Positions 1-64,000 of a DNA stretch of 64,000 nt are shown here, in pieces (the first letter of the stretch is position 1; each line of letters starts with the position of its first letter). The notes under the pieces are model-generated. The model had not been told where the DNA came from and did not search any database. It saw only the letters and a program-made list of their open reading frames with translations. The DNA lies in assembly GCF_028282165.1 (NCBI RefSeq), contig NZ_JANQIM010000037.1:33982-97981 (forward strand), in the 5' to 3' direction. This stretch comes from Winogradskyella sp. (lineage in GTDB: Bacteria > Bacteroidota > Bacteroidia > Flavobacteriales > Flavobacteriaceae). The translations under genes and the position numbers were made by a program.

Positions 1-94
1 TTCTTTCTTCTAAATCAAGTGTTAAATAACCTCCAACACCAAAATATAAACCTATACTAAGCCAAAGTAAATAGGCAATTACTCTTAATATCAT
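1..94 (-). CDS. partial CDS, N-terminus of a small hydrophobic protein (continues past window start)
   Basis: Minus-strand ATG at 94-92 reads MILRVIAYLLWLSIGLYFGVGGYLTLDLEER... and stays open to the window edge. It is truncated, so it is absent from the ORF track. Confidence 0.3.
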   Translation of the reverse strand, partial: MILRVIAYLLWLSIGLYFGVGGYLTLDLEER

Positions 95-100
95 ACTTAT

Positions 101-1087
101 TCAATTAAATCCTTTGCACCCTTTTTTCGATGATAGTTCTTCCAACTTTTCCAACTCACCACAATGCTTTTTTTCATGATTAGAACAGCAATATATTTCT
201 GTAGACTTCCATCCCCATTCCTTTAAACTCTCATTACTTATAGCGTCATACTCTGCATTTTCAAACTTTTTCGCTATAGCTAAAGTAAACAAAGCCGTAT
301 CAAAATCACCTAGCTTCGCATAAATCAAAGCTTTTTGCCTCAGGTACCAAAAAGAAGGTTCCTCTGACAACTCAACAGCTTTATCAATCCATAACCTTGC
401 TTTTTCAATATCCTTTCCAATCGATAAATAGTAACTAGCAGCAGCATAATAATCTTCTCCACTAGGACTGTTCAAAGTCTCTTCAATACTGGCCTTTACT
501 TGGATATCGGTCTCTACCTTAAATGGGATACTTACATAGGTGTTTTCCCAAACAATAGCAATTTTTGCGCCATGTGATGAAACGTCGTCTATTCTAATAG
601 TGAAAGTATCTGTCTTAATGGGATAAAAGATGGATTCTACCCCAACACGTAGGGCTATTTGACTTTCATCATATTCACTAACTAAAGAGTTGCCTAAGTC
701 CTCATAGTTATTAGAGTTATCGGAGATATCCGAAGCCCCAAAATTTGTAGGGTCATTACAGAATATAATTTCCCAAGAGTCTTTGTTTGGTATGGCAAAT
801 ACACTATATGTTCCTATTTCTAACCTTTTATCTTTAATTATTAAGGGATTATCTATTACAATTTGAGTGATTTCATCTGCCCCTATTGCCCAGACTTTTC
901 CATATGGAATGTAGTCTCCAAACATAGTCCTTCCTTTTAATTGTGGTCTTGAGTAACGAATCGTAATATTAGTCAAACCAACAACCTGATTTAATTCTGA
1001 AGGAGGACTTTCCTTCGGAATTAAAACTTGGGCACTCAAATTTGAAAATATAAAAAGAGAAATTATTACAGTAATGTTCTTAGCCAT
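101..1087 (-). CDS. secreted DUF2911-like protein with C-terminal TPR-like repeats
   Basis: 328-aa ORF with a signal peptide (IISLFIFSNLSAQ). The block GRTMFGDYIPYGKVWAIGADE...GTYSVFAIPNKDSWEIIF matches my memory of the DUF2911 family. The C-terminus has helical repeats (YYAAASYYLSIGKDIEKARLWIDKAVE). Confidence 0.6.
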   Translation of the reverse strand: MAKNITVIISLFIFSNLSAQVLIPKESPPSELNQVVGLTNITIRYSRPQLKGRTMFGDYIPYGKVWAIGADEITQIVIDNPLIIKDKRLEIGTYSVFAIPNKDSWEIIFCNDPTNFGASDISDNSNNYEDLGNSLVSEYDESQIALRVGVESIFYPIKTDTFTIRIDDVSSHGAKIAIVWENTYVSIPFKVETDIQVKASIEETLNSPSGEDYYAAASYYLSIGKDIEKARLWIDKAVELSEEPSFWYLRQKALIYAKLGDFDTALFTLAIAKKFENAEYDAISNESLKEWGWKSTEIYCCSNHEKKHCGELEKLEELSSKKGCKGFN

Positions 1088-1317
1088 TTTTAAATAGTTG
1101 GATCGGTTAAATCAATTAATAAGCTGGAAAACAGGATATTTAAACAAACATATTCTAAATGTATTAATATTACTTTTGAAAACAAATTAAATAATCTCAG
1201 AAATAAAACTGAGTCTTTAGTAATTAACTGTTATATCTGAGAAATTTTCATATTTATATCTGTTTAATTGAAAATTAAAAATACCCAAACGAAGGTAGAC
1301 CTTAATGACAGAAAAAC

Positions 1318-1341
1318 CAATACGTAGAACTACGTAATTTT
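1318..1341. repeat. conserved palindrome-containing motif caaTACGTAGAACTACGTAatttt, copy 1 of 2
   Basis: 19 nt (caatacgtagaactacgta) are identical to 29053-29071. The core is TACGTAG-AA-CTACGTA, equivalently two TACGTA palindromes 10 bp apart. Confidence 0.6.
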
Positions 1342-1346
1342 CGAGC

Positions 1347-1375
1347 AAAAAAAATCCCAAGCCAGAAGCTCGGGA
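1347..1375 (-). terminator. putative rho-independent terminator of the ferredoxin gene
   Basis: Stem tcccaagc/gctcggga (one mismatch) with a 5-nt loop, followed on the minus strand by a T-run (the plus-strand A-run at 1347-1354). It lies 26 nt downstream of the stop at 1401. Confidence 0.5.
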
Positions 1376-1400
1376 CTATTATTCATTAATAATTATTAAT

Positions 1401-1754
1401 TTAATCATCTGGATGCATAAAACGTTGTTTCCCTAACAATTCCTCTTCTGTTTCTACAACATTTTCATCGGGCACACAGCAATCCACTGGACAAACCGCT
1501 GCACACTGTGGTTCTTCATGGAAGCCCATACATTCTGTACACTTATCGGGAGCAATGTAATACACCTCGTCGCTGATGGGCTCTTGTGTTTCGTCAGCAT
1601 CCACTTCTTTACCGTTGGGCAAGACCACTTTTCCTTTTAGGCTTGTACCATCAGAATAACGCCAATCGTCAGCACCCTCATAAATAGCAGTATTTGGGCA
1701 TTCTGGTTCACAAGCACCACAATTAATACATTCGTCTGTAATTATGATAGCCAT
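1401..1754 (-). CDS. 4Fe-4S ferredoxin (2x[4Fe-4S]-type with insert)
   Basis: 117 aa with [12 protein letters not shown] and CTECMGF...[10 protein letters not shown] cysteine motifs. Confidence 0.9.
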
Positions 1755-1777
1755 CGTAATTTTTCTTTTTTATTGCG

Positions 1778-1785
1778 TAATTTTG
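1778..1785 (+). promoter_or_regulatory. Bacteroidota -7 promoter element (TAATTTTG = TAnnTTTG)
   Basis: Exact match to TAnnTTTG, 42 nt upstream of the ATG at 1827. It lies inside the TTG-initiated extension of the ORF-track call, which argues for the downstream start. Confidence 0.4.
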
Positions 1786-1826
1786 CATTTGCAAAAATAA
1801 AGCCTAAAGCGCTTTTTACCAAATAC

Positions 1827-2888
1827 ATGATGGATTTACAACAAAGAATTAACGCTTTCGCAAAATTAGGCGCTTTTTTTAGTCAATTTTCTAATGATGG
1901 CATTCAAAAAAAAGACCATATCGAAGCCAACGACTTATTCTTTGAAGGTTTTAAGCATCAAATAAAACTGGCCAAGGAACATAATGGTTGGTTTACCGAA
2001 GCCAATGTATTATTCAGTCTAGAATCTTGGACCCAAGTATTAACCAATGAACACTTACAGCGATGGGCAAAAAATTATCACTTTAAAGGTGTTGAATCAA
2101 AGACCGTTGGCATCATTATGGCTGGCAATATTCCGTTGGTTGGATTTCACGATTTTTTATCTGTACTGATGAGTGGACATAAGGTTTTAGTAAAGCAATC
2201 GTCTAACGATAAGCATCTTCTCCCATTTTTAGCTAAATATTTGGAAGTGGTTGAACCTGAATTTAAAGGTAATATCACCTTCACTGAAGATAAGCTCGAA
2301 GATTTTGATGCTGTTATTGCCACAGGAAGTGATAACACCGCACGCTATTTTGAGTACTATTTCAAAAATAAGCCATCCATCATTAGAAAGAATAGAAATT
2401 CAGTAGCTGTACTCCATGGCGATGAGACCAAAACACAGCTTGAAGCGTTGTCTGACGATATTTTTAGATACTATGGTTTGGGTTGCAGAAACGTTTCAAA
2501 ACTATTTGTCCCTAAAGACTATAACTTTGACGCCTTCTTTAATGCGGTTTACAAATGGCATCCCGTGATTCACGAGACAAAATATGCTAACAACTACGAC
2601 TATAATAAAGCTGTATATTTGATGAGTGAATTTGATATGTTAGAAAATGGCTTTTTAATGTTGAAAGAAGATCAAAGTTACGCCTCACCTATCGCCACCT
2701 TATTCTACGAATTTTATGATTCCAAAACCGATTTAGAGCTTAAATTAGCAGCAGATATCAATCATATACAATGTATTGTTGCTGATGGTTTTGTAAAGCA
2801 TGAAGTCGCCTTTGGAGAAACGCAAAAACCACAACTTTGGGATTATGCCGATGATGTTGATACTGTTGAATTCCTGTTAAAAATTTGA
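1827..2888 (+). CDS. LuxC-like acyl-CoA reductase family protein
   Basis: ORF track gives 1773..2888 from a TTG; I prefer the ATG at 1827 (MMDLQQRINAF...). Length and motifs (GNIPLVGFHDFL, ATGSDNTARYFEYYF, GLGCRNVSKLFVP) match the acyl-CoA reductase commonly found next to ferredoxin and serC in Flavobacteriia. Confidence 0.65.
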   Translation: MMDLQQRINAFAKLGAFFSQFSNDGIQKKDHIEANDLFFEGFKHQIKLAKEHNGWFTEANVLFSLESWTQVLTNEHLQRWAKNYHFKGVESKTVGIIMAGNIPLVGFHDFLSVLMSGHKVLVKQSSNDKHLLPFLAKYLEVVEPEFKGNITFTEDKLEDFDAVIATGSDNTARYFEYYFKNKPSIIRKNRNSVAVLHGDETKTQLEALSDDIFRYYGLGCRNVSKLFVPKDYNFDAFFNAVYKWHPVIHETKYANNYDYNKAVYLMSEFDMLENGFLMLKEDQSYASPIATLFYEFYDSKTDLELKLAADINHIQCIVADGFVKHEVAFGETQKPQLWDYADDVDTVEFLLKI

Positions 2889-3004
2889 TTCAAAAATTAT
2901 CAATTTATTAATGTATTATACCCAATAAATTAGCACCTTTGTAGCTGTTTAAAAAATGACGTTCAGGGTCATGATAACAAGATCCCGAAATAAATTCAGA
3001 TAAA

Positions 3005-4066
3005 ATGAAAAAACATAATTTTAGTGCAGGACCATGTGTATTACCCAAATCAGTAATGGAGAAAGCTGCGGAAGCCGTAATCAACTATGACAATGGTTTG
3101 TCGCTCATTGAAATTTCGCATCGCAGCAAACCTTTTGTTGATATCATGGAAAATGCAAGATCCTTGGCCTTAGAGCTTTTAGGTCTTGAGGGTAAAGGTT
3201 ATAAAGCCTTATTCTTACAAGGCGGTGCAAGTACACAATTTTTAATGGTCGCCTTAAACCTTTTAGAAAAAAGAGCTGGTTACCTTAATACTGGTACTTG
3301 GAGTGACAAGGCGATAAAAGAAGCTAGAATTTATGATGACATTTATGAAGTAGCATCCTCTAAGAGTGCAAACTTTAACTACATTCCAAAAGGGTATGAC
3401 ATTCCTGAGGATTATGATTATTTCCACTGTACATCCAACAATACCATTTTTGGAACGCAAATGAAGCGTTTCCCTAACTCACCAATTCCAATGGTATGCG
3501 ATATGAGTAGTGATATCTTTTCGCGTCAATTAGACTTTTCACAATTCGATCTTATTTACGCAGGTGCACAAAAGAATATGGGCCCAGCAGGTACAACGCT
3601 TGTAGTGGTAAAAGAAGATATCTTAGGAAAAGTGTCGCGTAAGATTCCATCAATGATGGACTATAAAATACACATCAATAAAGGTAGTATGTTTAATACA
3701 CCTCCTGTATTTGCGGTTTACGTATCTATGCTTACCATGCAATGGCTAAAGGATAAAGGAGGTATTAAAGCTATAGAAGAAGAAAACGAAAAGAAAGCAC
3801 GTTTAATCTATTCTGAGATAGACTTAAACCCACTGTTTAAAGGTTATGCTGTAAAAGAAGATCGTTCTCATATGAATGCAACATTCACTTTAGAAAATGA
3901 AAATCTTAAAGAAACCTTCGATGCCATGTGGAAAGAAGCCGGTATTAATGGCCTAAATGGACACAGAAGTGTCGGTGGCTACAGAGCATCGATGTACAAT
4001 GCGCTAACATTAGATAGTGTGAAGGTACTTGTGGAAGTGATGAGCGAATTAGAAAGTAAAGCGTAA
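3005..4066 (+). CDS. serC: phosphoserine aminotransferase
   Basis: 353 aa with MKKHNFSAGPCVLP..., FLQGGASTQF and YAGAQKNMGPAGTT (PLP-lysine region), typical of SerC. It is followed by the dehydrogenase gene. Confidence 0.9.
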   Translation: MKKHNFSAGPCVLPKSVMEKAAEAVINYDNGLSLIEISHRSKPFVDIMENARSLALELLGLEGKGYKALFLQGGASTQFLMVALNLLEKRAGYLNTGTWSDKAIKEARIYDDIYEVASSKSANFNYIPKGYDIPEDYDYFHCTSNNTIFGTQMKRFPNSPIPMVCDMSSDIFSRQLDFSQFDLIYAGAQKNMGPAGTTLVVVKEDILGKVSRKIPSMMDYKIHINKGSMFNTPPVFAVYVSMLTMQWLKDKGGIKAIEEENEKKARLIYSEIDLNPLFKGYAVKEDRSHMNATFTLENENLKETFDAMWKEAGINGLNGHRSVGGYRASMYNALTLDSVKVLVEVMSELESKA

Positions 4067-4071
4067 ATCAC

Positions 4072-4147
4072 AATTCCTGGGTTGGTCAGGTCACTGTACG
4101 TGGTTATTGAGCGAAGTCAAAATATAGTCGAAGTATAACCAGGAATT
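4072..4147. repeat. REP-like long hairpin element in the serC-serA gap
   Basis: Arms aattcctgg(g)tt (4072-4083) and aaccaggaatt (4137-4147) enclose about 50 nt that contain gcgaagtc/gtcgaagt sub-repeats. Confidence 0.5.
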
Positions 4148-4177
4148 CCAAAGTAATTAGCAAGTAAAAATAAATAG

Positions 4178-4197
4178 ATTCCCACTTTCGCGGGAAT
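4178..4197. repeat. REP-like short hairpin (attcccacTTTCgcgggaat)
   Basis: 7-bp stem (one mismatch) with a tetraloop. Same family as 42591-42610 and 42623-42642. It contains the first ATG of the ORF-track call. Confidence 0.5.
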
Positions 4198-4213
4198 GAC
4201 AAAAAAGGAAAAA

Positions 4214-5164
4214 ATGAAAGTATTAGCAAACGACGGTGTTTCACAAAGTGGTATCAACACTTTAGAAGCTGCAGGATATGAAGTTATCACTACCAATGTA
4301 GCACAAGAACAACTTCAAAATTATATCAATGATAATGGCGTAACAGTACTTCTTGTGCGAAGTGCTACCAAAGTTAGAAAAGACATTATTGACAATTGTC
4401 CAAGTCTTAAAATCATTGGTCGTGGTGGTGTTGGTATGGACAACATCGATGTAGCATATGCAAGGGAAAAAGGCCTGCATGTTATTAATACACCCGCAGC
4501 ATCTTCGCACTCCGTTGCGGAATTGGTTTTTGGTCATTTTTATGGTCTAGCACGGTTTTTACATAAATCTAACCGAGACATGCCTTTAGAAGGTGATGCC
4601 AACTTTAAAGGTTTAAAGAAAGCCTATGCAAAAGGAACGGAATTAAAAGGAAAAATCCTTGGCGTGATTGGTTTTGGTCGTATTGGTCAAGCCACGGCCA
4701 AAATAGGAATTGGAGCAGGAATGAAAGTTGTGGCCTACGATCCATTCATAGAAAAAGCCAATCTTGAATTGGAATTCTTTGACGGTCAAAAAGTGAGTTT
4801 TGAGATCGATACCATTTCTAAGGAAGAGGTTTTAAAACAAGCCGACTTTTTAACATTGCATGTTCCGGCACAAAAAGATTATGTTATTGATGAGACTGAC
4901 TTCAACGCTATGAAAGATGGTGTTATTATTGCCAATGCTGCACGTGGTGGCGTAGTCAATGAAGTAGCACTAGTAAAAGCTATTGAAAGTGGTAAAGTCG
5001 CAAGAGCTGCTTTGGATGTTTTTGAAAAAGAGCCAAAACCCGAAATTCAATTATTAATGAATTCTGCACTGTCACTAACACCGCATACGGGCGCGGCGAC
5101 AAATGAAGCGCAAGATAGAATTGGCGTGGAACTTGCAGACCAAATCATTAGTATTTTGGGATAA
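4214..5164 (+). CDS. serA: D-3-phosphoglycerate dehydrogenase-like 2-hydroxyacid dehydrogenase
   Basis: The track ORF starts at 4196 inside the REP hairpin; MKVLANDG at 4214 is the likelier start. It has an NAD-binding GVIGFGRIGQ motif and a D-isomer dehydrogenase signature, and sits next to serC. Confidence 0.8.
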   Translation: MKVLANDGVSQSGINTLEAAGYEVITTNVAQEQLQNYINDNGVTVLLVRSATKVRKDIIDNCPSLKIIGRGGVGMDNIDVAYAREKGLHVINTPAASSHSVAELVFGHFYGLARFLHKSNRDMPLEGDANFKGLKKAYAKGTELKGKILGVIGFGRIGQATAKIGIGAGMKVVAYDPFIEKANLELEFFDGQKVSFEIDTISKEEVLKQADFLTLHVPAQKDYVIDETDFNAMKDGVIIANAARGGVVNEVALVKAIESGKVARAALDVFEKEPKPEIQLLMNSALSLTPHTGAATNEAQDRIGVELADQIISILG

Positions 5165-5199
5165 ATAAGTTCTAAAATGTGACCAAATTAAAATAAATG

Positions 5200-5227
5200 A
5201 GTCCTACATATGCTAGGACTTTTTTTT
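5200..5227 (+). terminator. rho-independent terminator after serA
   Basis: agtccta-catatgc-taggact stem-loop followed by TTTTTTT. Confidence 0.7.
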
Positions 5228-5274
5228 GTACCTTATGAATGCTAAATTTTATTAACCTTAATACATAAAAAACA

Positions 5275-5922
5275 ATGGAAGGAATCTTGGATTTATTAAA
5301 TAGTGACATAGGAAAAACAATCATTAGTGGTGTTTCTGGATCTACAGGAACAGACCAAAACAAAACAGGAAACGTATTAACAATGGCATTACCTGTACTC
5401 ATGAAAGCTATGGAACGAAATGCCTCTACACCAGAAGGTGCACAAGGGCTTATGGGCGCATTAAACAATAAGCACGATGGGAGTATTTTAGACAACCTTA
5501 GTGGTTTATTTGGTGGCGGCGTTGATGAGACAGTAACTACTGATGGTGATAAGATTCTTGGACATGTATTAGGAGGAAGACGTCAAGGCGTAGAACAAGT
5601 AATTGGGCAAAAAGCCGGTATCGATGCAGGTTCTGTTGGAAATATTTTAAAAATTGCTGCACCTATACTAATGGGAATGTTAGGTAAACAGTCACGACAA
5701 AACAATGTGAGTTCCCAAAGTGATCTAACAGGCTTATTAGGAGGTTTATTAGGTGGTGCAAGCCAGAGTGGCCCAGTGACTAGAGAGCAAACATTTTTAG
5801 AACAAGTATTAGACTCTGATGGTGATGGGAGTGTTATTGATGATGTTGCCGGAATGGTATTAGGTGGTAGTAAGAATAAAGGTGGTCTAGGCGGTCTTTT
5901 AGGCGGCTTATTTGGAAAATAA
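5275..5922 (+). CDS. DUF937-like Gly-rich protein
   Basis: 215 aa with repeated LLGGLLGG and Gly-rich segments. The N-terminus LDLLNSDIGKTIISGVSG resembles DUF937 as I recall it. Confidence 0.55.
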   Translation: MEGILDLLNSDIGKTIISGVSGSTGTDQNKTGNVLTMALPVLMKAMERNASTPEGAQGLMGALNNKHDGSILDNLSGLFGGGVDETVTTDGDKILGHVLGGRRQGVEQVIGQKAGIDAGSVGNILKIAAPILMGMLGKQSRQNNVSSQSDLTGLLGGLLGGASQSGPVTREQTFLEQVLDSDGDGSVIDDVAGMVLGGSKNKGGLGGLLGGLFGK

Positions 5923-5946
5923 GCAGAACTTCAAATATTTAATGAA

Positions 5947-5974
5947 AGCAGCTCATGGAGCTGCTTTTCGTTTT
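5947..5974 (+). terminator. rho-independent terminator
   Basis: agcagctc-atg-gagctgct stem followed by tttcgtttt. Confidence 0.6.
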
Positions 5975-6099
5975 AGAAAGCTTTAAAACCATATCATTAC
6001 CTAATTCATAAACGGTTTTTACTCATTTTAACTACTAAGACACATTGCGAATACGTTATTTTACAGTACTAAACATAAATTATTTGTATCTTTATTATC

Positions 6100-6537
6100 A
6101 TGAAAAAGCTTATTCCGTTTGCAATACTCATTGTATTAATTGCCAGTTGTAAATCATATACGCCCAGTCAGACCATAGACCACGGTGATGAAAATGCCTT
6201 GGTAGAAAATGATACGGTATCTATTAGCAGTGACGAAACCGATTATGAAATTATAATCATTGAGCCTGGTTTTAGAGGCTGGTTAGAAACTATTGCAAGA
6301 CCAAGAGGATTTCATTCACAGCGCTATTTAGAAGATAGAAATATCTTTCTTGTGCAATCATGGAACCAGAGAAACCTCCAACCACATGTTTTTGACCCAA
6401 ATTTGTATGTATTTCGTATAGATTACGATTCGCGCACAGATTATGGCTACGAAGTCAACTATCTATTGTACAATTACTTTTTATATTTTCAACTTAAATA
6501 TAAACAACAATTAACATCCATCATTCCTAGAATTTAG
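6100..6537 (+). CDS. lipoprotein of unknown function
   Basis: 145 aa with a lipobox (LIASC). Possibly the DUF6146 family, from memory only. Confidence 0.6.
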   Translation: MKKLIPFAILIVLIASCKSYTPSQTIDHGDENALVENDTVSISSDETDYEIIIIEPGFRGWLETIARPRGFHSQRYLEDRNIFLVQSWNQRNLQPHVFDPNLYVFRIDYDSRTDYGYEVNYLLYNYFLYFQLKYKQQLTSIIPRI

Positions 6538-6703
6538 CTTAACTTTGCAGCACTTTTATAGTGTATGAAATGGGCACAAACTAAATTTAATTTCTTACTT
6601 GCTAACCGGAAAGATTAAATTTTTTGTGATAAAGCGCAGCGGTTGATCTAAGTAGAAAATTTTTATTCGCTTCATTTCTAATGAAATAGAAATTTTCAAA
6701 TAG

Positions 6704-7198
6704 ATGAAAAAATTTAAGGAAAATTGGGAAATACAACATAATTGGCAACTGCTATTTCCACTTTTAGGTCTTTTGGGTCTAGGGTATTCTGCCTACAAAT
6801 TGTCTAATGCACTATTTCAAAAATTCGGTTTATCAATAGTTATTATACTATCAGTTCTACTTTTTTTTGGTTTATTAACCGTTACCCTTAAATTGTTTAA
6901 ATGGCTAGAAAAACGTTGGATTCTTCAATACCGTTGGGAAATGATACGTGTATTTATCGTATTTGCCATAACCGGATCGACCTCTATGTATGTAGGACGA
7001 CCCATTATGAAATGGATCGGAATTACTAAAGACAATCTACATCCATTACTTTATTGGATACTATTTATTATCATCAGTCTTATTTTTTATCAAATTCTTT
7101 TAGTTACTTTTGGTTGGCTGTTTGGTCAACATAAGTTTTTCTGGGAATTTGAAAAGAAAATACTAAGAAGATTCAGCCTCATTAAAGATGAAAATTAA
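6704..7198 (+). CDS. integral membrane protein, unknown function
   Basis: 164 aa with about 4 predicted TM helices. Confidence 0.55.
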   Translation: MKKFKENWEIQHNWQLLFPLLGLLGLGYSAYKLSNALFQKFGLSIVIILSVLLFFGLLTVTLKLFKWLEKRWILQYRWEMIRVFIVFAITGSTSMYVGRPIMKWIGITKDNLHPLLYWILFIIISLIFYQILLVTFGWLFGQHKFFWEFEKKILRRFSLIKDEN

Positions 7199-7232
7199 GA
7201 TTTTCTTAACATTGTTAGTTTAGGATAATATC

Positions 7233-7240
7233 TAGGTTTG
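7233..7240 (+). promoter_or_regulatory. candidate -7 element TAGGTTTG
   Basis: Exact TAnnTTTG match. It ends only 11 nt before the ATG at 7252, so the leader would be very short. Confidence 0.3.
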
Positions 7241-7251
7241 CCCAAGATTGC

Positions 7252-7596
7252 ATGAAGAACATTTTTATAAAGATAATAGCGCTCTTTTTTTTATCAATAT
7301 TACTTACCAGTAATGTTCTAAATCTTCACGTCTACCTTCACGAACATGAGCAACATCAATGTTTTGCAGACTCTGATGAAAATCATGAAGATGAAGAAAA
7401 CACACCTTGTGAATTATGCCTCTTAGTTCTAAATCTCAACAGTTTAGACTACAACAACAGCTTAGAGTTTTCATACAAAAGTGATATACCATTAATTAAT
7501 AACTTCAGAAAAGACCATCTGGTTTACCAAAAACTTAATTACGACCAACTTTTTTCTGAACATCATAGGAACAAAGCCCCTCCTCACCTTATCTAA
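7252..7596 (+). CDS. small secreted His/Cys/acidic-rich protein, unknown function
   Basis: 114 aa with a signal/TM segment, then HVYLHEHEQHQCFADSDENHEDEENTPCELC. It sits directly upstream of the TonB-dependent receptor. Confidence 0.5.
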   Translation: MKNIFIKIIALFFLSILLTSNVLNLHVYLHEHEQHQCFADSDENHEDEENTPCELCLLVLNLNSLDYNNSLEFSYKSDIPLINNFRKDHLVYQKLNYDQLFSEHHRNKAPPHLI

Positions 7597-7649
7597 TACG
7601 TCAAAAAATTAGTAAATAGATTAGTAATAGGGATATTATAAATAAGTAA

Positions 7650-10091
7650 ATGAAGAATATCTTTCTAATCTTATTTATACTAATAACTAGTTTTGGCTAT
7701 ACTCAAGAATGTAATAGTGTCTTAAGTGGAGAAATCTCCGATTTTCATGATAATACTGCATTAGAAAATGCCTCAATAAAACTTATTGGTACAAATAAGA
7801 TCACCATATCGGATAAACAGGGAAAATTTAGGTTTAAAGATTTATGTGATAAAACATATCAGATAGAGGTGTCTCACATAGCCTGTGAAACGAAAATAAT
7901 AACAGTGAAAGTCCAAGGAGATACTCATAACGTAATTAAACTAGAACATCATTTGGAAGAACTAGATGAGGTTAATGTAACAGGAAAAGAAAGAAAGGAA
8001 ACAAAAACCGCTCAAGAGACGCTTATAAAAAGTGATATCCTAGAGCAATACAGTAGCCTTTCCTTAGGTGATGCGTTAAGGGAAGTTCCAGGCGTATCTT
8101 CTATAAATACAGGAAATACGATTGTTAAACCCATGATAAATGGCCTACATAGCAGCAGAATTTTGATCATGAATAATGGTGTACGTTTACAAGATCAGGA
8201 ATGGGGAATTGAACATGCACCAAATGTAGATATTAACAGCGCTAGTCAAATCTCAGTGATCAAAGGGTCTGGTGCTCTAGCTTATGGTGGTGATGCCATT
8301 GGTGGTGTCGTCGTTATTAATCCGAGCAGAATTATTAGAAAAGACACACTTTACGGACGCACCATTATTGGTGGTCAAACCAATGGCCGTGGTTATAATT
8401 TCACTTCAAGTCTAAATAAAAATTACGAATCAGGATGGTTTGCTAAAGTTCAGGGTTCTTATAAAAGAAATGGCGATTTTAAAGCACCTGATTATAACCT
8501 TACCAATACTGGGTTAGAGTCGACAGGCCTATCTGCACGGTTTGGCAAAAAGACTTTTGAATCGGGATTCGAAGTTTATTATAGCTATCTAGATAATGAA
8601 ATTGGCATTTTAAGATCTGCCCATATTGGTAATATAGGGAATTTGGCAGCTTCAATCAATGCACCAGTTCCAATTTTTATAAATGATTTTAGCTACGATA
8701 TCAATGAACCAAAACAAGAAGTGACACATCATCTCTTTAAGGCTTCATATTATAAACGCTTTAAGAACTTTGGAAAAGTTGACATTCAGTACGACTACCA
8801 GAACAATCATCGTTTTGAGTTCGATGTTCGCCGAGGTGGTAGAAGTGGAAAAGCCGCTATTGACCTAGAACTAGAAACCCACACCATTTTGGCAAATGTT
8901 AAAATTGATAACAATCTAGAACGAAAGTACAACTTTGGTTTGTTGGCCAGATATCAAAATAATTTTGCAAACCCCGATACTGGTGTAAGACGTTTAATCC
9001 CAGATTATGATAAATACGACTTTGGTATTTATGCTAATACAGAGTGGGCTATAAACGATAACTTAATTGCGGATGCTGGGTTGCGATACGATTTTAGCAG
9101 AGTAGACGCTTTAAAATTTTATAGACTTTCACGATGGGAAGAACGAGGTTATGATGAAGATTTTAGGGATATCATTATTGGTTCTGTAGTGGCTGGTGAA
9201 GTTGTTGATGGTATCGATGCTAATGCTTCACAATATTTAACTAACCCGATATTTGACTTTCATAATATATCTGCTGCTGTAGGTGTTAAATACGAATTCA
9301 ATGCAAATCATTGGATGACTTTAGGTTATAATTTGGCTAGTCGTGCGCCTAACCCTTCCGAGTTGTTTAGTGATGGCGTGCATCATTCAGCGGCAAGATA
9401 TGAGATCGGAGATCTTCGTATTGAAAGCGAACAGTCTCATCGTATATCTACAACTTATGGCTATATCACTTCAAAACTTAATGTACAGGTAGATGCTTAC
9501 TATAATCATATCAATAGTTTTATCTACTTAGTTCCCACTGAAGTAGGAATACTTCCAACAATAAGGGGGCCATTTCCTGAATGGGAATATGTACAGACCC
9601 AAACTAATGCCACACTTTTTGGTGTAGATGTTAGTGCAAATTATCAGGTTGGACCTCGCTGGAATATAAATCACAAATCATCTTTTATAAAGGGGTATGA
9701 CGTGAAAGCCGATATACCATTGATTGATATTCCACCATTTGCAACTTTAAACGGCATTACATATACCAATACCGACTGGTATAATTTTAATGCAAGTTTA
9801 CAATCGGAGTGGGTCTTTGAGCAAAATGAATTTCCAGATGAGTTTAATTATTCAGTACCAATAGCAGATGAGGATGATATCGTTGTCGACCTTGGTCCAC
9901 CTCCAGCTTATCATTTAATGCATTTTCAAAGTGAAATAACCTTACCTGTGTTTAAACAATCTAGTTTGGATATTCGATTAAGCGTTGACAATATTTTTAA
10001 TACAAACTACAGAAATTATTTAAACCGATTACGTTTTTTTGCAGACGAAATGGGAAGAAATATAAGATTACAAATTCAATTGAATTACTAA
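7650..10091 (+). CDS. TonB-dependent outer-membrane receptor with N-terminal carboxypeptidase-regulatory-like domain
   Basis: 813 aa with a signal peptide, a plug-region motif (ETLIKSD...PGVSSINTGNTIVKPMINGL) and a C-terminal beta-barrel ending in an aromatic residue (...LQIQLNY). Confidence 0.9.
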   Translation: MKNIFLILFILITSFGYTQECNSVLSGEISDFHDNTALENASIKLIGTNKITISDKQGKFRFKDLCDKTYQIEVSHIACETKIITVKVQGDTHNVIKLEHHLEELDEVNVTGKERKETKTAQETLIKSDILEQYSSLSLGDALREVPGVSSINTGNTIVKPMINGLHSSRILIMNNGVRLQDQEWGIEHAPNVDINSASQISVIKGSGALAYGGDAIGGVVVINPSRIIRKDTLYGRTIIGGQTNGRGYNFTSSLNKNYESGWFAKVQGSYKRNGDFKAPDYNLTNTGLESTGLSARFGKKTFESGFEVYYSYLDNEIGILRSAHIGNIGNLAASINAPVPIFINDFSYDINEPKQEVTHHLFKASYYKRFKNFGKVDIQYDYQNNHRFEFDVRRGGRSGKAAIDLELETHTILANVKIDNNLERKYNFGLLARYQNNFANPDTGVRRLIPDYDKYDFGIYANTEWAINDNLIADAGLRYDFSRVDALKFYRLSRWEERGYDEDFRDIIIGSVVAGEVVDGIDANASQYLTNPIFDFHNISAAVGVKYEFNANHWMTLGYNLASRAPNPSELFSDGVHHSAARYEIGDLRIESEQSHRISTTYGYITSKLNVQVDAYYNHINSFIYLVPTEVGILPTIRGPFPEWEYVQTQTNATLFGVDVSANYQVGPRWNINHKSSFIKGYDVKADIPLIDIPPFATLNGITYTNTDWYNFNASLQSEWVFEQNEFPDEFNYSVPIADEDDIVVDLGPPPAYHLMHFQSEITLPVFKQSSLDIRLSVDNIFNTNYRNYLNRLRFFADEMGRNIRLQIQLNY

Positions 10092-10164
10092 AAAAAACAA
10101 ATAATAACTACTTTAAATTTTAAATACAAAAACAATGAAAACTAATTTTTTAAATTTTAACACA

Positions 10165-10743
10165 ATGAAAACAACTAAATTTTTTGCAAGTGCTTTTTTA
10201 GGTTTAGCCCTTTTGGCATCATGTTCAGATGATGATGATGGTTCAGGTACACAACCAGTTGAAGAAGAAGAAGCTATCACGAGATTGATTCTTACGTTTA
10301 CAAACGATGACGAAACAGATACAGTTATATTGACTTGGAACGATGCAAACCTAGATGAAGTGATTGATGCAGGCGAACAAACGGTCGTTGGCGAATTCGA
10401 TGCTGACGAAGTTTATGATGCTGAAATTCAATTATTCAATATGGATGAAGATTTTCTTGCAGAAGATATCTTGGCAGACCAAGCAGGAATAGATGCACAC
10501 TTTTTTGTGTATAGTACCGATCTAGATTTTACAATGGTTAGAGCCGATGATGATAATTTAAGAGGAGATGGCAATAGACTTGGTGTAAAAACGGTATGGA
10601 CTGCTGGCCCAAATGACGAAACAGGAACTATAACTATTCAACTTTTCCACGAGTCTCCAAGTGTTAGTGATGATGGTGGTTTTGGATCAGCAACTGGAAC
10701 TGATACAGATATTGATATCACTTTTAATGTTGAAATAGACTAA
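10165..10743 (+). CDS. acidic lipoprotein, unknown function (receptor-associated)
   Basis: The track ORF starts at 10135; MKTTKFFASAFLGLALLASC (lipobox) at 10165 is the likelier start. The mature part is very Asp/Glu-rich. Confidence 0.6.
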   Translation: MKTTKFFASAFLGLALLASCSDDDDGSGTQPVEEEEAITRLILTFTNDDETDTVILTWNDANLDEVIDAGEQTVVGEFDADEVYDAEIQLFNMDEDFLAEDILADQAGIDAHFFVYSTDLDFTMVRADDDNLRGDGNRLGVKTVWTAGPNDETGTITIQLFHESPSVSDDGGFGSATGTDTDIDITFNVEID

Positions 10744-10762
10744 GTAATAAACAAAACCAGAT

Positions 10763-10793
10763 AAAAAAGCACTCGAGGTCGAGTGCTTTTTTT
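10763..10793. terminator. bidirectional rho-independent terminator
   Basis: A-run, then agcactcg-aggt-cgagtgct, then a T-run, between convergent genes. Confidence 0.75.
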
Positions 10794-11058
10794 ATGCCTT
10801 AGTTACAGAGTCTCTCGGATTCAAAATATAAGTATATAGCCACATCAATGAGAATGTTGGTATCACATCCAAAAATGGTAAGGCTTCTTCAATAAATGCA
10901 ATCACAGCAGCTATTTTCCCTTCTCTCCCCTTATATAGTTTGGTCATAAAATAGGCCGATAATGGTGCCCATATAAAATCAAAAGGTGGAAATACTATAG
11001 AGACATATCCTAAACCATCCAAAAGTAGCCCCAATGCAAGTTTATTATATTTATTCAT
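10792..11058 (-). CDS. small membrane protein
   Basis: 88 aa with 2-3 hydrophobic segments. Confidence 0.45.
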   Translation of the reverse strand: MNKYNKLALGLLLDGLGYVSIVFPPFDFIWAPLSAYFMTKLYKGREGKIAAVIAFIEEALPFLDVIPTFSLMWLYTYILNPRDSVTKA

Positions 11059-11199
11059 GTAAAGATTTAAGTATTAATTCATTGAGTAAATAGCAATAAG
11101 TATTCCAAATTTATATTGTGTCAATTAGTCAAGCTGTACTCTTAACATACCTTAAACCTTTTTAACGTTTAATTAAGAGCTGTGCTCAATGTGAGAATG

Positions 11200-11207
11200 T
11201 AGATTTG
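11200..11207 (+). promoter_or_regulatory. candidate -7 element TAGATTTG
   Basis: Exact TAnnTTTG match, about 75 nt upstream of the ATG at 11283. Confidence 0.35.
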
Positions 11208-11282
11208 CACATTATAAGTGCAACAATCATTTTGTCAACCCATCTTTATAACAAAAGTTTAAGTCATCATTAACCAACCACT

Positions 11283-13823
11283 ATGAACTTACGTTCTCTA
11301 TTAACTTTTCTTAGCTTTTGTTATGTCCTTATTTTCTCCGCACAAAACGATTCTATACCGATTCCAGACAAAAAGATTTTAAATATTGAGCGCACAAATC
11401 AAAAACCAAAAATAGACGGTATCTTAGATGAGGATATATGGCAAAATGCTGATATAGCTACAGATTTCATCCAATTTAGACCAGAAATAGGTAACACACT
11501 TCCTGAGGAAAAACGAACTGAAGTAAAAATGACCTACGATGATAAAGCCATCTATGTTGCTGCTTATCTTTATGATGATCCTGAATTGATCATGAAACAA
11601 TTGGTGAATCGAGATAATTTCGGTCAGACCGATTTTTTTGCCGTGGTCATTAACCCAAATAATGACGCCCAAAATGACACTCAGTTTTTTGTATTCAGTT
11701 CTGGCCAACAGGCAGATGCTATCGCCAATCCAAGTATTGGTGAGGATTTTAGCTGGAACGCCGTTTGGCAAAGTGCTGTAACAATACACAATGATGGTTG
11801 GAGTTTAGAGATCGAAATTCCATACAGAACATTACGCTTTGCCGAAGAAGAAAATCCGATTTGGGGTTTGCAATTCCATAGACAATTTAGACGCGATAGA
11901 GCACAATATACATGGAATCCCATAGATCCCACTAAAGGCAATATTGGTTTGTACCATGGAGAGCTACATGGACTTAATGGCCTTAAACCTCCTACCCGAC
12001 TCATTTTTTATCCCTTTACTACTGGGATTCTCGATAGTTTTGATGGCGAAACAGAAACTACCTTAAGATTAGGCATGGACGTTAAATATGGAATTACAGA
12101 TAACTTCACCTTAGATGCGACCCTTATTCCCGACTTTAGTCAGGCAGGTTTTGACAATTTGGTGCTCAATCTCGGGCCATTTGAGCAAACCTTTGCTGAA
12201 CAGCGACAATTCTTTACTGAGGGCGTCGACTTGTTTTCTAAAGGTGGGTTATTCTTTTCGAGGCGTGTAGGAAGTGCACCAACAGGCGAATTAGATTTAG
12301 CTGATGATGAAGAAGCTGAAGTCCCCGATGAAGTCAAAGTATTAAATGCTGTAAAAGTATCGGGACGAACAAAAGATGGCTGGGGGCTTGGCCTTTTTAA
12401 TGCCATTACTGAAAAAACCTTTGCGACTATTACAGATACTATCACTGGCCAATCTCGCCAAGAAGTGGTCGAACCTTTTGCTAATTACAATATTTTAGTG
12501 GTTGACAAGCAGTTTGGCGGTAACTCTGCTATAAGCCTTATTAATACCAATGTGATGCGGGAAGGTGAGTTTAGGGATGGTAATGCCACAGCACTGGTAG
12601 CCAACTTGGTGAATAAAAAAAACACCTATAGGTTAGACACTGAGTTAAGAATGAGTAATGTAAATTATCAAAATGAACCCAGTGAAACCGGTTTTAGTAG
12701 CTTTTTGTTCGTTGGAAAAGTTGCTGGTAATTTTAGGTATAGTTTTGATCATCGTTTTGCAGACACAAAATATGAGATTAATGACTTAGGTCTAAATTTC
12801 AGGAATAACAGAAATGATTTCGGTATCGATTTTTCATATCAAACCTTTGAGCCTTCAGGAAAGTTGAATAGCTATCGTTTTAACTTTTTCTCTAATTACA
12901 GACGTCTTGTAGACCCAAATACCTTTTCTAATTTCAATTTTGGTGGTGGTTATCGTGCCTTTACCAGAAAGCTTGATGCTTATGGTTTTCGTTTGTTTAT
13001 AGAACCTGGAAAACAATACGATTTTTTTGAATCTCGTGATGGACGCCCCTTTATTTTTGAAAATTTCGTAAGTACTGGTGGTTGGGTCTCTTCCAATTAC
13101 AATCGCGTTTTTGCCATTGATGCCCGAGCCAATATCGGAACCCTATTTGAAGATGGACGTGACTTTTTTACCTACGATTTTAACATAGAACCTAGAGTAA
13201 GAGTGTCTGATAAACTATTATTAATCTATGGGTTCTCTTTTGACTACACCAATGGTGATCGTGGTTATGCCACCAGTGAAGAAATTCAATTATTTGGAGG
13301 AGAAACAGAAGAAATTCCAATCTTGGGTGAACGTAACCGACAAATCGTAACCAATACCCTATCGGGAAATTATACCTTTAATCCATTTCATACTTTGGGA
13401 TTAACCTTTAGACATTATTGGGATACCGTCAACTACGACAATGAATTGTTTACACTTTTGGATAATGGGCGTTTAACCACAGCAGATGGATATACAATTG
13501 ATACGGTTGAGGACAATCCAAATATTAACTTTAGTACTTGGAATATCGATTTAAGCTATTCTTGGCAGTTTGCACCTGGTAGCTTTTTAACGGCATTGTA
13601 CAGAAACCAAATTTTTAGCAATGACGAAAATTCTGAGGATGGTTTTACCGAAAGCTTGGATTTACTGTTTCAGCAACCGATGCAAAACATCTTTTCCTTG
13701 CGCCTTCAGTTTTTTATTGATTACAATAATGTAAAATCAATCTTTAAAAAGAAGAACAAAACACAAGACGGACAGGCTAGTATGCGCAATACTGTAATAA
13801 GACCGTTTCACACTTTACCATAA
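11283..13823 (+). CDS. large secreted protein, carbohydrate-binding family 9-like N-domain + DUF5916-like beta-barrel region
   Basis: 846 aa with a signal peptide. The N-terminal DGILDEDIWQNAD...F.QF.P block resembles CBM9/DOMON-like proteins annotated DUF5916 in Bacteroidota (from memory). Confidence 0.6.
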   Translation: MNLRSLLTFLSFCYVLIFSAQNDSIPIPDKKILNIERTNQKPKIDGILDEDIWQNADIATDFIQFRPEIGNTLPEEKRTEVKMTYDDKAIYVAAYLYDDPELIMKQLVNRDNFGQTDFFAVVINPNNDAQNDTQFFVFSSGQQADAIANPSIGEDFSWNAVWQSAVTIHNDGWSLEIEIPYRTLRFAEEENPIWGLQFHRQFRRDRAQYTWNPIDPTKGNIGLYHGELHGLNGLKPPTRLIFYPFTTGILDSFDGETETTLRLGMDVKYGITDNFTLDATLIPDFSQAGFDNLVLNLGPFEQTFAEQRQFFTEGVDLFSKGGLFFSRRVGSAPTGELDLADDEEAEVPDEVKVLNAVKVSGRTKDGWGLGLFNAITEKTFATITDTITGQSRQEVVEPFANYNILVVDKQFGGNSAISLINTNVMREGEFRDGNATALVANLVNKKNTYRLDTELRMSNVNYQNEPSETGFSSFLFVGKVAGNFRYSFDHRFADTKYEINDLGLNFRNNRNDFGIDFSYQTFEPSGKLNSYRFNFFSNYRRLVDPNTFSNFNFGGGYRAFTRKLDAYGFRLFIEPGKQYDFFESRDGRPFIFENFVSTGGWVSSNYNRVFAIDARANIGTLFEDGRDFFTYDFNIEPRVRVSDKLLLIYGFSFDYTNGDRGYATSEEIQLFGGETEEIPILGERNRQIVTNTLSGNYTFNPFHTLGLTFRHYWDTVNYDNELFTLLDNGRLTTADGYTIDTVEDNPNINFSTWNIDLSYSWQFAPGSFLTALYRNQIFSNDENSEDGFTESLDLLFQQPMQNIFSLRLQFFIDYNNVKSIFKKKNKTQDGQASMRNTVIRPFHTLP

Positions 13824-13964
13824 TCTTAATACTTCGTTATCGACCATTGTCCGGACACTCAATATAGTATTTAAACTCTATAATAACCCAAGAGTCTAAA
13901 AATCTAAAAGGCTAACAGTCTAAGCCACTAATAATCTAATAAAATATAGTATTTTCGCTGTTGT

Positions 13965-14627
13965 ATGATTAAAGCTACCAACATCCACAAATCGTTTAAG
14001 GATCTACACGTTTTAAAAGGTGTAAACATCACTATTTCCGAAAGTGAAATCATTTCTATTGTTGGTGCTTCTGGGGCAGGAAAAACCACCTTACTGCAAA
14101 TCTTAGGGACCTTGGACAAACCAGATTACAAAGTGGATTCGGAACTAATAATCAATGGACAATCCATTACTGCACTTAACGATAAAGCCCTCGCTAAATT
14201 TAGGAATCAACATATTGGTTTTATTTTTCAGTTTCATCAGTTGCTGCCAGAATTTACAGCTTTAGAAAATGTCTGTATCCCCGCATTTATCAATAATACG
14301 CCCAAAGCCGAAGCTGAGAAACGTGCCAAGGAATTGTTAGATTATTTAGGGCTTAGCGATCGCATCGACCATAAACCCAATAGCCTATCCGGTGGTGAAC
14401 AACAACGTGTGGCTGTGGCCAGAGCATTGATTAACCAACCGAAGATTATTTTTGCAGATGAGCCTTCTGGAAACTTAGATAGCGAATCCGCAGAGCAATT
14501 ACACCAACTCTTCTTTAAGTTAAGAGATGAGTTGAAGCAAACCTTTGTTGTCGTAACTCATAACCAGGACCTCGCCAATATGGCCGATCGTAAGTTGACA
14601 ATGGTCGATGGAAAGATTGTAGGTTAA
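13965..14627 (+). CDS. lolD: ABC transporter ATP-binding protein (LolD/MacB-type)
   Basis: 220 aa with Walker [10 protein letters not shown], signature [15 protein letters not shown] and Walker [13 protein letters not shown]. Confidence 0.8.
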
Positions 14628-14694
14628 TTATTATAGCTTGCTTAGAGCTTTTAGACTTAAACTATCCTGATTGAAATAACTCGCTTTCACTGCA

Positions 14695-15378
14695 TCAATG
14701 ATAGCCATTAAAGTAACCGTACAACTGATATACAAATAACCCTATCCCTGCTAGTACCAGATACCAATTGACCGCTTTGTAAAACGCTGGAAACTGTTTA
14801 TGTTTTCTCGAAAGTGTAATTATGAAAACAATAGGAATCAACGCCAGTACCTGCCCGACTTCTACACCAAGATTAAAGCATAGGATTTTTACTAGAAACT
14901 GTTCCGTTCCAATATCAAAGGACTGTAAACGGGTGGACAGGCCAAAGCCATGAATCAATCCGAAAAGACCTACCATAAGCAGTAAATTGGGTGATTTTAC
15001 CTTCAGTTTTTCAAATCCACCTAAATTTTCAAAGCCCTTATATAACACACTCAGGGCAATAACCGCATCTACTAAATGTTCATTTGCCGTGATTCCGGCA
15101 TAGGTTGCACCAATTAAGGTAATACAATGCCCTATTGTAAACACGGTAATGAATTTTAAGATGTCTATAAAATTGTTCAGGTAGAATATAACACCTGTTA
15201 GAAAAAGCAAATGGTCATAGCCTGTAAGCATATGTGTGGCACCTACACGAATGTAAGCCCACAAACCACCGTTACGCAAAAGTTCCTGATCAGCACTTGT
15301 TACATCATGTGCAAACCCTAAAAGCGGAACGAAAATTAATAATAGAAATAGTGCCTGCCTAAAATGTTGATGTTTCAT
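14695..15378 (-). CDS. HupE/UreJ family metal (Ni/Co-type) transporter
   Basis: 227 aa with a signal peptide ending AHD, 6 TM segments, and GYDHLLF and HGFGLS motifs typical of HupE/UreJ. Its start overlaps the stop of the upstream gene, suggesting translational coupling. Confidence 0.75.
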   Translation of the reverse strand: MKHQHFRQALFLLLIFVPLLGFAHDVTSADQELLRNGGLWAYIRVGATHMLTGYDHLLFLTGVIFYLNNFIDILKFITVFTIGHCITLIGATYAGITANEHLVDAVIALSVLYKGFENLGGFEKLKVKSPNLLLMVGLFGLIHGFGLSTRLQSFDIGTEQFLVKILCFNLGVEVGQVLALIPIVFIITLSRKHKQFPAFYKAVNWYLVLAGIGLFVYQLYGYFNGYH

Positions 15379-16712
15379 TAACTCTTTTTTCTAAAGACTA
15401 CGAATAACAACGCTATAATAAGTACGCTACCTAATATAAAAATCCATGTAGGGATTCCATCCTCGTGATCATGATCATGTGTATGCGTACTATCATCATG
15501 TTTGTGGGTCACCTCAAACGTCAATGTTGCCCATTTAGAGCGATGCGTTAATTCATCACTATCCGTAACACTAACCATATGAATGGTTCGTAAGTAGTAA
15601 ATACCGTCTTCTGGTAGATTTACAGAAACAATGCCTTGGTCATTGGTCCGTAACTGCTGACCACTGGTATGTGAATGGTCTTTTTCTGGCTTTGATTTGT
15701 CAGTATGGCTATGCGCACCGTCACCGTGCTTGTGTTTATGGGAGTGCTTTTTGCCATCATGCTCATTACTGTGCTCACCATCATCATGCTTATGCTCGTG
15801 GGAATGTTTTTTTCCTTCGTGCTCATGCTCATGGCTGTGCTCACCGTCACCGTGCTTGTGTTCATGGGAGTGCTTTTTCCCATCATGCTCATGACTATGC
15901 TTACCATCATCATGCTTATGCTCGTGGGAATGTTTTTTTCCTTCGTGTTTGTGCTCATCATGGTGATGTTCACCTTCATCATGCTTATGTTTTTTATCAC
16001 CATGACTATGGCTGTGACCATGACCATGATCATGATCATGGATTACTTTGATATAATCCGCATAAACGAGTTGATTGGCTAAAGGTGCTCCATCTAACAA
16101 TAACTGCACTTCCAACTTATCACCAGTATACTTTTCATAAGGATTTGCTAATGTCACAAACTCAATAGGATAGCCCAAAACCGTTTTCCAATCGTCTGTT
16201 TTTACATCACCCACTTGATAGATCGCTTTTACATGCTTTTCATAACGCTCTATAGCATCTTGATCCAATAAGTCATTATCCGTGCGGTATTCGAGCATAT
16301 CTAAAACACCATCGTGTTTAAGGTAGTTGTTAAACTTTTCGGCGGTGAGTTCTATATTTCTGGCTTTGGTTGAGACACCTGCTACATAAGTTGCGGCTTC
16401 AATAGGCGTAAATTTAAATTGTGTAATGGTGGTGTCCTTATCTGTCCATTGACTTGCATCTACAGTTAATCGGTTTCCCTGATATAAAATAGAAGCATCT
16501 TGCATACGATCGCGCGCAATAATATTTTCACTATTTTCAAAAGTCCCATTGTATAGGCTTAAGGTCGCTTCTTGATTAGGTTTCAAGAAATAGGTGTCCA
16601 TTTTTATATACAGGTCGTGACTGCATAATAGAATGACAGCGAGGAGTAAGTAAAAAGGCCTAAAAACCCTGTATTTTAAGCTTTTTGTGATTGTTCTTCT
16701 TATTAAATTCAT
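15378..16712 (-). CDS. DUF4198-like periplasmic metal-uptake protein with a large His-rich insert and C-terminal TM anchor
   Basis: 444 aa. The N-terminal SHDLYIK...LSLYNGTFE block is like the DUF4198/NikM-type domain. About 120 aa of H/K/D/E/G repeats follow, then a C-terminal THTHDHDHEDG segment and a TM helix. It is co-transcribed with HupE/UreJ. Confidence 0.7.
   Translation of the reverse strand: MNLIRRTITKSLKYRVFRPFYLLLAVILLCSHDLYIKMDTYFLKPNQEATLSLYNGTFENSENIIARDRMQDASILYQGNRLTVDASQWTDKDTTITQFKFTPIEAATYVAGVSTKARNIELTAEKFNNYLKHDGVLDMLEYRTDNDLLDQDAIERYEKHVKAIYQVGDVKTDDWKTVLGYPIEFVTLANPYEKYTGDKLEVQLLLDGAPLANQLVYADYIKVIHDHDHGHGHSHSHGDKKHKHDEGEHHHDEHKHEGKKHSHEHKHDDGKHSHEHDGKKHSHEHKHGDGEHSHEHEHEGKKHSHEHKHDDGEHSNEHDGKKHSHKHKHGDGAHSHTDKSKPEKDHSHTSGQQLRTNDQGIVSVNLPEDGIYYLRTIHMVSVTDSDELTHRSKWATLTFEVTHKHDDSTHTHDHDHEDGIPTWIFILGSVLIIALLFVVFRKKS
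15716..15967. repeat. 126-nt tandem duplication (2 copies, each built of two ~60-66-nt sub-repeats) encoding His-rich peptide repeats
   Basis: caccgtcaccgtgcttgtgtt... recurs at 15716 and 15842 (126 nt = 42 codons apart). It encodes GKKHSHEHKH(D/G)DG(K/E)HSHEH units. The wider His-rich coding tract spans about 15668-16039. Confidence 0.85.
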
Positions 16713-16974
16713 GCGTTTTTTGTTGATAGTTCTTTTTTAATGTATAAATGACTCATAAAAATCCATTTAAATTGGTTTTATCCGTCTAAAAGCGAAGTTA
16801 ATCTTTTCGTCTTAAGAAATCAACATAAAAAACTATGGGAATTTAGAGCTACAAGCTCCAACCAGCAAAGATTGTGGAAGGCTTAATCATAAAGAAAATG
16901 CTAACGCCTCTATTATGAGAAAATTGGATGTTACAAAAAGCACAGAACCTTATTAGAGACCAAGCTTTTTCTAT

Positions 16975-18543
16975 TTAATTTTCCTTTTCTGCCTTTTTCA
17001 ACTGATCAATTTTATTCTTGGCCTCTTTGCAATTTGGATCAATATCTAATGCCATTTGATAATAACGAATAGCATTATTGTAGTTTTCGGGTGTAAAGTC
17101 TACATAATAATTTCCTAATTCATAAAATGCTTTTGCAGATTGTGGGTTTTCCCTAGAGTTGATCCACAATAGAATACCTGTTTCCCTAGCACTTTTGGCC
17201 TCTTTTATATTAAAATCTCCTAAAGCAATATCTAGAAGTTCTTCTTCATCAAAAAGGGATAGTTTTTTGGTTGAATTAATTACATACTCGTAGTAATTAT
17301 TAATCGCCCCTATAAAATTACGTTTCTGTAAAAGCTTTGTAAATACATTGTTTTTTTCAGAATACTTATCGGTCTTTTTTGTAAAATAAATGGCTTCATC
17401 AAAATCATTAGTCTTTTTAGTTTGCTTTTGGAGTGATTTTAAAAGCGCAGGGTTATTCTTCAAAGTTTTATCCAAAAAAGCTTTAGAGAACTGACATAGC
17501 AATCCATAACTTGCTTCTATCTCGGCACCTTTACGTTTGTAAAATTCAACCAAATCAGGAGGAGAAGGCCTATCCATAGTCATGATAGCATCCGAGTTAA
17601 AGTTGCGATGCCCCATTTTTTGAAACTTTAGTAAGTAGCGTTCTGAATTTCCTTCTTTAAAAAAATTAAAATTTTGGTGATCTCCCCATGCCAACGTGTA
17701 TAGAAAAGGAATTTTTAATTCTTTACCACTATAGCCTTGAAAATTATCTCTGCCCATTCCGTCTTCATAACTAATCGTACCATCAAAACTGATAAAGGCA
17801 TCAAATGAATCGGGTTTTTTTACACTGGTTACAATGGCAGATGCCAATCCGCCCCAACTGTAACCAATCAATCCAACCTTATTAGACTTGGTATATGAAG
17901 TTTTTACTGTATCTAGAAAATTTCTTGTCCAAACAAGATCTTCTACGGCCGTTTTTAATCCTTCCAAATCATATGTCATATTGGGACCTTTGCCATTGGA
18001 TGGCATAGAAAAAATAACATATCCGTGACTGGCTAAATATTCAAATAAAATGGAATTTTCATAAATACTTCCTCCCAATCCTGGAGCATAAACGATTACA
18101 GGAAAATCGCCAACCGTTGGTTTTGCATCATTGTGCGCTAAAGTGAGATGTTCAAAATCTTTTGTAATGCTCTTTTCACTCCCACCCTTTTTTATTGCAG
18201 AATTCCTAAAATGATCGATAAAAGCCTTTTCTAACGATTTGTTGTTTCCAGAACCTCCGCCTAAGGAGTCTTCATAAGCTCTGGTAGCGATATATGCTTT
18301 GTATTTAATTGCTTGGTCTACTGACGTTACATCAGCAGGATACCAAACGCCTAAGTTCATAGGTCTTTCACTATCTCCCATTTTTCTGTTCGTATCGCTT
18401 TCAGTTAGCACTTTAAAGCCTACATTAAATTTTCCTTTTGACAAACCAGCCCAATCGTGTAAGGATTGGGAACTTAGGTGATTCGTAATTAAGATCGTTC
18501 CAAGGAGTAAAATCCATAATTTTATTCTGTGGTGGTGTTTCAT
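16975..18543 (-). CDS. secreted alpha/beta hydrolase (PAF-acetylhydrolase/dienelactone-hydrolase-like) with C-terminal TPR repeats
   Basis: 522 aa with a signal peptide, the nucleophile elbow GYSWGG, and a C-terminal TPR-like region (AFYELGNYYVDF..., AIRYYQMALDIDPN). Confidence 0.65.
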   Translation of the reverse strand: MKHHHRIKLWILLLGTILITNHLSSQSLHDWAGLSKGKFNVGFKVLTESDTNRKMGDSERPMNLGVWYPADVTSVDQAIKYKAYIATRAYEDSLGGGSGNNKSLEKAFIDHFRNSAIKKGGSEKSITKDFEHLTLAHNDAKPTVGDFPVIVYAPGLGGSIYENSILFEYLASHGYVIFSMPSNGKGPNMTYDLEGLKTAVEDLVWTRNFLDTVKTSYTKSNKVGLIGYSWGGLASAIVTSVKKPDSFDAFISFDGTISYEDGMGRDNFQGYSGKELKIPFLYTLAWGDHQNFNFFKEGNSERYLLKFQKMGHRNFNSDAIMTMDRPSPPDLVEFYKRKGAEIEASYGLLCQFSKAFLDKTLKNNPALLKSLQKQTKKTNDFDEAIYFTKKTDKYSEKNNVFTKLLQKRNFIGAINNYYEYVINSTKKLSLFDEEELLDIALGDFNIKEAKSARETGILLWINSRENPQSAKAFYELGNYYVDFTPENYNNAIRYYQMALDIDPNCKEAKNKIDQLKKAEKEN

Positions 18544-19000
18544 ACTCGCTGTTTTAGTTAAATTTTATTCTTATCACATACTCTATTTCTTAAAGCGTGA
18601 AAGAATTTATTCAAAGCCACTTTTTACCTTCTGAAAGGAGATATTATCTAATTTTTCAAAAAAAATTAATATCGAGGACTAGTTTCCATAAAAATAGATT
18701 TTTACAACTTACAGAAGTTCCGAAATTATAAAGTCCGACATTTTTATTTTTTAGATTCTATAGAACTATATATTCCTCCTATTCCAGGTGTTAGTTTCGT
18801 TGCTTTAGTTAGCCTGCTATTTATATAAGACTAAAAAAAACGATTTTGTCGCATTTAATTTTCATCTTTCCATCTAATTACATACCCTAAAGAAAAGATC
18901 ATCTGCAATGAGAGAATATTTATGGATATCTTCAGTTATATATCGATAAAAAACAATGGTGTTAGATTTTTCTCTTTTGTGTGGTTGAAATTACTTTCAA

Positions 19001-19008
19001 TATATTTG
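19001..19008 (+). promoter_or_regulatory. candidate -7 element TATATTTG
   Basis: Exact TAnnTTTG match, about 66 nt upstream of the ATG at 19075. Confidence 0.35.
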
Positions 19009-19074
19009 AGATAACTACGTTAGTACGAATCGTAAAAACTCTAATCAAAACTATTGTAAAACCAAAGACTACTA

Positions 19075-20181
19075 ATGGATATTAAGGTCAATTTGTACAA
19101 TATACTTATTGCATTCGGGATGCTTCAAAGCTTTATATTTGGCTTTTACCTTAGTTTTAGAAGTAAATTAAAAGGCGCTCAATTTTATCTCGGAATTACC
19201 GTTATATTTCTATCTTCTTATATATTTTGGGTACTGAAATATGACTTTGGATTTGAAAAGTATTTTCCTCATTTACGGCTTTTCCCTATTTTCTTTATTA
19301 GTGGTATTGGCCCGGCTTTTTATATCTATTTAAGATTTCTTTTCAATAAACCCATCTCTGGTTTTAAGATAAGACTGTTTTTTATCCCATTACTAATTCA
19401 ATTTGTTTACTACATTTCAACCATTGCAATTTATTGGGTTAATCATTGGGACTATAGAACATTTAATACGTTTGAAAGTACATGGGTGTTTAATTCAGCT
19501 TCTGTTGAACATTTATACGGACTTAGTTTTTTTGGGATCTTTCTATATAAGAGCTATAGATTAGTATTAAAATCCCATATGCTCTATGCTACAAATAAGA
19601 TTAAAACCATTCTCATATGCTTTATAATACTTTGGAGTATATGGGTTGTGTATTCCTTTTTTGACACCCTCTATTATGATTTTGCTTTCCCTCCTTCGGG
19701 ATTTTATCTTTTCTATATTTTATTTACCGCATTGACCTATGCTATCGGTTTTTTTGGATTTAAAATAAATAATGATACGTTTTTGCGTGTTGGGTTTAAA
19801 AGTGAAGCTAAAACAGAAGGAAAAACTGCCAATAAAGAGATGACTGACATATTTCAGAATATATTGGAATTAATGGCAACTTCCAAACCCTACCTAGATC
19901 CAAGTATCAATCTTACAAGTTTTTCAGAACAACTAAAATTGCATCCAAATAAAGTTTCTGCAGCTATTAACATTATGAGCAAAAGTTCTTTTAGAGATTT
20001 TATAAATACATACAGAATAAATGAGTTTATATCTAATAGTAGCACATATGATTTTGAAACAAAAACAATTTTAGGTTTGGCTTATGAAGTAGGCTTTAAC
20101 TCTAAATCTTCTTTTAATAGAGCGTTTAAAAAATTTACTAATTCATCACCAGTTGAATATTTACAGAAAATAAAAGAGTAA
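19075..20181 (+). CDS. membrane-anchored AraC-family transcriptional regulator
   Basis: 368 aa with about 7 N-terminal TM helices and a C-terminal HTH_AraC domain (LAYEVGFNSKSSFNRAFKKFT). Confidence 0.8.
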   Translation: MDIKVNLYNILIAFGMLQSFIFGFYLSFRSKLKGAQFYLGITVIFLSSYIFWVLKYDFGFEKYFPHLRLFPIFFISGIGPAFYIYLRFLFNKPISGFKIRLFFIPLLIQFVYYISTIAIYWVNHWDYRTFNTFESTWVFNSASVEHLYGLSFFGIFLYKSYRLVLKSHMLYATNKIKTILICFIILWSIWVVYSFFDTLYYDFAFPPSGFYLFYILFTALTYAIGFFGFKINNDTFLRVGFKSEAKTEGKTANKEMTDIFQNILELMATSKPYLDPSINLTSFSEQLKLHPNKVSAAINIMSKSSFRDFINTYRINEFISNSSTYDFETKTILGLAYEVGFNSKSSFNRAFKKFTNSSPVEYLQKIKE

Positions 20182-20278
20182 GTAGGTGTCAAAATGTAAA
20201 ACGCTACTTTGAAATGGCATAAAACAGTTACACTTGCAGCGTGATTATTTTAATAAATTAAAACTTTTGATTTTTATT

Positions 20279-21799
20279 ATGAGAAATACCGCTCTTAATG
20301 TAATTGCTTTACTTTTTCTAGTAAGCTGCACATCGTGTAAAGAATACAACAATGCAAGTGGAACAACTTCAAAATTAGATTCCATCTTAAATGTTTTACA
20401 TCAAAAAGAACAGTTTAATGGAGGGGTATTAATTGCAAAAGGAAATGAAGTGATCTACAAAAACACTTTCGGATATTCAACATTTGAAGATAAAAAAGCG
20501 TTAAACCTTAATACCGTATTTCAAACGGCATCTGTTTCAAAAACCTTTACAGCTGTAGCTGTTTTGCAACTGATTGAACAGGGCAGACTACAATTAGATG
20601 ATAAGTTAGTTGATTTTTTTCCGGAATTGCCTTATCCAGATGTTACTATACGCAATTTGCTTTCCCATACTTCTGGTCTGTATCCATACAACCCTTTATT
20701 TGTTAAACATTGGGATCATAATAAAATTGCTGAGAATAAAGACATTCTTACAATCTATCGAGAGCAAAAACCAAAGTCATTTTTTTCTCCTGATGAGGGC
20801 TATTCGTATAGTAATATTGGTTATGTCTTCTTAGCCTGCATCGTTGAGAACGTTAGTAAAGTCTCTTTTCAAGACTATCTAAAACAAGAAATCTTCGGTC
20901 CGTTAAAAATGGAAAATTCTCAGATCTATACTTTACTAAATAAAAACAGGATCGAAAACTTCGCTAAGGAGCATCTACTTGATCCCATTTCTGGGGCGTA
21001 TAAAAGTCCACTGGAATTGGATTATCAAAAGGAAGTTTATTATTTGAGTGGTAAGGTAGGAGATGACAAAGTAGCGTCTACATTAGATGATTTGTGGAAA
21101 TGGAATAGAGCATTGTTTACACATAAGATTTTACCCAAAGGAAAACTAGAAAAAGTATTTGCTTCCAGTATCACCCATATACCTGATTCTTTAAGACACT
21201 CACCATTTGACTATGGATTAGGGTTTCAGTTAGAACACCACGAAGATTTTGGTAAAATCATATATCACAATGGTGGTGAACCCGGTCTAAGGGCGAGGTT
21301 TTTGTATTACTCCGATCATGATGTTTCCCTAATTATGTACGATAATGCACACTCGCAATATATCAACAAGGTTAGGGACATCATTATTGGAACCTTGTTA
21401 GATAAAGAAATAGTGTTCCCAAAAAAATCACTGGCAACAGAATTGTATAAAGTTGCTAGATATGGTAACGACGAAGTACATAAGACTATTGAGAAGTATA
21501 AAGATTCACCGTCTTATTATTTAAAAGAAAACGAGATCAACCGTTTGGCAGGAGTCTTTTGGACAGCGGAAGATTATGAAAATGGATTAACTATACTAAG
21601 GTTAAATACAGAGCTATTTCCTGAATCAATTAATGCCCAATTTTATCTTGGAGAAGGATACATGGAAAATGGGGATATGGAAAAAGCAAAAAAACATTTT
21701 CAGATATCAAAAGATATCATGCTGGCACGCCCTAAAGAAAAACAAAATGCAAACTACTTAAAGTATCTAGATCAACTTCTTAATGCGAAAGAACAGTAA
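20279..21799 (+). CDS. serine hydrolase (beta-lactamase/PBP4-fold) lipoprotein with C-terminal TPR-like region
   Basis: The track ORF starts at a TTG at 20234; the ATG at 20279 gives MRNTALNVIALLFLVSC (lipobox). It has the SxxK motif ASVSKTF and YSNIGY. Confidence 0.8.
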   Translation: MRNTALNVIALLFLVSCTSCKEYNNASGTTSKLDSILNVLHQKEQFNGGVLIAKGNEVIYKNTFGYSTFEDKKALNLNTVFQTASVSKTFTAVAVLQLIEQGRLQLDDKLVDFFPELPYPDVTIRNLLSHTSGLYPYNPLFVKHWDHNKIAENKDILTIYREQKPKSFFSPDEGYSYSNIGYVFLACIVENVSKVSFQDYLKQEIFGPLKMENSQIYTLLNKNRIENFAKEHLLDPISGAYKSPLELDYQKEVYYLSGKVGDDKVASTLDDLWKWNRALFTHKILPKGKLEKVFASSITHIPDSLRHSPFDYGLGFQLEHHEDFGKIIYHNGGEPGLRARFLYYSDHDVSLIMYDNAHSQYINKVRDIIIGTLLDKEIVFPKKSLATELYKVARYGNDEVHKTIEKYKDSPSYYLKENEINRLAGVFWTAEDYENGLTILRLNTELFPESINAQFYLGEGYMENGDMEKAKKHFQISKDIMLARPKEKQNANYLKYLDQLLNAKEQ

Positions 21800-21808
21800 T
21801 TAAGACGT

Positions 21809-23257
21809 TTAAAACAGGAAATCTTTTAACATGGCAAACAATTTGTTTGCCTGATCATCAGAATTAGATAATATCACTATTGTGACGTCTATCGTAGGAA
21901 AATGGTAGGCAATACTGTTAAATCCCGGTATGCTTCCCGAATGTCCCCAATACGATTGATCTTTATATGTATTGACTTCAAACCCATTGTTATACCCTTT
22001 CGTTTCAATAAAACTAAAGTGTCTAACGGTTCTTTGACGCATCATATTGGGAGTTGTTTCCTTAGACATTAAACCACTGGCGACGAACTTTATAAAGTTG
22101 AAAAGATCATCAGATACTGTATACATCCCTCCTGCTGGTGAAGACACTGTATTAGAAAAAAAGTCATTGGGAAATGTGGCTTCACTTAGTCTCTTCTGTT
22201 GAAACTCTACGGATGCCTTTAAGCTATCTACAACAGGATAAACCCTCGTATATCCAGTGGCTTTTTTACTTGTGCTTTGATACTTATTAACTGCTAAGGT
22301 TTTGGACATATCGGCCGGTCTAAAGATATTTTTTTGAAGAACGCTTTGATAGGAATCCCCAGTTACTTGTTCTATGATGAGTCCCAACAAGAGAAATCCA
22401 GTGTTACTGTAGAAATAAGCCGTTTCCTCAAGTTTTTTGACTGACAAATCCGCGTAATCCAACAAGTCATGCCAAGATTGTAAATCTGCTTTTGAGCTTA
22501 ACCAAAATTCACTTGAGAAAAAAGTCTTTAAACCAGAGGTATGATTCAATAAATCGGCTATCGTTATTGTAGGATCTAATGACAGATTTAAATAGTTCAC
22601 AACCGGATCGGAGAGCTTTAATTTACCCTGTGCTTCCAGTATTCTAATAGCAACACTTGTAAACATTTTTGAGGATGAAGCCATATTAAACTTTGTGGAT
22701 GCGTCTACAGGGATTTGAAATGATTGATTAGCAATTCCGATGTTTTTTTGAAAAAAAGATTGACGAGAGTCACCGATTGTTACCGACATTGAAAAGCCCT
22801 CTATATTCAAACTGTCAAGTACCCGATTTAAATAGTTGACGATTTCCTGCTGCGATTTCCTATTAGGATTTTTAGAGTTCCAAGTGATTTCCGTTTCACT
22901 CCAACCTCTTATTTTACCTGATGGAAGCGTATTAATAATCAGTCCCAATGAATTTTTTGGATTATGCAGTAAACCAGCAATCTTCTGCCCATCATTGTAT
23001 TGGATATCGATTTTGAATGGCTTAGGCAGATTTTCATGTAATTGCATACTCATGTTTAGAACCTTGTCAACAGTCATAAAAGAGATGAAGTCATCAGCAA
23101 ACTCATCCTTGACAAACTTTTGAATAGTACTTGTTTTACCACTTTTAACAGAAGTGATCCAATCTATAAATAAGGTTTCTAGAGTTTCTTTTTTTGTTTG
23201 TGAATGGCTAGTAAGGCAAATGGTTAGACCTATGACAAGCAAGACTATGTTTTTCAT
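21809..23257 (-). CDS. serine hydrolase (beta-lactamase fold), secreted
   Basis: 482 aa with a signal peptide, the SxxK motif ASSSKMF, YSNTGF and HSGSIPGF. Confidence 0.8.
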   Translation of the reverse strand: MKNIVLLVIGLTICLTSHSQTKKETLETLFIDWITSVKSGKTSTIQKFVKDEFADDFISFMTVDKVLNMSMQLHENLPKPFKIDIQYNDGQKIAGLLHNPKNSLGLIINTLPSGKIRGWSETEITWNSKNPNRKSQQEIVNYLNRVLDSLNIEGFSMSVTIGDSRQSFFQKNIGIANQSFQIPVDASTKFNMASSSKMFTSVAIRILEAQGKLKLSDPVVNYLNLSLDPTITIADLLNHTSGLKTFFSSEFWLSSKADLQSWHDLLDYADLSVKKLEETAYFYSNTGFLLLGLIIEQVTGDSYQSVLQKNIFRPADMSKTLAVNKYQSTSKKATGYTRVYPVVDSLKASVEFQQKRLSEATFPNDFFSNTVSSPAGGMYTVSDDLFNFIKFVASGLMSKETTPNMMRQRTVRHFSFIETKGYNNGFEVNTYKDQSYWGHSGSIPGFNSIAYHFPTIDVTIVILSNSDDQANKLFAMLKDFLF

Positions 23258-23439
23258 TGGATAGCTATAAAATTTGAGTCCTAATAATTGGGATGCTACT
23301 ATTAAGACTCAACTTTTAGAAAGTGTCTCATTTTTTTTTAGACTATTTATTGTTTGAAGACAGGCTTTTTCTCTTATGGATAGAAATAGTGTTGGGAAGG
23401 TTGTGGGTTAAGTTAATTTTAAACGTGTGGAAGCGGTTA

Positions 23440-23458
23440 CTTATAGGCATTATTACCT
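23440..23458 (-). repeat. attC-like half-site F (cttataggc-att-attacct); partner arm not confidently found
   Basis: It closely resembles the right half of site D (cttatagcc-att-gttggtc). The reverse complement of its box (aggtaat) matches the left box of site A (aggtaaa) at 6/7 positions. It overlaps the stop codon of the 320-aa gene. Confidence 0.4.
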
Positions 23459-24415
23459 TGCGTTTTTCTTTCCTGGTGTTATCACAACGATATTCAATTC
23501 TGTGTTGTCTATTTTAATATCTTTTGTTTCAAGACCAATTAAATGTCTATCGTCTTTTGGTGGTATGAACAGTATTCCTTTTGTAATTCCACTTGCAGAA
23601 AGATAAGTTATCAATTGATTTAATCCACTGTCAATAGCTCTTCTATCTTCAGTTCTCTTGAGTTCAATAATAATACTATCCGTTTTCGATTTGACGATAA
23701 AGTCTGGTCTCAACTTTAATCTCTCTCCTGCTTGCAAAAGAGGTTCAACTTGTATATCAAAATCACTGTCAGCTGCTTTGATATATGCTTCTATTTTACC
23801 AATCAGTTCGTATTCATTCCTTATATCTCTAATCTCTGGATTATCATGTGAAAATTTCGCAAGTATTCCAGAGAGTTTTAATAAGTTGTCTTTTTTGGAG
23901 TAGTTCTTAATCTCACTCTTAATGTCTTTATTTGATTGTTTTAACTTCTTTGATTCAGCCTGAAAAGCCAACTTTTCGATTATTTGATTCAATAACAGAT
24001 GAATAAAAGCTGAGACACTTATTATTGCTAAAAAGGATTCGCTATGACTGAAAAAAAGTTTATGGTCGTGCGTTGATGGGTTTCTCCACTTTTGTCGATA
24101 GTTGGTAAATTGTTCTAAGACACGTTCTTTAAAAATTTCATTATCGGTTAAGTATTTTTCGATTTTGAATGGTGTCAATTCACTTGTATCAGTCTTTCCT
24201 GTTAGATAGACGTATGCTTCTTTGAGCATTCCTTCAAATCCTTGATTTGTTCGATATATAACATCAGTAAAATACGCTTCATCCTGGTGTTCTATTCCTT
24301 TTTCAAGAAGAAATTCAGCACGTTCAATATGTGTTAATACTGAGTTAAGACCAACCAGTTCCTTTCCATTAGAAATCTGCTTAATTTGTTCTTTAACTAA
24401 TTTCAGTATATCCAT
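23453..24415 (-). CDS. two-domain protein: N-terminal helical domain with HEPN-like Rx4H motif + C-terminal PD-(D/E)xK nuclease-like domain
   Basis: 320 aa. WRNPSTHD fits the Rx4-6H HEPN signature within a helical ~140-aa domain. The C-terminus YELIGKIEAY...LRPDFIVKS..SIIIELKR...QLITYL fits the E...D...ExK...Q PD-(D/E)xK layout. Confidence 0.5.
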   Translation of the reverse strand: MDILKLVKEQIKQISNGKELVGLNSVLTHIERAEFLLEKGIEHQDEAYFTDVIYRTNQGFEGMLKEAYVYLTGKTDTSELTPFKIEKYLTDNEIFKERVLEQFTNYRQKWRNPSTHDHKLFFSHSESFLAIISVSAFIHLLLNQIIEKLAFQAESKKLKQSNKDIKSEIKNYSKKDNLLKLSGILAKFSHDNPEIRDIRNEYELIGKIEAYIKAADSDFDIQVEPLLQAGERLKLRPDFIVKSKTDSIIIELKRTEDRRAIDSGLNQLITYLSASGITKGILFIPPKDDRHLIGLETKDIKIDNTELNIVVITPGKKNAR

Positions 24416-24438
24416 ATTCTTTATGTGTTCTTAATGCA

Positions 24439-24516
24439 AGGTAAAGGTTCAGGCTATGATTTCGTTGTGACACGAGTTCAGCGAACTGGCGTTAGCAATT
24501 ATAGCCATCGTTGGGC
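24439..24516 (-). repeat. attC-like site A
   Basis: Plus strand reads aggtaaa|ggttca|ggctatgat...attatagcc|atc|gttgggc. Its arms are homologous to those of site D. Confidence 0.55.
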
Positions 24517-24525
24517 ATAGTAATT

Positions 24526-25176
24526 TTACTCTGGTTTGAAATCTTTAAACTCTTGGTTAACTTTTCTTTCTTTTAAAGATAATTCTGTCGATAGATTGGT
24601 TAATAATTCATTGTATGCTTCTCGAATATTCATTCTTGAATTCAAATCATTACTCATATTTTTGACAAATGCATCATCCCATGACTTAGACCAGCTAACT
24701 TTTCCGATATAAAATTTTTTATGTGTCCAAAACTCTGATTTTATTTTTGCATCTGCTCCCATACCGTTATAAGTTTCAAAAGCATTTCTCATGAAGTTCT
24801 CATAAGACTCAAAAAATTTCTTGTTAAATAATGGTTCATTGGAATACATAATCTCATCACATAGTCTTTTATTCATAATTATTTTTTCCGGACTAAGTTC
24901 TTTCCATTTCCCAACATAGTAGATATAACTAAATATTTCATTAATTGGGATTTTTATTTTTTTGTAAATTTCAAATCTATGTTCGTATATTCTCTTATTA
25001 TTCTCCATAATAGATTTGTTTTGACGGATAATGTTTTCCTGATATTGCTGTGATTTTTTTAGATCATTATTTATAATATACGTTAATATAAAAAGACTAA
25101 TAGGTACGAATAAGCTCACTATTAATTTTGCGATTTCCAGACTATTCCAAACTTTTTTATCACTTTTTCCATTCAT
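24526..25176 (-). CDS. hypothetical protein with one N-terminal TM helix (cassette-borne)
   Basis: 216-aa ORF with an IAKLIVSLFVPISLFILTYII TM segment. I recognise no family. Confidence 0.5.
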   Translation of the reverse strand: MNGKSDKKVWNSLEIAKLIVSLFVPISLFILTYIINNDLKKSQQYQENIIRQNKSIMENNKRIYEHRFEIYKKIKIPINEIFSYIYYVGKWKELSPEKIIMNKRLCDEIMYSNEPLFNKKFFESYENFMRNAFETYNGMGADAKIKSEFWTHKKFYIGKVSWSKSWDDAFVKNMSNDLNSRMNIREAYNELLTNLSTELSLKERKVNQEFKDFKPE

Positions 25177-25196
25177 TTTTTCTTAATTTTTATTAT

Positions 25197-25350
25197 GCTC
25201 AACGATCTCGTACATAAGTAGTTATAGACTTCTACTCACAAACCTTTAGTCTCGATAGCTATCGGGATCGGGATTGCACTGACATTTTAATTTATGTTTA
25301 TACTATCGTTTTAGCACTTAAACTGCTATTATTAATACGCATTGTTAGGG
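25197..25350 (-). repeat. attC-like site B (long, ~154 nt)
   Basis: Plus strand reads gctcaac|gatctc|gtacataag...ttaatacgc|att|gttaggg. Arm pairing is weaker than in sites C and D. Confidence 0.5.
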
Positions 25351-25357
25351 ATAGTAG

Positions 25358-27160
25358 TTATTCTGTAATATAAGTTCCAAAAATTTCTGTCATTTTGTTT
25401 CTCCAATTTTCTGGAATATCTTCCCAACTTTCTCCCCATTTTTGAGTTTGTTCAAAGGCTTTGAAAGGCTTTTCATAGGTTGCTTCATATCCGATTTCAT
25501 CCTCCACATTTTCATACATTTCAACTATCCTTCCATTAGTTCCAACCGCATCTTTAATTGGTTGATTAAATTTTACAGCACCCTCAATTCCATTATCTCT
25601 GTCGTGAACGACTATTGGTTTTATTCCCATAGATGTGAGATATTTTACCAAACCAATAATCGCTGCTTTTCCTCTTGCTTTAAGGACTTCAAAATTTGAT
25701 ATAATTCTCAAATATTTTTCTTTAGGTAATCTTACTAACGATTCTCTAATAAGAATATCTTCTGTATCACCCTCAATTATGATTATATTGTTTGTATAAA
25801 ATGCTCTCGATATATAATCATCAATTTTTAATATCATTTTTACATATGATTTATCATCCTCTTGTAGTTCTAAAAAGGCATCGGATACTGAAAATGTGCT
25901 ACATCTAACAGACTTTTTATTTCTTATCAGTCGATTTAATACTTGTTTTGGTTTTCTTGAAATATCAATCAAATATGGTGAATGGGTTGATGCAACAATT
26001 TGAGAATTTGAACTACTCAATTCGTAAATTGTATCTCTCATTTGATTAGCTGCACTTGGATGTAAATAAATTTCTGGTTCTTCAAAGCTAATTATTAAAG
26101 AACGATTATGTTCATCTTCTTTATCTGAAAGCCATTTTTGTCTAAATCGTAACATACCAAAAACAGCAGCTCTAACCATTCCTGTTCCTTGATTTTCTAC
26201 TGAAGTTTTTATATTGCTAGACATTTCAATATTAAAACTTGGTTTTAGTGCTTTATTTGGATCACTTAAATCAGTGGTAGCGTGTAATTGAGACTCTGGA
26301 AAAATTCTAGTCAAGACTAAATTTAATTCCGTCATCATTTTCCCAAACTCCGATGTAACATCCTCAGGGTCTAATTCTTTAGAAAGCTTCTCTAAATACT
26401 CTTGAGCATTTTTAAAATTATCAGAATTTTCCCTTACTATTTGAAAAAGTTCGTTCAAGGTTTTACCTAAAACACCTGATGTTCCACCTTGGATTTCGTT
26501 TATTGAAGTATCAACAGGTATCAATAAAAATCTTGGTAGCATTTTAAGAACATTTCCAGGAATACCACCAGGATTTTGAAACCAAGTATCTTCTTCTATA
26601 ATATCCCAAATTTCATCAAGTTGCTCAAGTTTTTCTAGCGCTGCTTTACTTTTTCCAATATTTTTATCTAGTTCTGGAAAGTAATCAGAAATGATTTCTT
26701 CTTGAATTCCTTTGTTTATATAATCTTGTGGTTTTTTACAATCTTTAAAATCAGCTTTTATATTACGTATTTTAGATTTAAACTCTATTACCACATCTTT
26801 TCCTAATTCATACGTTTTTCTATAAGTAACTGAAAGTCCAGTTTCCGTATCACTATCATACTCAAAAATACGTCCTTTAAACCCTCTCCAAGTCTTTGAC
26901 TCCTCAGGTAAGTTTCTAAACTCGCCTTCAAGAACTACTTTAGTGGTCTGTGGTTTAGTTTCTCCAGTTTCTTCGTCAACAACCGAATAGTAATCTGAAC
27001 TTGGTAGTGTTTTTGTTGCGGAAAGTAAAACACCGATAGCTTTCAGTATTGAGCTTTTTCCAGAATTATTTTGTCCAATTAAAAATGTGGCGTCTTCAAG
27101 ATAAATTTCAATATCCTCAAGTCGCTTAAATCCATTTATTTTTAATCTATGTAGTTTCAT
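25358..27160 (-). CDS. OLD-family nuclease (ABC-type ATPase + C-terminal Toprim domain)
   Basis: 600 aa. The N-terminus is MKLHRLKINGFKRLEDIEI...IGQNNSGKSSIL (Walker A). Walker B/D-loop is LIISFEEPEIYLHP, and the H-loop is ASTHSP. The Toprim domain has IIIIEGDTEDIL (Glu) and VVHDRDNG (DxD). Confidence 0.8.
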   Translation of the reverse strand: MKLHRLKINGFKRLEDIEIYLEDATFLIGQNNSGKSSILKAIGVLLSATKTLPSSDYYSVVDEETGETKPQTTKVVLEGEFRNLPEESKTWRGFKGRIFEYDSDTETGLSVTYRKTYELGKDVVIEFKSKIRNIKADFKDCKKPQDYINKGIQEEIISDYFPELDKNIGKSKAALEKLEQLDEIWDIIEEDTWFQNPGGIPGNVLKMLPRFLLIPVDTSINEIQGGTSGVLGKTLNELFQIVRENSDNFKNAQEYLEKLSKELDPEDVTSEFGKMMTELNLVLTRIFPESQLHATTDLSDPNKALKPSFNIEMSSNIKTSVENQGTGMVRAAVFGMLRFRQKWLSDKEDEHNRSLIISFEEPEIYLHPSAANQMRDTIYELSSSNSQIVASTHSPYLIDISRKPKQVLNRLIRNKKSVRCSTFSVSDAFLELQEDDKSYVKMILKIDDYISRAFYTNNIIIIEGDTEDILIRESLVRLPKEKYLRIISNFEVLKARGKAAIIGLVKYLTSMGIKPIVVHDRDNGIEGAVKFNQPIKDAVGTNGRIVEMYENVEDEIGYEATYEKPFKAFEQTQKWGESWEDIPENWRNKMTEIFGTYITE

Positions 27161-27169
27161 ACTTATTGT

Positions 27170-27281
27170 CTCTAACGGTGAAGTATAACTATCAGTTTTC
27201 GGTTTAGTACTGACTTTAGTAATTCCGAGTGGGTTCGGACGTAGACGAATGCACCGTAACTGCAGTTATACATTGTTGTGC
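27170..27281 (-). repeat. attC-like site C
   Basis: Plus strand reads ctctaac|ggtgaa|gtataact...agttatac|att|gttgtgc, with perfect 8-bp arms. It overlaps the stop codon of the upstream cassette ORF. Confidence 0.6.
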
Positions 27282-28231
27282 GTAGTTTTTTTATCCAAAT
27301 AATATACAATTCCTTGTCTTGGAAGAATTCCGCCTTCAGCTTCATAAATGCTTCTATCATCATCTTTTACTTTTAGTTCTAAGCTTGGAGAAAGCATGCT
27401 AAAAATTTCAAAATTGTATTCAGGTGGATAGGTTGCGATAATCTTCAAATTAATTACAGGAAGCCAAGTAAAAAACTCATCTTGTAGTCTTTTAGAATGT
27501 TCTATTTTGTAAATAATAGTGTAGTCCACATAGTTGTTTGGCGGGATTTCCAAGTCATAATGAATTTTATGCATTTTATCATCAATTTTTTCAATTTCGA
27601 CACCTTTATTTTCCTCAGGCTTGTTATTTTTTTCATAATAAACAGTCTGTTTACCTTTGATTGAACAAATCACTTTTTCAATTGATGTGTCACTTGGATT
27701 GTGATTTGCTATTACTGCGGAAATAGGATTCTTTATAATTTGGTTTGTATTATTGTAAGACTTCATAATTGAAGTTAATCTACAAGTAATATTTTCATTA
27801 TCGTCAACACTAAAGTCTAAAATCCATTCAGCATCTTTTCTAATAATTTCCGCATTAATTATTTCGTCTTTTACTGTTTGAAACAACTCTTTTGGAATTA
27901 TTTTTTGGAATAAAGCATTATGTATGTCTTTGTAGAGATTATCTTTTAATGATTCCAATTCTGCTTTTTTGGACTTAAGTTGTTCTTCTTTTAATTTTGA
28001 AGATATGAATGTTGATATAAAAATTGCGAATGCTAATGAAAAAGATAGATAAACGCCTATATCATAGAACCTCTTCAAAATAGGTTTGTCAATTATCAAC
28101 GAATTCTCTTTAATTCCATCAGAATTCAAATAAGATATTTCTTTGTAAACGAGACTTTGGTTGGAAGATAAAACTTCCAAAAAGATTCCTGTTATTATTA
28201 AGACTATGATTATTAAGACTATTCTTTTCAT
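27266..28231 (-). CDS. 2-TM + coiled-coil + beta-rich C-domain protein, unknown function (cassette-borne)
   Basis: The track ORF starts at a GTG at 28252, inside the attC-like box; the ATG at 28231 (MKRIVLIIIVLIITGIF...) is more likely. It has a second TM segment (IGVYLSFSLAFAIFISTFI), then a KLKEEQLKSKKAELESLKDNL coiled coil. Confidence 0.55.
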   Translation of the reverse strand: MKRIVLIIIVLIITGIFLEVLSSNQSLVYKEISYLNSDGIKENSLIIDKPILKRFYDIGVYLSFSLAFAIFISTFISSKLKEEQLKSKKAELESLKDNLYKDIHNALFQKIIPKELFQTVKDEIINAEIIRKDAEWILDFSVDDNENITCRLTSIMKSYNNTNQIIKNPISAVIANHNPSDTSIEKVICSIKGKQTVYYEKNNKPEENKGVEIEKIDDKMHKIHYDLEIPPNNYVDYTIIYKIEHSKRLQDEFFTWLPVINLKIIATYPPEYNFEIFSMLSPSLELKVKDDDRSIYEAEGGILPRQGIVYYLDKKTTHNNV

Positions 28232-28248
28232 TTCGTTTGTCAAATTAC

Positions 28249-28345
28249 GCACAACGGTCTTGGCTATGAGTAGTTGTGTAGGTGATCACGTAATTTCGCA
28301 AGTAGCACCCAAGTTGTAGCAATTACTTATAGCCATTGTTGGTCT
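28249..28345 (-). repeat. attC-like site D
   Basis: Plus strand reads gcacaac|ggtctt|ggctatgag...cttatagcc|att|gttggtc. The box gcacaac is the exact reverse complement of the right box of site C (gttgtgc). Confidence 0.6.
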
Positions 28346-28356
28346 TTCGTTATTTA

Positions 28357-28824
28357 TTAACTAGCGCATCCAGCAGAACAAGAGTTTTCACTACAAGAAG
28401 ATGGAATACAAGTTTTACATCCACAAGTCCCGCAACTACTAGTCCAGCTACTTCCATCAGGTTTTGTTCCTGAACAGGAAGTTTTACAACAAGCTTTTGC
28501 AGAAGCATCTTCTCCTTTGACGCCAACTTTCATAGTAGACATTTTAACTTCAATGATTTCAGTTCCAATTTTTAAAGGAATTCTGAATCTAGGTTGGTCA
28601 ATGAATAATTGTTTAGACTTCTCTTCAGTAGTCCACTCGTAGATTTCTCCCGCAATATCATCTTTTTTTATCAAGTAATAATGTTTCTTGTCCGTTTCGG
28701 CTGGATATAATCTAAAATAGTCTTCGTTTGAATCTGACGAGATAAAACCATCTACTTTAAAGATGTCTAATTCATTGTCCATTTCTCTAAATGACTTTGT
28801 TTCAAGAATTTCATTAATTTCCAT
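28357..28824 (-). CDS. hypothetical protein with a C-terminal Cys/Ser/Thr/Gly-rich tail (10 Cys in the last 44 aa)
   Basis: 155 aa with an acidic ~110-aa N-domain and no signal peptide. The tail is ACCKTSCSGTKPDGSSWTSSCGTCGCKTCIPSSCSENSCSAGCAS. Confidence 0.55.
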   Translation of the reverse strand: MEINEILETKSFREMDNELDIFKVDGFISSDSNEDYFRLYPAETDKKHYYLIKKDDIAGEIYEWTTEEKSKQLFIDQPRFRIPLKIGTEIIEVKMSTMKVGVKGEDASAKACCKTSCSGTKPDGSSWTSSCGTCGCKTCIPSSCSENSCSAGCAS

Positions 28825-28874
28825 TTTGGTTGATTTTAAAGATTAATATTCATGATTTTGTAGTTTATAATGAA

Positions 28875-28936
28875 CGTCAACTCGTAAATATATCTGTATT
28901 TTGATGCCAGATTTACAACCCAGATATAAGTTCAAA
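28875..28936 (-). repeat. possible degenerate attC-like site E / array end
   Basis: cgtcaac|tcgtaa|atatatctg...cagatata|a|gttcaaa. The spacing deviates from the other sites, and its box matches the prediction from site D (gaccaac) at only 4/7 positions. Confidence 0.25.
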
Positions 28937-29052
28937 ACCCTTATATCTACAAAGGAATTTACAAATAGTGGTTATGCATTTTACTAAATACACTAACTCA
29001 ACTTATACATATTACAAGTTGTAGCTAAGTTAGCTTCTTGAAATACCAAAGT

Positions 29053-29076
29053 CAATACGTAGAACTACGTATTTTT
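29053..29076. repeat. conserved palindrome-containing motif caaTACGTAGAACTACGTAttttt, copy 2 of 2
   Basis: 19 nt are identical to 1318-1336. It lies about 200 nt upstream of fumC, between the cassette array and the core genes. Confidence 0.6.
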
Positions 29077-29238
29077 ACATGTACTAACCCTAGATCCCGT
29101 TTTTTGAGCGGGATACGCCTACCTGTCAGCATAGACAGGTTTAACTTACTATGTTAATTGCGTTGACATGCAACTTTTTTAAAATAGGGTTTCACTCATT
29201 ATTATGACATTCTTCAGCTTTTAAACGTTCTAAATCTG

Positions 29239-29246
29239 TAATTTTG
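29239..29246 (+). promoter_or_regulatory. candidate -7 element TAATTTTG for fumC
   Basis: Exact TAnnTTTG match, ending 24 nt before the ATG at 29271. Confidence 0.45.
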
Positions 29247-29270
29247 TAGTTCCTTAAAAACATACACATC

Positions 29271-30668
29271 ATGTCATACAGAATAGAAAAAGATACTATG
29301 GGCGAGGTGAAAGTCCCTGCCGATAAACTTTGGGGCGCACAAACCGAGCGTTCGCGTAATAATTTTAAAATCGGAGCACCAGCTTCCATGCCTTTAGAGG
29401 TGGTTTACGGCTTTGCCTACCTTAAAAAAGCAGCCGCTTATACCAATTGCGATTTAGGCGTTTTAGATAAAGACAAACGCGATCTCATCGCCCAAGTCTG
29501 TGATGAAATTTTGGAGGGTCAGCACGACAATCAATTCCCCTTGGTGATTTGGCAAACCGGTTCTGGGACGCAAAGCAATATGAACGTCAATGAAGTCATT
29601 GCCAATAGAGCGCATCAAATGGCTGGTAAGGTGATTGGTGAAGGTGATAAAACGATTCAGCCAAATGATGATGTCAACAAATCCCAATCATCTAACGACA
29701 CCTTTCCTACTGGGATGCATATCGCCGCCTACAAAAAAGTGGTAGAAACGACCATTCCAGGTGTGATACAATTAAGAAATACATTGCATAAAAAATCTTT
29801 GGAATTTAAGGATTGTGTAAAGATAGGGCGTACGCACCTTATGGATGCTACACCTTTAACCTTAGGTCAGGAGTTTTCGGGTTATGTATCACAATTAGAT
29901 CACGGTCTTAAAGCCTTGGAAAATACCTTGTCGCATTTAAGCGAACTGGCTCTAGGTGGCACGGCTGTGGGTACAGGACTCAACACGCCTGCTGGTTACG
30001 ATGTTTTGGTCGCCAAATACATTGCCGATTTTACGGGCTTGCCTTTTGTGACTGCAGAAAACAAATTCGAAGCCTTAGCCGCCCATGATGCGATAGTAGA
30101 AACCCATGGTGCTTTAAAACAATTAGCTGTATCCTTAAACAAAATAGCCAATGACATTAGAATGATGGCCTCTGGACCGCGTTCTGGTATTGGTGAAATT
30201 ATTATTCCTGCCAACGAGCCAGGAAGCTCCATTATGCCAGGAAAAGTGAATCCGACCCAATGTGAAGCCTTGACTATGGTTTGCGCCCAAGTGATGGGTA
30301 ACGATGTTGCCATCAGTATTGGTGGTACCCAAGGGCACTATGAGCTTAATGTCTTTAAACCCGTAATGGCCGCTAATATTCTGCAATCCGCCCAACTGCT
30401 TGGTGATGCTTGTGTAAGCTTTGAGGAAAACTGTGCAATAGGTATTGAACCTAACCATGCGGTGATTAAGCAATTACTTAATAACTCATTGATGTTAGTT
30501 ACCGCATTAAATACTAAAATCGGCTATTATAAAGCCGCTGAAATCGCCAATACAGCCCATAAAAATGGTACGACTTTAAAAGAAGAAGCCATTAATTTGG
30601 GTTATGTGACGGCAGAGGAATATGACGAATGGGTAAAACCAGAGGATATGGTAGGCAGTCTAAAATAA
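29271..30668 (+). CDS. fumC: class II fumarate hydratase
   Basis: 465 aa with [28 protein letters not shown], the [16 protein letters not shown] signature, and a length typical of FumC. Confidence 0.95.
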
Positions 30669-30687
30669 TCATATCATCATGAAGATT

Positions 30688-30722
30688 AAAAACGTTGCGC
30701 TTCCGAGGGTAACGTTTTTTTT
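30688..30722 (+). terminator. possible terminator after fumC
   Basis: aaaaacgtt ... aacgttttt stem (AT-rich, 14-nt loop) followed by a T-run. Confidence 0.4.
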
Positions 30723-30761
30723 ATTGAAAAAAAATCGACAACTTTACAAAAAGCCATCCCT

Positions 30762-32030
30762 ATGTCTATACTCATCACAAATATTAAGCAACTCCTTCAG
30801 GTACATGATCATAATGTCTTAATCCTTAAGGGTAAAGAGATGAAGACCCTTTCTATACTTGAAAATGCGTATCTGTATATAGAGCACGATACCATTATAG
30901 AATATGGTGATATGAAGTATTGTGAAGGTATTGAAGCTGAAACTATTGTGGATGCTACTGGTAAAATTGTACTGCCTTCATGGTGCGATTCGCATACACA
31001 TATCGTTTATGCTGGAAATAGAACTTCGGAGTTTGTCGATCGGATTAATGGCTTGAGTTATGCCGAAATTGCGGAACGTGGTGGTGGTATTTTGAATTCT
31101 GCTAAAGTGCTTCAAGAGACCTCAGAAGATGATTTATATGAGCAATCCATAAATCGACTCGAAGAACTCATTAAAATGGGAACAGGCTCCTTTGAGATTA
31201 AAACCGGTTATGGCCTTACCGTCGATGCCGAACTTAAAATGCTTCGTGTCATTAAGCGCATTAAACAGGAAAGCTTGGCAAAAATCACACCTACCCTTTT
31301 GGCTGCCCATGCTATTCCTGAAGATTTTCGTGATAAAAAAAGTGAGTATATCAAACTTATTACTGAAGAACTCATCCCTAAAGCTGCTAAACTGAATATC
31401 GCCCATCATATCGATGTGTTTTGCGAAGATGGCTATTTTGATCTAGATGATACGGAAGCCATTTTAAAAGCTGGCCAAAAGCATAAATTCATACCAAAAA
31501 TTCATGTGAATCAATTCAATATTCTCGGTGGTGTTGCTTTGGGTGTAAAATACAAGGCTTTATCTGTAGATCATTTAGAAGAATTGAATACTGATGACGT
31601 AAAAGCCCTAAAAGGAAGCGATACTATGCCAGTAGCTTTACCAGGTTGCTCTTTCTTTTTGGGTATTCCATACACACCTGTGAGGCAACTTATCGACGCT
31701 GGCTTACCGGTTGCCATTGCAACGGATTATAATCCCGGTTCGGCACCAAGTGGCAATATGAATTTTGTGGTAAGTGCTGCTTGTGTAAAGTTAAAAATGA
31801 CTCCAGAAGAAGCCATTAATGCAGCGACGATTAATGGTGCATATGCTATGGGCATAAGCAATATGTACGGTAGTATTACGAGAGGAAAAAAGGCAAACGT
31901 CATCATTACAAAACCATTGAATCACTACAGCGAAATTCCTTATGCTTTTGCACATAATCCTGTAGAACAAGTAGTAATCAATGGTCAACTTAAGGATATA
32001 AAAAATCCGGAAGAAAACTTCCGGATTTAG
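30762..32030 (+). CDS. hutI: imidazolonepropionase
   Basis: 422 aa amidohydrolase with CDSHTHIVYAG (HxH), an ATDYNPGS-containing C-terminal part, and a length typical of HutI. Confidence 0.85.
   Translation: MSILITNIKQLLQVHDHNVLILKGKEMKTLSILENAYLYIEHDTIIEYGDMKYCEGIEAETIVDATGKIVLPSWCDSHTHIVYAGNRTSEFVDRINGLSYAEIAERGGGILNSAKVLQETSEDDLYEQSINRLEELIKMGTGSFEIKTGYGLTVDAELKMLRVIKRIKQESLAKITPTLLAAHAIPEDFRDKKSEYIKLITEELIPKAAKLNIAHHIDVFCEDGYFDLDDTEAILKAGQKHKFIPKIHVNQFNILGGVALGVKYKALSVDHLEELNTDDVKALKGSDTMPVALPGCSFFLGIPYTPVRQLIDAGLPVAIATDYNPGSAPSGNMNFVVSAACVKLKMTPEEAINAATINGAYAMGISNMYGSITRGKKANVIITKPLNHYSEIPYAFAHNPVEQVVINGQLKDIKNPEENFRI
32004..32027. terminator. strong hairpin overlapping the hutI stop; likely terminator for the convergent minus-strand gene
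   Basis: aatccggaag-aaaa-cttccggatt (10-bp stem). A T-run follows on the minus strand only. Confidence 0.5.
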
Positions 32031-32056
32031 CTATCAATCAGTCAAACGAATATTTC

Positions 32057-32944
32057 TTATTTCAGAATAAACTCTGAAGAAGAAATCAATTCTTTGTCAT
32101 TAAATACGCTTATTTGGTATCGCCCTTTTTCAAATTTAGAATCATTAGATTGTGAAATATATTCACATATGTTAAGGTTTCTATTCTCATAATTGAATCG
32201 GCTTATTAAACTGTAGTTCAACACCTGATCTTCAAATTGAATTTGATTATTTGTACCTAAAACATTATTATTAGGGTCAATTACCTGTACATATAACTCT
32301 TTATCACCTGCTTCTGTCAGTGTATTTTTAGCCACGGTGAAACAGATCTTAATCTTATCACTTCTACGTGCACGTTCTGTTGGTATTTGCTTACCACTGC
32401 TTCTCTCAATGACTCCCATACCTACTAGCCCAACAGTTTGTAATGCAGATGCATCCTCAACTACATTCGCCAATTCTGTATTCTGTACCAATAAGGAATC
32501 TGTAAAAACCGTACGTTCTGCCAACTGAACTTGAGTGCTGTCTAAAGATGTTGCCAAATATTGGTTTTCCACTTTTAAACGATCATTCTCTTCTAATAAT
32601 TCGTCCATTTCTTCCTGTAAGGCCAAGAATTTTTTCTTGTATCTAAACAGACTATTGACACTATTTTGGGATATCTTCAAAGAATCCATTAAACCTTGTA
32701 TACGGTCTCTAGCAGCAATTAAATCCTGATCTTTAACTTCGCTATCTGCAATAGCTTGGTCATATTGTTTTGCCATATTGTTGAGATCATTCATCACTTG
32801 TTGTTTTTCAGAAATGAGCTCCTTTTCTTGTTCTTTACTATCAGAGTACAATTTTGACGCATAAAACGCAGTTCCTAAAAACAGTATTAAAAGTATACCT
32901 AATCCTACTTTAAGTCCTATGCTAGATTTTTGTGAACTTTCCAT
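32057..32944 (-). CDS. membrane-anchored coiled-coil protein, unknown function
   Basis: 295 aa with an N-terminal TM segment (IGLKVGLGILLILFLGTAFYA), about 130 aa of coiled coil, and a beta-rich C-terminus. Confidence 0.6.
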   Translation of the reverse strand: MESSQKSSIGLKVGLGILLILFLGTAFYASKLYSDSKEQEKELISEKQQVMNDLNNMAKQYDQAIADSEVKDQDLIAARDRIQGLMDSLKISQNSVNSLFRYKKKFLALQEEMDELLEENDRLKVENQYLATSLDSTQVQLAERTVFTDSLLVQNTELANVVEDASALQTVGLVGMGVIERSSGKQIPTERARRSDKIKICFTVAKNTLTEAGDKELYVQVIDPNNNVLGTNNQIQFEDQVLNYSLISRFNYENRNLNICEYISQSNDSKFEKGRYQISVFNDKELISSSEFILK

Positions 32945-33054
32945 AAATTTTAGTGTTTAAGTTATTGTTTGTTGTCGTTTTTAAATTAAACTAAAATGCT
33001 TTAATTATTTAAATAAAGCTGTATTTTTATTTTAAATCTTTATCAAATATCCAA

Positions 33055-34068
33055 ATGCAAAATCTCGTATTATTTACTTCAAAAGATCGCGATACACTTT
33101 TAAAGACTCGTAAAGGAGAATCAAAATTTGGAGAACATGTTCGATTATTATCTAATCTCACTAACATATACGACGACATTAACAATTTAGATGTTGACTA
33201 CGTCATTTTTGGTATTACGGAAGATATCGGAGTTTATGCAAATTACGGAAAAACAGGGACTTACAAAGCATGGGGAGCTACAATAAAAGTTTTGTTAAAT
33301 ATCCAAAGTACCCACTTTACTAAGGCTAAACGTGTCCTGGTTTTAGGGCATTTGGATTATGGTACGGATCGGGAAATCGTCAATCAGGAATCCAATAAAA
33401 AGTCAATATCAAAAGCCCGAGAACTGGTAGAAACTATTGATAAAGATGTGGCTTACCTTGTATCGTCAATTGTTAAGGCAGGTAAAACTCCAATTATCAT
33501 TGGAGGAGGGCACAATAATGCCTACGGCAATATCAAAGGATTGGCTCTTGCAAAAAATGACAAGGTGAATGCTATTAATTTTGATGCCCATACAGACTTT
33601 AGACCAGAAGAAGGTAGACATAGTGGTAATGGTTTTAGTTATGCCTTTGCTGAAGGCTTTTTAAAAAACTATTTTGTTTTTGGATTGCATGAAAATTATA
33701 CATCCGACACCTTGTATAAAACCATAAAGAAGATAAAAAACATAAAGTACAATACTTACGAAGCTCTTGAAGTTAGAAATGAGTTAGGTTTTAATTCTGA
33801 AATGGAAAAAGCTATTGGGCATATCTCAGGAAAGTATTTTGGAGTAGAAATAGATTGCGATGCCATAGAAAACATCCCAAGTAGCGCAGAAACACCGAGC
33901 GGCTTTAGCACAAAACAAGCCAGACAGTTTGTACATTTTTTCGGAAAACATGAAAGAGCGGCTTATTTACATATTTGTGAAGCAGCACCAAGAAAAAAAT
34001 CGCAACAAAAAGTCGGTAAACTCATCACCTATTTAATCACTGATTTTATTAGGACAAATTGCAAATAA
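33055..34068 (+). CDS. hutG: arginase-family hydrolase, probable formimidoylglutamase
   Basis: 337 aa with IIGGGHNNAYG, DAHTDFR and EIDCDAI metal-ligand motifs of the ureohydrolase family. It lies near hutI. Confidence 0.65.
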   Translation: MQNLVLFTSKDRDTLLKTRKGESKFGEHVRLLSNLTNIYDDINNLDVDYVIFGITEDIGVYANYGKTGTYKAWGATIKVLLNIQSTHFTKAKRVLVLGHLDYGTDREIVNQESNKKSISKARELVETIDKDVAYLVSSIVKAGKTPIIIGGGHNNAYGNIKGLALAKNDKVNAINFDAHTDFRPEEGRHSGNGFSYAFAEGFLKNYFVFGLHENYTSDTLYKTIKKIKNIKYNTYEALEVRNELGFNSEMEKAIGHISGKYFGVEIDCDAIENIPSSAETPSGFSTKQARQFVHFFGKHERAAYLHICEAAPRKKSQQKVGKLITYLITDFIRTNCK

Positions 34069-34142
34069 ATTATAGATTATTTTTGTGATGTTTTAAATAA
34101 CTGCTACATTTACATAAGTACTTATATAAATATTTATTTAAT

Positions 34143-35099
34143 ATGGATGCATTAAGAGGTTACGGAGCGCTGGGTCTAGGCTCGAGATTAAAAAGAGTAA
34201 GTGAATATATGATGCGCGAAACACAACTTGTATATAACGCTTATAATATAGACTTTGACCCTTACCTATTCCCTGTTTTTAAGACCATTAGTCATTATAA
34301 CGGCATTACAAACACAGAACTCGTGGAGCAGCTAAAATTCACCCAGCCAGCTATTACTCAATTTGTAAATAAGCTCAACAAAAAAGGATATATAAAACAA
34401 CGCAACGATAAAACAGATAAGCGTAAGAAAATCATTCTTTTAACCAAAAAGGGAGAGAATTTATTGATTAATATAAAACCTATCTGGAATGCTATAGAAA
34501 AAACGGTAGATGAAACAGTTAATCATAAATCAGATTCCTTAATAGATCAAATAAATCTACTGGAAGATAGTTTTAAAACAATCGACTTTAATACGATGAT
34601 ACTAAATAATATAGAGGCCAGTATTGCCGGTCAAATTACAATAAATGATTATAAAACCGAATACAAACAAGCCTTTTACGATCTCAATATTGAATGGCTA
34701 AAAACTTTCTTTTATGTGGAACCCTTTGATGAAGACGTTCTTAGCAAGCCCGAAATGTATATCATAAATAAAGGTGGTTTTATATTCTTCGCGTTAAAGA
34801 ATGAACACGTTGTAGGCACCGTTGCCCTTATGCCAACCGAAGAACAAGGTGTCTTAGAACTTACTAAAATGGCTGTATTACCTCACCAGCGCGGTCAGAA
34901 AATTGGTCAACAACTATTACAGCATTGCATAGATTTTGCAAAGGTCAAAGAATTAAAAGCACTAATGCTCTACTCTAATACAAAACTGGAAAATGCCATC
35001 TATCTATACCGAAAGTATGGATTTAAGGAATTGGAGTTAGAAAAGAATAGACCTTATAAACGCTCTAATATAAAGATGCGATTAGAACTTAAAGCTTAA
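34143..35099 (+). CDS. bifunctional MarR-type HTH regulator / GNAT N-acetyltransferase
   Basis: 318 aa with an N-terminal winged-HTH (LKFTQPAITQFVNKLNKKGYIKQ) and a C-terminal GNAT motif (QRGQKIGQQLLQH...YRKYGF). Confidence 0.75.
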   Translation: MDALRGYGALGLGSRLKRVSEYMMRETQLVYNAYNIDFDPYLFPVFKTISHYNGITNTELVEQLKFTQPAITQFVNKLNKKGYIKQRNDKTDKRKKIILLTKKGENLLINIKPIWNAIEKTVDETVNHKSDSLIDQINLLEDSFKTIDFNTMILNNIEASIAGQITINDYKTEYKQAFYDLNIEWLKTFFYVEPFDEDVLSKPEMYIINKGGFIFFALKNEHVVGTVALMPTEEQGVLELTKMAVLPHQRGQKIGQQLLQHCIDFAKVKELKALMLYSNTKLENAIYLYRKYGFKELELEKNRPYKRSNIKMRLELKA

Positions 35100-36744
35100 A
35101 TTTTACCTTTAGATAATCGAATGCACCTTTGATATTCTCGAAGATGTGTTCCTCTGAAATCAAATCGGGTACAATATCTATAGAGATCAACTTATCTTTG
35201 GGCTGTTCTTGTAGGGCGGTAAGCAATACTTTAACTCCCTTCTTTTCCAAGTCCATAACTGCATTCTCCAAGGCGTATAAACCCGATTGATCTATATACG
35301 GTACACGATCCATCCGAATAATCAAGGCTTTTACCTCTTCTGGTATATTCTTTATTTCATTCTGAAAATGAGAGGTAAATCCAAAAAATAGTGGCCCATA
35401 TAAATGTTTAATATATACTTTATCCTTGTAATTATTATAGAATTCAACTTCATCTTGCCATGGTTTTTCACCATCAAAACCAGCTAAAGTTCCGACTTCC
35501 ATACCTTTTTCTCCAATATCACTTGCTTGCTTCATAAATAAAAGACAAGCTAATAATAGACCCATTCCAACGGCTTGTATTAAACTGCCAAATGTTGTTA
35601 CTAGAAGAACCAGGATTAGGACAAACGCATCGGCTCTAGGTACTGCCAACAAATGCTTTAATCCCTTGGTATCCACAATCTTAAACCCTATTGGGATTAA
35701 CAAGCCCGCAAGTACAGACAGAGGAATATAACCTGCTAATTTGCCTAAACCAAGGAGCACGGCCAAAAGCACCAAACCATGTATAGTTCCAGAAACACGG
35801 GTTCTACCACCTGAGTTAATATTAACTACAGTTCCCTTGGTTGCACCAGCACCAGGAATACCACCAAAAATTGCTGCTATTGAGTTTCCGATACCTTGAC
35901 CAATCAACTCTCTATTACTGTTATGCTTAGTTTTGGTCATATTGTCAGCAATGACTGAAGTTAGCAAAGAATCAATAGAGCCTAAAATTGCCAGTACGGT
36001 AGCATATTCGCCTATAAGCATATAAGCACTTGCATCTATTGAAAAAATACCATCGATCTGCAAAGAAGGTAATCCTGATGGAATATCACCAATGATAGGT
36101 ACATCCCACTTAAGAAAAAAGCCAACAACAGAAGCGACGATTAAAGCTACTAACGCACTTGGTATGACTTTGGTGATGTAAGGAAATACATAGTAAATCA
36201 CAACTGTTAAAGCTCCCAATGAGAGTGCCTGCCAATTAAAATCCGAAAACAAACGTGGTAAATCCTGAATAACCAACCAAGTGGATTTTGCGGAATCGAG
36301 CCCCACAAAAGGGAATAACTGAAGTATTACGATAATTAGTCCAACCCCACTCATAAAGCCAGAGACTACGGGATAAGGAAAATATTTTACATAACTGGCG
36401 ATGTTTAGAAACCCAAATATAATTTGAAAGATACCTCCAAGCAAAAATGTAAGAATAATGATAGGCATGGCTGCTTCTAAGCTTCCTGTAAGCTCAATTG
36501 CTGCAGCTACGAGCGCAGCCGAAACCACGGTCATTGGTCCTGTTGGTCCACTGGCTTGTGTCGCCGTGCCACCAAATATGGCCGCAAAAATTCCAACAGC
36601 TATGGCGCCATAAAGACCTGCAATAGCACCAAGTCCGGATTGTACACCAAAAGCCAAAGCTAATGGCAAGGCTACAACACCTGCGACTAAACCACCTGTT
36701 AAGTCTCCCTTAAAATATTTAAAATCGTAATATTTTGAAATCAT
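35089..36744 (-). CDS. SulP-family anion transporter with C-terminal STAS domain
   Basis: 551 aa with a multi-TM core (GLVAGVVALPLALAFG...) and a C-terminal STAS domain (IRMDRVPYIDQSGLYALE). Confidence 0.9.
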   Translation of the reverse strand: MISKYYDFKYFKGDLTGGLVAGVVALPLALAFGVQSGLGAIAGLYGAIAVGIFAAIFGGTATQASGPTGPMTVVSAALVAAAIELTGSLEAAMPIIILTFLLGGIFQIIFGFLNIASYVKYFPYPVVSGFMSGVGLIIVILQLFPFVGLDSAKSTWLVIQDLPRLFSDFNWQALSLGALTVVIYYVFPYITKVIPSALVALIVASVVGFFLKWDVPIIGDIPSGLPSLQIDGIFSIDASAYMLIGEYATVLAILGSIDSLLTSVIADNMTKTKHNSNRELIGQGIGNSIAAIFGGIPGAGATKGTVVNINSGGRTRVSGTIHGLVLLAVLLGLGKLAGYIPLSVLAGLLIPIGFKIVDTKGLKHLLAVPRADAFVLILVLLVTTFGSLIQAVGMGLLLACLLFMKQASDIGEKGMEVGTLAGFDGEKPWQDEVEFYNNYKDKVYIKHLYGPLFFGFTSHFQNEIKNIPEEVKALIIRMDRVPYIDQSGLYALENAVMDLEKKGVKVLLTALQEQPKDKLISIDIVPDLISEEHIFENIKGAFDYLKVKFKL

Positions 36745-36778
36745 AAGTACGGATTAGTTAGTGAAATATAAAAGTAAA

Positions 36779-36844
36779 ACCTTTCAGGTAAAAATAGAAC
36801 TTTAATAAACTTAGCAGATTGTATAATGTTCTAACCTGAAAGGT
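36779..36844. repeat. long hairpin in the gap upstream of the SulP gene
   Basis: Perfect 11-bp arms acctttcaggt/acctgaaaggt plus inner agaac/gttct. Confidence 0.5.
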
Positions 36845-36878
36845 CAATTATAATTATTAGGAACAATTAACTATCATT

Positions 36879-37391
36879 CTAGTTATTTGGGTTATATGGC
36901 AAAGAAGATTTGTGAACTACGATTCGTAATTTACCTTCTCTATCTTTTACATATCCCAAGGTATATTCTACTTTAACTTCATCACCATCCGTTGTTGTAA
37001 AGAAATAGTTTCCCATAGCAACAGCCATGTTTGTTCCGCCATTAATGATACCGATATTTTTCCAACGTACTTTTGTCCAAGGTTTTATTGCAAATCCGCC
37101 ATCTTCTGGATACGTTTCATTTCCACCAACAAAATAAGACAAGGCAGCATCGAAGGTACCTCTAAATTGATCTTCTGAAGCTAATGTGGGCTTAAATAGC
37201 ACCATACCCAAATCATAAGCATAATGATTTTGAATGTGGTCAGATGCCGCTTTTTCGTAATCACCACCATCGGTGAATACTTTTCCAATATGCACAATAC
37301 CTTCACCCCAAGCTTTCTGTGCCGCTACAACCTCGGCTTCTGTAATGGGATCTGTAGAATAAACTGTCAATGTGTTTTCTTCTTGTTTCAT
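36879..37391 (-). CDS. NTF2-fold-like protein; candidate iota-class (COG4337-like) carbonic anhydrase
   Basis: 170 aa. It starts with an AAQKAWGEGIV motif and ends ...LRIVVHKSSLPY, resembling the H(H/K)SS motif reported for iota-CAs (from memory). It sits immediately upstream of SulP on the same strand. Confidence 0.35.
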   Translation of the reverse strand: MKQEENTLTVYSTDPITEAEVVAAQKAWGEGIVHIGKVFTDGGDYEKAASDHIQNHYAYDLGMVLFKPTLASEDQFRGTFDAALSYFVGGNETYPEDGGFAIKPWTKVRWKNIGIINGGTNMAVAMGNYFFTTTDGDEVKVEYTLGYVKDREGKLRIVVHKSSLPYNPNN

Positions 37392-37597
37392 TTTTTAGTT
37401 CTTACGTTAAATTGTTAATGTATAATGATTTTTTGTTTAAGAATTTCTGTTAAAATATTAGACAATAAAAATAAACGTTAAACAAATTTTACAAAAATAG
37501 CGATAGGAAATATTAACGTAAATTTATGATTTTAAAAGCCTAAGGCCTAGGACGTTTAAAGTAGCATTAATAGAATTGATTAGAAAAGAATAAAATA

Positions 37598-38359
37598 TTA
37601 ATCACCATCACCTTTAGGGTAACGATTATTAAAATCAATTTGTAAAGCTTCTTTAAGTGTTGAAGTAAACTGTCTTAACACATAATGTTCCAATACACAT
37701 TCGTTATAATAGTCTTCGAGTTGTTTGTGGTGAATATTTAGTCTTGGTATATGAATCCTATTTATTACAACTTCATGTTGTTTATAAATGCCTAAGATTT
37801 TTTTGTGTGAAACAATATTTATCCATTTATAATCTTTAGCATAATCCTTAATAAGCTCAATAATGAATCGCTTTTCTGGTCTGTTGTATTCGGCACCCGT
37901 TTTTAGATACCAATCATTAATAAAACGTATGTAATGATGTAAACTAACAGATCTCCCATAATCTACATTAGCTTTAGAAACTAATTTTAAAACCAAACTA
38001 GAAAACTTGTCCGTTCCTTTAGTCTGATTATTCAAAACATGAAAAAAGAAACCTTTATGCTTTTTTTTAAAAAGCCCGTTTATGTAAATTTTTTCATCTT
38101 CAAATTTTGCAAGTTGTAAACTTTTGGTTGTTAATAGGTTAAATAAAGTTAACCTAAAAGTCCATAATACTAGTTGTTCCCAATCCTTTTTTTCAGTTAA
38201 TGAAACAAAATTGAATTCAAAATTATGATCACGGTAGATAGCATATAGACCAACGTCATCGCAGAAATAATTATCAAAACTTATTTCAATAATGTCTTCG
38301 CTTAGCCTTTTACGTTTGTAGAAATAAAAATTAAAAAGCTTAAACCTTGATATAACCAA
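37598..38359 (-). CDS. hypothetical protein
   Basis: 253-aa ORF starting 10 nt downstream of the preceding gene. I recognise no family. Confidence 0.5.
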   Translation of the reverse strand: MVISRFKLFNFYFYKRKRLSEDIIEISFDNYFCDDVGLYAIYRDHNFEFNFVSLTEKKDWEQLVLWTFRLTLFNLLTTKSLQLAKFEDEKIYINGLFKKKHKGFFFHVLNNQTKGTDKFSSLVLKLVSKANVDYGRSVSLHHYIRFINDWYLKTGAEYNRPEKRFIIELIKDYAKDYKWINIVSHKKILGIYKQHEVVINRIHIPRLNIHHKQLEDYYNECVLEHYVLRQFTSTLKEALQIDFNNRYPKGDGD

Positions 38360-38369
38360 TTTGTCATTT

Positions 38370-40064
38370 TTAATTCCCGATAGCTTTTAAAGAATCGATC
38401 TGACGTTGCAATGCCTCAATCTGTTTGGTGTTATCATCCACTTTAGGAATGGCCATTAAAGAGTCTATGGCTTGCTCAATAATATCCTCATCTTTCGGTA
38501 TTTCTTGATAGTAATAGCCAATACCTTCCTCAGATCGCCAAGCTTCATTTAGTTGATTATAAACGGTTTCATCCCAAGTACTTGGATGTTTTACATCAAT
38601 CCAAACCACATCGCGATATTCACTATCTATCAATACCAAATCTGGTGTAGCAGAACCGTCGAACTGTTGGGCGTTTTGGGCACTTATAGAAGAAATGGTT
38701 CCCAAGAAAAACATGCGCTTTCTACCAGCAATATCTTTAATATAAGGCCTAAATTCTACTGGTGTACTTGCATTCCAATCGTATTCCTTACGCGATTCCT
38801 TAACCTTTAATGGCATGGCAGACACACCGGCATAACCCTGTTTTTTTGTTGCATGATCGTAATAATATAACCTATCGGTTCCATCTGCAGGAACAAAAAC
38901 ACTATAACTTAAGCTTGTACGTTCATCGCCAACAGGTTCTAAACCAAACCAATGGTACAATCCGCTGTAAGCATCCGAATTACTTCCGGCAAAATCAAAA
39001 TCGGTGACATAAGGTTGTTGATTCTGATCTTTTGGCATAAGAGGAATCTTAACGGCTGTTTCCATATTCCAAGGTAATGGATCACTAAAACCGCCTAAGA
39101 ACTTCAAGGATTCTGCTTGTAATTGCGATACTTTCTCCGATAGTGTATTTTGCTTCGTTAAGAAGTTATAGTTTTTGATATCATCTGGACTCACAAAAGT
39201 ACCCTTGCCTATGGTAATACGCTCTAGATAATCATTAAAATCGTGGTCGCCATTGTCTACAATCATAACGCCACCAAATGTTGGATAAGGGAAGAAAAAG
39301 CCTTTCCATTTGATTAAACTCACTACCTGTACCCAAGCGCCTTCGTCATTCTTCATATAAAAGGTATCGCTCGGCTCATAATTAAATAACATCCAAGGAT
39401 TGAATCGCTGCACTACAGCATTATATGTATTTCTACTAAACATCAGTGATTCGCCTATTGAAAAAATGACCTCAATACGGTTTTCATTTGAAAACCTTGG
39501 AAATGGCGTTGTACTGCTCACGGAAAACACCTCTTCCGTATTGTCACTAAATCGTTGCATCACATATTTTTCACTTGGCTGAATGGCCATTGTCCATTTA
39601 TTCTCTGTCCCGATTCTTACTAAATGTGGTAAAGACACATCTTTTGTCTCACCCACACTCTCGTTAGCCATAGAGAAAATATTGCGTAAGGGTTGAATGC
39701 GCTCGTTTTGCGTTAAAGGCAATTCATCTATTTCTACTCTATTAAGGTGATTAAAAACATTATAGGTTTTCATGTAGTCATAGAGTCCTTGATTCCAACC
39801 CAAAAAATATAGTAGCCCAAAAAATATAATTAGTAATCCTAAAATGCTTAAACGTCCACCTGTACTAGCTGTTTTTCTGAATTTTCTAAGGCCTAGTATT
39901 AAAACCAATAGACTTACAAGAATTATGAATATATACTTTCTTAGAAATAGTAAAACGGGTTGATAGTCATCCCTGAAAAAGAAGAGTGCGAGCACGAGCA
40001 AAACTCCAACAATTACGACAATTCGCTTTTGTTTTGCGCCTTTATTCCAATAGTTTTTTATCAT
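38370..40064 (-). CDS. membrane-anchored large protein, unknown function
   Basis: 564 aa with 3 N-terminal TM helices, a ~430-aa soluble domain and a C-terminal coiled coil (QIEALQRQIDSLKA). Confidence 0.6.
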   Translation of the reverse strand: MIKNYWNKGAKQKRIVVIVGVLLVLALFFFRDDYQPVLLFLRKYIFIILVSLLVLILGLRKFRKTASTGGRLSILGLLIIFFGLLYFLGWNQGLYDYMKTYNVFNHLNRVEIDELPLTQNERIQPLRNIFSMANESVGETKDVSLPHLVRIGTENKWTMAIQPSEKYVMQRFSDNTEEVFSVSSTTPFPRFSNENRIEVIFSIGESLMFSRNTYNAVVQRFNPWMLFNYEPSDTFYMKNDEGAWVQVVSLIKWKGFFFPYPTFGGVMIVDNGDHDFNDYLERITIGKGTFVSPDDIKNYNFLTKQNTLSEKVSQLQAESLKFLGGFSDPLPWNMETAVKIPLMPKDQNQQPYVTDFDFAGSNSDAYSGLYHWFGLEPVGDERTSLSYSVFVPADGTDRLYYYDHATKKQGYAGVSAMPLKVKESRKEYDWNASTPVEFRPYIKDIAGRKRMFFLGTISSISAQNAQQFDGSATPDLVLIDSEYRDVVWIDVKHPSTWDETVYNQLNEAWRSEEGIGYYYQEIPKDEDIIEQAIDSLMAIPKVDDNTKQIEALQRQIDSLKAIGN

Positions 40065-40178
40065 GGTTATTTGTCATTGCGAATCCCAAAGTTTTGGGAT
40101 GTGGCAATCTTTTGATTTATAGTTAAATTTGCAATTTAAAAAGATTACTTTGTCATTTCATTCATCGTAATGACATTT
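40065..40178. repeat. REP-like hairpin cluster (gtcattgcg...atcccaaagttttgggat...ggcaatc; gtcatt...aatgac)
   Basis: Nested inverted repeats of the '..gcaatgac' type, also seen at 41279-41316. Confidence 0.5.
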
Positions 40179-40727
40179 TTACATCAAACCTTTATCCTTC
40201 AAACGGTCACGTGCACTTTTCTTTTCCACTTCTGGTTCGGTTTCTGGTTGCATATCCTCTTTGGGTTCTTCAACAATCTTATCGGTATCTGGTTTTAAAT
40301 CTTCAATTAAGTCTTTACCTTTTTCCACAGCATCAGTCACCAAATCGCCTAGGGAATCACTTTTCTCTTCAATAACTTTAGATGATTTTATTACAAAACT
40401 TGCCAAGTAAGTTCCAATTATAGTTCCTGTGGCAAAGGTTGCTAAACCAGATAAACCATAGAAGTTTGTAAATACTTTAATTGGCGTTAAGAATTGGAGA
40501 ATTAGTCCAATAATTAGAAGCGAAATAACTACAAATAGTAATCTTGGTATAAATGGCTGCTTATAGATAAATCCTTTAGGGTTATCGTCACTCATCTGGA
40601 GTTCTTTACTATTCATTATTTTATTGATAAATCGATAAGCGCCGTTTCCATTAGATTCTCGCCAATATATAAAAATCCCTACTAGAATAGCAGAAACAAA
40701 AATTATGATGTCAATTCCTAATCCCAT
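40179..40727 (-). CDS. membrane protein with acidic C-terminal tail, unknown function
   Basis: 182 aa with 3 TM segments and a C-terminus rich in E/K/D/P. Confidence 0.55.
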   Translation of the reverse strand: MGLGIDIIIFVSAILVGIFIYWRESNGNGAYRFINKIMNSKELQMSDDNPKGFIYKQPFIPRLLFVVISLLIIGLILQFLTPIKVFTNFYGLSGLATFATGTIIGTYLASFVIKSSKVIEEKSDSLGDLVTDAVEKGKDLIEDLKPDTDKIVEEPKEDMQPETEPEVEKKSARDRLKDKGLM

Positions 40728-40740
40728 TTTTAAAAAGTTA

Positions 40741-40768
40741 GAAGGTAGAAGAACGAAGCCTGAAGTTC
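40741..40768. repeat. heptamer array (GAAGNNN)x4, flank of four-helix-bundle gene 1
   Basis: GAAG occurs at 40741, 40748, 40755 and 40762, an exact 7-nt period. Confidence 0.85.
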
Positions 40769-40781
40769 GTTATTACCTTTA

Positions 40782-41138
40782 TTAATGTTTTATCTTATTT
40801 CTGAATGCTATAGTCATATTCATTGAATCAAAACAGTCCTTATAATAGTTCTCAAATGTTTTTGTTTTCAAATAATTTCTTCTATTTGCTTTATGCAAAC
40901 ATGTTACTACTTCCGCAATAGATCGAATCGAATATCCCAAAAACTTTCTATATTCTGGTCCTGATTGCAAAATAGATCCTTCAGAAATATTTAATGCTAT
41001 AGAATCTGAAGCTCTTCGTAATTGAGAAGATAAATTAAAGTTTTCCTTATCAGGAAACAAATCAGCAAGCTCATTCATATCATCTCCCAAATCCATTGCT
41101 TTTTGCCAAATTAACAAATCTTCAAACCTAAACTTCAT
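40782..41138 (-). CDS. four-helix-bundle protein (23S rRNA intervening-sequence protein family, Avd-related)
   Basis: 118 aa with MKFRFEDLLIWQKAMDL...QLRRASDSIALNISEG, characteristic of the TIGR02436/PF05635-type family. Confidence 0.8.
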   Translation of the reverse strand: MKFRFEDLLIWQKAMDLGDDMNELADLFPDKENFNLSSQLRRASDSIALNISEGSILQSGPEYRKFLGYSIRSIAEVVTCLHKANRRNYLKTKTFENYYKDCFDSMNMTIAFRNKIKH

Positions 41139-41179
41139 AATATTAGTATAGAAAAATCAATTTTTGTTACTATAGACAT

Positions 41180-41277
41180 CTTCCAACTTCAAACTTCAAA
41201 CTACAAACTCCAAACTTCTCACTTCTCACTTCCGACTCCAAATACCCAAAACCAAAAACCCAAATGCCAAACTCAAA
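41180..41277. repeat. heptamer array, 14 units of (CTTC-like + NAA), inverted relative to 40741-40768
   Basis: cttc caa cttc aaa cttc aaa ctac aaa ctcc aaa cttc tca cttc tca cttc cga ctcc aaa tacc caa aacc aaa aacc caa atgc caa actc aaa. This is 98 nt = 14 x 7, almost G-free on the plus strand. Confidence 0.85.
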
Positions 41278-41278
41278 A

Positions 41279-41316
41279 GATTGCTTCGTCCCAAACGTCC
41301 TTGCAATGACACGCGC
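41279..41316. repeat. REP-like element (gattgcttcgtcccaaacgtccttgcaatgac) splitting the heptamer array
   Basis: It has the '..ttgcaatgac' terminus. Heptamers resume at 41331-41351 (ctcc aaa ctcc taa cttc taa). Confidence 0.45.
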
Positions 41317-41351
41317 ATTATTATTTTGTACTCCAAACTCCTAACTTCTAA

Positions 41352-42587
41352 CTATATGTTACTACTAATCGTTTCTATCACCCAATCCTTAAATGAATCA
41401 TTCCATGTCTCATAACTCTTGTAAAACTGTTCTTTATCGTACCAATACAAAAACAAAACATCCTTGGGCGAAATGTTAACTAACAGTTTATGTATTAAAT
41501 CACGATGCTTCGTTGACAGTGATGAATGTGGCTGATGCAAAGCAAAATATATGGCTTGATCTACCATATCCTCAATTTTATAGGCATTACTGCGCTCAAG
41601 CCTCTCAAGGTAAAGCTCAGCTCCCATTATTTGTTTTCGGGATTTGATATCTATTTTGTTGAGATAACTCCTAAACAAGGACTTGCTATCAAGGATTTCT
41701 TTTATCGGATGCTCTGCATCTTTAAGCAATTGGTATAGTTCAAATTTTTTAATGCGATCGTAATTGGGTGTTGTTACCATATACTCCAAATCACATTCGA
41801 TAATGATATGGCTCTTTAATTTATCGACCAGTTCTGGTTGGTTTATGTGGTATATCAGAACATCATGAATGGTATCTTTAATGGCTTCTTTATAGACCTT
41901 ATCACTTTCAAAAACCAAAATGGGCTTAATGAAGTCCCTCAATAAGTAAACACCACCAAAGGCCCTCGTATAAAAGGAATCAGTAGAAAAATGCAACGGA
42001 CCGAGGTTTAAATCCCTATTGCGCAAATCGCCATAAGTCTTTGCAGAATCCAACAACTCTTTATGTATTTGTTCATCAATAAAATTATTTTCTGTTTTAA
42101 ACTTATCGACGAGTTTTAGTTGTTCTTTTTGCTTTTCTTCGAGATTATCTATTAGTCTAAAAGTAATACTTACATCTTCATATTTTAAAACATCCAAGGG
42201 CTCATAAAACACGTCAATATCCTGGTCAAAATCAATACAAATAGCAGAATCTCTCGTAATATCATTTATTTTGCTTCCGTGTGTTCTGAAGATATGTAGC
42301 ATCATTTCCCTATCGAAGGAATGAAACGGTAAATAAACGGGTTTTCCTTTTTGCAATGGTGAGATAATGATGCCATGTGGATTAGCATCACCATGATTTA
42401 AATAATGAACATCATTTTTTTCTTCTGCAACCTCAGGACTCCAACCCACACCATCAATAGAAAAAGATTTGAGCTTTGTTGCTTTAAATCCTAGAGTTTT
42501 CAAGCACTTATTGTAACGCTCCACCAACTTTCCGCTTACGGGAATAAGTTCACTTCTATATAGATTTGCTTGTTTTAATTTGTCCAT
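41352..42587 (-). CDS. hypothetical protein (411 aa), operon member
   Basis: The track ORF extends to 42647, but its first 20 codons (MSFLRKQESQ...) translate the REP hairpins. MDKLKQANLY at 42587 is the likely start. Confidence 0.55.
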   Translation of the reverse strand: MDKLKQANLYRSELIPVSGKLVERYNKCLKTLGFKATKLKSFSIDGVGWSPEVAEEKNDVHYLNHGDANPHGIIISPLQKGKPVYLPFHSFDREMMLHIFRTHGSKINDITRDSAICIDFDQDIDVFYEPLDVLKYEDVSITFRLIDNLEEKQKEQLKLVDKFKTENNFIDEQIHKELLDSAKTYGDLRNRDLNLGPLHFSTDSFYTRAFGGVYLLRDFIKPILVFESDKVYKEAIKDTIHDVLIYHINQPELVDKLKSHIIIECDLEYMVTTPNYDRIKKFELYQLLKDAEHPIKEILDSKSLFRSYLNKIDIKSRKQIMGAELYLERLERSNAYKIEDMVDQAIYFALHQPHSSLSTKHRDLIHKLLVNISPKDVLFLYWYDKEQFYKSYETWNDSFKDWVIETISSNI

Positions 42588-42590
42588 TTT

Positions 42591-42642
42591 ATTGCCGCGA
42601 AAGCGGTAATCTTTATCTTGAGATTCCTGCTTTCGCAGGAAT
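42591..42642. repeat. twin REP-like hairpins attgccgcGAAAgcggtaat / attcctgcTTTCgcaggaat
   Basis: Two 7-8-bp stems with tetraloops, 12 nt apart. Confidence 0.6.
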
Positions 42643-42649
42643 GACATAC

Positions 42650-43228
42650 TTAAACTAATTGATGTATCTGAGCATATTGAATCAGCATAATCGTTTTTGC
42701 ATCGATGATTTCTTCATTTTCTATCATTTCTATTGCTTTTTGAAATGGCAGTTCCAATAGTTCTATTTCTTCATGCTCACTTTCTAAACCACCACCATCA
42801 TTTGTTTTCATCTGGTCATTATATTCTGCAACAAACAAATACATCTTTTCAGTCAACGCACCTGGCGAGGTGTAAGCTGTTAACACTTGCTTGGCTTCTT
42901 CAATCTTATAGCCTACTTCTTCCTCAGTTTCCCTTATAATGGTTTGAAGGGGCGAATCGTTGCCGTCGATAGCACCAGCACAGACTTCAATGGACATACT
43001 ATCCTTGGGGTTGTTCTCATAAATTGGCATTCGGAATTGTTTAGTTAAAACAACGGTGCCTTTATTCTTGTTATATAATAAAATAGCAGCGCCATTGCCG
43101 CGATTATAGGTTTCACGTTTTAGGCGTTTCCATTCACCATTTTTAAATTGAAAATCGTACTCAATACGATCCAACTTCGCCCAATCGTGGGAGAGGTTGA
43201 TGTGTTCTATGTTTTTTATATTTTTCAT
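42650..43228 (-). CDS. Nudix hydrolase (NudF/NudK-like nucleoside-diphosphate-sugar pyrophosphatase)
   Basis: Nudix box GAIDGNDSPLQTIIRETEEEVGY (GX5[D]X7REUXEEXGU). The track start at 43273 overlaps the AAA gene; MKNIKNIEH at 43228 abuts the AAA stop instead. Confidence 0.8.
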   Translation of the reverse strand: MKNIKNIEHINLSHDWAKLDRIEYDFQFKNGEWKRLKRETYNRGNGAAILLYNKNKGTVVLTKQFRMPIYENNPKDSMSIEVCAGAIDGNDSPLQTIIRETEEEVGYKIEEAKQVLTAYTSPGALTEKMYLFVAEYNDQMKTNDGGGLESEHEEIELLELPFQKAIEMIENEEIIDAKTIMLIQYAQIHQLV

Positions 43229-43232
43229 GCGA

Positions 43233-45194
43233 TTAATCCAGCTTTTCAAAACGCGCTCTAGCTTCCGTTTCAATATTTAGTTGGTCAATTCTTGCATCGA
43301 CTTTACGTTTAAAGTCCGTATCTGCAATAGTAGCCACATTATCTAAATAGCGCACCACTTCTTGTCGTCTTATGTCACTAAAGTCAAGCCCTTTCATATT
43401 GGTACGCATCAATTCTTGTAGCATACCAAATTTGGTATCGTAATCTTTTTTGAAATAAATTTCAGGATTTTCGAACCAATCGGGTTCTAAATCAAAATCC
43501 GTTAATCGTAAGGACACCGCTTTTTGAATATTCCTTACATCGCGTGATGAAAAGAATGGAAATATCTTTTGAATCTCAGTATATAAATGCGCATAGAACA
43601 TATGGTCATCGTCATCATATTTCTTAGCAACCTTTTCAAAAGTATCAAGCACACGTTCTTCGGTAGGCTTATCTATTTTTTCTAAGATTTCACCAAGGTT
43701 CTTCGCCACTTTTTGGGCATCCAAAAAGTTGTAATCTTCAGGATTATCCATGTTAATAAAATTGGGCATGGTATCCTCCAGCTTTCGCCACCATAGGTAA
43801 TCTTGGTCTACAAAATCCTTTTCATTGCGTGCGCCATCTATTTTAAAACGACCTTGTACACGCGAAATCACGGCTTTATCTAACATTTCGGGCAAATTGG
43901 TGAACAAACCGACGGAGCTATTACCATAGTTAACAGCGTATGCACCTTCGGTATATCTTAAAAAGACACCGATAACTTCTTTCACACCTGCCGAGACGCC
44001 TTGTGTCGTTCGCTCTTGCAAATTATTTTCCGCATCATCAATAGGGGCAAAAATTAAGCGTGTTGGATCCTGTAAGGGTTTCATCCACTCTACCATCTTC
44101 TCTGCTGAGCCGCCTTGAAAAGTACTTACAATTGTATCTGGCATGGGATGAAACAAAAATGGAATTTCTAAATTCTCACTATGTTCCTTCAGTCGTGTAG
44201 CTATGGCGGCAATCAACATACTTTTCCCTGTACCTGGAATGCCATAGCCCATAAACACAGGCATAAAACCGCCCAACTCTTGGAAAGGATTCTTTTTGGC
44301 TTCAAAATCATAGCTCAAAAGACGCTCCGTTAAACGTCTAGCAAAGTGCTTTGCATCTTTATTTCCGACAATTTGCTCAAACTGTACTTTATTGAATTCT
44401 ACACTGACCGCTGTACCTTGAAAGACATTATTCCACCCATCAACCGCAAAATCGGAATTCTCTAGTTTATAAGCTCTATCTACAATGGTTTCAGTGTACT
44501 CTAGCGTACTTTTACGTAACTGAATTTCGTCAATTAAAGCTTCAAAATATACAACCGTAAAGTCAATAACATCTTGATCTGTCTTTATAATATCCGGATG
44601 CCCTAAATACTTGTCATAATAAAACAATTGACAAGAGATTCCTTTAAGTGGTGAAATTAAAGAGACCTCTGGAATACCGGCAAACTTCTGTTTCATTACC
44701 GATAAGTCGTCTGAAGCATGGGGTTTTAGATCATGCAAAATTTTATAGGCTGTAGCAAACAACATAAAGGCCGTGGCGGTTTGCATTTTGCTTTCATATT
44801 CTCGTTTTCCTGCATTGTCTAGAGCTGATCTATTTTCGTACAAGGTGGATAATCCCGAAGCATCATAATAACTATCCTTAATCCATAAGCCAAGTGTAAT
44901 ACCTTCTTGTACACCAAACAAAGCATGGTTGAGATGTATAGGAATTGCCACCGATTCTGGTAACAAGCGTTTCTTTAAGGCTAAAATGGTTTTTGAAACG
45001 GAGGTCACAGCAACACTACTGCCATTATTGGCTCTGGACAGATATAAAAGAATCGACTCATCCTTACCGTCATTATCCCTATTCTTAGCCCGTTGACTTT
45101 GCTCCCATTGAATGGACTTTAGGTAAGATGTCGCTTCATCACGAAGCATATCGAGTTCATTTTGTTTTATAGGAAAGGTTGAGTTGTGTTCCAT
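43233..45194 (-). CDS. AAA-family ATPase with a large unknown N-terminal domain
   Basis: 653 aa with a single AAA module (Walker A GIPGTGKS, probable Walker B LIFAPIDDAE, then TNLPEMLDKAVISRVQGRF). About 330 aa precede it without a recognisable family. Confidence 0.75.
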   Translation of the reverse strand: MEHNSTFPIKQNELDMLRDEATSYLKSIQWEQSQRAKNRDNDGKDESILLYLSRANNGSSVAVTSVSKTILALKKRLLPESVAIPIHLNHALFGVQEGITLGLWIKDSYYDASGLSTLYENRSALDNAGKREYESKMQTATAFMLFATAYKILHDLKPHASDDLSVMKQKFAGIPEVSLISPLKGISCQLFYYDKYLGHPDIIKTDQDVIDFTVVYFEALIDEIQLRKSTLEYTETIVDRAYKLENSDFAVDGWNNVFQGTAVSVEFNKVQFEQIVGNKDAKHFARRLTERLLSYDFEAKKNPFQELGGFMPVFMGYGIPGTGKSMLIAAIATRLKEHSENLEIPFLFHPMPDTIVSTFQGGSAEKMVEWMKPLQDPTRLIFAPIDDAENNLQERTTQGVSAGVKEVIGVFLRYTEGAYAVNYGNSSVGLFTNLPEMLDKAVISRVQGRFKIDGARNEKDFVDQDYLWWRKLEDTMPNFINMDNPEDYNFLDAQKVAKNLGEILEKIDKPTEERVLDTFEKVAKKYDDDDHMFYAHLYTEIQKIFPFFSSRDVRNIQKAVSLRLTDFDLEPDWFENPEIYFKKDYDTKFGMLQELMRTNMKGLDFSDIRRQEVVRYLDNVATIADTDFKRKVDARIDQLNIETEARARFEKLD

Positions 45195-45199
45195 CTGTT

Positions 45200-45233
45200 T
45201 AGTCTTCAGTTCGCAGTGCCCAGTCTACAGTCA
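45200..45233. repeat. heptamer array (YAGTNNN)x5, core CAGT, flank of four-helix-bundle gene 2
   Basis: tagt ctt cagt tcg cagt gcc cagt cta cagt cac. CAGT occurs at 45207, 45214, 45221 and 45228. Confidence 0.85.
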
Positions 45234-45239
45234 CTTTTA

Positions 45240-45608
45240 TTATTTAAATTTATCAGGGTTATTCATCATGTAGTGGATGAGTTTGCCTATTTCTTCGCTT
45301 TTTAAATGCAATTCATTCTTATCTTTTTCAGAAATATATTCGCAAGCTAATGCAAAGTCCAGCCACAATTGAGTCTCTGAGTTTTCACTATCAGCATCAG
45401 ACATTTTGCTTTTAAAATGTTTCTCATATTGTCGTTTTCTGTAGCCCTCTGCAATATTCGAACATACAGACCGACTCGATCTAACCATTTGCGATGTTAA
45501 TCCAAACATTTCAGATTTCGGAAACTGTTTAGTCAAATGAAAAATATCCATTGCTAGATTGAAACCTTTTTGATATGCTAATAATGTTTTAAATGACATA
45601 TTGCTCAA
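45240..45608 (-). CDS. four-helix-bundle protein (23S rRNA IVS protein family)
   Basis: 122 aa with ...AYQKGFNLAMDIF...QMVRSSRSVCSNIAEGY... It sits inside the operon, between the 348-aa gene and the AAA gene. Confidence 0.8.
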   Translation of the reverse strand: MSNMSFKTLLAYQKGFNLAMDIFHLTKQFPKSEMFGLTSQMVRSSRSVCSNIAEGYRKRQYEKHFKSKMSDADSENSETQLWLDFALACEYISEKDKNELHLKSEEIGKLIHYMMNNPDKFK

Positions 45609-45615
45609 TTCTCTT

Positions 45616-45650
45616 ACTGCATACTGCCAACTGAAACTGCATACTCATAT
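45616..45650. repeat. heptamer array with core ACTG (inverted relative to 45200-45233)
   Basis: actg cat actg cca actg aa actg cat actc ata tact. Periods are 7, 7, 6 and 7 nt. Confidence 0.8.
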
Positions 45651-45652
45651 AC

Positions 45653-46699
45653 TTACTTTTCAATTTTCAAATCCGCTAATTCAACTGGTGGAATAGCCAG
45701 GTTGTTCATAATCTCTGGTGTTTTATTGTACAATAACTGTATAATTCTATGTGGTGCAAATACATAGCGTTGTCTAAACGTATTCCCCCATTTTTGAAAG
45801 ACTTGCTTGCTAAAAAAACTCCCTTCCTTAAATTGGCTTTGCGAACTGAGTTCGTCTACCTTAAAGGATACTACAAAAGACTCAAGCGGTATGGTCTTCT
45901 TTGATATACCATCTAATATGGCATGGGTGACTTCGTTTTCATCCTTTGCAAATACATTATGAATTGGTCCCAGGTCTATGCGCCTTATCAACTTTGGCAA
46001 TACCTTGGGTAATCGCTTATCAATGGCATAAGCCATGGTATCTAAAGCCATTTCACGATCCGATGTGTTCTTTAAAACACTGTAAATCTCGTCCTTATAG
46101 CCTTGTACATCTTTTCCATCATAGTTAAAATACATGTAACAAATAAATGGTCTGTTGTGTGTGACGTCGTAAAAGCTCCAACTCACTAAATGCGCAGCAG
46201 GTGAACCCTTGGGTGCATCAATAATCTTGCCTTGCACGAAACGATTGAAAATATATTCCTTCCTTGCAGATGTATAATACACTATCGAAGCCGCCTGGAA
46301 TAACTTTCGTTTAGAAATAGGCTGTTTTTTTCGCATTAAGGTATCCAAGAATTCTTCTTTTAGAACATCAATATCTGTCAGTCTACTGAGAAACTCTTCC
46401 CTAAGTTCTAAATCATTGAACAAGTAACGGAACTCTAGATAATTTGGAAAACTAGAATCTGTTAGATCCACCTTCATATTCTCATCATCATCGTACATAT
46501 ACTTAACTCGCATAGCCTCAATTGAATACAATAGTAAATCTGTGTATTGCTTAAACAACAAAACCTCTTGCTGATTTAGTATTTGTTTGGCTTGAACAGC
46601 AGTTATGAGTTCTTTGAGCGTAAAATCTATCATTTTGTGATAGAATACATATTGCTCTTTAGAATCTAAAGTTGCTGAATCTAGTGGTGTTACAATCAT
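45653..46699 (-). CDS. hypothetical protein (348 aa), operon member
   Basis: Long ORF, co-directional with its neighbours. I recognise no family. Confidence 0.55.
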   Translation of the reverse strand: MIVTPLDSATLDSKEQYVFYHKMIDFTLKELITAVQAKQILNQQEVLLFKQYTDLLLYSIEAMRVKYMYDDDENMKVDLTDSSFPNYLEFRYLFNDLELREEFLSRLTDIDVLKEEFLDTLMRKKQPISKRKLFQAASIVYYTSARKEYIFNRFVQGKIIDAPKGSPAAHLVSWSFYDVTHNRPFICYMYFNYDGKDVQGYKDEIYSVLKNTSDREMALDTMAYAIDKRLPKVLPKLIRRIDLGPIHNVFAKDENEVTHAILDGISKKTIPLESFVVSFKVDELSSQSQFKEGSFFSKQVFQKWGNTFRQRYVFAPHRIIQLLYNKTPEIMNNLAIPPVELADLKIEK

Positions 46700-46703
46700 G
46701 GTT

Positions 46704-46723
46704 TAGTTCGCAGTTTGCAGTCA
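46704..46723. repeat. short heptamer array tagt tcg cagt ttg cagt cac (solo copy, same orientation and sequence type as 45200-45233)
   Basis: It shares agttcgcagt and the ending cagtcac with the 45200 array. Confidence 0.7.
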
Positions 46724-46777
46724 CAGGATGAGTTACATCGTTACTTTGACGGGATACTGTTTACTCATTGCTTTGAT

Positions 46778-48121
46778 TTACGACAGTAAATCGTCCTCAT
46801 TGACCTCTGGTTTTGGCTCACCTTCTGGCTCTCCTCCACCATCACTTGGTGCGTTTGGATCGGCATTATAGTATTCGGTAAAAATCTCTTTCATATCAAT
46901 ACCGTAGCGATCAGCAAAGTTCTTCTGAATTTCGGCATCCTTAGATCTAATATCCTTAAGTGCTTCGGCATAACTACCGTAAATGCCTTGCATCACCTTC
47001 TCATGTACTGGAATATTATCCATCATTTCTTGACGTGCCTTTGCACTAGCGGTATGCATTGCAGCCAATGTTTCACCAATATGTTCATCGGTTTTCACTC
47101 CTAAATGTTCTAAAATAGCCGCAAACTCCTGGTCTGTGCGTGCTTTTAAGGCCACAACATAGCCATCGTAATATTTTAAACGCTCATCGGTATCGGATTT
47201 AAGTTTAGCACGATGTGTCTGCAAATTACTTCTCAAAGAGGTCAATACCTTAATGGTTAAGTTATGCTTGTGAACAAAACTATCCTTAGAAGCTGCTAAA
47301 GTTGTGTAAGCATTTTTGAGACCTTCTAACTCTTCTACTTTTTGCTCGAGTTGTGTAACTTTCTCTAAAGCCTCTGAATATTCGGGCGATTGTTTATCGG
47401 CGACTTCTTCTAAGGCCTGTCTTGCTTGTTTTAAAAGTGCATATTGCTCTTCGAGCCTAGCTTCAACCTCTTCTTTCTTCTGGAGTGCTTTGGTATGATT
47501 GTTACTAGCTTCAACGATAGCTACTTTTAAACTCTCCTCTACTTCCTTAATTTCAAGCTCTCTATCCTTTAAACGTTTAATTGCTGCTTGGCTCTTAAAT
47601 GATAACTCATTTAGCAAGGTTTGTACATCTGCCGTTTCAATTCGCTGCTGAAACATAGCTTTCGCTCTATTATCGGCACCATCACGTTGTTTTTGGGCAG
47701 CAGCTAATTCGTCTTCTGCTTTCTTTATCTTGCTTTTACGTCCCCATAGATTATTCCACCAAGTATCTGGTTTGGCTTTTGCATCTTCTAGCTCAACTTT
47801 GGCTCGTTCTAAACGTCTAACGGCATCGTCAATGATTTTTTGCTCTGCGGCATTTAGTGCAGAAAAACCTTCGAACATAATCCCTACCTCGTCCTGATAA
47901 TCTGTTAAATCCTTAATAGCATCGAGAAGTGTTGTCCGATCTTTTTCGGCCATATCAACAACATTGTCTAAGGTGGCATTTAAGATTTTCTGACGACTTT
48001 CTGGATCATCCTCCTGAGCCAATTTAGACTTCATTTGGTCTATGGCTTTTCCCCAATTGACTTCTACTTTTTCAGTTTTTTCTTGCGAGTTAGTCTCTAA
48101 TAAATCAAAATCATCAGACAT
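46778..48121 (-). CDS. long coiled-coil protein with Gly/Pro/Glu-rich linker and acidic C-terminal tail; first gene of the operon
   Basis: 447 aa, almost entirely helical and heptad-like (e.g. KALQKKEEVEARLEEQYALLKQARQALEEV). The C-terminus is ...PSDGGGEPEGEPKPEVNEDDLLS. There are no TM segments. Confidence 0.6.
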   Translation of the reverse strand: MSDDFDLLETNSQEKTEKVEVNWGKAIDQMKSKLAQEDDPESRQKILNATLDNVVDMAEKDRTTLLDAIKDLTDYQDEVGIMFEGFSALNAAEQKIIDDAVRRLERAKVELEDAKAKPDTWWNNLWGRKSKIKKAEDELAAAQKQRDGADNRAKAMFQQRIETADVQTLLNELSFKSQAAIKRLKDRELEIKEVEESLKVAIVEASNNHTKALQKKEEVEARLEEQYALLKQARQALEEVADKQSPEYSEALEKVTQLEQKVEELEGLKNAYTTLAASKDSFVHKHNLTIKVLTSLRSNLQTHRAKLKSDTDERLKYYDGYVVALKARTDQEFAAILEHLGVKTDEHIGETLAAMHTASAKARQEMMDNIPVHEKVMQGIYGSYAEALKDIRSKDAEIQKNFADRYGIDMKEIFTEYYNADPNAPSDGGGEPEGEPKPEVNEDDLLS

Positions 48122-48440
48122 GTTATATCGTGTTATTTAGTTGAACAATTTTTAGGATAAGCAATTTCGGCAATTTTTTTAAGACTATAAAAACTTTACC
48201 ATCAAATTATATGTAGCATTAGTCATAAAATTGTTACACCATTTTAAATGTTGTTTATTGGCTAACCTCTTCACGAAAAACTAGTCTTTTCCCCATAAGT
48301 ATTAGCCTTATTCATTTAGAAAATGAAATAATCTTTCCTAATTATCACACACCAATGATTTTGTACTGTGCAAAAGTTGACAATTTTCTTGAAAAGATCG
48401 CTTTGGGTTGATATGATAGCATTATAAATGTTAAATTTTT

Positions 48441-48456
48441 AAGTTGTTAACAACTT
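48441..48456. promoter_or_regulatory. perfect 16-bp palindrome AAGTTGTTAACAACTT in a 500-bp intergenic region
   Basis: It is self-complementary over 16 nt and lies between divergent genes (operon start at 48121; small ORF at 48624). Confidence 0.3.
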
Positions 48457-48623
48457 AGCTAAATTGACCTTTTAGCCGAAAACACTGCGTTTCGTCGTAT
48501 TTTTTATCCGTTTTAACGATAAAATTGTTCAAAAGAAAAAGGTAAATTATTCAAAATAAAGTATTTGGCTTTGGTTTTTTTTCTATATTAGCACCATAGA
48601 ACCCAAATCTAACCGTATTTAAT

Positions 48624-48848
48624 ATGCTTAATAAACTGCTTTCCAAGGCTTTAATAGTGACTACCACACAACTAACTATGATATTGATAGCCGTTGCATC
48701 TATTTTCCTTGTATTCATAATTATTGCGATTATAAAGATGTATAAGTTAAAAGCGGAAAACAAGAAATTGATGGAAACCAATGCCTTTAAAGATGTTGAC
48801 GATACCTATAAAGATTTTACAAGTGGACATCTTTATGGTGATAATTAG
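48624..48848 (+). CDS. small single-TM protein
   Basis: 74 aa with the TM segment MILIAVASIFLVFIIIAII. It is followed by a strong terminator. Confidence 0.45.
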   Translation: MLNKLLSKALIVTTTQLTMILIAVASIFLVFIIIAIIKMYKLKAENKKLMETNAFKDVDDTYKDFTSGHLYGDN

Positions 48849-48862
48849 CAATAAAAAATATT

Positions 48863-48898
48863 AAAAAAAAAGGCTAGCGTTTGCTAGCCTTTTTTTTT
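48863..48898. terminator. bidirectional rho-independent terminator
   Basis: An A8 run, then aggctagc-gttt-gctagcct, then a T8 run, between convergent genes. Confidence 0.85.
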
Positions 48899-48913
48899 AA
48901 TAATGCCAAATCA

Positions 48914-50605
48914 TTATCTGACTAGCTTTTTATACTTGATACGCTTAGGCATAATGTCACTACCAAGTCGCTTCTTCTTGTTCTCTTCATAATCGCTAAA
49001 GCCGCCTTCAAAGAAATAGACTTGAGAATTACCTTCAAAAGCTAGGATATGTGTACAAATTCTATCTAAGAACCATCGATCGTGACTAATCACTACAGCG
49101 CAGCCTGCAAAGTTCTCCAAACCTTCTTCTAAAGCTCTTAATGTATTGACATCTAAATCATTGGTGGGCTCATCTAAAAGTAACACATTGCCTTCTTCTT
49201 TAAGGGTCATAGCCAAATGCAAGCGATTTCTTTCTCCTCCAGATAGTAGTTTTACTGTTTTATTTTGCTCACTTCCAGAAAAATTAAATCGGCTTAAATA
49301 AGCTCTTGAATTTACCTGTCTTCCACCCATCATTATCAACTCTTGTTCATCACTAAAGTTTTGCCAAATTGTCTTCTCGGGATCTATGTTTGCATGCTTT
49401 TGATCTACGTAAGCAATCTTAGCTGTTTCACCAACTTTAAACTCGCCCTTATCTGGAGCTTCTTCTCCCATTATCATTCTAAAAATAGTAGTCTTACCTG
49501 CACCATTTGGTCCAATAACGCCAACAATACCTGCCTGTGGCAAATTAAAATTTAAATCGTCATATAATAATTTATCGTCATAACCCTTGGCAACACCAAT
49601 AGCTTCTATAACATTTGTTCCCAAACGTGGCCCATTTGGTATGTAGATTTCTAGTTTTTCATCGAGCTGCTTTTGATCTTGATTCATCAGCTTGTCGTAA
49701 TTCTTCAAACGTGCTTTTTGCTTGGTTTGACGACCTTTAGCGCCTTGCCTCACCCATTCGAGCTCGCGCTCAAGTGTTTTTTGGCGCTTAGAGGCTGACT
49801 TACTTTCTTGTGCTAGCCGTTTAGACTTTTGGTCTAACCAGGAGGAATAGTTTCCTTTCCAAGGTATACCTTCTCCTCTATCGAGTTCTAAAATCCAACC
49901 TGCAACGTTATCTAAAAAGTATCTATCGTGAGTCACTGCTATAACAGTACCTTTATACTGCGCCAAATGGTGCTCGAGCCAATGAACAGATTCCGCATCT
50001 AAATGGTTAGTGGGCTCATCTAATAATAACACATCTGGTTCTTGCAGCAACAAACGGCATAAGGCCACTCGACGTCGCTCCCCACCAGAAAGCACACTAA
50101 TTTTCTTATCACCATCAGGGGTTCTCAGGGCATCCATGGCGATTTCAAGTTTCGTATCAAGTTCCCATGCATTTGTAGCATCGATTTGATCTTGAAGTTC
50201 GGCCTGGCGATTCATCAGCTTTTCCATTTTATCTGGATCACTGTAGACTTCCTCAAGACCAAACTGTTCATTTATGCTATTATACTCGTCCAGAATAGCT
50301 ACGGTTTCTGCCGCACCTTCCTTTACTATATCCATTACGGTTTTTTCGTCATCCAATTGCGGTTCTTGCTCTAAGTAGCCCACCGAATAATCCTGAGAAA
50401 ACACCACATCGCCTTGATAATTCTTATCGACACCCGCGATAATTTTTAGTAAGGTCGATTTCCCTGAACCATTAAGACCTAGGATACCTATTTTAGCACC
50501 ATAGAAAAAACTGAGATAAATATTTTTGAGTACTGGTGTATTAGCCGATTGAAATGTCTTGGTGACACCAGACATTGAAAAAATGACTTTTTTATCGTCG
50601 CTCAT
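48914..50605 (-). CDS. ettA: ABC-F ATPase, energy-dependent translational throttle protein
   Basis: 563 aa with two ABC cassettes (GLNGSGKST / GPNGAGKTT; LSGGERRRVAL / LSGGERNRLHL), no TM segments, and EttA-like length and N-terminus. Confidence 0.85.
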   Translation of the reverse strand: MSDDKKVIFSMSGVTKTFQSANTPVLKNIYLSFFYGAKIGILGLNGSGKSTLLKIIAGVDKNYQGDVVFSQDYSVGYLEQEPQLDDEKTVMDIVKEGAAETVAILDEYNSINEQFGLEEVYSDPDKMEKLMNRQAELQDQIDATNAWELDTKLEIAMDALRTPDGDKKISVLSGGERRRVALCRLLLQEPDVLLLDEPTNHLDAESVHWLEHHLAQYKGTVIAVTHDRYFLDNVAGWILELDRGEGIPWKGNYSSWLDQKSKRLAQESKSASKRQKTLERELEWVRQGAKGRQTKQKARLKNYDKLMNQDQKQLDEKLEIYIPNGPRLGTNVIEAIGVAKGYDDKLLYDDLNFNLPQAGIVGVIGPNGAGKTTIFRMIMGEEAPDKGEFKVGETAKIAYVDQKHANIDPEKTIWQNFSDEQELIMMGGRQVNSRAYLSRFNFSGSEQNKTVKLLSGGERNRLHLAMTLKEEGNVLLLDEPTNDLDVNTLRALEEGLENFAGCAVVISHDRWFLDRICTHILAFEGNSQVYFFEGGFSDYEENKKKRLGSDIMPKRIKYKKLVR

Positions 50606-50636
50606 TATGTGTTAGTTTATTGTATATTGTTTATAG
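50606..50636. repeat. T/A-rich ~7-nt periodic array (tatgtgt tagttta ttgtata ttgttta tag...)
   Basis: It flanks the disrupted four-helix-bundle gene. It shares the unit TTTATAG with the reverse complement of 51028-51056. Confidence 0.5.
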
Positions 50637-51024
50637 TTAATTATTGCTTTTTTTAAATTTTTGTCCTTTTATTTTTGAGTTTCTTAAATAGTACATTAAT
50701 GCGCCAATTTTATTTTTAACCGTTTCACACATTTCGGATAGTTTTTCAAAATCAGTTTGACTTATATAGCCTTTATCTAATAGACTTTAACTCGCTGGCA
50801 GATCCTTTGGAGTAACTCAGGAAGTTATGGAATTCTTTCGTTCCATCTCTATCAAAACCTTCTGCTATGTTATCCATAATCGAACCAGAACTTCCTTCCA
50901 TCTGATTTCTTAGCCTAGAGTTATTTATAATTTGAGTAGAATTAATAAGGGTATCGACAAACTGACAAATCTTCCTAGCTCTCTGCCAAACTTCCAAGTC
51001 CTCAAACTTTTCAATACGCGCCAT
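50637..51024 (-). pseudogene. disrupted four-helix-bundle (23S rRNA IVS family) gene
   Basis: The first 81 aa are family-typical (FEDLEVWQRARKI...GSIMDNIAEGF...SASELKS), then IR-stop at 50773. The family C-terminus (LLDKGYISQTDFEKLSEMCETVKNKIGALMYYL...) continues in another frame down to 50637. The E..YI spacing is about 5 aa shorter than in the two intact copies, suggesting a short out-of-frame deletion. Confidence 0.65.
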
Positions 51025-51027
51025 GGA

Positions 51028-51056
51028 CTATAAACCTTTGACTCTAAACATCTAAA
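51028..51056. repeat. ~7-nt periodic array ctataaa cctttga ctctaaa catctaaa
   Basis: It lies immediately upstream (in gene orientation) of the disrupted four-helix-bundle gene, inverted relative to 50606-50636. Confidence 0.45.
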
Positions 51057-51234
51057 CACGTCCTTTTAAAGCATTAAACACCCAAGCTATTGCAAAAAAA
51101 CCAATACCTACGGTTGCAAATCCCCAACCTGCAACATCATCGTATCGGTAAGCACCCATGAGAATCAATAAAACACCCATGATTATCATTAGTACCGTAG
51201 CCCAAGCAAGTACGGTATTTTTATTCATCGCCAT
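51052..51234 (-). CDS. small 2-TM membrane protein
   Basis: 60 aa with two hydrophobic helices. Confidence 0.4.
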   Translation of the reverse strand: MAMNKNTVLAWATVLMIIMGVLLILMGAYRYDDVAGWGFATVGIGFFAIAWVFNALKGRV

Positions 51235-51361
51235 AATCTTAAAATTTTAATTTAGATAGTTAGTTGGATCACAAATATCGTGAAATAAAGTTGATTTTTT
51301 TCACCTTCCAAAAGACAATGTCCCTCCTACTTCAAATTGGTTATTGGCAAGTGACTCTTGT

Positions 51362-52063
51362 TTACTTTAAAATATCAAAAACGCTATTCTTGTAAATAGC
51401 TCCTATTGGTATTTCTATTGCCCCTATCTCCACATCAATTTTGGTAAATGCTGTAACTTTAGAAATATTAACAATGTATGAGCGATGAACTCTTACAAAT
51501 TGCTTTGGAAGTTTAGTTTCAAAATTAGAAATCGTTTCCTTTGTTACAACGTTAGAGTTTTCTAAGATGATTCTAATATAATCTTTAATACTTTCTATAT
51601 ATAGTATTTCAGAAAAAGATATTTTAATATGTTTTTTATTAGAATTAACATATAAATGGTCTAGTGAATCTTCTGTGGTTTTATTTTGAATTAAAGGATC
51701 TCTTACTGCGGATAGGCTTTTATACTTGGTTATTGCTTTAAAAAAACGCTTAAACGAAATTGGTTTTAACAAATAATCTACCACATCTAGCTCATAACTT
51801 TCGATAGCATAATTGCGATAAGCAGTAGTTAAAATGACTTTAGGTGGGCTTTTTAATGTTTTTATAAATTCTATACCTGATAAAATAGGCATTTCAATAT
51901 CTAAGAAAATAAGATCAATAGGATTAGAATTTAAAATTTCAACGGCATTAATAGGATTATTTAAACTCGCCACTAACTCCAAATCCGGAATCTGATCCAT
52001 ATGTGACTTAATAACTTCTAAAGCTAAAGGTTCATCATCTATTGCGATACATCTTATGGTCAT
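51362..52063 (-). CDS. LytTR-family response regulator
   Basis: 233 aa with a receiver domain (CIAIDDEPLA...LIFLDIEMP) and a C-terminal LytTR DNA-binding domain (FVRVHRSYIVN). Confidence 0.9.
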   Translation of the reverse strand: MTIRCIAIDDEPLALEVIKSHMDQIPDLELVASLNNPINAVEILNSNPIDLIFLDIEMPILSGIEFIKTLKSPPKVILTTAYRNYAIESYELDVVDYLLKPISFKRFFKAITKYKSLSAVRDPLIQNKTTEDSLDHLYVNSNKKHIKISFSEILYIESIKDYIRIILENSNVVTKETISNFETKLPKQFVRVHRSYIVNISKVTAFTKIDVEIGAIEIPIGAIYKNSVFDILK

Positions 52064-52064
52064 T

Positions 52065-53138
52065 TTAATTCAAATCTAAATTCAATTCAATAAAGTAACT
52101 GTCTGAAGTCTCTTTGACCTCAATGTTGTGTTTGTTAGGATAATAAATCTCTAATTGTCTTCTTAGGTTTATATTCCCAATTCCCGATTTGTTATAATCT
52201 TTTTGTTTCAGTAAATTTTTCAATTTACTATTAAAAACACTAAATCTTAAAAGTCTTTTACTAACAGACAAGTCTATTAAAATCCTAGTATGTATAGGAT
52301 CGCTGCTAACCCCATGCTTAAATGCATTCTCTACCAAAGGCAATAATAGTAATGGTGCAATTTGTGCTTTACCATCATCTAAGTTATGATCAAATACTAT
52401 ATCTAATGTATCCCCATACCTCAGTGCTTCTAATTCAATGAAACCATTGATCAACTCAATTTCTTGAATCAAAGGTATAGATGTCTGGTCACTTTGGTAT
52501 AAAATAAAGTCTAGTAACTCAGATAGCTTTAAAACTACTTTAGGTGCTAAATCAGACTTTAAAAGTGTTAAGGCATATAAATTATTTAGAGTATTAAATA
52601 AGAAATGTGGCTGAATTTGAGCTTTTAAAAATTTAAGCTCATTAACTACTTTTTCCTTTTCTAAAATTTCTATGCGCTGCTTCTCATCAAATCTTCGTTT
52701 TAAAACTTTAATAATTAGCATTATAAATGCATAAATATATACTGACGGAAAATAGATAGAAAAAAGATAAGCCGTGTCAGACAAGATTTCTACTATTGAC
52801 TCTTGGGTGAAATCACTCCGTATAAATGGTTCAGCCAAATAGACAATAGACCATCTGCCAAATGCTGAAAGTAGATATATACTAAGTACTATTGAAATAG
52901 CAAACCCAATAAACTTCTTCTTAAAAAGAAGCCTCGGTATTTGAAAATAATTCAATAAATAAGCAGCTATAATCTGAGAAGGTAACAAAGCTATATAGCT
53001 ATACATATTATACTTTAGTTCACCTGTGTTCAATGTCGCCGATATAGTAAATAAGGTAATGAAGGATAGCCAAAACAGAACATGCGTAACTACTCTGTTT
53101 TTAAAAATAGTATCAATTGACCGAACAATTTTTTTCAC
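52065..53138 (-). CDS. LytS/YehU-type sensor histidine kinase
   Basis: 357 aa with multi-TM N-terminal helices, the His-kinase motif QIQPHFLFNTLNNL and an ATPase N-box LLLLPLVENAFKHG. It ends 1 nt upstream of the regulator gene. Confidence 0.85.
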   Translation of the reverse strand: MKKIVRSIDTIFKNRVVTHVLFWLSFITLFTISATLNTGELKYNMYSYIALLPSQIIAAYLLNYFQIPRLLFKKKFIGFAISIVLSIYLLSAFGRWSIVYLAEPFIRSDFTQESIVEILSDTAYLFSIYFPSVYIYAFIMLIIKVLKRRFDEKQRIEILEKEKVVNELKFLKAQIQPHFLFNTLNNLYALTLLKSDLAPKVVLKLSELLDFILYQSDQTSIPLIQEIELINGFIELEALRYGDTLDIVFDHNLDDGKAQIAPLLLLPLVENAFKHGVSSDPIHTRILIDLSVSKRLLRFSVFNSKLKNLLKQKDYNKSGIGNINLRRQLEIYYPNKHNIEVKETSDSYFIELNLDLN

Positions 53139-53343
53139 AAGTTAAAGATAATTATTTGTGCCTTTTTTATGATCAAAGTCTACCAAATCAAGACTTCAAA
53201 TGACAGATTAATGATTTCTCATGACCAACACAAAAAATGACTCGATATACTGTTTATATGCTTAGAAATCCATGTTTCGTCGATTTTTAAAAAAATGAAT
53301 TCATGGTATTAGTTTCTTTGAACTTAAATCAAAAACGAATATT

Positions 53344-54309
53344 ATGACACAAATTAGAAACCTATTTTTTATAGCATTTTTAAGTGCTATTTCCAGTAAT
53401 GCTCAACCATGTAAAGAACTTCTTCTTGCAGTTAAAGCTAATAACCAAGAGAAGGTAGAATCTTTATTGCAAAGCATCAATCCAAACTGTTATTACGAAA
53501 GTGATATTCAGCCGAGGACGCCCTTAGGAATGGCGGCCAGAAATGGAAATTTTTCAATTGGGAAGTTGCTAATTGAAAATGGGGCAAAAACTTCATACAG
53601 ATATGACTATGATGCCACAGCTTTGATGATATCCTGTAAAAACGGTCATTACGAATTCTCAAAGTATTTAATTGAAAGCGGAGCAAATATCAACGCAAAA
53701 ATCACAGGAGATGGAACGCCATTAATGTCTGCTGTAAAAGGTGGAAATATTGAAATAGTCCGTCTACTGCTTAAGAAGGGAGCAAACCCAAATCAAGGAG
53801 TTATTGGAGATGGCAATGCCATTTTATTAGCAAGCGAAAGCGATAATATCGATATATTAAAGCTATTGATTACTTACTCAGGTGACATCAATAAAAAAAC
53901 TTTAGGGGATGGTACAGCACTAATTAGAGCCACGAATAAAGGAAATCTGGTTATGGTAAAAGCCATTGTAAAATTAGGTGCTGACGTAAATAAAGCAAGT
54001 GACGGAGATGGAAATCCTCTTATAATGGCAGCTAAAAACGGACATATAGAAATCGTGAAATTTTTAGTGGAATCTGGAGCAAATGTTAATGCATTTGTCC
54101 CGGGTGACGAAACACCTTTAATAAGAGCTGCTTGGAGCGGGCATCTAGATATAGTAAAATATTTAGTAGAAAAAGGTGCTGATGTCAATAAATCAGTTCG
54201 TGATAAATTTTCCTTGCGTTCAGAAAAAAGAAGTCCTTTAAAAATGGCAAAAAGAGAAAATCATACTGAAGTAGTTGATTTTTTAATAAGTAAAGGTGCC
54301 ACAAATTAA
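53344..54309 (+). CDS. secreted ankyrin-repeat protein
   Basis: 321 aa with a signal peptide and about 8 ANK repeats (G.TPLM.A...G..EIVK.L...GA.VN). Confidence 0.85.
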   Translation: MTQIRNLFFIAFLSAISSNAQPCKELLLAVKANNQEKVESLLQSINPNCYYESDIQPRTPLGMAARNGNFSIGKLLIENGAKTSYRYDYDATALMISCKNGHYEFSKYLIESGANINAKITGDGTPLMSAVKGGNIEIVRLLLKKGANPNQGVIGDGNAILLASESDNIDILKLLITYSGDINKKTLGDGTALIRATNKGNLVMVKAIVKLGADVNKASDGDGNPLIMAAKNGHIEIVKFLVESGANVNAFVPGDETPLIRAAWSGHLDIVKYLVEKGADVNKSVRDKFSLRSEKRSPLKMAKRENHTEVVDFLISKGATN

Positions 54310-54320
54310 AATTTCAAATT

Positions 54321-55724
54321 ATGATTAATTCTAAACCATATATTTTATTCTTCTATATTCTATTAATAGGTATAACACTAGACGCTCAAAATGAAACCAT
54401 CCTAGTTTCTGATGACGTAGCCCAATCCGTTGAGAAACTTGCAAATGCTTTAATAAAACAATCTCATATCCCAGGAATTTCCATTGCCGTAAGCAAAGAT
54501 GAAAAGCTTATATATGCCAAAGGTTTTGGCTATGCAAATATTGAAGAGAATATTAAAATGTCTCCAGCCACACAATTACGCACGGCTTCGGTAGCTAAAG
54601 TTATCACTGCTACTGCTATTGGTCATTTATTAACAGATGGTAAATTAGATTTAGATGAACCAATAAAAACCTACATTCCATACATCGATAAGACATATGA
54701 AAACTTAACTTCAAGGCAGTTAGCCGCTCATACCTCTGGTTTAGAGCATAGACCTAAAGGCAATAATTATAAAAAGAAGCATTATAATTCAATAAAAACG
54801 ACTGTACAGTTAATGAAAAAGCCCTTATTATTCACTCCAGACACAAATTATAGTTACTCAACATATGCTTTCAACTTATTGGCCGCAGTAATTGAAGGTG
54901 CTTCAGGCATGGATTATATGGATTATCTAGAGAAGAAAATTTTCAAACCATTGCATATGACACAAACCTATGCTGAAAATATTAATACGCTTACGTCTGT
55001 GGATGCCAAGCTTTATTATATCAAAAACAAAAAGTTGAAATCAGAAAAGTTAACTAATGGAAGTTATAAAATACCTGGTGCTGGATTTAGAAGTACCCCA
55101 AGTGATTTGGTAAAAATGATGAGTGCTTACACAAATAATTTAATATCAAAAGAAGTTGTAAATGAGATGTTCAGAAGTCATAAACTAAATAATGGAGAAC
55201 TCATTAATGTCGGTATTGCTTGGCGCAAATCAATTGACCCGTTTGAAAATAAGGTCATTGAACATGCCGGAAACTGGCTTGGAGCAAGAACCGTTATCTC
55301 GTACTACCCTGAACACAATTTGAGTATCTCTATAATGATAAATGCCAGTTGTCAATTACTAATTGAAGAAACAGCGCATATATTTGCAAATATCTTTTTA
55401 AATGAAACAATCAATAGAGACCAAATTAAATTAGATAGAATTCCTGTTAAAGTAACATTCAATGGTGAAGAAAAGGAGACCTATAATGGTGAATTATCCT
55501 TGGATTCTGAAGGTGGTTTTTTAACATCACAGAACGATGGATTTTTAAAATCGAATCCTATTTTTCGTTTAAACGGTAAAAATGATTATTGCATGGCAAC
55601 TGCGTATGGACTCTTATACTTAAATATTAATTCTGAAAGTGAATATTTAGGAAATGTGTATGCATATTACAACAGACTTTCTAAAAACCCTCAAAAAGAT
55701 CAACCCATAGTAACCATCGAATAA
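54321..55724 (+). CDS. serine hydrolase (beta-lactamase fold), secreted
   Basis: 467 aa with the SxxK motif ASVAKVI and YSTYAF, plus a C-terminal extra domain. Confidence 0.8.
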   Translation: MINSKPYILFFYILLIGITLDAQNETILVSDDVAQSVEKLANALIKQSHIPGISIAVSKDEKLIYAKGFGYANIEENIKMSPATQLRTASVAKVITATAIGHLLTDGKLDLDEPIKTYIPYIDKTYENLTSRQLAAHTSGLEHRPKGNNYKKKHYNSIKTTVQLMKKPLLFTPDTNYSYSTYAFNLLAAVIEGASGMDYMDYLEKKIFKPLHMTQTYAENINTLTSVDAKLYYIKNKKLKSEKLTNGSYKIPGAGFRSTPSDLVKMMSAYTNNLISKEVVNEMFRSHKLNNGELINVGIAWRKSIDPFENKVIEHAGNWLGARTVISYYPEHNLSISIMINASCQLLIEETAHIFANIFLNETINRDQIKLDRIPVKVTFNGEEKETYNGELSLDSEGGFLTSQNDGFLKSNPIFRLNGKNDYCMATAYGLLYLNINSESEYLGNVYAYYNRLSKNPQKDQPIVTIE

Positions 55725-55729
55725 CTAAA

Positions 55730-55762
55730 TAGCAAGTATCCTTGAAAATAGGATACTTGCTA
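55730..55762 (+). terminator. 12-bp stem hairpin after the hydrolase gene
   Basis: tagcaagtatcc-(9 nt)-ggatacttgcta. The T-tract is weak. Confidence 0.5.
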
Positions 55763-55849
55763 TTACAATTCATTGAGAAATACTCTAATTCATCGGGACT
55801 TCGATAATTAACAAAATAGCAACTATGTTATTATAGTATTTATTTGTTT

Positions 55850-56722
55850 TTAACTTACAGGAAGAAATCCCATTTTACCCATCTGGTAATCGCGCATAGC
55901 TTCGAGTAACTCCGTTTGTGTATTCATTACATATGGCCCATAAGTGGCCACCTCTTCATTAAATGGTTCTCCGGACAGAAATAATAGTAAACTGTCGCTT
56001 TCGGCTTCGATTGTAAAGCCATCACCATCCTGATTAAAATAAATCAACTGGTTCTCATTTAACTGAAGTGTTGTTTCATCGTTCACTTTTACTTTTCCTT
56101 TCAGCAAGTACAACATACCCTGTTGTGAACTCGGGAAACTTATGGTTTCTCCTCCACCTTCTTTAGCTTCAATCATAAATGCATTGACCGAAGTTTGGGT
56201 AACAATCTTGCCTTGTTTTTCATTTAAGAAACCTGCTACGATTTTAGTTTTCACCTTATGATCTGCCGAATTAACCACTTCAAACTCTTCGCTTTTAGCA
56301 TGCTGATAATTAGGCTGTATCATTTTCTTCTCAGCAGGTAAATTCAACCATAACTGAATACCCTCAATAGTACCTCCTTTACTTACAAACTCCTTGGTTG
56401 GCCCCTCGGCGTGGATAATCCCTCGCCCAGCGGTTGTCCACTGTACGTCGCCAGCTTTCACTATACTTTCTTGACCAAGCGAATCGCGATGCAATTGCTC
56501 TCCTTGTACCAAAAAGGTTATAGGTTCGAACCCTCTGTGCGGGTGTGGCCCTAGATCAAAAGGATTACTTTCTGGGCTTATAGTATAAGGCCCATAATGA
56601 TGTAGCAATATAAATGGGTCTATCATTTCTATTTGTTGTGTTGGTAGCGGTTGACGCAGTCGTATTGGCCCCATATTTACAAAATCACTACGTCCTATTT
56701 GTTTTATGGTGTTTGTTTTCAT
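55850..56722 (-). CDS. pirin-family protein
   Basis: 290 aa with the cupin motif HPHRGFEPITF... and bicupin length. Confidence 0.85.
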   Translation of the reverse strand: MKTNTIKQIGRSDFVNMGPIRLRQPLPTQQIEMIDPFILLHHYGPYTISPESNPFDLGPHPHRGFEPITFLVQGEQLHRDSLGQESIVKAGDVQWTTAGRGIIHAEGPTKEFVSKGGTIEGIQLWLNLPAEKKMIQPNYQHAKSEEFEVVNSADHKVKTKIVAGFLNEKQGKIVTQTSVNAFMIEAKEGGGETISFPSSQQGMLYLLKGKVKVNDETTLQLNENQLIYFNQDGDGFTIEAESDSLLLFLSGEPFNEEVATYGPYVMNTQTELLEAMRDYQMGKMGFLPVS

Positions 56723-56777
56723 GTTTAATCTTTTATTTTATATTTTCCATGGAAAATATTTGGTTAAAAAAATTGCA

Positions 56778-57242
56778 CTATCGCATTTTGTCTAAGAGAT
56801 TACTTAATTGTTCTGCTTCTTCTTCGTTTAAATTCTTAAGCAGCTCTTTATTTAAATTTTTGGGGATTGATCTTAATAGCTTTTTGCCTTCTTCAGTAAT
56901 TACTATTTTCACCACACGTCTATCGTGTTCGGATGGTAAGCGTTCAATATAGTTTTTGGCACAAAGTTTATCCATAAGTCGTGTTGCATTAGGTGAGCGC
57001 TCTAACATTCGGTCCTTTATCGTTTGAACTTTTAAGGGTTCGCCTGCACCTTTTAAAATTCTGAGAATATTGTATTGCTGCGGTGAAATACCATAATCCT
57101 TAAAGAATTCATTTTGGCAACTATTAATCCAATTAGCTGTGTAAATAATATTGAGCAAGGCTTTTACTCTATTATTCTCGAACTTTGAATTAATATCCTT
57201 TGCTAAGTCTCCCATATGCATTTGTACTGAGTTTTTAGTCAC
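56778..57242 (-). CDS. MarR-family transcriptional regulator
   Basis: 154 aa with a winged HTH (ISPQQYNILRIL...LMDKLCAKNYIER..DRRVV). Confidence 0.85.
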   Translation of the reverse strand: MTKNSVQMHMGDLAKDINSKFENNRVKALLNIIYTANWINSCQNEFFKDYGISPQQYNILRILKGAGEPLKVQTIKDRMLERSPNATRLMDKLCAKNYIERLPSEHDRRVVKIVITEEGKKLLRSIPKNLNKELLKNLNEEEAEQLSNLLDKMR

Positions 57243-57263
57243 AGTATTCTATTCAATCTTATT

Positions 57264-57545
57264 CTAGAAAAGTACGTCTTTGTATTCTGTTCTCTTCTTA
57301 AATACTGCATTTGCGAAAGGGCAAAGTGGCATAACTTTTAAGTTATTTTCTCTAGCAAAGTTGACTGCAGCTTCAACCAACTCATAACCAACACCTTGAC
57401 CTTTTAAAGACTCATCGACTTCAGTGTGGTCAATAATGATTTTGTCTGCTCCAGCATAAGTATAGGTCATTATACCTAGTTGGTTACCATCTACCTCATA
57501 GTAGAATTCACCTTTCTTTTCATTTTCTATCTGTTGAATATTCAT
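57264..57545 (-). CDS. small GNAT-like N-acetyltransferase (YjdJ-type)
   Basis: 93 aa with HTEVDESLKGQGVGYELV...PLCPF. Confidence 0.7.
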   Translation of the reverse strand: MNIQQIENEKKGEFYYEVDGNQLGIMTYTYAGADKIIIDHTEVDESLKGQGVGYELVEAAVNFARENNLKVMPLCPFANAVFKKRTEYKDVLF

Positions 57546-57547
57546 AA

Positions 57548-58078
57548 CTATAAACTTTCTTCAAATTGTTTGACTTCTTCCAATAATTCATTGTTCAATT
57601 CTTCATTGATAATCTTTCCATCTGTAAAATTACTATGGAATGATGGCAATGAAAACTTACCGACTATGTTAGCATTGTGTCTTGGAAAACGATTAGATGC
57701 CATCTCTAAAACAGAAGCTCCTCCTCTGCCTCCAGGAGAGGTCGCCATGAGCAACATGGATTTTCCTAAAAAGGTTTTCTGCTCTACTCTTGTTGCCCAA
57801 TCGAATATATTTTTGAAAGCACCAGAATAAGCACCGTTGTGTTCGGCTAAAGAAATTACAATACCGTCTGCTTGTCGTATTTCGTCTACAAAAGCAACTG
57901 CCTCTTTTGGATGACCAGATTCCTTTTCCCTATCCGAGCTATAAATAGACATCTCAAAGTCATTCAAGTCTAAAACCTTAACCTGCACGTTATTTACTAG
58001 ACTTGCCGCATAAGTAGCCAATTGCTTGTTTATTGATGTACTGCTGTTGCTTCCAGCTAATGCTATAATTTTCTTCAT
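57548..58078 (-). CDS. NADPH-dependent FMN reductase family protein
   Basis: 176 aa with a flavodoxin-like fold (IIALAGSNSSTSINKQL..., ISLAEHNGAYSGAFKN). Confidence 0.8.
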   Translation of the reverse strand: MKKIIALAGSNSSTSINKQLATYAASLVNNVQVKVLDLNDFEMSIYSSDREKESGHPKEAVAFVDEIRQADGIVISLAEHNGAYSGAFKNIFDWATRVEQKTFLGKSMLLMATSPGGRGGASVLEMASNRFPRHNANIVGKFSLPSFHSNFTDGKIINEELNNELLEEVKQFEESL

Positions 58079-58239
58079 TTTTTGGATTTCTTTTTGTTCT
58101 CAGTACAAAACTATGATATTTAATTTTATTTTCCAAGGAATATATTTCCGTGTTATATATTTTTAACGTTTCATTTAGAAAATAGCTTCAACAATTAAAG
58201 GTATTGTTTTGTAAATTCGTAGCAAATAAAAATGTATTG

Positions 58240-59883
58240 ATGGATATTAAATTCAATAAAAACGAAGATCACAATAAACTATTACTTTCAGATTTAAAAA
58301 AACGATTGGCTAAAGTTAGGCTTGGTGGCGGAGAAAAAAGCATAGAAAAGCATCATAGTAAAGGAAAAATGACAGCCAGAGAGCGTATTGATTATCTACT
58401 GGACCCCAAATCGAAATCTATTGAAATTGGAGCTTTTGCTGGCGAAGACATGTACAAGGATTATGGTGGCTGCCCGTCTGGTGGCGTCGTTGTGAAAATA
58501 GGCTATATAAAAGGAAAACAATGTATGGTTGTTGCAAATGACGCCACCGTAAAAGCTGGTGCCTGGTTTCCAATTACCGGGAAAAAGAATCTTAGAGCTC
58601 AGGAAATAGCCATCGAAAATCGATTACCTATTATCTACCTTGTTGATAGTGCAGGTGTATTTTTACCGATGCAGGATGAAATCTTTCCAGATAAAGAGCA
58701 TTTTGGTCGCATATTTAGAAATAATGCCGTGATGAGCAGTATGGGAATTACCCAAATCGCGGCTGTTATGGGTAGCTGTGTTGCTGGTGGTGCTTACTTA
58801 CCTATTATGAGTGATGAAGCTCTTATTGTCGATAAAACTGGGAGCATATTTTTAGCAGGAAGCTATTTGGTTAAAGCAGCGATTGGCGAAACCATAGACA
58901 ACGAAACGCTTGGTGGTGCTACTACGCATTGCGAAATCTCAGGAGTTACGGATTACAAAGCAAAGTACGACAAAGATGCTTTGGATACCATTAAGAATAT
59001 CGTGGACAAAATTGGTGATTTTGAAAAAGCTGGTTTTAACCGAATAAAAGCGGTTAAGCCCAAAGAAAATCAAGAAGACATCTACGGTATCTTACCCAAT
59101 AGTCGAGCCGATCAATACGATATGAATGAGATCATTAAGCGATTGGTCGATAACTCAGAATTTGAAGAATATAAAGCTGGTTATGGACAAACTATTATTA
59201 CCGGATATGCTCGCATTGATGGTTGGGCCGTTGGTATTGTGGCTAACCAAAGACAAATAGTAAAAACCAAAGGCGCCAAAACCAAACCTAGCGAAATGCA
59301 GTTTGGTGGTGTTATTTATAATGATTCGGCAGACAAGGCTACACGTTTTATAGCCAATTGTAACCAGAAGAAAATTCCACTGGTATTTTTACAGGATGTT
59401 ACTGGTTTTATGGTGGGCAGTAAATCCGAACATGGTGGTATTATTAAAGATGGTGCCAAAATGGTAAACGCTGTTAGTAATTCTGTTGTACCAAAATTCA
59501 CTATTGTTATTGGCAACAGTTATGGTGCAGGAAACTATGCCATGTGCGGCAAGGCTTACGACCCAAGATTGATTGTGGCTTGGCCAAGTGCTGAGTTGGC
59601 CGTGATGAGTGGTAAATCCGCAGCAAAGGTTTTATTGCAAATTGAAACAGCTTCCCTAAAAAAGAAAGGCGAAACCATTACAAAAGAAAAAGAAGAAGCT
59701 TTATTTAATAAAATAAAATCGCGATATGACAACCAAGTATCGCCATATTATGCAGCCGCAAGACTTTGGACAGATGCCATAATTGATCCTCTAGATACCA
59801 GAACTTGGATAAGTATGGGCATTGAGGCTGCAAATCATGCTCCTATTGAAAAACCTTTTAATTTAGGTGTTTTACAGGTTTAA
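58240..59883 (+). CDS. acyl-CoA carboxylase carboxyltransferase (beta) subunit, methylcrotonyl-/propionyl-CoA carboxylase-like
   Basis: The track ORF starts at a TTG at 58204; the ATG at 58240 (MDIKFNKNEDHNK) is likelier. It has MTARERIDYLLD, VANDATVKAGAW and FGGVIY..SADKA motifs. Confidence 0.85.
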   Translation: MDIKFNKNEDHNKLLLSDLKKRLAKVRLGGGEKSIEKHHSKGKMTARERIDYLLDPKSKSIEIGAFAGEDMYKDYGGCPSGGVVVKIGYIKGKQCMVVANDATVKAGAWFPITGKKNLRAQEIAIENRLPIIYLVDSAGVFLPMQDEIFPDKEHFGRIFRNNAVMSSMGITQIAAVMGSCVAGGAYLPIMSDEALIVDKTGSIFLAGSYLVKAAIGETIDNETLGGATTHCEISGVTDYKAKYDKDALDTIKNIVDKIGDFEKAGFNRIKAVKPKENQEDIYGILPNSRADQYDMNEIIKRLVDNSEFEEYKAGYGQTIITGYARIDGWAVGIVANQRQIVKTKGAKTKPSEMQFGGVIYNDSADKATRFIANCNQKKIPLVFLQDVTGFMVGSKSEHGGIIKDGAKMVNAVSNSVVPKFTIVIGNSYGAGNYAMCGKAYDPRLIVAWPSAELAVMSGKSAAKVLLQIETASLKKKGETITKEKEEALFNKIKSRYDNQVSPYYAAARLWTDAIIDPLDTRTWISMGIEAANHAPIEKPFNLGVLQV

Positions 59884-61157
59884 TGCTGCATAAAGAAAAT
59901 AAGAAACAGCCTTTGTATGTCATATTATTATTGATTTTGGCAGCTGAGGCTATTTTTATTTTGCCTTTTGTTTTACAGCGTATTTTTAGAACGACCTTTT
60001 TAGAATCGTTTTCTATTTCCCAAACTCAATTAGGAAGTTGTTTTTCTGTCTATGGCATTGTGGCCTTGGTATCCTATTTGTTTGGCGGACCATTAGCTGA
60101 TCGTTTTAAGTCTAATGTATTAATGTCTTCTGCATTAATTCTGACAGCGATGGGTGGATTTTACTTATCTACCTACCCTTCTCTTATTAATCTGCACTTA
60201 CTATATGGTTTTTGGGGATTTACAACCATTTTCCTGTTTTGGGCAGCTATGATAAAGGCCACCCGAATTTGGGGAGGGTCTGATAAACAAGGTATTGCTT
60301 TTGGTTTTTTAGACGGCGGGCGTGGTTTGGTGGCTGCTCTTTTTGGGTCTGCAGGTGTCATTATATTTTCATTATTCATAACAAAAGATATTGAATTAAC
60401 GTCTCGAGTAGAGCGTCAAATAGCCTTCAAGGAAGTGATCCGCTACTCATCTTTGGCGGTTCTGGTTATTGGTATTATTGTGTATTTCTTTTTAAGATTT
60501 GAGAAATCAACAACAGATTCTTCTCAAAAGCCTGTTAAATTATTGACTCTGAACAATTTTAGAAATGTTATTGAATATCGTGCGGTTTGGCTGATTATGA
60601 TTATTATTCTTTGCGCCTATTATGGCTACAAAATGACTGACCTTTTTAGTCAATATGCTGAAGAAGTGATGCTATACAATAAAATCGAAGCTGCCAAAAT
60701 CGGAACTTACCTGTTGTACATGAGACCTATAATTGGTGTTGTTATCGGTCTGCTTGCTGATAGAACTCGGGCTTCACTGTGGATTATTATCGGTTTTTTA
60801 TTAATGACTTTAACAAGCCTCATTTTTTACCTAGGAATTATTGATGACTCCAAAACACTGTTCTTTACCTTTTCGATCGGAACTATGGCACTTGGTGTGT
60901 ATTCCGCAAGGGTATTGTATTTTGCCACACTTGAAGAAGTCAAAATACCAATTGCCATAACAGGAACTGTTGTTGGCTTTATTTCAGTAGTCGGTTATAC
61001 TCCTGATATTTTTGCAGGTTTATTGATGGGTTACTTTTTAGACGCAAATGAAGGCGCGTTAGGTTTGCAGCATGCCTTCGGAGTTATGGGCTTGTTTGCA
61101 TTTGTTGGTTTAGTTGCATCCTACTTATTCTATAAACATCAAAAAAGAGCAAATTGA
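59883..61157 (+). CDS. MFS transporter
   Basis: 424 aa with about 12 TM helices. Its ATG overlaps the preceding stop (TAATG). Confidence 0.8.
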   Translation: MLHKENKKQPLYVILLLILAAEAIFILPFVLQRIFRTTFLESFSISQTQLGSCFSVYGIVALVSYLFGGPLADRFKSNVLMSSALILTAMGGFYLSTYPSLINLHLLYGFWGFTTIFLFWAAMIKATRIWGGSDKQGIAFGFLDGGRGLVAALFGSAGVIIFSLFITKDIELTSRVERQIAFKEVIRYSSLAVLVIGIIVYFFLRFEKSTTDSSQKPVKLLTLNNFRNVIEYRAVWLIMIIILCAYYGYKMTDLFSQYAEEVMLYNKIEAAKIGTYLLYMRPIIGVVIGLLADRTRASLWIIIGFLLMTLTSLIFYLGIIDDSKTLFFTFSIGTMALGVYSARVLYFATLEEVKIPIAITGTVVGFISVVGYTPDIFAGLLMGYFLDANEGALGLQHAFGVMGLFAFVGLVASYLFYKHQKRAN

Positions 61158-61384
61158 TCGTCTTAATCTAGCTTCACTTTAGTAGCTCTTAATTATACTA
61201 AACTTTCTAAAACTATAACCCACAAAAAAGTTTAGTTGTGAGTGACATATACCGCTTAAGCCTAACTATAAAGATTTTTACAACACTTAATAGTTTTAAT
61301 GTCATTTTTGTCAAAATTTAGATCAAAAGCATCATGTGATTGTAAGATTTTTTTACATTTACCATTATTTAAAAACCTACTTTA

Positions 61385-63292
61385 TTGAGACTTGTTTTTG
61401 CCTATTTATCAGTATTCATAATACAAGCTAATATAGCCCAAACTTTAAATTCCTTAAAGTTAGAGTACCCTAAGGATGATGTAGTAACCTTGGCTTTAAC
61501 CAGACATTTAGACATTACTGAATCTCGTGGGAAGCTCAACATTACAGAAACATTTACAAAAAAGGATTTTTATCTTACTAGCAATAGATTATCGTATGCA
61601 AACGAAAGCATTGATTACGATTCTTTTGAATCTATCGAACAAGTAAATGCATACACAAGTTCCATCGCAAATGGAAAAACAACTAAGCAATTTGTAAAGG
61701 AATTTGAAGACAAAGATGTTTTAATTAGAGGTATCTTTTTCAATGACAGAAAAAAGAAGAGTTTTTCATTTCCTAATGTAACTAAGGGATCCACAACTTT
61801 TCTAGAATACAAGAAAAAAATAAAAGACCCACATTTTTTACCATCATTTGTTATTGGTAAATCTTTTCCCATCAAATCTGTAGAGCTTAGTGTAAGTTTT
61901 CCAAATACGGTAAAAGTAGCATATTCTACATTCAATTTAGACAGTGTTGATGTAGATTTTAAAACGTCAAAGACTGACAAACACACCACTTATAAATGGA
62001 TATTGAGATCTGTTCCGAAGATTAACAGAAATTATGATTTTAATCCAATATACTATTTACCCCAAGTGTTTATACGCATAGAGTCGTATAACTATAAAGG
62101 GAAAGAGAAATCCGTTTTATCAAATCCTAAAGATCTCTATTTATGGTACAATTCATTAATAAAGGATATTAATAAAACCGACCAAACAGAACTAGAGACA
62201 TTGACCCATCGCTTAATCAAAGGTCTAAAGTCCGATGAAGAAAAAATTAAGGCCATTTACTATTTCATACAAAATGAAATTAATTACATCGCCTTTGAAG
62301 ATGGCCTTAATGGGTTTATCCCCAGAGATGCCAAAAATATTTACACCAATAAATATGGCGATTGTAAGGATATGGCTAATATTTTAAATGAAATGCTAAA
62401 GTATGCAGGCATTACTTCGTACTTAACATGGATCGGCACAAGAAATAGACCTTTTACCTATAGTGAATTACCTACTCCTATGGTAGATAATCATATGATT
62501 ACCACAGTAAAGCTTAACGATGAATATCTATTTTTAGATGCTACGGCTAAGTACCTCGGATTTGGCTATCCATCGCCCTTCATTCAAGGCAAAGAGGCGT
62601 TAATTGGCATCTCAGATAGTGAATATAAAATCATTAAAGTTCCAGAAATAGACCCAGAAAAGAATGTTACTACTATACATTCCAACTTACAGATAGAGGA
62701 TAAGGCACTTTTAGGATATCATGAAGCAGAATTCACAGGGTTTGAAAAACTAAATATGTTACATAAACTCCAACGTAAAGATGACGATGACTTAGACTTT
62801 TTACAATCTGCCTTAAAATTTGGAAAAAAGAGAACTAAAATCTCTGAAATTGCATACCAAAACCTTAAGTTGATTAACGATACCCTTCAAATTGCTTTTA
62901 ATTCTAAAACTTACGATTACGTAAAAGAGATTGATAATTTGATCTATTTAAAACCCCACCTAGATTACAACCTAAAATCGGAAGTGGTTAAAGCAGAGAA
63001 AAAGAAGTTTGATAAAAAGATTGAACATAAATTTCAAAAGAATTTCATTACCACAATAAAAATTCCAGAAAACCTAAAAATCAATAGTTTACCTAAAGAT
63101 GTTACGTTTGAAAATCCTCAATTTAATTTTAAGATCACGTATGCACTATCAGGTCAAAATACTATTGTCATAAACAAGCAGATAATGGTAAATACCTTAA
63201 AAGTTAGTGTGGTCAAAATGGATAAATGGAATAAGTTTATCAAAGGCCTCAATAAAGTGAGTAAACACTCTATAATACTTGAAAAACAATAA
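61385..63292 (+). CDS. DUF3857 + transglutaminase-like domain protein, secreted
   Basis: 635 aa (TTG start in the track) with a signal peptide and the transglutaminase core YGDCKDMANIL with a downstream ...HMIT...D. Confidence 0.65.
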   Translation: MRLVFAYLSVFIIQANIAQTLNSLKLEYPKDDVVTLALTRHLDITESRGKLNITETFTKKDFYLTSNRLSYANESIDYDSFESIEQVNAYTSSIANGKTTKQFVKEFEDKDVLIRGIFFNDRKKKSFSFPNVTKGSTTFLEYKKKIKDPHFLPSFVIGKSFPIKSVELSVSFPNTVKVAYSTFNLDSVDVDFKTSKTDKHTTYKWILRSVPKINRNYDFNPIYYLPQVFIRIESYNYKGKEKSVLSNPKDLYLWYNSLIKDINKTDQTELETLTHRLIKGLKSDEEKIKAIYYFIQNEINYIAFEDGLNGFIPRDAKNIYTNKYGDCKDMANILNEMLKYAGITSYLTWIGTRNRPFTYSELPTPMVDNHMITTVKLNDEYLFLDATAKYLGFGYPSPFIQGKEALIGISDSEYKIIKVPEIDPEKNVTTIHSNLQIEDKALLGYHEAEFTGFEKLNMLHKLQRKDDDDLDFLQSALKFGKKRTKISEIAYQNLKLINDTLQIAFNSKTYDYVKEIDNLIYLKPHLDYNLKSEVVKAEKKKFDKKIEHKFQKNFITTIKIPENLKINSLPKDVTFENPQFNFKITYALSGQNTIVINKQIMVNTLKVSVVKMDKWNKFIKGLNKVSKHSIILEKQ

Positions 63293-63294
63293 CT

Positions 63295-64000
63295 ATGAAA
63301 TATTTTTTTAATACAATCCTAGTTCTGCTATTAAGTTATACAGCATCAGCTCAGCTCTACAAAAAGCACGATTGGAAAAAAAATCAGGAGTTTTATGAGC
63401 TTTCAGAGACTGAACAACAATTGCCATCAATAGCTATAAAAGAAAAATATCTTATTCAATATTACCAACCTGCCATAGCCATATCATCAAAATTCAAACT
63501 TTATGAGACCATTCATAGTATCATAAGAGTAAATACAGATAAAGGTATAAAAACGCACAATAGGGTTTATATTCCAATGCGCAATGTTAAAAAGGTAATC
63601 GATATCAAAGCCAGGGTTACTCAAAAAGATGGCCGAGTAAAGGTGCTTAATAAAAACAACATTAAAGAACTAGAAAATGTAAAGAACTACGGGAATTTTA
63701 AAATATTTGCGATTGAAGGGGTTACAAAAGACTCGCAACTAGAATTTATTTACACGCTTGAAAAACATATAAGGAGTATAGGTTCTGTTGTAGTACAAAA
63801 AAATTATGAGGTTAAAGAGGCTGAAGTCATTTTAAGAAAGCCACGTGTTTTAAGTTACCGCGTAAAAGAGTACAATGGTTTCCCAAAAATGGTAACAAAG
63901 ACTGTTGAAGGCAACAAAGAGGCCTTAACGGCTACAATTACCAACATCGATGCTATGACCGATGAGATGTCTGCTAGCCCAACAGCAAACCGAATGAAGA
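63295..64000 (+). CDS. partial CDS: secreted DUF3857-like protein (runs off the window end)
   Basis: The ATG at 63295 gives MKYFFNTILVLLLSYTASAQ... and stays open to the window end. This is the typical partner of the preceding transglutaminase-like gene. Confidence 0.55.
   Translation, partial: MKYFFNTILVLLLSYTASAQLYKKHDWKKNQEFYELSETEQQLPSIAIKEKYLIQYYQPAIAISSKFKLYETIHSIIRVNTDKGIKTHNRVYIPMRNVKKVIDIKARVTQKDGRVKVLNKNNIKELENVKNYGNFKIFAIEGVTKDSQLEFIYTLEKHIRSIGSVVVQKNYEVKEAEVILRKPRVLSYRVKEYNGFPKMVTKTVEGNKEALTATITNIDAMTDEMSASPTANRMK

Follow-up and report, generated by a model that had tools for sequence, protein, structure and literature searches.

Why should a small gene in the middle of a conserved bacterial operon be bracketed by two inverted arrays of heptamers? 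This question is raised by a 64-kb stretch of Winogradskyella DNA (the window), in which every gene treated here lies on the minus strand. The gene, H4b, encodes a four-helix-bundle (4HB) protein. It was found, directly in the sequence and by a scan of the whole window for 4-mers repeated at least three times at spacing 7, that H4b is flanked by inverted CAGT/ACTG heptamer arrays, as an earlier note made from the sequence had claimed. The note was also right about the presence of the gene, while the start it had assigned (TTG 45608) was not correct; the orthologues begin with MSFKTL, which places the true start at ATG 45599. On the plus strand, positions 45200-45234 consist of the five heptamers TAGTCTT, CAGTTCG, CAGTGCC, CAGTCTA, and CAGTCAC. 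On the coding strand, this 3′ array has ACTG at 45231, 45224, 45217, and 45210 and then ACTA at 45203, with every spacing exactly 7, and it ends 5 nt before the ATG (45194) of the AAA gene. The 5′ array runs as CAGT units on the coding strand from the stop codon of the 348-aa gene onward; on the plus strand, ACTG occurs at 45616, 45623, and 45630 (spacing 7) and at 45636 (spacing 6), followed by degenerate ACTC and ACTT units (TRF period 7, 5.3 copies). Only the 4-nt core is constant between units and the spacers are variable, so that these intergenic arrays are imperfect direct repeats in tandem, with a period of 7 nt.

Table 1. Coordinates of the 4HB cassettes, their arrays, and neighbouring features in the window.
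Feature	Position	Strand	Description	Evidence or family
H4b, 4HB gene	45240..45599	-	119 aa from ATG 45599	PF05635 23S_rRNA_IVP / TIGR02436
H4b 5′ (upstream) heptamer array	45616..45650	-	coding strand CAGTNNN x4 plus degenerate GAGT/AAGT units	sequence, TRF, scan
H4b 3′ (downstream) heptamer array	45200..45234	-	coding strand ACTGNNN x4 plus ACTA	sequence, scan, inverted repeat I4
Decayed gene-less heptamer hairpin, 447-aa/348-aa junction	46700..46777	-	3′ arm 46700-46724 ("solo array"), 5′ arm remnant 46752-46766	
348-aa gene	45653..46699	-	conserved host gene, upstream neighbour of the H4b cassette	no family match
653-aa AAA ATPase gene	43233..45194	-	conserved host gene downstream of the H4b cassette	PF00004
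First cassette (H4a)	40735..41353	-	gene 40782-41138	Pfam E 1e-27
H4a arrays	40735-40765; 41180-41237, extra arrays to 41353		CTTC-type 3′ array; GAAG-type 5′ arrays	TRF, scan
Third cassette (H4c), decayed	50606..51059	-	truncated or frameshifted 4HB ORF 50773-51024, remainder to ~50660	
H4c arrays	51025-51059; 50606-50650		GTTTAGA-type 5′ array; ATAAAC-type 3′ array, abutting the ATG of the ABC-F gene	sequence

Is this arrangement peculiar to H4b? As had been proposed, the element at 40.7-41.3 kb has the same architecture, and there are three cassettes of this kind in the window, of which one is decayed; each has its own core. The common plan is a 4HB gene of about 120 aa with two inverted arrays of 3-6 heptamers sharing a core of 4-5 nt. 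The scan detected 13 arrays in the window, compared with 2.6 ± 1.4 in Markov shuffles; 10 of the 13 lie at the flanks of H4a and H4b, a period-7 segment (50615-50652) lies in the H4c cassette, and there are almost no heptamer arrays outside the cassette flanks. The idea that the arrays are a genome-wide, STRR-like feature of the organism was thus rejected for the window, in which they are confined to the cassette flanks. An array had also been claimed for every intergenic junction in this part of the operon, which is not exact. The genes abut or overlap without a spacer at the DUF6638/NUDIX and NUDIX/AAA junctions, and at the 182-aa/564-aa junction (40065-40178) the inverted repeat, GTCATT...AATGAC, is of another kind and not built of heptamers. 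The GIY-YIG cassettes of this operon are also bracketed by inverted repeats of their own.

What kind of proteins do these genes encode? H4b matched Pfam PF05635 (E 5e-33, 114 bits, cutoff 33.8) and TIGR02436 (105 bits, cutoff 24). H4a scored 97 bits and 92 bits, respectively, and the H4c fragment scored 63.7 bits with TIGR02436, covering profile positions 1-70 of 109 only. Judging from these profile matches, all three are members of the PF05635/TIGR02436 4HB ("23S rRNA IVS") family. The PDB relatives of H4b, 2RLD (E 4e-8) and 2GSC (E 1.5e-7), are both five-chain (pentameric) entries, and a pentameric toroid is recorded for the S23p-type family (PMC4990558). No recognisable catalytic domain was found in the 4HB proteins with Pfam and NCBIfam, and PADLOC gave no match for them and only marginal matches for the AAA and NUDIX neighbours. 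H4b lies above the Pfam bAvd-like threshold (43 bits vs 40), and the 4HB fold of DGR Avd (bAvd) is homologous. However, a DGR/Avd component was rejected; H4b is adjacent to the 348-aa gene and the AAA ATPase gene rather than to a reverse transcriptase, template repeat, or variable repeat, and the NCBIfam Avd equivalog scored 29.6 bits vs a cutoff of 80.

The family was first encountered in the intervening sequences (IVSs) of rRNA, and its name refers to 23S rRNA. The window cassettes are not in a 23S rRNA gene (helix 9, 25, or 45), as there is no Rfam match and the neighbours are protein-coding. At gathering thresholds, Rfam detected nothing in the whole window, and between 40 and 52 kb there were only sub-threshold terminator-like matches at 48.8-48.9 kb. 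The 348-aa gene, with matches in neither Pfam nor NCBIfam, has 1244 homologues and is 80-94% identical across Winogradskyella and Psychroserpens. I consider it somewhat likely that the H4b feature is an IVS-type cassette resident in an mRNA operon, with the same architecture as an ORF-bearing 23S rRNA IVS, the arms of which would pair in the transcript and be cleaved by RNase III. The ORF-bearing IVSs of Leptospira, Coxiella burnetii, Brucella, and, in this study, Azospirillum lipoferum have an S23p/PF05635 ORF co-oriented with the host transcript, as here. They also share the complementary tandem-heptamer arms, the variable number of units, an ORF prone to decay, and the existence of ORF-less hairpin versions; the H4b arms are complementary and could form a terminal stem around the insert, as in an IVS. 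In the Coxiella IVS, tandem GACAGAT heptamers, the number of which varies between strains, lie upstream of the S23p ORF, and RNase III cuts the stem at the first repeat; excision is known in Coxiella and others (PMC4990558). In A. lipoferum AZO_p2, which served as a positive control, a 4HB ORF (L086) is situated within a 23S rRNA gene (Rfam LSU, 2540 bits), between CAGAGGA/CGGAGGA and TCCGTCC/TCTGTCT arrays with a duplex of -78 kcal/mol. There are also differences. The host RNA here is that of a protein-coding operon and not helix 45 of 23S rRNA, and RNase III excision, demonstrated for the rRNA IVSs, is presumed here. The ORFs here are under purifying selection, while the Coxiella ORF is decaying and probably untranslated (PMC4990558).

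In the proposed mechanism, the cassette would be transcribed by read-through as part of the operon. Pairing of the arrays in the RNA would then loop out the 4HB cistron, and RNase III, by analogy with the rRNA IVSs, may cut the stem and thereby split the cassette from the flanking cistrons. Since repetitive arms can pair in several registers, the stem would tolerate the gain or loss of 7-nt units. With distinct cores, several cassettes in one transcript would have mutually orthogonal stems. Deletion of the gene would leave the two arrays as a short intergenic hairpin. Among the roles suggested for the arrays in the earlier note, "RNA punctuation" seems the most plausible. REP/BIME palindromes and the RNase III sites in polycistronic mRNAs are likewise stable intercistronic hairpins with a variable presence among relatives, but the arms here are heptad-structured and can enclose a gene.

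How old are the cassettes, and are they mobile? I compared the orthologous operons of 80 Flavobacteriaceae genomes, in which the host operon is conserved; the AAA ATPase gene is present in 77 of the 80 loci, and the other three are contigs ending before the gene. An H4b-type gene was found in 13 of the 80 loci, only at the 348-aa/AAA junction (orthologues 78-87% identical), and an H4a-type gene in 6, only at another junction. Same-core arrays always accompany them: CAGT/ACTG for H4b orthologues and GAAG/CTTC for H4a orthologues. Thus, the suggestion that the cores are element-specific was borne out. In most relatives, no 4HB gene lies between the neighbouring 348-aa and AAA genes, which answers a question posed from the sequence and makes H4b an optional cassette in a conserved operon. 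At many "empty" junctions, two arrays adjoin back to back and fold into a stable hairpin (z about -5.5 to -5.9), and remnants of the 4HB gene remain between the arrays in L020 and L075. Arrays occupy the same junctions in relatives, often without a 4HB gene; however, the strict invariance that would have told against a link with 4HB genes was not seen, as length and sequence vary extensively.

The array at 46704-46723 was interpreted in the same comparison. It exists, and the resemblance to the array at 45200 that had been noted amounts to 80-81% identity. Rather than arising by duplication of an end, it constitutes the 3′ arm of an inverted-array hairpin without a gene, and this hairpin is intact at the same 447-aa/348-aa junction in L003-L010 and L035; the window copy may be a decayed product of gene deletion. 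The fold of L004 is -27.5 kcal/mol (z -5.6), compared with -10.2 kcal/mol (z -0.7) for the window copy. RNAalifold gave a conserved structure with only two compensatory pairs, because the sequences are too closely related. The 348-aa gene is indeed bracketed by inverted arrays, but this is a by-product of two neighbouring elements, and the polarity is opposite to that of a cassette.

These data bear on the possibility that the cassette is a DNA-level mobile element, with the arrays as its termini (multi-site terminal inverted repeats) and with the gene-less hairpins as MITE-like non-autonomous derivatives or excision scars. The distribution of the 4HB genes over the host tree is patchy, and gene and arrays are co-inherited. 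The window and its two closest relatives, L001 and L002, hold three different contents at one junction, and at one and the same junction the hairpins of different species can differ in core. In addition, the mobility of IVSs has long been suspected (PMC4990558), and the GIY-YIG cassettes might be counted on the same side. Homologous recombination via the conserved flanking genes can, however, explain the turnover at the junctions. No target-site duplications were seen at the array ends, and no near-identical copies at other sites in the loci compared; each type is found at one junction only in the 80 genomes, the window paralogues are about 26% identical to each other, and the protein lacks a recognisable catalytic domain. 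Intact copies have diverged as far as the host genes (dS is saturated), dN/dS is 0.06-0.09, and 4HB identity is correlated with that of the host genes (r 0.62 and 0.49). Thus, the cassettes are old residents that have been lost many times and are under purifying selection, and the notion that the arrays are footprints of repeated recent insertion and excision was abandoned. I regard a DNA-level mobile element as improbable. A transposon/MITE or an integron attC was rejected on anatomy, since there are no duplications and both arrays are kept at "empty" sites. In contrast to the 4HB genes, 13 unrelated genes inserted at the H4b junction have no inverted arrays. The cassette may conceivably benefit its host.

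Is the association general? Bracketing of this gene family by heptamer arrays recurs in the three phyla sampled. Arrays of at least three units were found in 79% and 81% of 86 4HB flanks vs 4% of control windows, an approximately 20-fold enrichment, and 3-4 exact units (4-5 counting degenerate units) are typical. For 66 metagenomic loci, the relatives having been gathered with a six-sequence alignment, the lag-7 autocorrelation was 0.39 and 0.38 in the flanks vs 0.25 in controls. Cyanobacterial plasmid cassettes have complementary arms in four of five cases; Oscillatoria L083 has same-sense arrays.

The position of the 3′ arrays suggests another function, namely start-codon-proximal translational control of the host gene that follows, an idea already put forward for TAACTGA repeats; at least for the 3′ arrays, it would be unrelated to the 4HB gene. 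The distance from the end of the 3′ array to the next ATG is 1-10 nt; the arrays have a common ...ACTGAAGACTAAA.. ending, contain stop codons in all three frames, and are kept without a 5′ arm in L007 and L060. The same placement was described in Beggiatoaceae, Cyanobacteria, and Bacteroidetes (MacGregor 2015, PMC4679880). However, translational control does not account for the matching inverted arrays upstream of the 4HB gene, for the enrichment of arrays at 4HB flanks, or for the same architecture inside 23S rRNA, where nothing is translated downstream, and the other genes at the same junction need no arrays. It seems to me very improbable.

If the cassette is of the IVS type, its arms should be able to pair in RNA. 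The arms do pair in the MFE folds; those of H4b, at 45616-45638 and 45201-45229, pair with each other, and they contain a 20-nt inverted repeat (I4) of 80% complementarity. The H4b flank duplex is -28.5 kcal/mol compared with -19.5 ± 3.4 kcal/mol for shuffles, a modest z of -2.7, and flank duplexes beat shuffles in most intact copies (z -2 to -7). Folds of whole regions did not exceed shuffles in stability (z -0.9 and +0.1). Within one operon, cognate arms pair at -40 and -26 kcal/mol vs about -15 kcal/mol for cross pairs. In gene-bearing cassettes, pairing between cognate arms is no stronger than pairing with the arms of orthologous cassettes (p 0.24-0.62); therefore, the complementarity of these arms rests on the shared core and not on base-by-base compensation. 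Gene-less hairpins have locus-specific complementarity of the arms (-22.1 vs -17.8 kcal/mol, permutation p < 1e-4). G:U wobbles are commoner on the sense strand (175 vs 132), a weak bias among loci that are not independent.

The lack of a cognate advantage is the pattern expected for repeated protein-binding sites. The tandem arrays may instead be the binding sites of the cassette's own ring-shaped 4HB oligomer, with one core per subunit on RNA or single-stranded DNA. The protein would regulate, protect, or process its own transcript, and pairing and inversion would be secondary. TRAP-type ring proteins bind spaced short RNA repeats (GAG triplets). The analogy is functional only: a short conserved core in tandem with non-conserved spacers and a ring-shaped homo-oligomer encoded beside the repeats are common to both, while the fold is unrelated and binding by PF05635 proteins is putative. 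The conserved core with non-conserved spacers, the absence of locus-specific compensation beyond the core in gene-bearing cassettes, the usual number of units, and the three cores of the three window cassettes are all consistent with such sites, as are the five-chain structures 2RLD and 2GSC, the toroid (PMC4990558), and the homology with Avd (PMC10053308), a protein essential for DGR retrohoming. Among metagenomic relatives, moreover, proteins with the same heptamer consensus are more similar to each other (69% identity) than those with different ones (about 52%; rho -0.33), although simple co-inheritance predicts this too. On the other hand, gene-less hairpins persist in many genomes without an adjacent cognate gene, and the Coxiella protein is probably never produced (PMC4990558). 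Binding sites for the 4HB oligomer are a possible but rather unlikely explanation, and pairing arms of an IVS-type cassette remain the reading that I prefer.

Heptamer repeats have been described in other contexts. The STRR heptamer repeats of cyanobacteria were reportedly described by Mazel and colleagues in 1990. TAACTGA repeats (MacGregor 2015, PMC4679880) and GGGAATC/GGGGAYT repeats (Rehm et al. 2015, PMC4692102) were reported more recently. Like the arrays here, the STRR, TAACTGA, and GGGAATC repeats consist of tandem 7-nt units with a conserved core, change in 7-nt steps, and occasionally form inverted pairs; they are found in Cyanobacteria and Bacteroidetes, and the ACTGA core is common to the arrays here. 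In those reports, however, they are free-standing direct repeats with an unexplained function and no link to PF05635 genes or IVSs, whereas the arrays here are inverted pairs around a 4HB gene or in a gene-less hairpin. In a full-text literature search, no paper linked heptamer arrays in general to the PF05635/TIGR02436/S23p family, and the supplement of MacGregor 2015 is silent on S23 and four-helix proteins. The link between heptamer repeats and the 4HB family thus appears to be unpublished. It is a tentative thought, and a rather doubtful one, that PF05635 genes and inverted heptamer arrays constitute a self-contained and very widespread module, in which a ring protein recognises its own core and which loops itself out of any host transcript (rRNA or mRNA). 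In that case, the STRR, TAACTGA, and GGGAATC repeats seen in Cyanobacteria, Bacteroidetes, Beggiatoaceae, and Xanthomonas would represent relics of the module or non-autonomous copies of it.

The large S23p family has solved structures but is not known to have a role, and the over-represented intergenic heptamer repeats of several phyla have been noted since 1990 without explanation. The role of the 4HB/S23p family, the origin of the ORF-bearing rRNA IVSs, and these repeats are three loose ends that may be one phenomenon. If they are connected, inverted heptamer arrays would serve as an annotation rule, marking IVS-type cassettes or their relics, and heptamer repeats that have long been puzzling in bacterial genomes may be explained. 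Operon biology would also gain a class of genes that are optional, insulate themselves, and are located between the cistrons of core operons.

It was found that the four-helix-bundle (4HB) gene H4b, which lies, with every other gene of the 38-51 kb region of the window, on the minus strand, is bracketed by inverted CAGT/ACTG heptamer arrays, as the earlier note had described. Since its orthologues begin with MSFKTL, the start codon of H4b was assigned to the ATG at 45599. On the coding strand, the upstream array starts right at the 348-aa gene's stop codon, and 5 nt separate the end of the downstream array from the start codon (ATG) of the 653-aa AAA gene. A window-wide scan for 4-mers recurring at least three times at a spacing of 7 gave 13 arrays against an expectation of 2.6 +/- 1.4. 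Ten of them lie in the flanks of two 4HB genes, H4a (40.7-41.35 kb; core GAAG/CTTC) and H4b (45.2-45.65 kb). The claim that every intergenic junction in this part of the operon carries an array did not hold. Neither H4b array folds on itself alone; when the cassette RNA is folded, the minimum-free-energy structure has the arrays paired with each other and the gene looped out. Next to the ABC-F gene, on its upstream side, is a third, decayed 4HB gene, H4c, whose ORF is truncated or frameshifted; its arrays are GTTTAGA-type upstream and ATAAAC-type downstream, and the three cassettes of the window have three different cores. The upstream region of H4a is compound, with three separate period-7 arrays and a GTCATTGC...GCAATC half-element, while the upstream flank of H4a orthologues is about 40-90 nt long with a single array.

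Features of the three 4HB cassettes and neighbouring elements, in window positions
Feature	Position	Strand	Remarks
H4b	ORF 45240-45608	-	PF05635 '23S rRNA-intervening sequence protein', E 5e-33; TIGR02436 'four helix bundle protein'
H4b upstream array	CAGT starts 45639, 45633, 45626, 45619	-	coding-strand reading; degenerate GAGT and AAGT units precede
H4b downstream array	ACTG 45231, 45224, 45217, 45210; ACTA 45203	-	spacing exactly 7 throughout
H4c	50660-51024		within cassette 50606-51059
H4a upstream region	41139-41353		compound
Arrays upstream of H4a	41180-41237		GAAGT-type
	41238-41264		GGTTTTT-type
	41330-41353		GGAGT/GAAGT-type
'Solo array'	46700-46724		447/348 junction
5' arm, 447/348 hairpin	46752-46766		decayed
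Terminator hairpin	48859-48902		downstream of ABC-F gene
Gene-less hairpin	40065-40178		182-aa/564-aa junction
Half-copy of this hairpin type	about 41290-41320		
NUDIX gene	42650-43273		

The gene order ABC-F ... 447 aa - 348 aa - AAA - (NUDIX) - DUF6638 - 182 aa - 564 aa is common to 80 species-level genomes of Flavobacteriaceae (loci L001-L080). Homologues of the 348-aa protein number more than 1200, and those of Winogradskyella and Psychroserpens are 80-94% identical, which assigns the window to a Winogradskyella-like flavobacterium. Since no intrinsic-terminator-like site was found in the coding-strand intergenic gaps from the 447-aa to the 564-aa gene, while the ABC-F gene is followed by a strong terminator, the operon genes are likely co-transcribed, judging from sequence. 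The terminator hairpin, flanked on both sides by A and T runs, is likely the upstream boundary of the cassette-bearing transcription unit. The NUDIX gene varies among the window and L001-L080, with two divergent classes of alleles (one about 72-85%, the other about 44-55% identical to the window protein), and is missing from many Psychroserpens-like genomes; the AAA/NUDIX gap holds insertions of up to 1.3 kb (442-aa membrane protein).

Are the 348-aa and AAA genes directly adjacent in relatives, with or without arrays, as the earlier note had asked? I performed an iterative profile search of all ORFs of the 80 loci. H4b-type genes were found in 13 loci, at the 348/AAA junction only (five truncated or frameshifted), and H4a-type genes in 6, at the DUF6638/182 junction only. 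All copies run in the direction of the operon, and nearly all have flanking arrays whose core matches that of the window copy, so that the cores are indeed element-specific; in the truncated copy of L047, the downstream array is gone. Spacer bases and unit numbers vary between copies, and in some species the 348-aa ORF has part of the upstream array within its 3' end. At the 348/AAA junction of other species, no inverted arrays were found around 13 unrelated genes (lipoprotein-like and others). Thus, the arrays belong specifically to 4HB cassettes and the corresponding hairpins, and are not shared by insertions at this junction in general.

Junctions without the 4HB gene very often have both arrays back to back, as in L070 (ttttCAGTcgCAGTcgCAGTcttCAGTACTGcgaACTGcatACTGaagACTGaagACTGaagACTaaataATG). 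These gene-less hairpins are highly stable, with folding energies of -35.8 kcal/mol (z -5.9) in L070, -27.5 (z -5.6) in L004, and -25.6 (z -5.5) in L011, and their arm complementarity is locus-specific (cognate mean -22.1 vs non-cognate -17.8 kcal/mol; permutation p < 1e-4). The 3' end of the 4HB ORF still lies between the arrays in L020 and L075, which documents loss by internal deletion. The 'solo array', once suspected to be a duplicated end, is the 3' arm of a gene-less hairpin at the 447/348 junction. This hairpin is intact in L003-L010 and L035; the fold of the window copy is weak (-10.2 kcal/mol, z -0.7). The likeness of this array to the 45200 array comes from a common 3'-arm consensus, ...ACTGnnnACTAAAC..ATG.

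Other modules occupy these junctions. GIY-YIG nuclease genes (about 100 aa) at the DUF6638/182-aa junction (L011:13330-13730, L042, L060, L078) form a second cassette class with its own inverted repeats, GTCATTCCGCA..TGCGGAAT upstream and ..GAATGAC downstream. Gene-less 'GTCATTGCG...CGCAATGAC' hairpins are found at other junctions, including one of the window. The 447-aa/348-aa junction (about 7800-8000) of Psychroserpens- and Lacinutrix-like genomes (L040, L046, L053, L060, L063, L072, L075, L078, L080) is filled by an element of about 150 nt, conserved and structured, …GGTCAGGCTTTCC…GGATGCCGTTGCAATCCTTAACGC, which gives rise to spurious small ORFs (clusters C1, C2, C5). In one genome (L065:7423-7997), a MazF/PemK-like toxin gene with an upstream antitoxin-like ORF is inserted there; thus, this junction accepts diverse small modules.

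It was speculated in the earlier note that the arrays are footprints of repeated insertion and excision. The median dN/dS of intact copies is 0.06 (H4b) and 0.09 (H4a), their dS is saturated as in the flanking host genes, 4HB identity follows host-gene identity (r 0.62 and 0.49), and in a neighbour-joining tree of five host proteins the taxa with a cassette do not group together but are scattered. These results fit an old resident that has been lost repeatedly, and recent insertion footprints do not agree with them. Of the interpretation in the earlier note, the cassette with element-specific cores stands and an RNA role is plausible; recent footprints, a duplicated end and an array at every junction do not stand. 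There is turnover: the same junction has three different contents in the closest three genomes (window, L001, L002): the cassette, a GAAG/ACTT hairpin, and a lipoprotein gene. The simplest explanation is homologous replacement via the conserved flanks; DNA-level mobility is less likely.

Is this common outside the family? A tblastn search of plasmid records with 4HB matched mostly cyanobacteria, and the flanks of five such matches were inspected. Four have heptamer-type upstream arrays with downstream complements: Nostoc edaphicum (GGAGCAG...CTGCTCC), N. punctiforme (GGGGAGCA...TGCTCCCC), Geminocystis (GGGAAAA...TTTTCCC), and Leptolyngbya (purine-rich upstream, pyrimidine-rich downstream). The arrays of the fifth, Oscillatoria, are same-sense. 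An Azospirillum lipoferum match sits in a 23S rRNA gene (Rfam LSU, 2540 bits) and is a true rRNA intervening sequence (IVS), with arms CAGAGGA/CGGAGGA and TCCGTCC/TCTGTCT (duplex -78 kcal/mol). In 66 metagenomic loci (GC 31-65%), the 100-nt flanks show lag-7 autocorrelations of 0.39 and 0.38 and a lag-14 harmonic, against 0.25 in windows 400 nt away and 0.24 within the ORF. In all sets combined (n = 86), 79% of upstream flanks and 81% of downstream flanks have an array of 3 or more core units, compared with 4% of control windows. The heptamer consensus follows the protein (same-heptamer pairs 69% identical vs about 52% at distance >= 3; rho -0.33).

The cassette arms would pair within the transcript, and the stem is predicted to be, probably, an RNase III substrate. 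The arms of H4a and H4b, in one operon, are orthogonal (cognate pairs -40 and -26 kcal/mol vs about -15 cross). G:U wobbles are modestly commoner on the sense strand (175 vs 132), which is weak evidence because the loci are not independent. An RNA stem is probably formed, in view of the clear pairing potential of the arms, the strong empty-site hairpins, the orthogonality, and this weak excess. On the other hand, the cognate arms of gene-bearing cassettes pair no better than those of orthologous cassettes, which speaks against a role that is structural alone. A ring-shaped 4HB oligomer may bind the arrays as tandem candidate sites, as is also suggested by the conserved core, the free spacer, and the usual 3-5 units. 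A purely translational role of the 3' arrays is less likely.

Tandem GACAGAT heptamers, strain-variable in number, are known upstream of the S23p ORF of the Coxiella IVS, and the RNase III cut in its stem is at the first of them (Warrier et al. 2016, PMC4990558). In Beggiatoaceae, Cyanobacteria, and Bacteroidetes, TAACTGA repeats directly precede start codons (MacGregor 2015, PMC4679880), and GGGAATC and GGGGAYT repeats include inverted pairs (Rehm et al. 2015, PMC4692102); neither paper links its repeats to PF05635, and a full-text literature search found no paper tying heptamer repeats generally to this family. The general link between PF05635 and inverted heptamer arrays appears to be new, as does the reading of gene-less heptamer hairpins as relics of PF05635 cassettes. 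The H4b element shares every other testable feature with the rRNA-IVS class but is not a strict member because it is not in rRNA; an IVS-type cassette residing in mRNA is the best-supported reading.
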